Part shown: in pieces, positions 1-32,000 of the stretch
Layout of the letters: each line of letters starts with the position of its first letter
How positions within the stretch are numbered: position 1 is the first letter of the stretch
NCBI GenBank assembly: GCA_964536865.1
Contig: CAZHYN010000004.1
Coordinates: 54,686-86,685 of the forward strand
Source of the DNA: an uncultured Planctomycetia bacterium
GTDB lineage: Bacteria > Omnitrophota > Gorgyraeia > Duberdicusellales > 4484-171
Direction: 5' to 3'
DNA: 32,000 bases
Made by a program: the position numbers and the translations under genes
The notes under the pieces: model-generated
What the model was told of the DNA's origin: nothing
Seen by the model: the letters and a program-made list of their open reading frames with translations, nothing else
Database searches by the model: none

Positions 1-246
1 TCTTCTCGGTGTGACGAATTAGGAGTACTCCTCTTAAGTAGGTTTACAGGAGCAGCACGAGAGCTTAAAGAAGCGGTTCTTATCAATCCTTACTCTCAAA
101 GGGAGAGTGCAGAAGCGCTTTTCTTTGCTCTTGGTATGAAGGAAGAGGAACAAAAAAGGAGGATGAAAGCTTTAAGAGTGTATATTCAGCGTAACAATAT
201 CTGGCGTTGGATTGGTAAAATAGTTGTTGATATTCCTTGGAAGTGA
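1..246 (+). CDS. otsA: Trehalose-6-phosphate synthase (GT20 family), C-terminal fragment; 5' end lies outside the window
   Basis: Frame 1 is open from position 1 to TGA at 244-246. The translation ...GVLLLSRFTGAARELKEAVLINPYSQRESAEALFFALGMKEEEQKRRMKAL... resembles the conserved OtsA C-terminus (SEFAGAA...NPY...AL.M...E...R). It sits directly upstream of a T6P-phosphatase domain gene, with a TGATG overlap. Confidence 0.6.
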   Translation, partial: SSRCDELGVLLLSRFTGAARELKEAVLINPYSQRESAEALFFALGMKEEEQKRRMKALRVYIQRNNIWRWIGKIVVDIPWK

Positions 247-1838
247 TGGATGATGTTGCTTTTCCTTTCCAAGCAGTTGTTTTTGATTTAGATGGTGTAA
301 TTACCCAAACTGCCTACCTTCATTTCCAAGCTTGGAAGCAAACCTTTGATGAGTATTTACGTTTCAGAGAGAAAGAAAAATTTAGAGAATTTACTGAGCA
401 AGATTATCTTAACTATGTAGATGGAAGACCACGCTATGATGGAGTTAAGACTTTTCTTTCCTCTCGAGGGATTCAAATTAGTTGGGGAGAGCCTACTGAT
501 TCTCCTGGTGAGGAAACAATCTGCGGGTTAGGGAATAAAAAAAATGTGATTTTTAAAAATCTTTTAGAAAGTAAAGGAGCCAAAAAGTATCCTACCACAG
601 TAGAGTTTATCCAAGAGCTTAAAGAAAAGGGAATAAAGATAGGTGTAGCCTCTTCCTCTAAAAATTGTCGTGCTATTCTCAGCTCTACCCGAATTATAGA
701 TCTCTTTGATGCTTGTGTAGATGGGATAGTTTCTCAACAGTTTAATCTTCAGGGTAAACCTGAACCAGATATATTTCTCTTAACTAGTAAAGATTTGAAG
801 GTTTCCCCTTCCAAGACAGTTGTAGTTGAAGATGCTAGTTCAGGGGTAGAGGCAGCTCGCAATGGAGGTTTCGGATTAGTCATAGGAGTTGCCCGCAAAG
901 ATAATAAAGAAGATCTCTTAAATTCGGGAGCGGATTTAGCATTGAGTGATCTAAAGTTCATAGATATAGAGTGGATCAATGAATGGTTTAAAAAAAGCCC
1001 TTTTTACCTTTTTGATTTCTGGGATAGAGGAACAAGAGAGGAATTAGGAGTTTTTAAGAAGAACGAAGATATAGTTTTAAACCCCTGGTATTTTTTGAGC
1101 TTTAAAGATGCTATTTTTTCCAGAAAGCAGTTAGCCTTTTTCTTTGATTATGATGGCACACTTACCCCTATTGTTAAGAGACCAGAATTAGCAGTGTTAT
1201 CTACCCAGATGCGCTCCTTAATTAAAAAAATAGCTAAGAAATACCCTACCGCCATAGTGAGCGGAAGACAGAGAGAAGAGGTAGAAAAGTTAGTAGGAGT
1301 AGAAGGCATTTACTATGTAGGAAGCCATGGTTTTGATATAAAAGGAGGCGGTTTTTCTTATATTCATCCCCAGCTAAAGGGAATAGTTCCTTTAATCTCT
1401 CATATAGCAGAAGAGTTTTCTACCAAGTTGAGAAGTATCCAGGGGGTGATCATTGAGAATAAGAAGTTCAGTGTTGCTCTCCATTATCGTCTGGTAGAGG
1501 ATAAGTTCTTAGACAATATTAAGAAGGTAGTAGATGAAGTAAAGAGAGAGTATTCTAACTTGCGGTTAATGTGTGGCAAGAAGGTTTTTGAATTTATGCC
1601 TGATATTGATTGGGATAAAGGTAAAGCCATAAGATGGCTTCTTAGTATACTAAATATTTCTTGGAGAGAGTATGCAGTAATTTATATTGGCGATGATACT
1701 ACTGATGAAGATGCATTCAGAATGGTGCGGACTAGGGGAATAGGGATTCTAGTTTCTGAAGGTAAGGCTACTTCAGCAGCTGATTACTTTGTTCACTCTC
1801 CCCAGGAAGTTAGAAAGCTTTTAGAAAGATTTGTATGA
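246..1838 (+). CDS. otsB: Two-domain HAD fusion: N-terminal beta-phosphoglucomutase-like domain plus C-terminal trehalose-6-phosphate phosphatase domain
   Basis: There are two separate HAD motif-I signatures: VVFDLDGVITQT near the N-terminus and FFFDYDGTLTPIV at about aa 300. The first half has GKPEPDIF and VVVEDASSGVEAA, as in beta-PGM-type HAD-IA enzymes. The second half has VSGR, GSHG, KGKA and IYIGDDTTDEDAF, as in OtsB-type phosphatases. I prefer ATG 246 over TTG 237; it overlaps the upstream stop codon. Confidence 0.8.
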   Translation: MDDVAFPFQAVVFDLDGVITQTAYLHFQAWKQTFDEYLRFREKEKFREFTEQDYLNYVDGRPRYDGVKTFLSSRGIQISWGEPTDSPGEETICGLGNKKNVIFKNLLESKGAKKYPTTVEFIQELKEKGIKIGVASSSKNCRAILSSTRIIDLFDACVDGIVSQQFNLQGKPEPDIFLLTSKDLKVSPSKTVVVEDASSGVEAARNGGFGLVIGVARKDNKEDLLNSGADLALSDLKFIDIEWINEWFKKSPFYLFDFWDRGTREELGVFKKNEDIVLNPWYFLSFKDAIFSRKQLAFFFDYDGTLTPIVKRPELAVLSTQMRSLIKKIAKKYPTAIVSGRQREEVEKLVGVEGIYYVGSHGFDIKGGGFSYIHPQLKGIVPLISHIAEEFSTKLRSIQGVIIENKKFSVALHYRLVEDKFLDNIKKVVDEVKREYSNLRLMCGKKVFEFMPDIDWDKGKAIRWLLSILNISWREYAVIYIGDDTTDEDAFRMVRTRGIGILVSEGKATSAADYFVHSPQEVRKLLERFV

Positions 1839-4261
1839 AAGATTCTACCTGGACGATTACCTACACTCACTTTGAACCTGCTCATGAGGGACTACGGGAG
1901 GCCCTATGTACTTTGGGTAACGGTTACTTTGCTACTCGAGGAGCCGCTCCTGAAGGGATAATCTCAAAAATTCACTATCCAGGAACTTACATTGCTGGAG
2001 TTTATAATAAACTCTCTACTAACCTAGCAGGGAAAATAGTAGTTAATGAAGATTTAGTAAATTGTCCTAACTGGCTCTATATTACCTTTAAGGTCGGAGA
2101 GGAAGATTGGTTTATTCCTTCAGAAGCTAACCTCACCTTTTACCATCAGGAGTTAGATATGCGTGAAGGCATATTGAAGAGAACACTTAAATTTAAAGAT
2201 AAACAAGGAAGAGTTACTCAGGTATTTACCGAGAGGTTAGTTCATATGAGGTATCCCCATATAGGAGCATTGAGGTATCTTATTGCTCCTTTAAACTATG
2301 ACGGTTGGATTACTGTAAGAGTTATGCTTGATGGAGCAGTAGAGAATAGAGGAGTGGAGAGATACCGGCAATTGAATTCCAAACATCTTAAACCTTCTGC
2401 CTTAGGTAGCTTTGGAAAAGATGGTATATACTTGGTTATGGTTACTTCTCAATCGAAGATAAAAATAGCCCAAGCTTGCAGAGTTTCGTTCTTTATAAAT
2501 GGAGAGAGAGCAAGGCCAGTGATAAAGACCGTACGCCGGCGATTGATGGAAGGTAGAGAAAGGATTGGTCAGGAGTTCCGTTTCTTCGCTCGTCGGAGAG
2601 TTTCCTATGAGGTGCAGAAGATTGTCTCTATATATACCTCTAAAGATTTCTTGAAAAGAGACCCTGCCAAAGAAGCAATCAGAGCGGTAAAGAGGGTGCC
2701 CTCTTTTATTAAATTGGTAGCTCATCAAAGGCAAACCTGGCAAAGTCTTTGGAATAGATTCGATATAACTATTCAGGGAGATAAATTTTCTCAGTGGGCG
2801 TTAAGGGTCCATATTTTTCATCTTTTGCAAACAGCCTCTCCTAACAATGTCAATTTAGATGTAAGCATTCCTGCTCGTGGTCTTCATGGAGAAGCTTACC
2901 GAGGTCATATCTTTTGGGATGAGATTTTTATTATGCACTTTTATGATCTTCACTATCCTCAGATTTCTAAGGTCTTTCTCTTGTACCGTTACCGGAGATT
3001 AGAGAAAGCAAGACAGTTAGCTAAGAGATTCGGTTACAAAGGGGCTATGTATCCTTGGCAAAGTGCCTCAACGGGAGATGAGGAGACTCAGATGTATCAC
3101 TTGAATCCTCTCTCGGGTAAGTGGGGACCCGATTATAGTTCTTATCAAAGACATATCTCTTTTGCTGTTGCTTATAACGTATGGAAGTACTGGGAAAGAA
3201 CTTTGGATTTTCAATTCCTTATTCACTTCGGTGCAGAGATGATTCTTTCTATAGCTCAGTTTGGAGCAAGCCTTGTTAGTTACAGTAGAAAAGATAAGCG
3301 CTACCATACTGAAAGAGTGATGGGGCCAGACGAATTTCATGAAAGATATCCTCATGCTAAGCAACCAGGGCTTAGAGATAATACCTATACTAACTTTATG
3401 ATTGTCTGGACTCTCAATAAGGCCAAGGAGGTTATTAAAATTCTACCTTCCTCTTATAAAAACAGACTTTTCAAAAAACTAGGAATAACTGAGAAGGATT
3501 TGAAACTTTGGGATGATATTACCAGAAGGATGAATATAGTGATCAATCGCAGGGGTATCATTGCTCAATTTGATGGTTACTTTGCTCTTAAAGAATTAGA
3601 TTGGAAAAAGTACATGTTTGAGTACGGGGACGTTAAAAGGATGGATAGAATCTTAAAAGCCGAGGGGAAAACTCCTGATGAATACAAGGTAACTAAGCAG
3701 GCAGATGTCCTTATGATTTTTTATCTTTTCTCTCTTCGAGAAATCAAGAAAGTTTTTAATGAGTTAGGATATAGATTTGATCTTAAAATGTTGAGAAAAA
3801 ACTATGAATACTATAGTAGGAGAACCTCTCATGGTTCTACTCTGAGCAAAGTTGTACATTGTTTTGTAGCTCATAGTCTAGGGAAGAAAGAAGAAGCGTG
3901 GGATTGGTTTGTAGATACGTTAGAATCAGATATATATGATACTCAGAGAGGGACTACTCCTGAAGGAATTCATACGGGAGTTATGGGAGGTTCCATCGAT
4001 GTAGTAGTAAGAGCATTTGCAGGTTTAAGTCTGGGTGATTCTATCAGGATAAATCCTTCTCTTCCTAAAAAATGGAGAAAACTCAGTTTAAAATTTCTCT
4101 ACAGAGACCTGTGGTTTACTCTTTCTATTAGAGATAGAGCTTTTACACTCTCTGTAGATAAGGAAAAAAGGAGTAAAATATCTACTTCCATAGATATTGT
4201 AGTAGGGAATAGAGTTTATAAATTCCCCTTAGTAAGGAAGGCTACCTTCTCTATAAAGTAA
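1835..4261 (+). CDS. Glycoside hydrolase family 65 disaccharide phosphorylase (trehalose, trehalose-6-P, kojibiose or maltose phosphorylase type)
   Basis: 808 aa, a typical GH65 length. It carries the catalytic-region signature HGEAYRGHIFWDEIF. It has an ATGA overlap with the upstream beta-PGM-domain gene, and GH65 enzymes release beta-glucose-1-P. Confidence 0.8.
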   Translation: MKDSTWTITYTHFEPAHEGLREALCTLGNGYFATRGAAPEGIISKIHYPGTYIAGVYNKLSTNLAGKIVVNEDLVNCPNWLYITFKVGEEDWFIPSEANLTFYHQELDMREGILKRTLKFKDKQGRVTQVFTERLVHMRYPHIGALRYLIAPLNYDGWITVRVMLDGAVENRGVERYRQLNSKHLKPSALGSFGKDGIYLVMVTSQSKIKIAQACRVSFFINGERARPVIKTVRRRLMEGRERIGQEFRFFARRRVSYEVQKIVSIYTSKDFLKRDPAKEAIRAVKRVPSFIKLVAHQRQTWQSLWNRFDITIQGDKFSQWALRVHIFHLLQTASPNNVNLDVSIPARGLHGEAYRGHIFWDEIFIMHFYDLHYPQISKVFLLYRYRRLEKARQLAKRFGYKGAMYPWQSASTGDEETQMYHLNPLSGKWGPDYSSYQRHISFAVAYNVWKYWERTLDFQFLIHFGAEMILSIAQFGASLVSYSRKDKRYHTERVMGPDEFHERYPHAKQPGLRDNTYTNFMIVWTLNKAKEVIKILPSSYKNRLFKKLGITEKDLKLWDDITRRMNIVINRRGIIAQFDGYFALKELDWKKYMFEYGDVKRMDRILKAEGKTPDEYKVTKQADVLMIFYLFSLREIKKVFNELGYRFDLKMLRKNYEYYSRRTSHGSTLSKVVHCFVAHSLGKKEEAWDWFVDTLESDIYDTQRGTTPEGIHTGVMGGSIDVVVRAFAGLSLGDSIRINPSLPKKWRKLSLKFLYRDLWFTLSIRDRAFTLSVDKEKRSKISTSIDIVVGNRVYKFPLVRKATFSIK

Positions 4262-4272
4262 ATAGTTCATAA

Positions 4273-4929
4273 GTGGGAGGAGAATACTTTCATTTCCATA
4301 CTCGGGTAACTCAGGTAGAGCTTTTAGGGTATACCGCTCGCAATGTAAAGGAGTTGTATCAAGGGATAAAAAGAGTTCCCTCTTCCAGTATATATCACCA
4401 CACCCATCGTTATCTTGAGCAACACCGGTATTTTTCTCCTGAACATCCCAATGATTTTTCTTATTGGATTAATAATAGTTTAGGACTTAGGAAGTTGGGA
4501 GAGAGGATTGCTAGTGTTGATATCTTTCAGTTTTCTGATATAGAGGATTTACGAAAAGAATTTCTAATAATTTTAGATGAATATCTTAAAACTGCTCCTG
4601 CTTTAAGAGGTTGTCTTCCAGGGGAGGAGTTTCGTTTCCTTTCTTCAAAGATTTTTATTCTTCCTACACCTTTCAAGGCACATAATCTTGAAGAGTTTTC
4701 TCTTTATCTTAAGAGGGTTACTGTACACTCTCTCTACTTTCATATATTTGAAGCAAAGGTAAGATTAAAAAGAGCAGATAATGATTTCTCCTGTTGGCTA
4801 AGAGATCTAGGATATAAGGAGTTAGCAGAAAAGATTTCCAAAATCGATCCATATACACATACTTTAGAAGGACTTAGGCAAAAGATCATAAATCTTGTAA
4901 GTGAACACCTATATGGCAAGGATAGATGA
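4273..4929 (+). CDS. Conserved hypothetical protein built from two homologous ~100-aa repeats, linked to treT
   Basis: 218-aa ORF with a GTG start. The two halves align on a shared pattern: F.F...G..A.N..E....K.V...S.Y.H....NDFS.W....LG...L.E.I..D......LR. Its end overlaps the start of treT. Confidence 0.6.
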   Translation: MGGEYFHFHTRVTQVELLGYTARNVKELYQGIKRVPSSSIYHHTHRYLEQHRYFSPEHPNDFSYWINNSLGLRKLGERIASVDIFQFSDIEDLRKEFLIILDEYLKTAPALRGCLPGEEFRFLSSKIFILPTPFKAHNLEEFSLYLKRVTVHSLYFHIFEAKVRLKRADNDFSCWLRDLGYKELAEKISKIDPYTHTLEGLRQKIINLVSEHLYGKDR

Positions 4930-6133
4930 TTACCGTCCCATCGTAGGCAACCAGACTATTGATGAGCTTTACCTTCTGGGAGAAAAGCTAAAGAATATCA
5001 CTATTCAAAATATAAATTCGACTCCTTCGGGGGGAGGTGTGGCAGAGATTCTTTCTCGAATGGTACCTCTCATGAAAGATGTAGGGTTAGATGTATGGTG
5101 GGATGTGATCAGAGGAGATGATCGTTTTTTTCAGATTACCAAAAAGATTCATAATGCTCTTCATGGAATAGAGGTTTCTCTTACTAGAGAGGAATTATCT
5201 TATTTTTTAGAGGTTAATCAAGAGAACGCTAAATCTATTAAAAAGTGGGCAGATATTGTTTTTGTCCATGATCCCCAACCTATCTACCTAGTTAGAGAGA
5301 AGAGAAAGCTTAAAAATAAATGGATCTGGCGTTGTCATATTGATTTCTCTAACCCTAAAAGAGATGTATGGCTATTTTTGAAGAAGCTCATTGAGAAGTA
5401 TGATGCTAGTGTATTTTCCGCTCCTACGTTTGCTCGGAGATTATCTATCAGACAAGTTCTTATTTACCCTTCTATTGACCCTTTAAGCGATAAGAACAAA
5501 GAGTTGGATCAAAGATTTATCGATAACGTTTTAGAAAGGTTTGGTATCGATAGACAGAGGCCCATCGTCACTCAGATTTCCCGCTTTGATTATTTAAAAG
5601 ACCCTATGGGAGTGATTAAAGCCTTTCGCTTGGTAAAAAAGTATATAGATTGCCAGCTTATTTTAGCAGGAGGAGGGGCTAGAGATGATCCTGAAGGGGA
5701 GAGAGTGTTAAACGAGGTGAGGGAAGAGGCTAGGAAGGAGAGAGATATTCATATTATTTATCTTCCTCCAGAAAGTAATTTAGAGATAAATGCCTTACAA
5801 CGTGCTTCTACGGTAATTCTTCAAAAATCTTTGAAAGAGGGCTTCGGTCTTACTGTAGCAGAAGCTTTGTGGAAAGAAAAACCAGTTATTGCTTCTTGGG
5901 TGGGAGGCATACCTTTGCAGATTGCTCATAAGTATTCAGGGATTCTTACTTACACTATCGAGGGGACCGCCCACTGGATAAAGCGACTAATTAATGAGCT
6001 GGAGTATGCCAAAAGATTAGCTAGGAATGGTAAGCAACATGTCAAAAATAATTTTCTTATTCTCCGTCAGATTCAAGATTACTTCCTCTTATTTTTATCC
6101 CTTTTTAACCCTCAAGATATAGTGTACCTTTGA
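4913..6133 (+). CDS. treT: Trehalose glycosyltransferring synthase (TreT-type GT4 glycosyltransferase)
   Basis: The blocks INSTPSGGGVAEIL, WIWRCHIDFS, YPSIDPLSDKN, ITQISRFDYLKDP, DDPEG and LQKSLKEGFGLTVAEALWKEKPVIAS match TreT of Thermococcales as I recall it. The start is ambiguous between GTG 4901 and ATG 4913. Confidence 0.8.
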   Translation: MARIDDYRPIVGNQTIDELYLLGEKLKNITIQNINSTPSGGGVAEILSRMVPLMKDVGLDVWWDVIRGDDRFFQITKKIHNALHGIEVSLTREELSYFLEVNQENAKSIKKWADIVFVHDPQPIYLVREKRKLKNKWIWRCHIDFSNPKRDVWLFLKKLIEKYDASVFSAPTFARRLSIRQVLIYPSIDPLSDKNKELDQRFIDNVLERFGIDRQRPIVTQISRFDYLKDPMGVIKAFRLVKKYIDCQLILAGGGARDDPEGERVLNEVREEARKERDIHIIYLPPESNLEINALQRASTVILQKSLKEGFGLTVAEALWKEKPVIASWVGGIPLQIAHKYSGILTYTIEGTAHWIKRLINELEYAKRLARNGKQHVKNNFLILRQIQDYFLLFLSLFNPQDIVYL

Positions 6134-6157
6134 AGGAAGCTGGAGGGCAAATTGCGT

Positions 6158-6186
6158 TTGACAAATTCTAGTGGTTCTGATATAGT
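6158..6186 (+). promoter_or_regulatory. Sigma70-like promoter TTGACA-17 nt-TATAGT; the -10 box ends 9 nt before the ATG of the next gene
   Basis: TTGACA at 6158-6163, a 17-nt spacer, and TATAGT at 6181-6186. There is no Shine-Dalgarno between the -10 box and ATG 6196. Confidence 0.5.
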
Positions 6187-6195
6187 TTTTTTCTC

Positions 6196-7146
6196 ATGAA
6201 GAAAGTATTTATTGCTGTCTTTTTTTCTTTTCTGGTTTTTTCTCAAACTTATCCTTTTTGGATATGGTCTCCTAAAACCCAGAAGTGGAAAAATCCACAA
6301 CTTTCTCCATTAGCTACCCCTAAGCTCCAGTTAGAGAAAGCGTTAAAGGAGTTTAATGCTGGAAGGTATAAATCTGCTCTTCGAGAGTTCAAGAAAGTTA
6401 TAGTTCACTATCCAGATTCTTATCAAGCTTCGGAAGCTCGGTATTATATGGGTAGGTGTTGGGAAGAGTTAAAAAGACCTTATCAGGCTTTTTTGGAGTA
6501 CCAAAAAGTAATCGACTCTTATCCTAACAGTACTCGTATTCAGGAGATTATAGAAAGAGAGTATAAAATTGGAGAGTACTTTTTGAACCAGAAGCTTCAA
6601 AAATGGTTTGGGATCTCCTTATACGATTTAGTAGAGCACCCTTCTATAGAGATTTTTAGGAAAATAGTAAAAAGTGCTCCTTACTCAGAATACGCTCCTA
6701 AAGCTCAATATAAGTTAGGAATTCTCCTGCTCAATCTGGGTAGGCATGAGGAAGCAAGAGAAGCTTTCCAGAAACTTGTGGATAACTATCCTGATAGTGA
6801 ATGGGCAGACGCTGCTAAGTATCAACTTGCTACTTCTAGCGTTAAGGCTTCTTTAGGGGTAGATTACGATGATACCTATCGGAAAGAGGCTATGAGGGGG
6901 TTTAAAGAGTTTATTTCGCGTCATCCCGAAGCAGAGTTTTCCCAAAAGGCTAAGGAGCAGCTAAAAATCTTGAGAGAAGAGGAGGCAAAGAAGAATTTTG
7001 ATATTGCTGCTTTTTATGAGAAACAGAAGAAATTTAAAAGCGCCATCCTTTACTATAAGTTAGTGGCTGAGGACTTTAAGGATACACGGTGGGCTAAAGA
7101 AGCAGAAAGGAAGCTGTCAGAGATCAAAGATAAAGTTAAAGAATGA
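6196..7146 (+). CDS. bamD: TPR-repeat outer-membrane assembly protein, BamD/YfiO-like
   Basis: N-terminal signal-like segment followed by repeated TPR-like units (YPDSYQASEARYYMGRCW, YPNSTRIQE, APKAQYKLG, YPDSEWADAAKYQLA, and others). It sits upstream of an lptE-like lipoprotein. No lipobox Cys is visible. Confidence 0.5.
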   Translation: MKKVFIAVFFSFLVFSQTYPFWIWSPKTQKWKNPQLSPLATPKLQLEKALKEFNAGRYKSALREFKKVIVHYPDSYQASEARYYMGRCWEELKRPYQAFLEYQKVIDSYPNSTRIQEIIEREYKIGEYFLNQKLQKWFGISLYDLVEHPSIEIFRKIVKSAPYSEYAPKAQYKLGILLLNLGRHEEAREAFQKLVDNYPDSEWADAAKYQLATSSVKASLGVDYDDTYRKEAMRGFKEFISRHPEAEFSQKAKEQLKILREEEAKKNFDIAAFYEKQKKFKSAILYYKLVAEDFKDTRWAKEAERKLSEIKDKVKE

Positions 7147-7664
7147 AGAGGGTAATTCTTTTGTTTCTCTTACTAGGAGGCTGTGGTTATACTACCTACC
7201 TTGTGAGTTCCTCATTAGGAGAAGGTAAAATTTATGTAAAACCAGTAGCTAATGAGGTCAGAATAACTTCTGAAGATAGAGCCTATTCTGATTATACTGT
7301 TTATCCTGTTCTCTTAGATAAAGATTTGACCAATGCTATCATTGATGAGTTACAAATAAGAACTCCTCTTAAAGTAGTAAGCTCTCCCGATGGTGCCTAT
7401 ACTTTAGAGTGTAAGATTGTTAACTATAAGAAGGAAGCACTAAGATACACTGATACTGACGAGGTTAATGAGCAAAGATTGAGATTATACGTTAAGGTAA
7501 TAGTTTATGATGCTGAAAAGAATTTAATTAAAGAGAGAGAAGTGGTAGGAGAAGCTTCTTACTTTTTTTCGGGACGCCTGGCTTCTTCAGAGTCCGAAGC
7601 TTTAAATGAGCTTATAGAAGATACAGCAAAGAGAGTAGTAGATACCCTTTCCCAAGACTGGTAA
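7143..7664 (+). CDS. lptE: Small lipoprotein, LptE-like (LPS-assembly lipoprotein)
   Basis: Lipobox LLLGGC at the N-terminus and about 170 aa in length. It sits immediately upstream of a holA-like gene, which is the conserved lptE-holA order in proteobacteria. The sequence-level assignment is weak. Confidence 0.4.
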   Translation: MKRVILLFLLLGGCGYTTYLVSSSLGEGKIYVKPVANEVRITSEDRAYSDYTVYPVLLDKDLTNAIIDELQIRTPLKVVSSPDGAYTLECKIVNYKKEALRYTDTDEVNEQRLRLYVKVIVYDAEKNLIKEREVVGEASYFFSGRLASSESEALNELIEDTAKRVVDTLSQDW

Positions 7665-8347
7665 TGGAAGGGAAAATTTTCTGTGTTATTGGTTTAGATT
7701 TCGAGCATCGTCAAAGAGCTATAGAAAATATAAAGAAAGGGTTATTAAAAGAAAAGACAACTTTCTTAAATACAGTGGTTCTATACTGCAAGAATTTGAA
7801 TCTTCAGGAGTTAAAAAACACACTCTATACTTTTCCTTTAGAAAAAAAAAGAGTTGTTATTTTTAAGGGTGCTGAATATCTCTCTCAAGAAGTAAAACTA
7901 TTTCTCTTAAAGAAGTTAAAGGATTTGCTCTCCTTGAATTATTTAATCTTTGAGATAGAGAGAGACCACGCTCAGTTTATTTACGACAGAAAAGTAAGAG
8001 AGGATAAGTTCTTTTCTTATCTTTTAAAGAGATGTATTTTAAGAAGAATTATTTCTATACAAGAAGATTATTCTCTAAATAAATTAATATCTCTGGTAAG
8101 GAGAAATGAACGAGCCCAGGCTTTTTCCACTTTAGAAAAGATGTTCTTGCAGCCCAAGAAAAGCGAGAATTTAGCAACTCAGATTTTAGGAGCATTAACT
8201 CGTGAATTTTCTTATCTTACTAATCCTTACCAAAAGAGTAGATACTTTCAACTTTTCTGGGAGGCAGATAGATTAATAAAAGAAAAGGGTATTCCTTCTA
8301 AGTTAGCCTTGGAGATACTTTTAGCAAAGTTGTTTGAGATAAGTTAA
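7664..8347 (+). CDS. holA: DNA polymerase III delta subunit-like protein (short form)
   Basis: Its position after the lptE-like gene fits, as does an N-terminal pattern resembling HolA. It is only 227 aa, against about 330 aa for typical HolA. Confidence 0.4.
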   Translation: MEGKIFCVIGLDFEHRQRAIENIKKGLLKEKTTFLNTVVLYCKNLNLQELKNTLYTFPLEKKRVVIFKGAEYLSQEVKLFLLKKLKDLLSLNYLIFEIERDHAQFIYDRKVREDKFFSYLLKRCILRRIISIQEDYSLNKLISLVRRNERAQAFSTLEKMFLQPKKSENLATQILGALTREFSYLTNPYQKSRYFQLFWEADRLIKEKGIPSKLALEILLAKLFEIS

Positions 8348-8607
8348 GTTAATTGGTTGATGAGGGAAGCATATTTAGATTTCTCGCGGGCGGCCTTCTT
8401 AGGATGGATAGTTTTCTTACGTGCGGCTTTATCTAATGCTTTATAAACTTCCCTTAAAGCCTGTTTAGCATTCTCTAAGTCTTTATTCTGTAGAAATTTT
8501 TTGTATTTTTTTATTGCTTCCTTGATAATTTTTTTTCTAATTAAATTTAGCTTACGTCTTTTTATGCTTTTTTTTAGCTCTTTTTTGGCAGACTTTCTTT
8601 GAGGCAT
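8344..8607 (-). CDS. rpsT: 30S ribosomal protein S20
   Basis: 87-aa, highly basic protein beginning MPQRKSAKKELKKSIKRRKLN. Length and composition are typical of bS20. AGGAG lies 5 nt upstream of the ATG on the minus strand. Confidence 0.9.
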   Translation of the reverse strand: MPQRKSAKKELKKSIKRRKLNLIRKKIIKEAIKKYKKFLQNKDLENAKQALREVYKALDKAARKKTIHPKKAAREKSKYASLINQLT

Positions 8608-8629
8608 CTTGACTCCTTTTTAAGGAACT

Positions 8630-8658
8630 TTTATACCAGAGAGATTCAAACCTGTCAA
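8630..8658 (-). promoter_or_regulatory. Sigma70-like promoter for rpsT (TTGACA-17 nt-TATAAA on the minus strand)
   Basis: The minus strand reads cTTGACAggtttgaatctctctggTATAAAagttccttaaaaAGGAGtcaagATG. Confidence 0.55.
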
Positions 8659-8671
8659 GATATTTTAATTT

Positions 8672-10204
8672 ATGCTTAAAAGACTGGCGAAAAATACCAC
8701 AGTATTAAGTTTGGGGACACTGTTTTGTAGGATTTTAGGGTTAATAAGAGATATCCTCATCGCTACTTATTTTGGAACTTCCAAGATATTAGAAGCTTTT
8801 ATTGTAGCATTTAGGATTCCCAATGTATTTAGGAGCCTGTTAGGAGAGGGATTTAGCGATTCTGTAGCCACTCCTGTACTTTCAGAGTACCATAACCAGA
8901 GAGAAAGACTCCTGACCTTAGGAAGGAGATTGTTTTCTGTTAGTTTAATAATTTTAGGAATAGTTGTTATTTTAGGGATACTCTTCAGTAAATACTTAGT
9001 GATAGCTATTGCTCCGGGTTTTCTTAAGGAGAGCTACAAACTTAGCTTAGCAAATATCTTTACTAAAATTACTTTCTTCTACCTTTTCTTCATGGGGTTG
9101 GTAGCGGTAATGTGTTCTTTTTTGTACGCTTTGAAAAAATTTGCTCTTCCTGCATTTGTTCCTTCTCTATTTAATATCTCTTTGATATGTGGAATACTTT
9201 TCTTCCATCGCTATCTACACAACTATATCCTTGTCTTATCAGTACTAGTAGCAGGCCTCTTACAGTTTCTCTCTCTCTATCTTTATCTAGCAAGTAAAAA
9301 GATGAGGTTGACCTTTGAGTTCAGAAACTCCTTTAAAGATAAAGATATCATTAGAATGTTTAAACTATTTGTCCCCCGCATATGGTCAAGCATCGTTTAC
9401 CAATTAAACATTTTTGTAGATACGATCTTTGCATCGTTGAGTTGGATTGTAGGTAGTGGAGCTTTGGCAGCGATTTACTATGCTAATAGAATTATTCAAT
9501 TCCCTTTAGCTCTCATAGGTATATCTATTGCTAGAGTAGCGATAGTTGATTTGTCGGGTTTTTATAAAGAAAACAATTTAGAGGATTTCAAAAAAGTTTT
9601 GATTTTTTCATTTCAGAATATCCTTTTTTTTATTATTCCCATAACCTTTCTTTTTCTATTTATGGCTCAAGAGATTATTGAGGTAATATTTGTCCATGGA
9701 AAATTTAGTACCTATTCTCTTGTTCTTACTTACCCAGTTTTAGTTTTCTACAGCTTAGGATTGTTTTTTTTCTGTGGGATTAAGCTTCTGGTGAATTCCT
9801 TCTACTCTTTAAAGGATACGCTCACCCCTGCAAAGACTGCTACCTTTGCTCTTATAGCAAATGTTATTCTTAGTGCTATCTTTATCTTTCCTTTGCAAGT
9901 TGCAGGAGTAGCTTTAGCAAGTAGCTTGGCAGGACTTTTTAATTTTCTCCTTCTCTATCATCTCCTAATAAAAAGGATTGGGTTAATAAAGTGGGAAGGA
10001 AGTTTGTGGGAGGTGGTAAAGTTATTTATTTTAGGAGTGTTAACTGCAGGGGCAGCAAAGGTTGTTTGGATGATTTTAGGATATAATAAGTATATAAGAA
10101 TAGGATTAAGTTTTCTTGCAGGAGGAATTATTTTTTTATTGGTAGGGCTATTTTTGAAGTTGAGATACTTTATTTACCTTAAGAGATGGATTTTAAGGAG
10201 ATAG
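8672..10204 (+). CDS. murJ: Lipid II flippase MurJ (MviN family)
   Basis: 510-aa polytopic membrane protein. The N-terminus LGTLFCRILGLIRDILIATYFGTS...DAF.VAFRIPN.FR is typical of MurJ. Confidence 0.85.
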   Translation: MLKRLAKNTTVLSLGTLFCRILGLIRDILIATYFGTSKILEAFIVAFRIPNVFRSLLGEGFSDSVATPVLSEYHNQRERLLTLGRRLFSVSLIILGIVVILGILFSKYLVIAIAPGFLKESYKLSLANIFTKITFFYLFFMGLVAVMCSFLYALKKFALPAFVPSLFNISLICGILFFHRYLHNYILVLSVLVAGLLQFLSLYLYLASKKMRLTFEFRNSFKDKDIIRMFKLFVPRIWSSIVYQLNIFVDTIFASLSWIVGSGALAAIYYANRIIQFPLALIGISIARVAIVDLSGFYKENNLEDFKKVLIFSFQNILFFIIPITFLFLFMAQEIIEVIFVHGKFSTYSLVLTYPVLVFYSLGLFFFCGIKLLVNSFYSLKDTLTPAKTATFALIANVILSAIFIFPLQVAGVALASSLAGLFNFLLLYHLLIKRIGLIKWEGSLWEVVKLFILGVLTAGAAKVVWMILGYNKYIRIGLSFLAGGIIFLLVGLFLKLRYFIYLKRWILRR

Positions 10205-11406
10205 AAAAGTTACCCTCAAGTTGTGGTGTCTATATTATGAAATCCAGACAAGGGGAGGTTCTTTACGTAGGAAAAGCTACTGATTTGAGGAAAAGAGTAG
10301 CAGGCCACTTTAAAGGTAGAGGTTCTTTAAGGTCTCCTCTTTTTTTAGATAAAGTGAGCGATATAGATTACATTCTCTGTTACACCGAAGAGCAGGCTCT
10401 TATTTTAGAGGCTTCCCTGATAAAAGAATTTCAACCAAAGTATAATGTAGCACTAAAAGATGATAAAAGTTACCCCTATGTAGTAGTTACTAATGAGACC
10501 TATCCTCGAATATACGTAGGTAGACCTAAAAAGATAGAGGAAGGCATGGTTTATTTCGGTCCATTTGCTAATGCTAAACTTCTTAAATCTGCTTTAAAGA
10601 TAATTCGCAAAATATTTCCCTACCGTTCCTGTAAAAGATTTGCTAAAAAACCTTGCCTTTACTTCCATCTTAATTTATGTCCCGGTCCTTGTAAAGGAGA
10701 TGTTGATATTATTGATTATAAGAAAAATGTAGAAGGGGTGTGCAAAATAATCCAGGGAGAAAGGAAAGAGTTGATAGAGGAATTCCATAAACTTATGGAA
10801 AAATTTTCTCAACAAGCTAAGTTTGAGGAGGCAGCAAAAGTAAGAGATAAGTTGTTGGCTATTTACAATCTTTATACTGGTAAAAGAGAATTCAGTCAAT
10901 TAAGTGTGTTAAAAGAGACTTTGAGTCTTGAGAAAATTCCTTTTACTATTGAAGCGATAGATGTTTCTTCTCTTGTAGGTAAGGAAGCTACAGGGTCAGT
11001 AATCGTCTTTAAGGATGGTATTCCTGACAAAAGTAGCTATCGCCGTTATCGTATAAAAGAGGTGAAAGGTATTGATGATTATAAGATGATTGCTGAGGTA
11101 GTAAGGAGAAGGTATCGCCGTTTAAAAGAGGAAAGAAACCCTCTACCGGATTTGGTGATTATTGATGGAGGTAAGGGACATTTGGGTGTAGCTAAGAAGG
11201 AGTTAGATAAGTTAGAGTTAAAGATACCAGTTATAGGGATAGCTAAAAAAAATGAAGAGATATGGTTGCCTGGGAAGAATAAGCCTTTAATTATTTCTAA
11301 AGATAGTGCTGTGCTTCATCTTATCCAGAGGATAAGGGACGAGGCTCACCGTTTTGCCCATGCTTATCATCGCCTTCTAAGAAGAAAGAATTTAATAAAA
11401 AAATAA
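10186..11406 (+). CDS. uvrC: Excinuclease ABC subunit C, unusually short (406 aa)
   Basis: Three domains are recognisable. GIY-YIG: GVYIMKSRQGEVLYVGKATDLRKRV. UVR motif: FEEAAKVRDKLLAI. C-terminal endonuclease domain: IEAIDVS...DDYKMIAEVVRRRY...PDLVIIDGGKGHL...IRDEAHRFAHAYHR. No helix-hairpin-helix tail is present. Confidence 0.8.
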   Translation: MDFKEIEKLPSSCGVYIMKSRQGEVLYVGKATDLRKRVAGHFKGRGSLRSPLFLDKVSDIDYILCYTEEQALILEASLIKEFQPKYNVALKDDKSYPYVVVTNETYPRIYVGRPKKIEEGMVYFGPFANAKLLKSALKIIRKIFPYRSCKRFAKKPCLYFHLNLCPGPCKGDVDIIDYKKNVEGVCKIIQGERKELIEEFHKLMEKFSQQAKFEEAAKVRDKLLAIYNLYTGKREFSQLSVLKETLSLEKIPFTIEAIDVSSLVGKEATGSVIVFKDGIPDKSSYRRYRIKEVKGIDDYKMIAEVVRRRYRRLKEERNPLPDLVIIDGGKGHLGVAKKELDKLELKIPVIGIAKKNEEIWLPGKNKPLIISKDSAVLHLIQRIRDEAHRFAHAYHRLLRRKNLIKK

Positions 11407-11419
11407 GAGAGGTGTGGAG

Positions 11420-11689
11420 ATGAAGGATTTTGAAAAGAAGGTTTTAAGAGCAGTTTTAAAAATTCCTCTGGGAGAGGTTCGTACCTACAAAGAGATAGCT
11501 AAGATGGCTGGGAGGCCTTCTGCATGGAGGGCAGTGGGTGGCGTGCTTAAGAAGAATCCCTTTCCTTTGTTTATTCCCTGTCACAGAGTGATAAAAAGCA
11601 GTGGTCAGTTGGGAGAATACTCTTTAGGGAAGAGGTTAAAGAAAGATTTAATAAATTTGGAGAAAAGAATAAAAAATATGTTAAAATAA
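11420..11689 (+). CDS. ogt: Methylated-DNA-protein-cysteine methyltransferase, DNA-binding/active-site domain only
   Basis: Active-site motif IPCHRVI and upstream helix-turn-helix (GEVRTYKEIAKMAGRPSAWRAVG). GAGG lies 7 nt upstream of ATG 11420. About 90 aa, so it lacks the usual N-terminal domain. Confidence 0.7.
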   Translation: MKDFEKKVLRAVLKIPLGEVRTYKEIAKMAGRPSAWRAVGGVLKKNPFPLFIPCHRVIKSSGQLGEYSLGKRLKKDLINLEKRIKNMLK

Positions 11690-11714
11690 TTTTAGATCAA
11701 AAAGGGAGGCAGGG

Positions 11715-12785
11715 ATGCGTCTTAGCGAAATTATTGAGAAGATGATTGAGGTTAATGCTTCCGATATATTCATAAGGGCAAATAGTAACTTGAGGGCAAG
11801 AGTTTACTCTCAAATAATAGGAATTTCTGATTATATCTTTAACACCGAAGATGTGAACAGAATTATTGAGGAGATCACCCCTTCTTATCTTAAGGGAGAA
11901 CTTATGGAAAAGAAGAACTGTGAGTTTGCTCTTTGGTATAAAGAGAACTGGCGGTTACGTGTGGGGGCTTTTTTCCAGAGGAATACCCTTTCTATCGTAA
12001 TAAGAAAAATTGACCTACGTATCCCTACTTTCAAAGAACTTAATCTCCCTGCTTCAGTATTAGAGAGATTCTGTAAAGAGAGAAGGGGTCTAATTCTTCT
12101 TACGGGAGTAACAGGAAGTGGAAAATCTACTACTATTGCGAGTATGATAGAGTATATAAATAAAAATTTCGGTAAGCATATTCTAACAGTAGAGGAGCCT
12201 ATAGAATTTACCTTTACCGATAAGAAGTCCATAATAAATCAAAGAGAGATAGGTAAGGATGTCTTTTCCTATGCAGAAGCGTTAAGGCAATTTGCTATTC
12301 ATTCTCCTGATGTTATCTTTATAGGAAACATCAGAGATAAAGAGACCTGTCACGCTGCTTTGACTGCTGCTGAAACAGGTGTTTTGGTATTTTCTACCCT
12401 TCATACCGTTAATGCTACTTCTACTATCGAGAGAATAATCAACTTTTTCCCCCCTCATCAGCATCACTTTATCTTATCTCAGCTTTCTACTCTTCTTAAG
12501 GGAGTGGTTTGTTTAAGGCTTCTACCTCGAGCTGATAAGGAGGGATTAATTCCTGCTTATGAAATTATGACATTAAGCCCTACTATCTCTCGGCTTATTA
12601 GAGAGAATCGATTATGGGAGGTACCTAAATACCTCGCTTCGGGAGATATTTATGGAATGAAGAGGTTTGATCAATCACTTTTAGAATTGGTAGAAAAAGG
12701 AATTATTTCTTCTCAGTTAGCTTTGGAGTATGCAGATAAAAAGGAAGAGTTGGAACTTCAGCTGAGAAACAAAGGGTTAATGTAA
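11715..12785 (+). CDS. pilT: Type IV pilus retraction ATPase, PilT family
   Basis: Walker A GVTGSGKSTT, ILTVEEPIEF, and His-box-like STLHT. 356 aa. GGGAGG Shine-Dalgarno upstream. Confidence 0.8.
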   Translation: MRLSEIIEKMIEVNASDIFIRANSNLRARVYSQIIGISDYIFNTEDVNRIIEEITPSYLKGELMEKKNCEFALWYKENWRLRVGAFFQRNTLSIVIRKIDLRIPTFKELNLPASVLERFCKERRGLILLTGVTGSGKSTTIASMIEYINKNFGKHILTVEEPIEFTFTDKKSIINQREIGKDVFSYAEALRQFAIHSPDVIFIGNIRDKETCHAALTAAETGVLVFSTLHTVNATSTIERIINFFPPHQHHFILSQLSTLLKGVVCLRLLPRADKEGLIPAYEIMTLSPTISRLIRENRLWEVPKYLASGDIYGMKRFDQSLLELVEKGIISSQLALEYADKKEELELQLRNKGLM

Positions 12786-12786
12786 G

Positions 12787-13890
12787 ATGGAAGAGATTAT
12801 AGCAAAGTTAGATATGTTGACTACTCAGATTAGAGGGCTCAAAAGAGTTTTGAATATAGAGAGTAAAAAGAAGAAGATAGAAGAGCTTCAGCTTCGTATG
12901 GGCTCTCCTTATTTTTGGCAAGATCAGGATACATCTTCCTTAGTGATAGAGGAACTAAAGGGATTAAAAGAAGAAGTTGAGAGTTTTTCTAATTTAGAGG
13001 AAAGGATTAATGAGCTTAAAGAACTTGCTAAATTAGGAGATTCCTCTTACTCTAAAGAGCTCCTAAGGGAGGTGGAGAGGATAGAGGAGGAGGTAAAAAA
13101 ATTTAAACTGAGGATTTTGTTCTCGGAGAAATTTGATGAAGCTAACGCTATTGTGGAGATAAATTCTGGAGCAGGAGGAACAGAGGCTTGTGACTGGGCA
13201 GGTATGCTTTTGAGAATGTATACACGTTGGGCACAAAAGAAGGGTTTTAAGGTGAAGATTCTTAATGAGGTAAGAGGAGAAGAAGCGGGAATAAAAAATG
13301 TTACATTTCTAGTAGAAGGAAGATGGGCCTACGGATACTTAAAGGCAGAAAAAGGAGTTCACAGATTGGTAAGAATTTCTCCCTTTGACGCTAATCGTCG
13401 TCGACATACTTCCTTTGCCTCTGTGGATGTTCTTCCTGAAGTAAAAGAAGATATAGAGTTAAAGCTGGAACCTGAGGATTTAAAGATAGAGACCTTTAGA
13501 GCTTCTGGACACGGTGGTCAACACGTAAACCGCACTGATTCAGCAGTAAGAATTACTCACCTACCTACAGGGATTGTGGTAAGTTGCCAAAATGAGCGTT
13601 CTCAATATCAGAATAAACAGACTGCTTTAAGGATTTTGAAGGCAAAGCTTTACAAACTAAAAGAAGAAGAGAAAAAGAAAGAAATGGAAGAAATTTCTGG
13701 TCAGAAGAGAAAGATAGAATGGGGTTCTCAAATTCGTTCCTATATTTTACACCCCTATCTCTTAGTTAAGGATCACCGTACCAACTTTGAAGTAGGTAGG
13801 GCAAGAGAAGTTCTTGATGGGGAGTTAGATGAGTTTATCCATGCTTATTTGGTTAAAAATTTAGAAGATGTTAAAAAGATTTCTTCTTAA
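12787..13890 (+). CDS. prfB: Peptide chain release factor 2, encoded in one continuous frame
   Basis: SPF tripeptide (RISPFDANRRRHTSF), GGQ (SGHGGQHVN), and a full-length 367-aa ORF. Confidence 0.9.
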   Translation: MEEIIAKLDMLTTQIRGLKRVLNIESKKKKIEELQLRMGSPYFWQDQDTSSLVIEELKGLKEEVESFSNLEERINELKELAKLGDSSYSKELLREVERIEEEVKKFKLRILFSEKFDEANAIVEINSGAGGTEACDWAGMLLRMYTRWAQKKGFKVKILNEVRGEEAGIKNVTFLVEGRWAYGYLKAEKGVHRLVRISPFDANRRRHTSFASVDVLPEVKEDIELKLEPEDLKIETFRASGHGGQHVNRTDSAVRITHLPTGIVVSCQNERSQYQNKQTALRILKAKLYKLKEEEKKKEMEEISGQKRKIEWGSQIRSYILHPYLLVKDHRTNFEVGRAREVLDGELDEFIHAYLVKNLEDVKKISS

Positions 13891-16726
13891 AAAGTATCAG
13901 GGAAAGATTGATAAACTTAAGCCTCCGGTAGATATTAAGCTTAATCGAGAAATACCTTTACCTTCAGCAAGAGAGATTGTCCATCTTGCAAAAGTAGTAA
14001 GAGAGGTTAACTCTTTGGAAGAAGAGATTGAGAAAAAACCTGATAGTTTTTTTAAAGAGAAGACAGAGGAGTTTAAAAAGAAAGTAGCAGAGAGAACCAA
14101 AGGATTAGAAGGGGAGGATTATAAGTTAGCTTTAGAGGAGGTATTAGACCAAATACTCCCTTACTACTTTGCTATGGTGAGAGAAGCAGCTCGACGTACA
14201 GTAAGAATGCGTCATTTCGATGTTCAGATTTTAGGAGGGATAGTTCTTCATAAAAATAAGATAGCAGAGATGGCTACCGGTGAAGGTAAAACTCTTGTAG
14301 CTACTTTAGCCGCTTCCTTAAACGCCCTTTCTCAAAAAGGAGTTCATATTGTTACTGTCAATGACTACTTAGCAAAGAGGGATAGAGAATGGATGGGTCC
14401 AATATATGAGTTCCTAGGATTAAGTTGTGGAGTGATTCAGCAGGAGATGAATAAAGAGGAAAGAAAATTAGCTTATTCCTGTGATATTACTTATGGCACT
14501 AATAATGAGTTTGGATTTGATTATTTAAGAGATAATATGGCTACCACCCTTGATGAGGTAGTACAAAGGGCTCATTTCTATGCTATTGTAGATGAAGTTG
14601 ACTCTATCCTTATTGACGAAGCTAGAACTCCTCTTATTATCTCTGGACCTGCAGAGATTTCTGTAGAGAAGTATTATGCTGCTGATAGAGTTGTCCGACA
14701 GCTTAAGACCAAAGTAGTAATCTCCCGCCATGATACAAAAGATGGAGTGGTAATATTAAAAAATCCTGATGGTAGTGAGCAAAGACTTTCTCCTGAAGAG
14801 TTAGAGGAAAAATTTGACGCTCTCATAGAGGAGAAGACTCATAATGCTTATCTTACCAAACGGGGAGAGGAGAGGTGCGAATCTCTTTTAAGGATAAAGA
14901 GTGTTTCTGAAGATACTCCAGATAGATTCTCTAGTAGTTGGACACACTACCTTAGTCAAGCCTTGAGAGCTCATTACCTCTTTAAACGTGATAGAGATTA
15001 TGTCGTTAAGGATGGCAAGGTGATAATTGTGGATGAGTTTACCGGCCGTCTTATGCCGGGTAGACGTTGGTCTGAAGGTTTACATCAGGCTATTGAAGCA
15101 AAAGAGAAGTTAAAGATTCAAGAAGAATCACAGACTCTGGCAACCATTACCTTACAGAACTATTTCCGAATGTATGAGAAGCTAGCAGGGATGACTGGTA
15201 CCGCTTACACTGAAGCACCAGAGTTTAAACATATTTACAATCTGGAGGTAGTAGTAATTCCTACTAATCGACCTTTAGTAAGAGTCAACTATCCCGATAG
15301 AGTCTATAAAACTAAACGTGCTAAGTTTAAAGCGGTAATCTCTGAAATTGAGGAGCTGTATAAGATCAAAAGACCAGTTTTGGTAGGCACCACTTCCATT
15401 GAAGACTCGGAGGAACTTTCTTCCCTCCTTAAAAGGAAAGGTATTCCTCATAACGTTCTTAATGCTAAGTATCATGAGCAGGAAGCCTACATTGTTGCTC
15501 AAGCAGGTCGAATAGGTCAGATTACTATTGCTACCAATATGGCAGGAAGAGGTACAGATATAATTCTGGGAGGTAATATCGATTACTTCGTCAAGGATAT
15601 GTTAAGAAAGAATAACATCCTTCCCGATGCTCCTAACTATAAGGAGTTATACGAAAGAATGTATACCAAGTATAAGGGAGAGTTGGAAAGAGAACATAAA
15701 AAAGTAGTGGAGTTAGGAGGCTTGCACATTATTGGAACTCAACGTCACGAAGCAAGAAGAATTGATAATCAGTTAAGAGGGAGAGCAGGTCGTCAAGGAG
15801 ATCCAGGATCTTCACGTTTCTATATTTCTTTAGAAGATGATTTAATGAGACTCTTTGGTTCAGAGAGAATCTATTTCCTCATGGAGAAATTAGGTTTTCC
15901 TGAAGACGAACCCATTGAGCATCCTTTGGTTACTCATTCTATAGAGATTGCTCAAAAGAGGGTTGAGGCTCATAACTTTGAGATAAGGAAGCAACTCTTA
16001 GAGTACGATAATGTGATGAATAAGCAGCGAGAGGTAATTTACACTCAGCGACGTATGATTTTAGAGAAAGGGGATATAAAGGAAGAGATTATTCAGATGA
16101 TTGAGAATGTGATAGAAAAGAATTTACCTTTTTACTATGAGCAGGCAGACTGGGAAGGAATGGTGGATTGGTTAAGAGCAAGGTTCGGTTTAATTACAGA
16201 CATTCAAATTGTAAAGGAGAAAGAGCTAACAGAATTGATGGAGGAGGTTAAAGAAGAAGTACTTAAAATTTATTCTCAAAGGGAGATAGAGAGCGGAAGA
16301 GAACTTGTCCGTAGTATAGAGAATACTATTGCTCTTTGGGTAATAGATTCTCGTTGGAAAGAGCACCTTCTGATGATGGATTCTTTAAAAGAAGGGATAC
16401 ATTTAAGAGGCTACGCTCATACTGATCCTTTAGTAGAGTATCAGAAGGAGTCTTATTTCCTCTTTAATCAGACTATAGATTCCATAAAGGAGGGAATTGT
16501 AGATTTCCTCTTTAAGACTAAGGTAACCCCCCAGAAAGAGATGGTTAGTGTTTTCAGTAGTTTGCCTAAGAGTTTCCTGCACTCCTCATATTCCTCTTTG
16601 AGAGTCTCTCCTCAAGAGGAGAAAGATACCCCACCAGTAAAGAAAACTCCTCACAAGAAAGTAGGGAGAAATGATCCTTGTCCCTGTGGGAGTGGGAAAA
16701 AATATAAGAAGTGCTGCGGAAGGTAG
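13868..16726 (+). CDS. secA: Preprotein translocase ATPase SecA
   Basis: MATGEGKTLV Walker A, DEVDSILIDEARTPLIISG, and the C-terminal zinc motif CPCGSGKKYKKCCG. Confidence 0.95.
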   Translation: MLKRFLLKKYQGKIDKLKPPVDIKLNREIPLPSAREIVHLAKVVREVNSLEEEIEKKPDSFFKEKTEEFKKKVAERTKGLEGEDYKLALEEVLDQILPYYFAMVREAARRTVRMRHFDVQILGGIVLHKNKIAEMATGEGKTLVATLAASLNALSQKGVHIVTVNDYLAKRDREWMGPIYEFLGLSCGVIQQEMNKEERKLAYSCDITYGTNNEFGFDYLRDNMATTLDEVVQRAHFYAIVDEVDSILIDEARTPLIISGPAEISVEKYYAADRVVRQLKTKVVISRHDTKDGVVILKNPDGSEQRLSPEELEEKFDALIEEKTHNAYLTKRGEERCESLLRIKSVSEDTPDRFSSSWTHYLSQALRAHYLFKRDRDYVVKDGKVIIVDEFTGRLMPGRRWSEGLHQAIEAKEKLKIQEESQTLATITLQNYFRMYEKLAGMTGTAYTEAPEFKHIYNLEVVVIPTNRPLVRVNYPDRVYKTKRAKFKAVISEIEELYKIKRPVLVGTTSIEDSEELSSLLKRKGIPHNVLNAKYHEQEAYIVAQAGRIGQITIATNMAGRGTDIILGGNIDYFVKDMLRKNNILPDAPNYKELYERMYTKYKGELEREHKKVVELGGLHIIGTQRHEARRIDNQLRGRAGRQGDPGSSRFYISLEDDLMRLFGSERIYFLMEKLGFPEDEPIEHPLVTHSIEIAQKRVEAHNFEIRKQLLEYDNVMNKQREVIYTQRRMILEKGDIKEEIIQMIENVIEKNLPFYYEQADWEGMVDWLRARFGLITDIQIVKEKELTELMEEVKEEVLKIYSQREIESGRELVRSIENTIALWVIDSRWKEHLLMMDSLKEGIHLRGYAHTDPLVEYQKESYFLFNQTIDSIKEGIVDFLFKTKVTPQKEMVSVFSSLPKSFLHSSYSSLRVSPQEEKDTPPVKKTPHKKVGRNDPCPCGSGKKYKKCCGR

Positions 16727-18153
16727 ATAGCTATAAACTTTTAATTTTTGCTGCCTTGAGTGGCCTTTTAGGGGGAATGAGTTTTTTTCGCTCTCAGTTT
16801 TCTTTTCTGGTATGGTTTTCTTTTGTTTTCTTCTTCTTCGTTATAGAGAAAGTAAAGAGACACACTCTTTTTCTTTACTCCCTCCTAGCAGGTTTTGGCT
16901 ATTTTATTACTATCCTTTTTTGGGTAGGTTATGTTACCAAGATAGGACTTTTTTTTCTCACGCTTTATCTAAGTTTATATTGGGTTGCCTTTGCTTATTT
17001 AGGTAAATTCTTTCTGAGGATTCCTTTTAGCTGGATTACTCTACCCTCACTGTGGGTAATTTTAGAATTCTTTAGAGAGAATATTTGGACAGGATTTGGC
17101 TGGGCAATCCTGGGTTACTCTCAGTATCCAAATAGCTTTCTTATTCAGAGTGCAGACCTCTTAGGAGTAAAGTTCATTTCTTGGTTAATTCTTCTTTTTA
17201 ATGTGGTACTTTATGATCTAATTAAAAAGAAAAAAGGAGTTTTAAGAGAAGTGATTTTTCTCTCTATTTTAATTCTAGCAAACTTAGGATATTCTATATA
17301 TCGAATGAATAGTTTAGATACTCATTCAGAGAAGATTAGTTTAGCTCTAATTCAGACAAATGTCCCTCAGGATTTGAAATGGAAATCTTTTTATGCTCAC
17401 CAGATTATTAGGAGGTTAGAGAATTTAGCAAAAAAAACGTCTTCCACTAGTTTAGTAATCTACCCCGAAGCTAGTTATCCTTTCGTGGTTAAAGAAAGTA
17501 ACTTCGAAGAATTTATGAATTTTTTTGCTGAATTTAAGAGAAATATTCTTATAGGAGTGGTAGAGAAAGAAGAGGATAAATTTTATAACTGTGCTTTCCT
17601 GATTAATAGGAAGGGAGAATTTGTTGATAAGTATCGTAAGCTTAAGTTGGTTCCCTTTGGAGAGTATATTCCCCTAAGGAGGTTTCTCAAATTCATTGAT
17701 GTAATAAATGCTATGGGCGATATCTCTCCGGGAAGAGAGTTTAAGATTTTTAACTATCAAGGCAAAAGATTTGCTGTACTTATCTGTTTTGAAGATACTT
17801 TCCCCTTTGTTGTTGCACGCTTTGCTAGGAACTCCGACTTCTTAGTTAATATAACTAACGATGCTTGGTTTAAAGGCAACCCCGAAGCTCAACAGCATTT
17901 AGGTATTCTAATTTTCAAAGCTATAGAGAATAGAATTTCAGCAGTAAGAGTAGCTAATACAGGAATAACCGGATATATCTCTTTTAAGGGAGAAGTAGAG
18001 AAATTTAGAAAGGATGGGAGAGAATTATTTACTCAAGGTGTATTTAATGTTGAACTTCCTATTAATCAAGAGAGAAGCTTTTACTCTCGTTATCCGGAGT
18101 TATTTCTCTTGATAGCAAGCATTTCTCTTCTTTTTTCTATAATAAAAGTATGA
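16711..18153 (+). CDS. lnt: Apolipoprotein N-acyltransferase
   Basis: N-terminal multi-TM region followed by a CN-hydrolase domain (YPE, KLKLVPFGEYIP, VLICFED). GTG start overlapping the secA end. Confidence 0.85.
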   Translation: MLRKVDSYKLLIFAALSGLLGGMSFFRSQFSFLVWFSFVFFFFVIEKVKRHTLFLYSLLAGFGYFITILFWVGYVTKIGLFFLTLYLSLYWVAFAYLGKFFLRIPFSWITLPSLWVILEFFRENIWTGFGWAILGYSQYPNSFLIQSADLLGVKFISWLILLFNVVLYDLIKKKKGVLREVIFLSILILANLGYSIYRMNSLDTHSEKISLALIQTNVPQDLKWKSFYAHQIIRRLENLAKKTSSTSLVIYPEASYPFVVKESNFEEFMNFFAEFKRNILIGVVEKEEDKFYNCAFLINRKGEFVDKYRKLKLVPFGEYIPLRRFLKFIDVINAMGDISPGREFKIFNYQGKRFAVLICFEDTFPFVVARFARNSDFLVNITNDAWFKGNPEAQQHLGILIFKAIENRISAVRVANTGITGYISFKGEVEKFRKDGRELFTQGVFNVELPINQERSFYSRYPELFLLIASISLLFSIIKV

Positions 18154-19265
18154 AGGAGAACTATTATCGATTATCTTTTAAGGTAAGTTTCTTAAGTATA
18201 GGTATTAACCTCCTTTTAGGAATAGTTAAGTTGATTCTGGCAATCCTTTCTCAGAGTATAGCCATACTTAGTGATTGCGTTCATAGCTTGTCGGATATGG
18301 CTACTACCTTAATAGTAATTCTTAGCTTAAAGGTGAGTAAAAAGCCGGCAGATAAGGACCATCCTTTTGGTCATGGGAGGGTAGAGGAAATAGGAGGGTT
18401 ACTGATTGCGGTAGTTATCTTTCTATTAGGGATTAATTTTTTAAAATCGTCATTTTTAAGGTTATTTTCTCTTCCTCCTGTTATGGTAACCAATCTTTTT
18501 ATCGTGATAATCTTTATTACTGCCTTCATAAAATTATTTCTAGGAATAATTACTTTTGTAGTATCTAAAAAGACATCTTCAAATCTTCTTCTGGGGGATG
18601 CTTACCACCACGGGAGTGACTTCTTTATCAGTTTCTGTATAGGGTTGGGATTAATCTTTATAAAGAAGGGATTTATGCTTTTTGATCCGTTAGGAGGTAT
18701 TCTTGTTTCTTCTTTAATCGTATTCTGGGGTTTAGATTTAGGGAGGAAGTTTATTGATAAACTGATAGGGAAAAGCCCTTCTGTAGAGATCTGTGAAAAA
18801 ATTAAGAGTATCGCAAAGAAATTTCCTCAGGTTAAAGGGGTTCATGAAATTTACGTACACTCTTATGGAAGGGAAAATATTATTTCTTTCCATATTGAGT
18901 TAGATGAAGATTTGTCGTTAGAAGAGGCACACAGCGTAGCTGATAGGATAGAGAAAGAGATATTTAAGGAAGGTTTAGGAAAGTGTATTGTACATATGGA
19001 TCTTTTTAAGAAAGCATCTTTTACCGAGAAAAAGAAAGTTATTGCTACTTTAAATCATATTACTCACTTAGTAAAAGAGATTAAGGATTTCCATGGTTTA
19101 GAGATAATCACTACCGAAGGAGGAAGAATGCTTAACTTCCATCTTATGCTTGATAAAGATACTTCTCTAGAGGAGTCTCATCAGATTTCTCATAGAATAG
19201 CAGGGATCTTGAAAGAAAAGTTTGGTTTCTCATCAGTGAATATTCATCTCGAGCCCTATAAATAA
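18150..19265 (+). CDS. Cation diffusion facilitator (CDF) metal efflux transporter with two tandem C-terminal cytoplasmic domains
   Basis: TM2 HSLSD and TM5 HHGSD metal-site motifs. Two successive CTD-like segments follow: VKGVHEIYVHSYGRENIISFHIELDEDLSLEEAH... and IKDFHGLEIITTEGGRMLNFHLMLDKDTSLEESH... Confidence 0.8.
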   Translation: MKENYYRLSFKVSFLSIGINLLLGIVKLILAILSQSIAILSDCVHSLSDMATTLIVILSLKVSKKPADKDHPFGHGRVEEIGGLLIAVVIFLLGINFLKSSFLRLFSLPPVMVTNLFIVIIFITAFIKLFLGIITFVVSKKTSSNLLLGDAYHHGSDFFISFCIGLGLIFIKKGFMLFDPLGGILVSSLIVFWGLDLGRKFIDKLIGKSPSVEICEKIKSIAKKFPQVKGVHEIYVHSYGRENIISFHIELDEDLSLEEAHSVADRIEKEIFKEGLGKCIVHMDLFKKASFTEKKKVIATLNHITHLVKEIKDFHGLEIITTEGGRMLNFHLMLDKDTSLEESHQISHRIAGILKEKFGFSSVNIHLEPYK

Positions 19266-19342
19266 ATTTCCTCTCCTTGATATTAAAGGTCTGCTTAAGG
19301 AGACTAGCGATATAAATCCGCTACACTACACCATAAAATCAA

Positions 19343-19371
19343 TTGACACACTTTAGTTATTTTCATAAACT
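19343..19371 (+). promoter_or_regulatory. Possible promoter TTGACA-17 nt-TAAACT; the -10 box ends 8 nt before the mgtE ATG
   Basis: TTGACA at 19343-19348 and TAAACT at 19366-19371. There is no Shine-Dalgarno before ATG 19380. Confidence 0.3.
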
Positions 19372-19379
19372 AATTAAAT

Positions 19380-20720
19380 ATGGAGGAGTTAATCTCTAAA
19401 ATAAAATCCTTGCTTGTTAAGAGAAAGCTTTCCGAAGTAAAAAGTTTACTTCCTCTTCACCCAGAAGATGTTGCTAACTTAATATCCCGCCTTGAGAAAC
19501 CTTCTCATAAGTTGCTAGTTTTCCGTATGATTCCCCATGATAGAGCAGTAGAGGTATTTGAGTATCTTCCTGATGATGAACAGGAGACCCTTTTACGTTC
19601 TTTGACTGACCAGGAGGTTAAAGAGATATTGGACGATATGTCTCCTGATGATAGAACTGAACTTTTTGAGGATATGCCTGCAGAGTTAGTTAAGCGCTCT
19701 ATAAACCTTTTATCAACCCAAGAACGTAAGCTTGCCCTGGAGATTCTTAATTACCCTCCTGATTCTGTGGGAAGGCTCCTTACCCCCGATTTTGTTCAGT
19801 TCTACGACGACATGATGGTTAAGGAGGCTTTAGATCATTTAAGAGTTGCAGGGATGGGCAAGGAGACAATTTATCATTGTTATGTTTTGGATAAGGAGAA
19901 AAAACTTAAAGGAGTGGTTTCTTTAAAGAAGTTAGTTTTAGCTGACCCTTCAACTAAAATTTCAGAGATTATGTACAAAGATGTAATAAAAGTTAACGTT
20001 AATACTGATAGAGAAGAAGCAGCAAATATATTTAAGAAGTACGACATAATAGCTCTCCCTGTAGTAGATAACAACGACAAATTGTTAGGAATTGTAACTT
20101 TTGATGACTTAGTTGATGTCTTAGAAGACGAAGCTACAGAGGACTTTGAAAAAATCGCTGCAGTATTACCGGTAGATAAGCCCTATATGGAAGCGGGCTT
20201 TTTTAATATAGTATGGAGGAGGAGTTTTTGGTTGATAGTTCTTGTCACTCTGGAGTCAATCTCCAGTTTAGTTTTACAGAAGTATCAGTCAAGTATCCAG
20301 AAGTGGGTAGCTCTAAGTTTCTTTCTTCCTATCCTTATTGATACCGGTGGTAATGCAGGAACTCAATCTGCTACTATAATTATAAGGAGTTTAGCTATCG
20401 GAGAGGTAGGAGTAAAGGACTTTTTTAAGATTATCTTCAGAGAGTCTTTCATTGGTTTCTTTATTGGAGGTATTTTAGCGGTAGTAGGGATAATTAGAGT
20501 TTTCCTTCAGCAGAATAATTGGCTTTTAAGTGTTGCTGTAGGAATATCCATAGGATTTACAGTAGCTGCTGCGGCAGTTATTGGAGCGTCCCTTCCTCTT
20601 ATCTTTAGAAAGATTAAACTGGATCCTGCATTAATGAGTGGACCTCTAATTACTACCATTGTCGATGTAGGGGGCATCTTTATCTACTTTGAGATAGCTA
20701 GATTAATCCTTGGTTTATGA
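19380..20720 (+). CDS. mgtE: Magnesium transporter MgtE
   Basis: N-domain, a CBS pair, and a TM domain with PILIDTGGNAGTQSAT. Confidence 0.9.
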   Translation: MEELISKIKSLLVKRKLSEVKSLLPLHPEDVANLISRLEKPSHKLLVFRMIPHDRAVEVFEYLPDDEQETLLRSLTDQEVKEILDDMSPDDRTELFEDMPAELVKRSINLLSTQERKLALEILNYPPDSVGRLLTPDFVQFYDDMMVKEALDHLRVAGMGKETIYHCYVLDKEKKLKGVVSLKKLVLADPSTKISEIMYKDVIKVNVNTDREEAANIFKKYDIIALPVVDNNDKLLGIVTFDDLVDVLEDEATEDFEKIAAVLPVDKPYMEAGFFNIVWRRSFWLIVLVTLESISSLVLQKYQSSIQKWVALSFFLPILIDTGGNAGTQSATIIIRSLAIGEVGVKDFFKIIFRESFIGFFIGGILAVVGIIRVFLQQNNWLLSVAVGISIGFTVAAAAVIGASLPLIFRKIKLDPALMSGPLITTIVDVGGIFIYFEIARLILGL

Positions 20721-21754
20721 GTAAGCACTTTTTAGTTATCTTAGTAGCGCTTACTTTATGTGGATGTGTGACCTTGCCTAAAAGAGCTGTTCTTCCTTCC
20801 CTTTCAAAAGCAGAGTTTGTAGAGGTAAGTAAATTCTGCCAGAGAAATGGATTGACTTATTCTTATAACACTTTAGATGATATTGTGGAGTTAACCTCTA
20901 AGGATAAAGATATTCGATTACTTTTAAACTCCTTACTAATCTATTACAATGGAAAGTTCTTTCATCTCAAGAATTCTCCTTTTTACCGAGAAGGTAGAGT
21001 ATTTGTTCCTCAGGAATTGGAGGATATTGTCCTTAAAAAAATACCTAAGATTTTTGCTCCTCTACCAATAAAGAGGATAGTTATTGATCCTGGCCATGGA
21101 GGTAAAGACCCAGGAGCAATTTCCCCTAGGGGGACAAAAGAGAAGGATATTAATCTCCGGATAGCTAAGCTTCTTAAGAGAGAATTAGAGAAGAAAGGAT
21201 TTACAGTTTACCTTACTCGAAGAAGTGATGTTTACCTTTCTCTCCAGAAGAGGGTAGAGATAGCTAAAGATAAGAGGGCAGATCTATTTATAAGTATCCA
21301 TGCTAATTCTAACCGCAATCCCAAAGTAAATGGAGTGGAAGTTTACTACCTTTCCCCTAAGTACTTTAACTGGAAAAAGAGATTGCTTTGGTTATCTAAA
21401 TATCTTCCTCCTGACTTAAGAGGTACTTATTCTCCTCGCCAAAGGGAGATTATCTGGAAGAATATCTGTGTTAAAAATGATACCATCAGCCGCCAGGCAG
21501 CTCACTGTTTAGTTACCATCTTTAGGGAGTTAGGATTTAAAGTTAGATATCCTAAAGGCGCGCCTTTCTATGTTTTAAGGTATGGGTATGTACCTAGCAT
21601 TCTGGTAGAAGTAGGGTATTTAAGCAACAGTCGAGAAGAAAGACTTCTAAAGAGTTCTCGTTACCAACACCAGGTTGCTTGTGCAATTGCCTTAGGAGTT
21701 TCTTCTTTAAATAGGCGTTATGCACACTTAGTAAAGAGGTATGGGAATAGATAA
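20717..21754 (+). CDS. N-acetylmuramoyl-L-alanine amidase (amidase_3 family) lipoprotein
   Basis: Lipobox LTLCGC. Catalytic domain IVIDPGHGGKDPGA...ISIHANS...EVGYLSN. Confidence 0.8.
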   Translation: MSKHFLVILVALTLCGCVTLPKRAVLPSLSKAEFVEVSKFCQRNGLTYSYNTLDDIVELTSKDKDIRLLLNSLLIYYNGKFFHLKNSPFYREGRVFVPQELEDIVLKKIPKIFAPLPIKRIVIDPGHGGKDPGAISPRGTKEKDINLRIAKLLKRELEKKGFTVYLTRRSDVYLSLQKRVEIAKDKRADLFISIHANSNRNPKVNGVEVYYLSPKYFNWKKRLLWLSKYLPPDLRGTYSPRQREIIWKNICVKNDTISRQAAHCLVTIFRELGFKVRYPKGAPFYVLRYGYVPSILVEVGYLSNSREERLLKSSRYQHQVACAIALGVSSLNRRYAHLVKRYGNR

Positions 21755-22535
21755 AAGACCTATTGGAATTTTCGATTCTGGAATAGGGGGACTCACCGTT
21801 TTTAAGGAGATAGAAAAAGCTCTACCTTGCGAGTCTCTTGTTTATTTTGGAGATACCGCAAGGGTTCCTTACGGAAATAAATCTAAACAGACGGTAATTC
21901 GCTTCACTACGGAAAATATTCTTTTTCTTCTTAAGAAAAAGGTTAAACTTATAGTGATAGCTTGTAATACTTCATCTAGTTTGGCTTTAAAGTATGTAAG
22001 AAAAATTTTTAACATTCCTATCATAGGAGTAATTAGGCCTGCTATTGAGAAAGCAATTAAGGTCTCTAAAGGAAGGATTGGGGTGATCGGCACAAAATCT
22101 ACGATAGCTAGTAGAGCTTATGAGGAGGAGCTAAAAAGGAAAGATAAGAGTAGTTTAATCTTTTCCCGTCCCTGCCCTCTGTTAGTTCCTTTCATTGAGG
22201 AAGGTCTTATAAAGGGCCCGCTCTTAGAGCATTTGGTTAAATTCTATTTAAAAGATTTAAAAGGCAAAATTGATACTCTTATCTTAGGGTGTACTCATTA
22301 TCCTCTTATTAAGAATATAGTTGCTTCCTATTTAGAAGGGGTATGTATTATAGATTCTGCTAAGGAAGTAGCGATAAGTACTAAGCGTATATTGGAAAAA
22401 AATGATCTTTTAACAGATAGGAGTAATGTGCCCCGTAAGGAGTTTTATGTCACTGATGATGCCGAGAATTTTTTTAAGTTAGCGAGGATGTTTCTTAAGA
22501 AGGACATAAAAAAACCAAAGTTGGTAAATGTATAG
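21741..22535 (+). CDS. murI: Glutamate racemase
   Basis: IGIFDSGIGGLTV, IACNTSS and GCTHYP motifs. Confidence 0.9.
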   Translation: MGIDKRPIGIFDSGIGGLTVFKEIEKALPCESLVYFGDTARVPYGNKSKQTVIRFTTENILFLLKKKVKLIVIACNTSSSLALKYVRKIFNIPIIGVIRPAIEKAIKVSKGRIGVIGTKSTIASRAYEEELKRKDKSSLIFSRPCPLLVPFIEEGLIKGPLLEHLVKFYLKDLKGKIDTLILGCTHYPLIKNIVASYLEGVCIIDSAKEVAISTKRILEKNDLLTDRSNVPRKEFYVTDDAENFFKLARMFLKKDIKKPKLVNV

Positions 22536-22893
22536 AGTAAAAGTAATATCTAGTTTTAGTGCTGCCCACTTTTTAAGGAATTATAAAGGTAAGTGTGAGA
22601 ATCTTCACGGGCATAATTGGAAGGTAGAGGCTATCTGTAGAGGTGAGAAGCTGGACTCCCAAGGTTTGGTGATAGATTTTGGATTATTAAAGGATAAATT
22701 AGATAGTGTCCTGGAACAGCTGGATCATAAGGTTTTAAATGAAATAGATTATTTTAAAGATAGAAACCCTACCTCTGAGGAAATTGCTTCTTATATCTTC
22801 TCTCAATTAAAAGAGAGGTTGATAGGGGTATGCAAGTTAGAAGAAATTCGAGTATGGGAGAAAGATAACTCATGCGCAATTTATCAAGAATAA
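22528..22893 (+). CDS. queD: 6-carboxy-5,6,7,8-tetrahydropterin synthase
   Basis: 121 aa. CENLHGHNWKVE His triad motif. Adjacent to queC and queE. Confidence 0.85.
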   Translation: MYRVKVISSFSAAHFLRNYKGKCENLHGHNWKVEAICRGEKLDSQGLVIDFGLLKDKLDSVLEQLDHKVLNEIDYFKDRNPTSEEIASYIFSQLKERLIGVCKLEEIRVWEKDNSCAIYQE

Positions 22894-23588
22894 GAGAAAA
22901 GAGAGGTTCAAAAAAAGGTATAATCCTTCTCTCCGGAGGTATAGATTCAACAGTTACCCTATACCTGGCGAAAAAATATGGATACAAGTTAGTTGCCCTT
23001 ATCTTTGACTATGGTCAGAAGCACCGTAAGGAGATTGTCCATGCACAGAGAATTGCTTCCCTCAACAGATTAGAATATTACTTGATTAGACTTAACTTAG
23101 GATGGGTAAAGTCAAGTTTAGTTAGTAAAAAAAGAGAAATTCCCTTAGATAGAGATCTTTCTTCTCCTGTCATCCCTTCTACTTATGTAGCAGGAAGAAA
23201 TATAATTTTCCTAAGTTATGCAGTATCCCTAGCAGAAACAAAAGGAGCTAGTGAGATATTTATCGGTGCTCATACTCAGGATTACTCAGGATACCCTGAT
23301 TGCCGACCTCAATTCTTAAATAAATTTGAAGAGGCAATAAATTTAGGGATAGCTCACTCATCTATAAAGATTATTGCTCCCTTAATTGATAAAGACAAAA
23401 AAGAGATAATTAAACTGGGACTTAAGCTCGGAGTTCCTTTCCATCTTACCTGGTCCTGTTATAAAGGAAAAGATAGACCTTGCCTTAAGTGTGATAGTTG
23501 TAGATTCCGGATAAATGCTTTTAAAGAGTTAGGTTTAGTTGATCCTCTCTTAACTAAGAGAGTTAGAAAAAGGTGGAAGCGAAAGTAG
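22872..23588 (+). CDS. queC: 7-cyano-7-deazaguanine synthase
   Basis: PP-loop LLSGGIDS and a C-terminal Cys cluster (CYKGKDRPCLKCDSCRFR). Confidence 0.9.
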   Translation: MRNLSRIREKRGSKKGIILLSGGIDSTVTLYLAKKYGYKLVALIFDYGQKHRKEIVHAQRIASLNRLEYYLIRLNLGWVKSSLVSKKREIPLDRDLSSPVIPSTYVAGRNIIFLSYAVSLAETKGASEIFIGAHTQDYSGYPDCRPQFLNKFEEAINLGIAHSSIKIIAPLIDKDKKEIIKLGLKLGVPFHLTWSCYKGKDRPCLKCDSCRFRINAFKELGLVDPLLTKRVRKRWKRK

Positions 23589-24235
23589 CCAGTATTTTTA
23601 AGAGCATCCAGGGTGAGGGAAAATATGTAGGTTCTCTTCAGGTATTTGTAAGATTCTTTGGATGTAACTTAAATTGTCAGTTTTGCGACACAAAGTTAAA
23701 GAAGTTTAAATTCTACAATGTAAATAGTCTTAAAAGAGAAGTTAGCTCTTTAAAAATAAAGTTTCTCTCTCTAACAGGAGGTGAACCACTTCTGCAGGCA
23801 GATTTTTTAAAAATGTTTTTAGAGAGTATAGCTAAAGATAAATTTAAAATTTACTTAGAGACTAATGCTACTCTCTATAAAAATTTGAAGAAAGTAATTA
23901 AATATATTGATATAATATCCTTTGACTTAAAGCTTAAGAGTTCTACAGGGTGTTCTCAACTTTGGAGGGTTCATGAGGAGTTTTTTAAGGTTGCTAAGGT
24001 TAAAGAGATTTTTTTTAAGACAGTGATTACCACTTCTACTCAGTTTGATGATATAAAGAGACTGGCAGGTTTCTTAAAAGATAAATTAGATTATCCTCTT
24101 TACTTACAGCCAGACTCTCGCTATTTAAGTAGAAGATTACTTAAAAAAATGTTTGTTTTTGGGGAGTATCTTTTAAACAAAGGAATTGATGTTAGAATCG
24201 TTCCTCAAGTTCATAAGTTTTTAAATATAGAATGA
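23573..24235 (+). CDS. queE: 7-carboxy-7-deazaguanine synthase (radical SAM)
   Basis: IFKSIQGEGKYVG and the CNLNCQFC CX3CX2C cluster. Confidence 0.8.
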   Translation: MEAKVASIFKSIQGEGKYVGSLQVFVRFFGCNLNCQFCDTKLKKFKFYNVNSLKREVSSLKIKFLSLTGGEPLLQADFLKMFLESIAKDKFKIYLETNATLYKNLKKVIKYIDIISFDLKLKSSTGCSQLWRVHEEFFKVAKVKEIFFKTVITTSTQFDDIKRLAGFLKDKLDYPLYLQPDSRYLSRRLLKKMFVFGEYLLNKGIDVRIVPQVHKFLNIE

Positions 24236-25077
24236 ACTTAGAAACAGTAATTAAAAATTTAGCTATAAAAGCTAATATTGAGTTAAGGAAGGACGTTCTG
24301 AATCTTTTAAGAGAGGCTTTTTATAGAGAAAAATCCCCTCTTGCTAAAGGGGCTTTAAGAGTAATTTTAGAGAATGCTAAGATAGCCAGAAAGGAAAAGA
24401 TAGCTATTTGTCAAGATACGGGGCTCCCTTTAGTATTTTTGGAGGTAGGCAGAGACATAAAGATTGGAAAAACTTTATTAGATAAAATAAAAAAAGGAGT
24501 AACTAAAGGTTATAAAGAAGGGGGATTTCGTGCATCGGTTATAGATAGTCAAGGAAAGTTAACTTACAGTGGAGACTTTTTTCATATCGAGTTCACCAAC
24601 ATAAAAGGTGTTAAAGTAACTATCTTTCCCAAAGGGTTTGGGTCAGAGAATAAAACTAAGATGAAGATGTTTAACCCTACCGCTTCTTATGATGATATTG
24701 ACAAGTTTATCTTAGAGGCAGTAAAGGAAGCTGGTCCTGGAGCCTGTCCTCCTTTTTTTGTAGGAATAGGGATAGGGTCTACTTCTGAGGGGTGTCTGGT
24801 TTTAGCAAAAAAAGCCTTACTTTCCCGGCTGGATAAACCTACTCTCTCTAATGAGTTAGCTAAGTGGGAAAAGATTCTAAAAGAAAAGATTAATGCCTTA
24901 GGTATAGGGCCAATGGGTTTAGGAGGCGGTTTTAGTTGTTTAGCAGTAAAGATTAAAAGGAGTCCTACTCACATTGCTGGACTTCCTGTAGGGGTAAATA
25001 TAAGTTGCCATGCTTTAAGGAGTGCTACTCTCTCTATTTCTAAGGACAAGTTGATGGATTTGTTAAGAAATGATTAA
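24232..25077 (+). CDS. Class I (Fe-S) fumarate hydratase / tartrate dehydratase, alpha subunit
   Basis: CQDTG motif, about 280 aa, ATGA-coupled to the beta subunit gene. Confidence 0.8.
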   Translation: MNLETVIKNLAIKANIELRKDVLNLLREAFYREKSPLAKGALRVILENAKIARKEKIAICQDTGLPLVFLEVGRDIKIGKTLLDKIKKGVTKGYKEGGFRASVIDSQGKLTYSGDFFHIEFTNIKGVKVTIFPKGFGSENKTKMKMFNPTASYDDIDKFILEAVKEAGPGACPPFFVGIGIGSTSEGCLVLAKKALLSRLDKPTLSNELAKWEKILKEKINALGIGPMGLGGGFSCLAVKIKRSPTHIAGLPVGVNISCHALRSATLSISKDKLMDLLRND

Positions 25078-25618
25078 GTTAGTTACTCCTTTAAATAGAG
25101 AAAAGATAAAACAACTTAAAGTTGGGGATAAAGTATTACTTTCCGGGGTAGTTTATACTGCTAGAGATAGAGCAATTAGAAAGTTGATTACCCTAATTGG
25201 AAAAAAGAAAAAGCTTCCTTTGAGTTTAGAGAATCAGATAATTTACTATTGCGGACCTAATATTAAAGGCAAAAAATTAGGTTCCTGCGGTCCTACTACT
25301 TCTTCCCGTATGGATGATTCCTTGGAAGAGTTATTAAAAAATAGTGTATTAGCTACTATTGGAAAGGGACAGAGAGCACCTTGGATAAGAGAGTTGCTAA
25401 AAAAATATAAAGGGATATACTTTATTACTTATGGAGGATGCGGTGCTTACTTAAGAAAAAGAGTAACTGATTTTAAACTGATAGCTTTTCCCAACTTAGG
25501 AGCTGAAGCAATCTATCAGTTAACTTTAGAAGATTTTCCTCTCATTGTAGGGATTGATTGTCAAGGTAGAGACATTTATCAGCAGTTAGAAAGGAGTGGA
25601 GATGTTAAGGCCCGATAA
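25070..25618 (+). CDS. Class I fumarate hydratase / tartrate dehydratase, beta subunit
   Basis: [10 protein letters not shown] motif, about 180 aa, immediately after the alpha subunit. Confidence 0.8.
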
Positions 25619-26324
25619 AAGAGCTCCTAACCAGTTGCGTAAGATTAAGGTTGAGCGGGGATTTATTAAGTACGCTGAAGGTTCCTCCCTCATTGAGGTA
25701 GGTTCTACCAGGATTATCTGTACAGCTACCCTGGAGGAGAGAATTCCTCCTTTTTTAAGAGGAAGCGGTAGGGGTTGGGTGACTTCTGAGTATGGAATGT
25801 TGCCTCGCTCTACACAAATTCGTAATCTAAGAGAGAGAATTTCTGGGAGAAATATGGAGATTCAGCGTCTCATCGGTAGGTCTTTGCGCAGCGTGGTGGA
25901 TTTAAAGAAATTAGGGGAAAGAACAATTCTTATTGACTGCGATGTTATTCAAGCTGATGGAGGAACACGCACAACTTCTATTATAGGAGGATTTATCGCT
26001 TTAGTAGATTGCTTATACAAACTTTATAAAGAAGCTACCATTAGTGAATTTCCTGTGACTGATTTTTTGGGAGCAGTGAGTGTGGGGATATGGAAGGGTA
26101 ACTATATTTTAGATTTAACCTATCAGGAGGATGTTGAGGCTAGTGTAGATATGAACATAGTGATGAAGGCTAAAGGAGAGTTTGTAGAGATTCAAGGAAC
26201 TGCCGAGAGCGGTTCTTTCTCTCGAACTGACTTAGATAGATTGATAGATTTAGCCAAAGAGGGAATAGCCGAAGTTATTGAGTTAGAAAGAAATCTTTTT
26301 AAAGATATCCTTCCCAATATTTAA
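25602..26324 (+). CDS. rph: Ribonuclease PH
   Basis: [27 protein letters not shown] lies 5 nt upstream of ATG 25602. Confidence 0.9.
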
Positions 26325-26334
26325 CTTCTTTTAA

Positions 26335-26937
26335 ATGCGCTTAATAATTGCTACCAGAAATAAAGGTAAATTACGTGAGGCCAAGCATATTCTTAGAGGT
26401 TTAAGAATTAAATTAATCTCTTTGGATGAATTGAAAGCCAATCTTAAGATAAAAGAGGATGGAGAAACTTTTTTCCAAAATGCTTTAAAGAAAGCAATGG
26501 CAGTTTCTAAAATTTATCCTCACGATTTAGTATTGGGAGAGGATTCCGGGTTAGAGGTTAGATACCTAAATAATAGGCCAGGAATATTCTCTAAAAGATA
26601 CGCTGGCAAAAACTCCACTGACTATCGTAATAATTTGAAACTGTTAAGAGAACTTAAGGGAGTAAAGAAGACTCAAAGAAGAGCTTGCTACCGTTGCGTG
26701 GCAGTGTTAGCTAAAAGTTCAAAGATTATGAAAAAATTTGAGGGAAAACTCTGTGGAATTATAAATGATAAAATGGTAGGTGAGAATGGTTTTGGTTATG
26801 ATCCCATCTTTTACCTTCCTAAGTATAGAAAAACAGTAGCCCAACTCTCCTTAAAAGAGAAGAATCAGGTAAGTCATAGAGCAAAAGCTTTTGAGAAGTT
26901 AAAGAAATTTCTTGCGAGTTACCTTAAAAATAAGTAA
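26335..26937 (+). CDS. rdgB: dITP/XTP pyrophosphatase (Ham1/RdgB family)
   Basis: IATRNKGKLRE, GFGYDPIF, SHRAKA. The rph-rdgB order is conserved. Confidence 0.85.
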   Translation: MRLIIATRNKGKLREAKHILRGLRIKLISLDELKANLKIKEDGETFFQNALKKAMAVSKIYPHDLVLGEDSGLEVRYLNNRPGIFSKRYAGKNSTDYRNNLKLLRELKGVKKTQRRACYRCVAVLAKSSKIMKKFEGKLCGIINDKMVGENGFGYDPIFYLPKYRKTVAQLSLKEKNQVSHRAKAFEKLKKFLASYLKNK

Positions 26938-26952
26938 AATTTGTAGTATAAT
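26924..26952 (+). promoter_or_regulatory. Possible promoter for tRNA-Pro (TTAAAA-17 nt-TATAAT)
   Basis: Consensus TATAAT at 26947-26952 and a weak -35 at 26924-26929. About 60 nt upstream of the tRNA. Confidence 0.35.
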
Positions 26953-27013
26953 TTAGCGATTGTAACTTAAAATAAACTCTTTGAGGAGGTATAGAGGGTT
27001 TATTTGAAGTATC

Positions 27014-27089
27014 CGGGAGGTGGCGCAGGCAGGAAGAGCGCACTTGGTTTGGGACCAAGGGGTCGCGGGTTCAAATCCCGCCCTCCCGA
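27014..27089 (+). tRNA. tRNA-Pro (anticodon UGG)
   Basis: Hand-folded cloverleaf: acceptor CGGGAGG/CCTCCCG, D stem GCGC/GCGC, anticodon stem CTTGG/CCAAG with loop TTTGGGA, T arm GCGGG-TTCAAAT-CCCGC, discriminator A. No encoded CCA. Confidence 0.9.
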
Positions 27090-27211
27090 TGTTATTTGAT
27101 AATGTAAAAACTTAGCGATAGAAGCAGAAACTTAACCGTTTATCTGGAGGAACAGAATTAAATTTAAAAACAAATTGAAAACCAAAGAAGCCGATAAAAG
27201 GTTATTTCTTC

Positions 27212-27240
27212 TTGTTAGGGCAAACTTAAGCAGGTAAAAT
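27212..27240 (+). promoter_or_regulatory. Possible promoter for tRNA-Arg (TTGTTA-17 nt-TAAAAT)
   Basis: Hexamers at 27212-27217 and 27235-27240. The tRNA starts at 27267. Confidence 0.35.
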
Positions 27241-27301
27241 ATTAGGTAAAGGTTATTTGACAATTTGCGCCCGTAGCTCAATAGGATAGAGCATCTGCCT
27301 T

Positions 27302-28050
27302 CTAAATGAGGCACAGCAATCCTGATTTTCGGGATTGCCTAGCCGAATTTGGTCCTGTAAATGAGTAAAGCGAATTTTACGGGCCAAAGTTGGGAGCCTC
27401 TATGCGGAAATGAACGCATAGAGTGGATGCGGCTGTATGCAAGGAAGTCCTCCTTTTCTTAAGGAAAAGGATGGATCACTTGCAGGAAACCTTTATATCC
27501 AAGGGCAGAGGCAAAATTTAAAAGGAAAGGAGGTGAGAGTGCATCATACAAAGGTCAAAGCGGATATAGGGTTTGCAAATGTTATTTCTGATTTAGTAGA
27601 AAAAGGATATGTGCCTTGTATTCCCATTTCTGAGCACCAACATTACGACTTACTAGCGGTGTTAAAGGATGGGGAGGTTGTAAAGATTCAAGTAAAATAT
27701 GCGCATCTTAAAAAGAATGGTACTATTGAGGTGAAGTTCAGAACAAGTTGGGTGGATAAGAAAGGAATTCACACTCGACGCTATAAAGAGGAAGATTTCG
27801 ATTACTACGCTATCTATTGCCCTGAGAAAAGGAAGGTATTGTATGTACCTAATGCTCCTAATTGCCCAAAAGCTATTCGCTTTGACAAACCTGGCAACAA
27901 TCAGAGTAAGTACATAAAATGGGCCTCTGCTTACTTTGATATAAGGGGATCCTCAGAGACTATACGCCGCAGGCCTGAGATGGCCAAGACATAGTCCAGA
28001 CCACAATCCCGATATGTTTGTCGGGAGCCGAAGAAATTCGGAGTGGTAAG
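27302..28050 (+). mobile_element. Group I intron (IC3-like tRNA intron), 749 nt, ORF-containing
   Basis: The 5' exon ends in U27301, which pairs as U.G with G27308 in P1 (27297-27301 with 27308-27312). Other helices: P2 27316-22/27332-38; P3 27428-33/27966-71; P4 27439-43/27479-83 with a GAA/CA internal loop; P5 hairpin 27447-76; P6 27490-93/27501-04. J6/7-P7 reads CAGAGACUAUACG. P7 is 27958-63/27991-96 and P8 is 27972-75/27982-85. A GAAA-capped hairpin lies at 28028-41 and the terminal G is at 28050. Confidence 0.8.
27539..27994 (+). CDS. Intron-encoded PD-(D/E)XK-type homing endonuclease (I-Ssp6803I-like family)
   Basis: GGAGG at 27529-33 lies 5 nt before GTG 27539, giving a 151-aa product. 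The pattern KADIGFANVISDLVEKGYVPCIPISEHQHYDLLAV...VVKIQVKY...DFDYYAIYCPE...LYVP fits the small PD-(D/E)XK endonuclease fold (D ... QVK). The ORF terminates at a TAG inside P7'. Confidence 0.7.
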   Translation: MHHTKVKADIGFANVISDLVEKGYVPCIPISEHQHYDLLAVLKDGEVVKIQVKYAHLKKNGTIEVKFRTSWVDKKGIHTRRYKEEDFDYYAIYCPEKRKVLYVPNAPNCPKAIRFDKPGNNQSKYIKWASAYFDIRGSSETIRRRPEMAKT

Positions 28051-28208
28051 CTAAGCAGAGGGTTGCAGGTTCGAGTCCTGCCGGGCGCGGGATTGATTTC
28101 AATATCGTAACTTTGTCTTTAAAATTAGGATTTAGTTATTTTAGTGCGGTAGGCATCTCGGAACAAATAGATACCAGAGGCTACTGCGACTTTGTCGCAG
28201 ATTTGTTA

Positions 28209-28226
28209 CGAGTCCTGCCGGGCGCG
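28209..28226 (+). repeat. Direct 18-nt duplicate of the tRNA-Arg 3' end (att-like)
   Basis: CGAGTCCTGCCGGGCGCG at 28209-28226 is identical to 28072-28089, the T-loop/acceptor 3' strand of tRNA-Arg. Confidence 0.85.
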
Positions 28227-28265
28227 TAATTTCATAGCGTCTAGCAGATAGGAGGTTAGAAGTAG

Positions 28266-29522
28266 ATGAAGAAATTTATTGTTTTTATAGTAGGTTTTGT
28301 ATTTGTTTTAATAGGGATATACCTCGCCGTATACATATTCATAAATACCCAAGGAAAGAAGTTATTTTTAGATTTCTTAAAGAAAAAGTATCACACTGAA
28401 GCCCAACTGGAGAGTTTAAAGCTTAGCTTCCCTTTTCGTCTCACTTTAAAAAATTTTAATTATCAAGATGTATCCTTCTCTCAGGCTAAAGTTACTCTGA
28501 TAGGCATAAATCCTTTTAATTTATCCTTTATTTTAACTGACATTTATGTAGAGAATTTATCCCTTAATATGGAAGGAAAGGATAAAGGATTTGTCATCAA
28601 GCCTTTTCTGGATACAACCAGTGGGTTTTCTACTGAAAAAAAGCTACTGCCAAGAAAATCCCTATCAAAACAAAAAAATACTCAAAAAAAGAATGTTTCT
28701 TTTATAGCTAAAAAACTCTTTTTAAAAGATGCTACGGTTAATCTAAGGACCAAATTGAGAAATTTACCTCTCACTGTTAGCTTTAAGGATTTAAATTTAA
28801 AAGTTAGGGGCCTTTGTTATCCTAAACTTTCTAAGTTTTATTTTGAATTAACTTCTTCTTTGGAGGCAGAAGAAAAACTTATGAAAGATTTCATAAACGC
28901 AAAAGGATGGGTTGATTGGAACAAAAAAGATATGGATGTGGTCATCCATTTAGTTGGCTTTGACTATTTAGCTTTCAGTAGTTACTATCCCCCCTTCTGG
29001 AGGCCAGAAAATTTACAGCTAAAAGAAGCTTTCCTTTCTTTGGATGCTTTGTTAAACTCAGTAAATAACGATTTAACTATCAATGCTACTCTCTATTTAG
29101 ATAAATTTTCCTTTGTGGATAATCCTCAAGAACCTTCTAGGGTTGAGTCTTTAAAAACTTTGATTGCTCTGTTTAAGAAAGACAAAGAATCTAAACCTAC
29201 TCTGCATTTCCCTCCTATAAAGACCAAGATGGATAAACTAGAGTTGGATTTATCTTCTATTTGGGAGGAGATTCAAAAGAAAGTAAAGGTGAGTTTTTTA
29301 AACACGGTGATTAGATTTTTAGGTAAAACACCTGAATTTTTAGGTAAAGGGACAGAGGAAATAAAGAAGATGAGTATAGACCCCGCAGTAGAAGCATTAA
29401 AGGGGGTTGTGGATATTATTAAGGGATTGATTATTCCTTCTCCGCAAGAGAATCCTGAAGAGGGGGGAAAAGAAGGCGAAAAAAAATTTTACCTTCCCGA
29501 CCTATTTAAGATAGAATATTAA
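28266..29522 (+). CDS. Hypothetical membrane-anchored protein (single N-terminal TM, Lys/Asn-rich)
   Basis: 418-aa ORF. GGAGG lies 8 nt upstream of the ATG. The N-terminal hydrophobic helix is FIVFIVGFVFVLIGIYLAVYIFI. I recognise no catalytic motif. Confidence 0.65.
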   Translation: MKKFIVFIVGFVFVLIGIYLAVYIFINTQGKKLFLDFLKKKYHTEAQLESLKLSFPFRLTLKNFNYQDVSFSQAKVTLIGINPFNLSFILTDIYVENLSLNMEGKDKGFVIKPFLDTTSGFSTEKKLLPRKSLSKQKNTQKKNVSFIAKKLFLKDATVNLRTKLRNLPLTVSFKDLNLKVRGLCYPKLSKFYFELTSSLEAEEKLMKDFINAKGWVDWNKKDMDVVIHLVGFDYLAFSSYYPPFWRPENLQLKEAFLSLDALLNSVNNDLTINATLYLDKFSFVDNPQEPSRVESLKTLIALFKKDKESKPTLHFPPIKTKMDKLELDLSSIWEEIQKKVKVSFLNTVIRFLGKTPEFLGKGTEEIKKMSIDPAVEALKGVVDIIKGLIIPSPQENPEEGGKEGEKKFYLPDLFKIEY

Positions 29523-29528
29523 TTCTAG

Positions 29529-29549
29529 TGGTGGGCGTAGCTCAATCTG
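29529..29549 (+). repeat. Direct 21-nt duplicate of the tRNA-His 5' end (att-like)
   Basis: TGGTGGGCGTAGCTCAATCTG at 29529-29549 is identical to 29680-29700, covering G-1, the acceptor 5' strand and the D arm. Confidence 0.85.
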
Positions 29550-29570
29550 TTCAATGAGAACTATAATTTT

Positions 29571-31193
29571 TCAAGTCAGAGACGAAGAAAAATTATTTAG
29601 TCGAATTGAATCCCGATGAGCGAAGCGACATCGGGAGGGCTCAAATTTAGATTTACGCTTTGATACTTTGACTGATAGATGGTGGGCGTAGCTCAATCTG
29701 GTTAGAGCACTTGACTGTGGCTCAAGATGTTGGGGGTTCGAATCCCCTCGCCCACCCCAATTTTTAATTTGGCTATTTTTGAGCAAAAAGGAATAGGGTA
29801 AATTATAGGAAAATAATAACTTAGCGTCAGAGAGCCGAAAGTTCGAGCCAATCTTTTTGAAAAATTCCCGTTTTTCTTCTAAACTTCCCTTAGTTGCTAT
29901 GTAACTGGCTTGGCCACAAGATATTACAAAATTTCGAGCCAGTTCGAGCCAAACTTTACCTCTACTTTCAAGATAAGTCAATTTTTCTTTTATCTCTAAC
30001 TTCTCATTTAGGAGAGATGATTTCTTTTTTTTGTATTCTTCCTCACTAATAACTTGATTTAGATAAGCATCTAAGAGAATATTTAGTTTTTTATCTATTT
30101 CACCAATTCGGTTATTGAGGAAAGAGATAGAGAAGGAAGTTGTAGAATTTGTCGACTCTTCATCAATCATTTTAAGCAAAAAATTTTTAAGATCATTCTC
30201 TATGGAAACTTTCTTAATTGCTTCATTTATTTGTTCAACGAGCACCTCCTCACGCAAAAATGGTTCATCGCATTTGCCTTTCTTTTTTGTACAACGATAA
30301 TAAATATACTTTTGTTTTTGGATCTCAGAAGTTATCATTCCACCACATTTACCACATCGGATAAAGCCTCGAAAGACATGATAATGAGGTCCATTTTTGC
30401 GGGGTTTACTTCGTAAATTAAAAACCTTCTGTACCTTATCAAAAAGCTCTTTGGTAATGATAGGTGGATGAGTGCCTTCGTAAAGTTGTCCCTTAAAGAC
30501 AAAAGCACCATAATAGAAAGGATTTTTGAGGAGACGTTCAATATTACTTTTACTTAATTTTCCTCGTTTTCTTCTACTGGCCAAGCCAGAGGCAGTCGCC
30601 AATTTTCTTAGGTCATCTAAAGAGTATCTGCCTGTAGCATAAAGTTCAAAAAGTTCTTTTACCTTTCCAGACACTTCAGGATCAATCTCTATAGTATGGT
30701 TAACAGTGTTATTCTTATAACCAAGGGGAGCAAAGCCAGGATATTCGCCTCTTCTTAGTTTTTCTCTTATTCCTCTCTTAGTGTTTTCGCTTAAGTTATC
30801 TACATAATATTTAGATTGTCCAAAAATTATGTTAAGTATAAATTTACCTTGGGCATTGTTATCGAAGCGATAGGTAGGAAATCTCAAGTCGATAATCTTT
30901 CCTATATCTATAAGATAAATAATCTTTCCTCCATCAATAGAGTTTCTTGCTAATCTATCCGGATGCCAGGCAATAATTCCTTCTGCTTTTCCTTGCTCTA
31001 TTAGCTCAATCATTCTATTAAATATAGGTCGTCCTGGTGATTTTGCAGTTTTTGCCTCTTGAAATTCATCCACAACTATTAATCCTTCTTTTTGAGCAAA
31101 TTCACGACACTCAGTTATCTGGGATTGAATAGAGAGGACTTGTCTGTCTTCTGAATCTATGGACTTACGGGCATAGATAAAATATTTAATCAT
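29571..31193 (-). CDS. Large serine recombinase (resolvase/invertase catalytic domain, recombinase domain, zinc ribbon, coiled coil)
   Basis: N-terminus FIYARKSIDSEDRQVLSIQSQ with the catalytic Ser, then WHPDRLARN. Zinc ribbon CGKCGG...YYRCTKKKGKC, followed by a Lys/Glu-rich coiled coil. The last ~60 codons are antisense to tRNA-His (GDSNP comes from the T-arm), so the C-terminal tail is probably junction-derived. Confidence 0.85.
   Translation of the reverse strand: MIKYFIYARKSIDSEDRQVLSIQSQITECREFAQKEGLIVVDEFQEAKTAKSPGRPIFNRMIELIEQGKAEGIIAWHPDRLARNSIDGGKIIYLIDIGKIIDLRFPTYRFDNNAQGKFILNIIFGQSKYYVDNLSENTKRGIREKLRRGEYPGFAPLGYKNNTVNHTIEIDPEVSGKVKELFELYATGRYSLDDLRKLATASGLASRRKRGKLSKSNIERLLKNPFYYGAFVFKGQLYEGTHPPIITKELFDKVQKVFNLRSKPRKNGPHYHVFRGFIRCGKCGGMITSEIQKQKYIYYRCTKKKGKCDEPFLREEVLVEQINEAIKKVSIENDLKNFLLKMIDEESTNSTTSFSISFLNNRIGEIDKKLNILLDAYLNQVISEEEYKKKKSSLLNEKLEIKEKLTYLESRGKVWLELARNFVISCGQASYIATKGSLEEKREFFKKIGSNFRLSDAKLLFSYNLPYSFLLKNSQIKNWGGRGDSNPQHLEPQSSALTRLSYAHHLSVKVSKRKSKFEPSRCRFAHRDSIRLNNFSSSLT
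29681..29759 (+). tRNA. tRNA-His (anticodon GUG) with encoded G-1 and CCA
   Basis: G-1 plus acceptor GTGGGCG/CGCCCAC, D arm GCTC-AATCTGGTTA-GAGC, anticodon stem CTTGA/TCAAG with loop CTGTGGC, T arm GGGGG-TTCGAAT-CCCCT, discriminator C, CCA. Confidence 0.9.
29754..29845. repeat. Left copy of a perfect 92-bp inverted repeat (partner 31858-31949)
   Basis: The reverse complement of 29754-29845 equals 31858-31949 at every position checked by hand. A further 15-bp block, 29847-29861, matches 31811-31825. Confidence 0.9.
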
Positions 31194-31660
31194 TTTTTAC
31201 TGCCAAATATTTCTATCAGATCTACCACTGCAACTGTTGTCCAACACAGAATTGTTATTATTAAACTTATCCACCCATAGTTAGTTTTTTTTGACCAGAT
31301 GTCTACCTCTTCAAAAGTTGTTACAGGCTCAGTTCGTTTATTATTGGCTAAGTAACGAACAACACCTATCATTGTGAACTTATCGTGCGTTTGAATTTTA
31401 TCTTTAACAATATATGTTATCGAATCCGGACTGATATTCTTGGGAGGAGGAAAATCCGATAGAAATTTTTCGAAACCAGGAGTTTCTCTAGGAATTCCTC
31501 CTTCAGAATATCGTATTAGCTGGGCAAGGTGTAATTTCTCTTTGTCTGCAAAGAAACCTAACAGATTAAAGAATGATGCGAGTAATGCAATAAATCCAAC
31601 TAATAAGCCAACTAATTTTAGTTTGCTTTTCAGCTTCATTAGGCTAGTGCTCAAAAGCAT
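31190..31660 (-). CDS. Small two-TM membrane protein, translationally coupled to the serine recombinase
   Basis: 156-aa ORF with hydrophobic helices near both termini (LVGLLVGFIALLASFFNLLGFF and WISLIITILCWTTVAVVDLI). Its stop overlaps the recombinase ATG (ATGA). Confidence 0.55.
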   Translation of the reverse strand: MLLSTSLMKLKSKLKLVGLLVGFIALLASFFNLLGFFADKEKLHLAQLIRYSEGGIPRETPGFEKFLSDFPPPKNISPDSITYIVKDKIQTHDKFTMIGVVRYLANNKRTEPVTTFEEVDIWSKKTNYGWISLIITILCWTTVAVVDLIEIFGSKK

Positions 31661-31810
31661 TCATATAATATAGAATAACAAGCTAATTATATACTATTTA
31701 TATACTATTGGGAAAGTCTGGGCAATCCCCCTTCTATTTATTTGAAAATTGGCGACTGCCTTTTTATCCCGAAATTTCGTGATAAATTTACATAGCAACT
31801 CTCTTTTTTT

Positions 31811-31949
31811 TTCAAAAAGATTGGCAAAAACAAAGTTTTTATTTTGCTTCGCAAAAACGAACTTTCGGCTCTCTGACGCTAAGTTATTATTTTCCTATAA
31901 TTTACCCTATTCCTTTTTGCTCAAAAATAGCCAAATTAAAAATTGGGGT
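31811..31949 (+). pseudogene. Inverted, partial duplicate of the 3' end of the serine recombinase gene (includes the right 92-bp repeat)
   Basis: It encodes ...NFRLSDAKLLFSYNLPYSFLLKNSQIKNWG, identical to recombinase residues. Upstream homology is broken by a 32-nt insertion at 31826-31857 that shifts the frame. No recombinase body lies upstream. Confidence 0.6.
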
Positions 31950-32000
31950 CGCCTATGCGACCAAATTCTAACCTATTTCAAAGAGAAATATAAATGACTT

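Follow-up and report, generated by a model that had tools for sequence, protein, structure and literature searches.

A tRNA-Arg(UCU) gene with a very probable mobile group I intron at U34/C35 that carries an I-Ssp6803I-type homing endonuclease gene

The two halves of a tRNA-Arg(UCU) gene lie 749 nt apart in a stretch of DNA of 32,000 nucleotides, hereafter the window. The question raised by this locus is whether the gene is interrupted by an intron or has been broken by a mobile element. Comparison with homologous loci argues strongly for a single tRNA-Arg(UCU) gene that is interrupted at U34/C35 by a mobile group I intron with a homing endonuclease gene. An earlier note on this DNA had carried that reading as its headline (a tRNA-Arg(UCU) gene split at 34/35 by an ORF-bearing group I intron), and the headline is borne out by splice-site conservation, by covariation, by the RF00028 matches of ORF-less homologues and by protein matches to PF11645 and 2OST. 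A summary of the features is shown in Table 1.

Table 1. Features of the interrupted tRNA-Arg(UCU) gene, in window coordinates
Feature	Position	Pairs with	Strand	Remarks
5' exon of tRNA-Arg(UCU)	27267..27301		+	acceptor stem, D arm, 5' strand of anticodon stem, C32, U33, U34
Family P1, 5' strand (C32 U33 U34)	27299..27301	G27396, A27395, G27394	+	U.G wobble at splice site
Group I intron	27302..28050		+	749 nt; terminal omega-G28050; core covariation, RF00028 matches of ORF-less homologues
Enlarged L1	27302..27393		+	92 nt, ~84 nt of it lineage-specific extra; alternative guide GAGGCA and hairpins A, B; fold
Alternative guide GAGGCA	27308-27313	27296-27301	+	6 bp, U27301.G27308 wobble
L1 hairpin A	27316-27338		+	predicted fold
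L1 hairpin B	27343-27393		+	predicted fold
Internal guide region UUGG-GAG-C	27390..27397		+	GAG (27394-27396) is P1 3' strand; GGAGC invariant in alignment A2
P2 hairpin	27398-27406	27415-27423	+	loop GAAAUGAA; 97% paired cells; double changes in 8/9 pairs
P3, 5' strand	27429..27436	27964-27970	+	U27434 bulged; 92.7% paired; double changes in 5/7 pairs
P4	27438-27443	27479-27484	+	encloses P5; 98.8% paired; double changes in 5/6 pairs
P5	27448-27459	27463-27475	+	three basal pairs supported; distal part length-variable, poorly aligned
P6, 5' strand	27485-27486, 27490-27499	27951-27952, 27938-27947	+	12/12 pairs standard in window
L6	27500-27937		+	438 nt; contains ORF start
Shine-Dalgarno AGGAGGUG	27528..27535		+	3 nt before GTG start; 5 nt from GGAGG core
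Homing endonuclease gene	27539..27994		+	PD-(D/E)XK (I-Ssp6803I) family, 151 aa; GTG start, UAG stop inside P7 3' strand
J6/7 (UCAGA), P7 5' strand, P3 3' strand	27953..27970		+	P7 5' strand 27958-27963, P3 3' strand 27964-27970; UCAGAGACUAUACG nearly invariant
P8 hairpin	27972-27975 (span 27972..27985)	27982-27985	+	100% paired; double changes in 3/4 pairs
J8/7 (AAGAC), P7 3' strand	27986..27996		+	P7 3' strand 27991-27996; AAGAnAUAGUCC conserved, aligned to RF00028 J8/7-P7' in L051
P9 domain	28001..28046		+	P9, P9a, P9b with GAAA loop
P9	28001-28004	28043-28046	+	99.4% paired
P9a	28007-28012	28021-28026	+	part of P9 domain
P9b	28028-28032	28037-28041	+	100% paired; double changes in 5/5 pairs
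3' exon of tRNA-Arg(UCU)	28051..28089		+	C35, U36, A37 to discriminator G73

The halves are those of a canonical tRNA-Arg(UCU), and the coordinates and the spacing of 749 nt reported for them earlier proved exact. The 5' exon (27267-27301) reads GCGCCCGUAGCUCAAUAGGAUAGAGCAUCUGCCUU and the 3' exon (28051-28089) reads CUAAGCAGAGGGUUGCAGGUUCGAGUCCUGCCGGGCGCG; CCA is not encoded. Running a tRNA finder on the hand-spliced sequence, a check proposed with the original observation, gave the expected outcome: the joined exons form 74 nt that ARAGORN called as tRNA-Arg(tct), with a cloverleaf and the anticodon UCU. In a scan of the window the unspliced gene was invisible to ARAGORN and to Rfam. With introns allowed, ARAGORN located the split gene but misplaced the junction and miscalled the anticodon, e.g. 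as 'tRNA-Pyl(cta)', and this output was used as a locator only. AGA makes up 47.5% of the Arg codons in the window and is the commonest Arg codon, in a genome of 36% G+C. Two assemblies that are independent of each other, ENA ERZ27248455 and Logan SRR7517633, both contain the sequence with the insert.

Relatives of the endonuclease were collected from species-representative genomes, in which 487 of 599 pattern-matching stretches were confirmed. Among the best 80 of these 487 relatives, 65 genes are located in or beside a tRNA-Arg(UCU) gene that is split exactly at U34/C35, in the form CCUU/...G/CUAAGC. To judge from the record titles, the loci include Omnitrophota, Elusimicrobiota, Chloroflexota, several gammaproteobacterial families and Saprospiraceae. 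ORF-less introns of 194-280 nt occur at the same tRNA-Arg(UCU) site. Metagenomes were searched with a pattern consisting of P6-J6/7-P7 and only introns in tRNA-Arg(UCU) were kept; the other matches included many unrelated group I introns that lie in mitochondrial-type and rRNA genes. The intron family is widespread in environmental bacteria, and the endonuclease clade is mainly found in Omnitrophota, with relatives in other phyla. Because the identical split recurs in 65 of the best 80 loci and the helices covary, the observation is not due to chance. The combination of a UCU isoacceptor, the 34/35 site and a nuclease ORF had been thought uncommon; the same 65 loci speak against this, and putative group I introns in tRNA-Arg-TCT have already been published (PMC4853749).

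The window by itself leaves an uncertainty of 4 nt in the junction, as CUAA both starts the 3' exon and comes right after the 5' exon. In the homologous loci the shared exon always stops at ...CCUU and restarts with CUAAGC; the base before CUAAGC is G in every case, and the bases with which the intron begins vary. In all 41 aligned introns the 3' exon starts with CUAAGC (or CUAAUC/CUAAGG) behind an invariant G, and omega-G precedes the 3' exon in 41/41 aligned introns and 65/65 loci. This conservation of the exons, together with the variable first intron bases, therefore fixes the junction at U27301, ... G28050 and C28051, as originally placed, and the insertion point between U34 and C35 of the anticodon. 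The anticodon stem is 98% paired across the family, with double changes in 5/5 pairs among the 41 aligned introns.

The P1-P9 model was tested on its pairs in an alignment of 41 introns from which L6 had been trimmed (alignment A2). The modelled pairs are formed in 85.1% of the cells, as compared with 36.9-41.8% when the partners are slid; double changes were found in 61 of the 83 pairs, and none of 500 shuffles reached any observed measure. P2, P3, P4, P7, P8, P9, P9b and the anticodon stem are each 93-100% paired. P7 is 99.2% paired, with changes from C-G to U-A and from A-U to G-C. The basal pairs of P6 are 98.8% paired in the family, the distal pairs being outside the comparison with the trimmed L6. 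In the window copy itself all modelled pairs are standard ones and P5 is a simple hairpin; the P9b loop is of the GNRA type in 41/41 aligned introns. A near-complete P2-P9 core had been described as drawable, and covariation in P2, P3, P4, P7, P8 and P9 now sustains it. The characteristic J6/7-P7 string pointed out at the same time was located at 27954-27966 (CAGAGACUAUACG) and is almost invariant in the family. The family form, (C/G)(U/C)AGAGACUAUACG, is close to GUAGAGACUAGACGG, which is taken to be the corresponding string of the Azoarcus intron. Subgroup IC3 is marked by a compact core that lacks a P5abc extension, by a GNRA loop on P9 and by a site in a tRNA anticodon loop. In its anticodon-loop site, the GNRA loop on P9b and the simple P5 hairpin the intron resembles other bacterial tRNA introns, and it is a candidate member of this subgroup.

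Searches against Rfam gave a different picture. No match to RF00028 was found in 27200-28300 even at E<=10, where the single Rfam match was to mir-542, by chance. At gathering score, the window yielded tRNA-Pro and tRNA-His only, and none of 20 ORF-bearing homologous loci matched RF00028, tRNAs and one SRP RNA being the only matches. A lack of significant RF00028 matches in the window was formally one half of what the earlier note would have taken as refutation. The curated gathering threshold of RF00028 is 50 bits. Of the 19 ORF-less homologues, 17 match the model over its full length (model positions 1-253) with 24.9-40.4 bits, all below 50 bits. These include L051 (25.9 bits, E=0.0018) and, from metagenomes, 16 of the 17 ORF-less introns in tRNA-Arg(UCU), with scores of 24.9-40.4 bits and E-values from 8e-7 to 0.03; ORF-less introns L050 and L117 gave no RF00028 match. 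The absence of a match in the window is attributed to the 438-nt L6, to the 92-nt L1 and to the low scores of the family, in which compact homologues too stay below the cut-off. Likewise, the negative results in the ORF-bearing loci are ascribed to the size of the L6 insertion and to a model that is poorly sensitive for this clade, not to the absence of an intron.

The nuclease ORF noticed in the intron belongs to the I-Ssp6803I family, as is evident from its matches to PF11645 (E=1.8e-28, 99.7 bits, cut-off 26.1, profile positions 1-135 of 138) and, distantly, to PDB 2OST, I-Ssp6803I (E=4.6e-5, 26.7 bits). A scan of NCBIfam assigned the protein to no family. Sequence search found 245 homologues, some of which are labelled by NCBI 'group I intron-associated PD-(D/E)XK endonuclease'. 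Residues D9, D37, Q51 and K53 are invariant in an alignment of 26 homologues (alignment A1) and agree with the motif of an acidic residue, D and (E/Q)xK; in the match to 2OST, D37 and QVK stand opposite its YD and VQVK residues. The four invariant residues are presumably catalytic, by comparison with the Hjc/I-Ssp6803I fold. Homologues have the same arrangement of GGAGGUGA, start codon and CAUCAYAC. The last ~19 codons overlap P6', J6/7, P7, P3', P8 and P7'.

Several observations are evidence for mobility of the intron. The window intron and that of locus L004 are 97.3% identical in nucleotide sequence over 27393-28089, and no similarity was detected between the flanks of the two loci by blastn or tblastx. 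The neighbours are genes for Rho and P5CR at L004, and RNase PH, Ham1 and tRNA-Pro in the window. The near-identical copy lies in an unrelated context, and further copies are ORF-less or have a broken ORF (L012, L026 and L060).

The split gene would be transcribed as one precursor, in which the intron would fold into the P1-P9 core. Free guanosine would attack after U27301, held in P1 as a U.G wobble, and the 3'-OH of U34 would then attack after omega-G28050, joining the exons to a tRNA that reads AGA. This copy is a putative self-splicing intron. By analogy, the endonuclease would be expected to cut intron-less tRNA-Arg(UCU) genes near the palindromic DNA of the anticodon arm, and repair of the cut gene would copy the intron in, i.e. 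homing; both activity and target are predictions.

The 5' splice site deserves separate treatment. The pairs of the family P1 (CG, UA and UG) are each found in 41/41 aligned introns, and a helix that is invariant and has only 3 bp receives no support from covariation. The conserved guide GAG (G27394-A-G in GGGAGCC) is located 1 nt upstream of P2 with P10 adjoining, and UUGG at 27390-27393 can form a 4-bp P10 with 28051-28054 of the 3' exon. In alignment A2 the first P10 pair is GC in 41/41 introns; at the second pair, 27 introns have AU and 10 have GU. The earlier note had instead drawn a P1 of 5 bp with the wobble U27301.G27308. A helix is indeed present there and is really 6 bp long, but G27308 lies outside the conserved guide position. 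Formed by 27296-27301 and 27308-27313, it is part of the minimum-free-energy fold, in which it would sequester the 5' splice site. The extra stretch of L1 is absent from L004, L259/L260 (96% endonuclease identity), L005 (87%), L208 (79%) and L204 (73%). Its start, AAUGAGGCA, is common only to L014 among the aligned introns. Many members of the family have insertions of 20-120 nt in L1 (L007, L014, L017, L048 and gammaproteobacterial loci). A blastn comparison with the window and all fetched loci revealed no other copy of the insert, and a repeated mobile element as its identity found no support.

It is possible, though somewhat doubtful, that the U27301.G27308 helix is the productive P1 in this copy, with hairpins A and B as extra P2-type helices and 27394-27396 as a vestige. 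The helix appears in the centroid fold as well as in that of minimum free energy, closes a loop of 6 nt and places a U.G wobble at the splice site; moreover, the same L1 start is found at the corresponding position in L014, an intron with only 65% endonuclease identity and with other hairpins downstream, which hints at selection on the motif. However, the helix is missing from the 39 other aligned introns, among them the nearest relatives, with endonuclease identities of 96, 87, 79 and 73%, and the window copy retains the invariant GGAGCC 1 nt from P2. No P10 can be drawn beside G27308, where C28051 is opposite U27307, whereas UUGG beside the conserved GAG gives 4 bp. A single recent insertion would also need to reposition P1 correctly ~85 nt from P2. 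If it is not the productive P1, the competing 6-bp helix could impair splicing. A more speculative proposal, on the whole unlikely, is that L1 is a snapshot of guide replacement, in which the stronger GAGGCA has been gained and the 3-bp guide kept, or a competitor that gates splicing, with its start in L014 reflecting selection. Were L1 such a gating competitor, its helix would control the supply of the tRNA for the commonest Arg codon.

Another reading is that the intron is decaying, with L1 trapping the 5' splice site, the gene a relic and AGA read by another tRNA-Arg(UCU) gene. The L1 insertion is of recent origin and specific to this lineage, the predicted fold gives a stable competing helix, and the inspected part of the genome amounts to 32 kb only; relatives with 96-97% identity lie in another genomic context, so that the genome might have more than one tRNA-Arg(UCU) locus. 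Yet core pairs, omega-G and endonuclease ORF are all intact in the window, L1 insertions of this kind are frequent in the family, no second tRNA-Arg is found within the window, and in Beggiatoaceae genomes no tRNA-Arg-TCT was found besides the interrupted gene (PMC4853749). Decay is therefore considered quite improbable. A tRNA gene disrupted by a nuclease cassette or other mobile element, with no intron at all and the gene now a pseudogene, would agree with the lack of a Rfam group I match in the window, and the surroundings include a gene for a serine recombinase as well as partial tRNA duplications. Against this, different phyla have exactly the same insertion point, with U at position -1 and an intron that ends in G, and neither terminal repeats nor a target duplication are present; the ORF-less versions at the identical site match RF00028, and the P3/P7 pseudoknotted core strongly covaries. 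This makes a pseudogene extremely improbable, and an intron-interrupted tRNA-Arg(UCU) gene is the preferred reading.

Comparison with known systems places the locus among tRNA introns. A group I intron of subgroup IC3 has reportedly been described in the tRNA-Leu(UAA) gene of cyanobacteria and plastids. That intron lies between U34 and position 35 and has a compact core and normally no ORF; its very short P1 is formed from ...CUU of the anticodon loop, with the anticodon stem still paired. By this description the window intron shares the U34/35 site, the very short P1 and the compact core, but lies in another tRNA and carries an ORF. Group I introns are also said to occur in tRNA-Ile(CAU) of Azoarcus and tRNA-Arg(CCU) of Agrobacterium; like the present one they are located in a bacterial tRNA anticodon loop, and their compact IC3 type is probably shared, but they differ in tRNA and insertion position and have no ORF. 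The tRNA-fMet intron of Synechocystis PCC 6803 reportedly encodes I-Ssp6803I, the structure of which is 2OST. The endonuclease family is the same, and both are anticodon-loop introns with their own PD-(D/E)XK homing enzyme, but the tRNA and the insertion site differ and the protein match is distant. I-Ssp6803I is a tetramer with a 23-bp pseudo-palindromic target (PMC3384342), which fits the putative anticodon-arm target here.

The closest parallels by host gene come from two Beggiatoaceae, Candidatus Maribeggiatoa 'BOGUAY' (MacGregor et al. 2013, Mar Genomics 11:53, per PMC4853749) and Candidatus Thiomargarita nelsonii Bud S10 (Flood et al. 2016, PMC4853749), in which tRNA-Arg-TCT has a putative group I intron. 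The authors expressly did not settle the structure, type and splicing of these introns (PMC4853749). As in the window, the host gene is tRNA-Arg(UCU) and was overlooked by automatic annotation, there as the sole tRNA-Arg-TCT found (PMC4853749). Unlike the window copy they are gammaproteobacterial, and the Thiomargarita intron is without an ORF because the gene spans only 324 nt; the likeness is by description only. Otherwise, literature searches for a tRNA-Arg(UCU) group I intron led mainly to work on organelles, and a review of bacterial group I introns has no list of tRNA hosts. The present locus is not a new kind of system, since tRNA-Arg-TCT group I introns have already been reported, as putative, in Beggiatoaceae.

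Standard tRNA finders overlook the gene, and carrier genomes therefore seem to be without tRNA-Arg(UCU), although AGA represents almost half of the Arg codons here; the same gap was noted for Beggiatoaceae genomes (PMC4853749). An overlooked gene of this kind can distort inferences on completeness and codon usage of metagenome-assembled genomes. Homologues of I-Ssp6803I were described in a 2012 review as 'generally in cyanobacteria' (PMC3384342), whereas the present clade shows that tRNA-Arg(UCU) introns from several uncultivated phyla commonly carry endonucleases of this type. Introns that are nearly identical in unrelated contexts, together with ORF-less and ORF-broken copies, constitute a data set for study of the homing cycle. 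Should the organism have no other tRNA-Arg(UCU) gene, translation of its commonest Arg codon would depend on RNA self-splicing.

The two tRNA halves lie within 27267-28089. In the unspliced window the split gene was missed by ARAGORN and Rfam, which reported the neighbouring tRNA-Pro and tRNA-His alone. When 27267-27301 and 28051-28089 were joined by hand, the resulting 74 nt were called by ARAGORN as tRNA-Arg(tct) with a normal cloverleaf, in agreement with the isoacceptor proposed in the earlier note. In the window alone the junction has a 4-base ambiguity, as CUAA occurs both after the 5' exon and at the start of the 3' exon. In all homologous loci CCUU closes the 5' exon, G is the last base of the intron, and the 3' exon begins with CUAAGC or something very similar; the opening bases of the intron differ from locus to locus. 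The junction is thus U27301/C28051 with an intron of 27302-28050, and the proposed insertion between anticodon positions 34 and 35 is resolved in its favour.

The Rfam group I intron model RF00028, suggested earlier as a check, gave no match to the window even at E≤10, and none of 20 ORF-bearing homologues reached the gathering score. Among introns without an endonuclease gene (ORF-less), that of L051 (L numbers denote related loci from other genomes, metagenomes and viral contigs) matched at 25.9 bits (249 nt, E=0.0018, model positions 1-253), as did 16 of 17 metagenomic tRNA-Arg(UCU) introns of 194-280 nt, all full-length (24.9-40.4 bits, E from 8e-7 to 0.03); the introns of L050 and L117 went unmatched. 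Each of the matches obtained has a significant E-value and scores below the curated cut-off of 50 bits, and therefore falls outside formal RF00028 membership. In the L051 alignment, UCAGAGACUAUACG (J6/7-P7-P3'), AAGACAUAGUCC (J8/7-P7') and the P3/P7 pseudoknot occupy corresponding model positions. A pattern from P6-J6/7-P7-P3' also retrieved many unrelated metagenomic group I introns, so this motif is a generic group I core signature.

Comparative pairing is a stronger test of group I identity than RF00028. A P1-P10 model was drawn on the window and projected onto an alignment of 41 non-redundant introns with L6 removed (window row, 27290-27503 plus 27929-28062). Across the 41 introns 85.1% of cells were paired, against 36.9-41.8% with partners slid by 1-3 columns; changes on both sides occurred in 61 of 83 pairs, and none of 500 shuffles reached any pairing measure. 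All modelled pairs are standard pairs in the window, every aligned sequence has a GNRA loop on P9b, and omega-G is invariant. Distal P5, distal P6 and P9a carry little information owing to variable length and poor alignment. With this covariation and the conserved splice site, the group I intron in tRNA-Arg(UCU) is a real feature, as first identified.

Intron elements and neighbouring tRNA genes (window positions), with pairing statistics from the 41-intron alignment
Feature	Positions	Cells paired	Pairs with double changes	Remark
tRNA-Pro	27014-27089			ARAGORN, Rfam
Anticodon stem		98%	5/5	
P1	27299-27301 with 27394-27396			conserved model
L1	27302-27393			
P2	27398-27406 with 27415-27423	97%	8/9	
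P3	27429-27436 with 27964-27970	92.7%	5/7	
P4	27438-27443 with 27479-27484	98.8%	5/6	
P5	27448-27459 with 27463-27475			
P6	27485-27499 with 27938-27952			
Base of P6		98.8%	1/2	
L6	27500-27937			
P7	27958-27963 with 27991-27996	99.2%	2/6	
P8	27972-27975 with 27982-27985	100%	3/4	
P9	28001-28046	99.4%	2/4	includes two hairpins
P9b		100%	5/5	
omega-G	28050			
tRNA-His	29682-29759			ARAGORN, Rfam

The element GGAGC(C/U) is invariant in all 41 aligned introns; the GAG within it (27394-27396 of the window) can be paired with C32-U33-U34, including a U.G wobble, in 41/41. This GAG lies 1 nt from P2; the 2-4 nt before it can pair with the 3' exon start as P10, the first pair being GC in 41/41 and the second AU or GU in 37/41. 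The earlier note had instead drawn P1 with the wobble U27301.G27308. That helix exists (6 bp, 27296-27301 with 27308-27313) and belongs to the minimum-free-energy fold, but it is not the guide conserved in the family: it lies in an L1 stretch absent from the closest relatives, L004 and L259/L260 (96% endonuclease identity), L005 (87%), L208 (79%) and L204 (73%); the L1 of the window is about 84 nt longer than theirs.

The L1 insertion is present in two independent assemblies and is thus genuine; no other copies were found in the window or the fetched loci. Many family members carry 20-120 nt of inserted sequence in L1, so the insertion is by itself no argument against function. The start of such an insertion, AAUGAGGCA, is common to L014 only (endonuclease 65% identical), which hints that the motif may be under selection and speaks for the 6-bp helix. 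Set against a guide invariant in 41 introns, this helix is a possible but somewhat doubtful productive P1 in this copy, and the conserved guide at 27394-27396 is the more likely one.

For the intronic ORF the gene callers chose ATG 27437 (185 aa). The homologues are mostly of 152 aa with the N-terminus MHHTK, and GTG 27539 is preceded by AGGAGGUG, an arrangement repeated in relatives; the gene was therefore taken as 27539-27994 (151 aa). It matched Pfam PF11645 (PDDEXK_5, E=1.8e-28) and the solved structure 2OST (E=4.6e-5; record label 'putative endonuclease'), which is I-Ssp6803I, so that the nuclease read from the sequence is upheld; an NCBIfam search of the endonuclease gave no match. D9, D37, Q51 and K53 are unchanged in 26 homologues, and several homologues, mostly from Candidatus Omnitrophota, are named 'group I intron-associated PD-(D/E)XK endonuclease' at NCBI. 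L6 contains the start codon with its Shine-Dalgarno sequence, and the greater part of the ORF. The frame continues across P6', J6/7, P7, P3' and P8 to a UAG stop within the P7 3' strand, and the last ~19 codons thus double as core RNA. In L012, L026 and L060 the intronic ORF is broken and an intact MHHTK-start frame was not found, which fits a homing enzyme decaying once the intron had become fixed.

Species-representative genome contigs were scanned with the endonuclease alignment; 599 stretches matched, 487 of them encoding a relative, and the best 80 of the 487 were examined. In 65 of these 80 loci tRNA-Arg(UCU) is split exactly at U34/C35, with the endonuclease inside or, in two, beside. 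Going by their record titles, the loci belong to Omnitrophota, MAGs labelled Planctomycetia, Elusimicrobiota and Endomicrobiales, Anaerolineae and Chloroflexota, gammaproteobacterial families (Sedimenticolaceae, Chromatiaceae, Woeseiaceae, Acidiferrobacteraceae and others) and Saprospiraceae. The endonuclease of L004 (isolate AUK132) is 96% identical to that of the window, which is itself from an Omnitrophota bacterium.

Several variants were observed. The ORF-less tRNA-Arg(UCU) introns of L050 (1203-1905) and L051 (1501-2273), of 199 and 249 nt, are accompanied by a free-standing endonuclease gene directly adjoining the tRNA, downstream and upstream, respectively; a like pairing of free-standing endonuclease and ORF-less intron is described from cyanophages. 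In L065 (1321-2051) and L069 (1310-2046), both Ignavibacteria, the endonuclease-bearing intron seems to lie at U36/A37 (CCUUCU/...G/AAGCUGU); tRNA-Arg(UCU) would then have two insertion sites. In L156 (metagenome contig Ga0126304_10007013) an ORF-less intron that shares the GGAGC guide motif and the core seems to break another tRNA after position 36 (anticodon loop CUCUU/; perhaps Lys-CUU); the family may thus occur in other tRNAs. Fifty IMG/VR viral contigs (L209-L258) encode endonuclease relatives of 29-46% identity, many inside split tRNAs as reported by ARAGORN with introns allowed, in phage genes or provirus host flanks; in L241 and L247 a tRNA-Arg(UCU), likewise phage gene or provirus host flank, is split at 34/35. 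A 2014 review of bacterial group I introns knew of no phage tRNA introns at that time.

The intron agrees with the cyanobacterial tRNA-Leu(UAA) intron in insertion position, 3-bp P1 and intact anticodon stem. Its endonuclease is of the same family as that of the Synechocystis tRNA-fMet intron. Homologues of the latter were placed 'generally in cyanobacteria' by a 2012 review, which gives its target as 23 bp, pseudo-palindromic (PMC3384342). Flood et al. (PMC4853749) noted putative group I introns, type and structure not determined, in tRNA-Arg-TCT of Candidatus Maribeggiatoa (2013 report) and Thiomargarita, where the interrupted gene was the sole tRNA-Arg-TCT found; tRNA-Arg(UCU) is thus not a new host gene for such introns. 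Newly added are the covariation-supported structure for the family, its breadth (487 confirmed endonuclease relatives in species-representative genomes of several phyla) and the peculiar L1 of this copy.

Downstream, the last 18 nt of tRNA-Arg (28072-28089) recur unchanged and in direct orientation as CGAGUCCUGCCGGGCGCG at 28209-28226, 120 nt beyond the gene and preceded by a terminator-like hairpin (28184-28200); this copy has the look of an att-type remnant or of a partly duplicated tRNA. The tRNA-His 5' end (29681-29700) likewise has a 20-nt direct repeat at 29530-29549, 150 nt upstream of tRNA-His. The partial copies bracket an ORF (28266-29522, 418 aa) for which no Pfam match was found. 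As the next tRNA in relatives follows tRNA-Arg(UCU) within tens of nt, the 1.6-kb spacer resembles an insertion with a partial tRNA copy at each end. An ORF for a large serine recombinase of 540 aa (29571-31193, minus strand; Resolvase, Recombinase, Zn_ribbon_recom), whose 3' end overlaps tRNA-His on the opposite strand, may mark an integrated element beside the tRNA cluster.

Over 27393-28089 the window is 97.3% identical to L004; neither blastn nor tblastx found any similarity between the flanks of the two, the tRNA lying among Rho and P5CR on L004-type contigs and RNase PH, Ham1 and tRNA-Pro in the window. Near-identical introns in unlike flanks speak for mobility, and ORFs interrupted (L012, L026, L060) or absent in other members are the pattern expected of a homing cycle. 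The window has a G+C content of 36.4%, and in its 21 long ORFs AGA makes up 47.5% of Arg codons (28.6 per 1000 codons), so that tRNA-Arg(UCU) is in heavy demand; ARAGORN found no second such gene within the 32-kb window. The analysis brings into annotation a tRNA-Arg(UCU) gene invisible to standard tools, and the family provides a data set for intron homing.

What the first reader, a model, noticed from the sequence alone, without database searches (positions are those of the whole stretch)
29754..31949. Self-contained 2.2-kb cassette: large serine recombinase plus membrane protein, bracketed by perfect 92-bp inverted repeats at tRNA-His
The sequences 29754-29845 and 31858-31949 are exact reverse complements, with a further 15-bp block beyond a 32-nt indel. 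Large serine recombinases normally act on short (~40-50 bp) att sites and leave no long repeats. IS607-type serine transposons have no terminal inverted repeats. The architecture therefore fits neither a standard integrated prophage or ICE end nor a known serine-IS. It recalls the Hin H-segment, where the invertase gene lies inside its own invertible segment. It differs in using a 540-aa recombinase and repeats long enough for homologous recombination too. Perfect identity over 92 bp implies a very recent origin or ongoing exchange. Three candidate interpretations remain: a self-inverting switch, a new terminal-inverted-repeat serine-recombinase transposon targeting tRNA-His, or two nested element ends.
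Basis: partly seen in the sequence, partly recalled or inferred. Interest (0 to 1): 0.75.

Follow-up and report, generated by a model that had tools for sequence, protein, structure and literature searches.

The report
Split-integrase island end at tRNA-His
The 92-bp inverted repeat is real. It marks the tRNA-proximal end of a small mobile island whose serine integrase cuts inside its own gene when it inserts into tRNA-His, and which keeps a spare, inverted copy of that cut site. The layout recurs in most of 166 related loci from uncultured bacteria, and I found no published description of it.

Summary
The perfect 92-bp inverted repeat (29754-29845 / 31858-31949) is real and abuts tRNA-His. 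It is not the two ends of a 2.2-kb cassette.

The same layout recurs in 166 related loci from Omnitrophota, Patescibacteria and other phyla:
- 140 have a 41-198-bp near-perfect repeat. One arm is the last codons of a large serine recombinase gene and runs about 6 nt into the 3' end of a tRNA gene.
- The other arm lies upstream of the gene. It continues into a conserved 15-20-codon tail that gives the recombinase ORF a proper stop.
- In 39 loci a second copy of the tail region, kilobases away, marks the far end of a 2.5-9.5-kb island.
- In 14 islands aligned by hand, the three junctions align as attL, an intact attP and attR. The common core is usually 4-10 nt and lies at the tRNA 3' end (positions 71-76).

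So the window holds the tRNA-proximal end of an integrated island. Its attP lies inside the recombinase ORF, and it carries an intact, inverted spare attP. The rest of the island lies beyond the contig end.

No flipped form appeared among 77 integrated loci, so a switch is unsupported. I found no published description. The role of the spare copy is unknown.

The parts
29682..29759 (+). tRNA-His (GTG), intact. It acts as the B-type half of the integration junction. Its last 6 nt (29754-29759, ACCCCA, positions 71-76) are shared with the island arm.
   Evidence: ARAGORN and Rfam 68.4 bits. The antisense T-loop motif TTCGAAC (29736-29742 on +) starts 11 nt from the repeat end, as in 36 of 62 family loci (9-11 nt in 51).
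29754..29864 (-). Left arm: the P-type arm of the attL-type junction. It is the last ~36 codons of the recombinase gene: 92 nt perfect, 1 nt, then an 18-nt block.
   Evidence: It encodes ..FFKKIGSNFRLSDAKLLFSYNLPYSFLLKNSQIKNWG, which is conserved in homologues. The Trp codon is the complement of the tRNA CCA.
29754..31193 (-). Large serine recombinase, conserved part (480 aa). The open frame runs on to 29571 through antisense tRNA-His, giving the 540-aa ORF.
   Evidence: Pfam Resolvase, Recombinase and Zn_ribbon_recom. 6710 homologues. Alignment. An AF2 model of homologue P0088 matches SPbeta, phiC31, Bxb1 and LI integrases.
31190..31660 (-). 156-aa ORF with two hydrophobic stretches. It overlaps the recombinase start by 4 nt and is a variable passenger of the recombinase module.
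   Evidence: No Pfam, PADLOC or NCBIfam hit. A 98%-identical element (L082) carries an unrelated 185-aa gene at this place.
31686..31714 (-). Promoter-like site upstream of the 156-aa ORF and recombinase (consensus match only).
   Evidence: TTCCCA-17-TATAAT, 10 of 12.
31808..31949 (+). Right arm: the arm of the intact, inverted spare attP copy. It consists of an 18-nt block, a 32-nt insertion and 92 nt perfect.
   Evidence: The same position and orientation recur in 140 of 166 family loci.
31950..32000 (+). T region of the spare attP. It is in frame with the arm, encodes the conserved recombinase tail RLCDQILTYFKEKYK* (stop at 31995-31997), and carries the motif TTCTAAC at 31966-31972. It continues at least 211 nt beyond the window to the contig end.
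   Evidence: Flank conservation. In-frame tails. nhmmer hit at 31944-31989. The motif starts 16 nt from the repeat end. Contig extension.
29529..29549 (+). 21-nt duplicate of the 5' end of tRNA-His. It is not part of the island and probably a scar of another event at this hot spot.
   Evidence: Repeat family D2. Absent from the related contig L082.

Best explanation
The window shows the tRNA-proximal end of a small integrative island driven by a large serine recombinase (LSR). The island is inserted in the 3' end of tRNA-His.

Shown by comparison:
- In this family the element-side attachment site (attP) lies inside the 3' end of the recombinase ORF. It sits between the ..W-x codons, where the Trp codon is the complement of the tRNA CCA, and a conserved 15-20-residue C-terminal tail.
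- Crossover occurs within the last nucleotides of the tRNA gene, about positions 71-74.
- Integration therefore splits the ORF. The gene body plus the 'arm' stays next to the tRNA and now reads into antisense tRNA, which gives the 540-aa ORF. The island sequence rebuilds the tRNA 3' end. The tail goes to the far end of the island.
- Every island also carries a second, intact copy of the whole attP region (arm + tail + downstream sequence, 230-480 bp where fully seen). It lies inverted, just upstream of the recombinase promoter.
- The '92-bp inverted repeat' is the homology between the arm at the tRNA junction and the arm of this spare copy. Identity stops exactly at the crossover point because one copy has been cut there by integration.

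Inferred:
- The tRNA T-loop (TTCGAAC, 11 nt from the junction) and the same motif in the tail region (16 nt from the junction) are the zinc-ribbon-domain recognition motifs of the attB-type and attP-type half-sites.
- The two attP copies are kept identical by gene conversion.
- The rest of this island (cargo, second tail copy, attR) lies beyond the contig end.

Not known: what the spare copy is for. My leading guess is that it keeps an intact recombinase 3' end and attP available. For example, rare homologous inversion between the arms could rebuild the full-length gene. About 0.25.
For: 1. The repeat and the tRNA junction are real.
2. Many homologues end at ..NWGG, at or just past the point where the tRNA junction lies here, or read into antisense-tRNA peptides.
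3. 140 of 166 related loci have the same arm repeat (median 100 nt; 58 at 100% identity). 87 have a tRNA of 11 amino-acid types at the 3' arm.
4. The flank outside the upstream arm is conserved family-wide. It is in frame with the arm and varies at synonymous third positions. At least 14 of 103 single-length database proteins end with this tail.
5. 39 loci have a second near-perfect repeat. Its inner arm abuts the upstream arm and its outer arm lies about 1-7.5 kb away, giving islands of 2.5-9.5 kb. Triple alignments of 14 of them read as attL / intact attP / attR, with a common core of 4-10 nt in 12 of them (13 and 18 nt in the other two).
6. TTCGAAC starts at offset 9-11 on the tRNA side in 51 of 62 loci and at offset 14-16 on the tail side in 44 of 55 (modes 11 and 16). 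This matches ZD-motif positions 11-19 in attB and 16-24 in attP of the LI integrase (PMC3783163).
7. The fold is that of serine integrases.
8. Mobility is recent. The same element (98.35% DNA identity) sits at tRNA-His in a host whose neighbouring gene product is only 39% identical.
9. Evolution of the copies is concerted. Arms differ by 0-26% between related islands (six informative pairs) but are about 100% identical within an island.
10. Cargo is typical of islands: XRE regulator, type I R-M, GmrSD, methyltransferase + ATPase.
Against: - For this particular island the far end (attR) and the cargo are not seen. The contig stops 262 nt after the spare junction. Two attempts to reach the longer 86.7-kb contig failed, as did a search for the T region in JGI metagenomes.
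- No empty tRNA-His site and no excised circle were observed for any family member. Recombination activity is untested.
- The arm (P half-site) shows no TTCGAAC motif, so the sites are very asymmetric.
- Tandem arrays (L019, L170) imply recombination of attP with a hybrid site. Canonical serine integrases do not do this.
- If the two attP copies are identical, it is unexplained why only the in-ORF copy is ever found recombined (77 versus 0).
Confidence: 0.85

Rival explanations
1. Self-inverting switch (Hin-like). The recombinase, or host homologous recombination, flips the 2-kb segment between the arms. This toggles the recombinase between a tail-less form that reads into the tRNA and a full-length form, and changes what its promoter drives.
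For: The segment is flanked by long identical inverted repeats. Flipping would join the gene to an intact conserved tail. Tail-bearing proteins exist in databases. Some contigs break exactly at the arms even where the arm is shorter than the assembler's k, e.g. L085.
Against: 0 of 77 integrated loci with both flanks readable have the tRNA next to the upstream arm. The few tail-bearing loci with readable flanks are tail/tail forms that look like tandem arrays, not flipped forms. The predicted flipped protein of this element is not in the collection. The contig runs through both arms in one orientation.
Confidence: 0.1
2. A 2.2-kb terminal-inverted-repeat transposon encoding a large serine recombinase that targets tRNA 3' ends.
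For: In many loci the distance from arm to arm is only ~1.6-1.8 kb and holds just the recombinase. Several contigs span only the recombinase and its arms, about 1.6-2.1 kb (L039 runs exactly arm to arm; L086 begins and ends inside the arms).
Against: The outer flank of the upstream arm is conserved and coding across the family, so it belongs to the element. Nucleotide similarity between related elements runs 30-350 bp past that arm. attR junctions lie kilobases away. The short contigs are explained by assembly breaks at repeats.
Confidence: 0.03
3. The right arm is the leftover end of a second, degraded element that inserted head-to-head.
For: The right copy carries a 32-nt insertion and has no gene body. 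Tandem arrays occur in the family.
Against: The same inverted partial copy, at the same place and about 100% identical to the resident gene end, is present in 140 of 166 loci across phyla. It co-varies with the gene copy. A random relic would vary in extent and would decay.
Confidence: 0.02

Closest known systems
Large serine integrases of phages and islands (A118/LI, phiC31, Bxb1, SPbeta SprA)
   Same: Same domain set and predicted fold. Short site-specific junctions. The same motif lies 5 bp further out in the element-side half-site than in the host-side half-site, as described for LI integrase.
   Different: The target is the 3' end of tRNA genes. To my knowledge that is the usual territory of tyrosine integrases (the Islander abstract, seen, says so). 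attP lies inside the integrase ORF. Each element carries a second, inverted, intact attP of 230-480 bp. The islands are tiny (2.5-9.5 kb) and are rare in viral contigs (5 hits).
Phage Mx8 IntP/IntX (Myxococcus, tyrosine integrase)
   Same: attP lies within the int coding sequence, so integration gives int a new 3' end (PMC6070905). From memory, its attB sites are in tRNA-Asp genes.
   Different: Tyrosine recombinase, and no inverted spare copy of attP.
Archaeal 'suicidal' SSV-type integrases
   Same: The attachment site lies within the integrase gene, so the gene is partitioned on integration (PMC8371274).
   Different: They are tyrosine recombinases, described in that review as exclusive to archaea. 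Here only the last 15-20 codons are removed, and a spare 3' end is kept.
Yeast 2-micron plasmid FLP/FRT (from memory)
   Same: The excised circle predicted here would have two long inverted repeats, each holding the recombinase target. They would divide the circle into two unique segments, one of which encodes the recombinase.
   Different: FLP is a tyrosine recombinase that flips the segments for copy-number amplification. No flipping and no replication function is shown here.
Hin/Gin invertible segments
   Same: The recombinase gene lies between inverted repeats.
   Different: Those are small serine invertases with 26-bp sites and an enhancer, and both orientations are readily seen. Here the enzyme is a large serine recombinase and no flipped form was seen in 77 loci.

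Membership tests
Large serine recombinase / serine integrase | N-terminal resolvase-type catalytic domain with the active-site serine | tested here: met
   PF00239, E = 2e-22. R9, K10 and S11 are invariant in 50 sequences.
Large serine recombinase / serine integrase | Recombinase domain, plus a zinc-ribbon domain with an inserted coiled coil | tested here: met
   PF07508 and PF13408. Four invariant Cys. Long helical hairpin at 331-411 in the AF2 model. Foldseek probability 1.00 to SPbeta, phiC31, Bxb1 and LI integrases.
Large serine recombinase / serine integrase | attP/attB/attL/attR junction set with a short common core, and the ZD motif 5 bp closer to the centre in attB | tested here: met
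   Triple alignments in 14 islands. Motif offsets 11 versus 16, against PMC3783163.
Large serine recombinase / serine integrase | Catalyses attP x attB recombination with a 2-bp staggered cut | not testable with these tools
   Needs an expression and recombination assay.
IS607-type serine transposon | Small transposase with an N-terminal DNA-binding domain and a C-terminal catalytic domain; the element has no long repeats | tested here: not met
   NCBIfam IS607 model scores 24.6 bits against a cut-off of 110. The domain order is catalytic domain first.
Hin/Gin-type invertible segment | Both orientations of the segment occur | tested here: not met
   0 of 77 loci flipped. The flipped protein is absent from the collection. 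Read-level data were not available.
SCCmec Ccr / XisF / TnpX-type LSRs | Scores above the curated family cut-off | tested here: not met
   CcrB 106.6 against 900, XisF 96.5 against 375, CcrA 75.7 against 700.
Integrative island at a tRNA gene | The island restores the tRNA 3' end, and the displaced fragment marks the far end | tested here: inconclusive
   Met in related islands, where the core (T)GGNNN is present at attR. For the window, only the restored tRNA end is visible, because the far end lies beyond the contig.

The most novel reading that the evidence does not exclude
The spare inverted attP / 3'-end copy is a DNA-encoded reset for a 'suicidal' bacterial serine integrase.
- Integration through the in-ORF site removes the C-terminal helix and locks the island in.
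- Rare homologous inversion between the arms rebuilds the full-length enzyme, which then excises the island. That would explain why flipped forms are never caught.
- Directionality would then be set by DNA configuration and the integrase tail, rather than by a separate directionality factor.
Probability: 0.2. Interest if true: 0.8.

Novelty: new variant of a known kind. Interest (0 to 1): 0.62.

Why it matters
- Both attachment sites can be read directly from genomes. The host site is the conserved 3' end of tRNA genes. That is unusual for serine integrases and may be useful for genome engineering.
- It extends 'integrase gene split by its own integration' from archaeal tyrosine enzymes and phage Mx8 to bacterial serine enzymes.
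- It raises a concrete, testable question. Why does every island keep an identical inverted second attP, and why is only the in-gene copy ever used?
- It explains a practical nuisance. Contigs from candidate-phyla bacteria often break at these tRNA-linked recombinase genes.

Tried and rejected
- Reaching the rest of this island failed. Look-ups by the recombinase and by both start variants of the 156-aa protein returned only the 43-kb contig that ends 211 nt past the window, plus a 2-kb contig bounded by the arms. The 86.7-kb NCBI contig was never shown.
- An exact-pattern scan of JGI metagenomes for the T region found nothing.
- A look-up of the predicted flipped (495-aa) protein found nothing.
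- Circularity tests on eight element-sized contigs found no terminal overlap.
- I found no shared motif between the arm half-site and the host-side flank at attR.
- Rfam found no intron or other RNA family in the interrupted tRNA region 27150-28300.
- PADLOC, Pfam and NCBIfam gave nothing for the 156-aa protein.
- Seven literature searches found no description of this family or of a duplicated inverted attP. Two of them were aimed at background papers rather than at this family.
- The AF2 model shows the tail as a helix at moderate confidence. I could not extract where it docks.
Full report
**1. The observation**

The sequence holds a perfect 92-nt inverted repeat, 29754-29845 and 31858-31949 (confirmed at 100% by blastn).
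- An 18-nt second block follows (29847-29864 / 31808-31825). In the right copy it is separated from the main repeat by a 32-nt insertion.
- tRNA-His (GTG) lies at 29682-29759. The repeat includes its last six bases, ACCCCA.
- Between the arms, on the minus strand, are a 540-aa ORF and a 156-aa ORF. The 540-aa ORF has Resolvase, Recombinase and zinc-ribbon domains. The 156-aa ORF has two hydrophobic stretches and no family match.
- The window comes from a 43-kb MEGAHIT contig that ends only 211 nt beyond position 32000. Those 211 nt are not a mirror image of the element.

**2. The left arm is coding sequence**

A search of 5.8 billion proteins found thousands of relatives, mostly from Omnitrophota and Patescibacteria.
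- In an alignment of the closest ones, most (12 of 19) are about 480-487 aa long. Several end at ..NWGG, at or just past residue 480 of the query, which is exactly the tRNA junction.
- Others continue into peptides such as GDSNPRP, the well-known translation of antisense tRNA.
- So the last 60 residues of the 540-aa ORF are read-through of antisense tRNA-His.
- The left arm is the last ~30 codons of the recombinase gene. Its Trp codon is the complement of the tRNA CCA.

**3. The layout is a family trait**

I fetched 80 loci from GTDB representative genomes and 80 from JGI metagenomes, plus a few others. Each was analysed with tblastn, ARAGORN and self-blastn.
- Of 166 loci, 140 have an inverted repeat of 41-198 nt (median 100). 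58 are at 100% identity and 103 at 97% or more.
- One arm is the 3' end of the recombinase gene. The other lies 50-250 bp upstream of its start.
- Most of the 26 loci without the repeat are cut by contig ends.
- In 87 loci a tRNA gene of 11 amino-acid types lies convergent with the recombinase. Its 3' end is overlapped by about 6 nt of the arm.
- The repeat occurs in assemblies made with several different assemblers and in a complete genome, so it is not an artefact.

**4. The flank outside the upstream arm belongs to the element**

Read outward from the arm, this flank is conserved across the family and in frame with the arm. The pattern is ..W-x | x-x-L-(N/D/E)-(K/E)-(I/V)-R-T-(F/Y)-F-(K/Q).., followed by a stop within 15-25 codons and often a hairpin.
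- Third codon positions vary (CGA/CGG/AGA, ACN, TTC/TTT). That pattern indicates selection on the peptide.
- In the window the tail is RLCDQILTYFKEKYK* (31950-31997).
- At least 14 of 103 single-length database homologues end with this tail.
- An AlphaFold model of one of them shows the tail as a C-terminal helix (residues 496-510, pLDDT about 77).
- So gene body + arm + tail is the complete recombinase ORF. The upstream arm plus tail is an intact, inverted copy of the end of that gene.

**5. The three junctions are attL, attP and attR**

A nucleotide profile of the tail region found a second copy on the opposite strand, about 1.1-7.7 kb further upstream.
- It appears in 31 of 65 loci that have more than 3 kb of sequence upstream of the arm.
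- Self-comparison shows that this copy is one arm of a second near-perfect inverted repeat (40-385 nt). Its inner arm abuts the upstream arm and overlaps it by a few nucleotides.
- I aligned three junctions in 14 islands: arm|antisense-tRNA, arm|tail (internal) and host|tail (distal).
- The first junction shares its left half with the second. The third shares its right half with the second.
- All three share a core, (T)GGNNN, of 4-10 nt in 12 of the 14 islands (13 and 18 nt in the other two). The core is the complement of the tRNA 3' end. The shortest cores cover tRNA positions 71-74.
- This is the signature of site-specific integration: attL, an uncut attP and attR.
- Across the 39 loci that have the second repeat, islands are 2.5-9.5 kb.
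- Cargo usually starts with a small XRE regulator next to the internal tail. It also includes type I restriction-modification, GmrSD, a methyltransferase with an ATPase, oxidoreductases and unknowns.

**6. Fit with serine-integrase site recognition**

The heptamer TTCGAAC (one mismatch allowed) behaves differently on the two sides.

| Side of the junction | Offset from the repeat end | Loci |
|---|---|---|
| tRNA side (antisense T-loop) | 9-11 nt, mode 11 | 51 of 62 |
| Tail side | 14-16 nt, mode 16 | 44 of 55 |

- Rutherford et al. (PMC3783163) showed for the LI integrase that the zinc-ribbon-domain motif occupies positions 16-24 in attP half-sites and 11-19 in attB half-sites.
- The window fits: TTCGAAC lies 11 nt into antisense tRNA-His, and TTCTAAC lies 16 nt into the tail region (31966-31972).
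- I therefore read the tRNA as the B-type half-site and the tail region as a P-type half-site.
- The arm half-site and the host flank at attR show no such motif, so the sites are strongly asymmetric.

**7. Mobility and concerted evolution**

- A contig from another sample (L082) carries the same element at tRNA-His. DNA identity is 98.35% over recombinase and tRNA. The neighbouring host protein is only 39% identical. This indicates recent horizontal transfer.
- In L082 the recombinase is broken into two ORFs, and a different small gene replaces the 156-aa ORF.
- Between related islands the arms differ by 0-26% (six informative pairs). The two copies within an island are about 100% identical and diverge in step.
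- The window's two arms share 10 differences from the L082 arm, although the gene bodies differ by only 1.65%.
- The two attP copies are therefore homogenised, presumably by gene conversion. Whole attP modules also appear to be exchanged between elements.

**8. What the finding is**

- The left arm is the P arm of the attL-type junction at tRNA-His.
- The right arm is the P arm of the island's intact spare attP.
- The identity ends at 29754 / 31949 because that is the crossover point.
- The 2.2 kb is the recombinase module of a larger island, not a self-contained cassette.
- The cargo and attR of this island are not in the contig. The contig ends 262 nt after the spare junction, which is within the range of the tail-region repeats (40-385 nt) that break assemblies elsewhere.

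**9. The rival readings**

- Switch. It predicts loci with the tRNA next to the upstream arm. None was found among 77 integrated loci with both flanks readable. The predicted flipped protein of this element is not on record.
- Tail/tail loci. Five loci have tails on both sides (L024, L084, L135, L167, L170). L170, like L019, looks like a tandem array of islands, in which one island's arm is joined to its neighbour's tail.
- 2.2-kb transposon. It is excluded by the conserved outer flank, by similarity that runs past the arm and by the distant attR junctions.
- Relic of a second element. It is excluded by the constancy and co-variation of the spare copy.

**10. What remains open**

- The function of the spare attP is unknown.
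- It is also unexplained why only the in-ORF copy is ever found recombined when the two copies are identical.
- One option is selection for integrants whose integrase has lost its tail, giving a locked state. Rare homologous inversion would then act as a reset.
- A second option is autoregulation, with the integrase binding upstream of its own promoter.
- A third option is a role in the excised circle, which would resemble the 2-micron plasmid.
- None of these was testable here.

**11. Comparison with known systems**

- The enzyme is a large serine integrase by domains and fold. It does not reach the cut-offs of Ccr, XisF or IS607 models.
- An attP inside the integrase gene is known for phage Mx8 (PMC6070905) and for archaeal 'suicidal' integrases (PMC8371274). 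Both are tyrosine enzymes, and neither has a spare copy.
- In seven literature searches I found no paper describing tRNA-targeting serine integrases of this family or an inverted duplicate attP. Two of those searches were aimed at background papers.
- I rate it a new variant of a known kind.

Noticed in passing
window 27267-28231: A tRNA gene appears to be split. The 5' half is at 27267-27305 (anticodon loop cttctaa, Arg-TCT-like) and the matching 3' half at about 28050-28094. About 750 bp lie between them and encode a PD-(D/E)XK endonuclease (27437-27994, PF11645). A further copy of the 3' fragment lies at 28209-28231. ARAGORN and Rfam do not call it, and no Rfam intron family matches.
   Followed up: partly
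window 29529-29549: A 21-nt exact duplicate of the 5' end of tRNA-His lies 151 bp upstream of the gene. It is absent from the related contig L082. It may be a scar of another element at this tRNA.
   Followed up: partly
proteins P0015-P0030, P0032, P0096: 17 of the 120 best homologues are longer than 700 aa (mostly 817-932 aa), from Parcubacteria-type genomes. In most of them a complete recombinase is fused, after its arm region, to a second recombinase that lacks the first ~120 residues.
   Followed up: no
L019:1-4664; L170:5529-8506: These look like tandem arrays of islands at one tRNA. The arm of the distal island is joined to the tail of the proximal island, which completes the distal recombinase ORF. 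Forming such arrays needs recombination of attP with a hybrid site, which canonical serine integrases avoid.
   Followed up: partly
P0008 vs P0012; L043/L045, L020/L046: Elements whose gene bodies are 85-92% identical have 100% identical arms. Two proteins share an identical C-terminal ~90 residues but differ elsewhere. This suggests exchange of the attP / 3'-end module between elements.
   Followed up: partly
L082:151-2204: The same island in another host has a broken recombinase (75-aa + 397-aa ORFs) and an unrelated 185-aa gene where the window has the 156-aa membrane-like ORF.
   Followed up: partly
window 31947-31962 and 29802-29830 / 31873-31901: A hairpin, GGTCGC-CTAT-GCGACC, spans the spare junction. 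Each arm contains an outward-facing promoter-like site (CTGACG-17-TATAAT). In the spare copy that site points into the tail region and the cargo. Both are consensus matches only.
   Followed up: no
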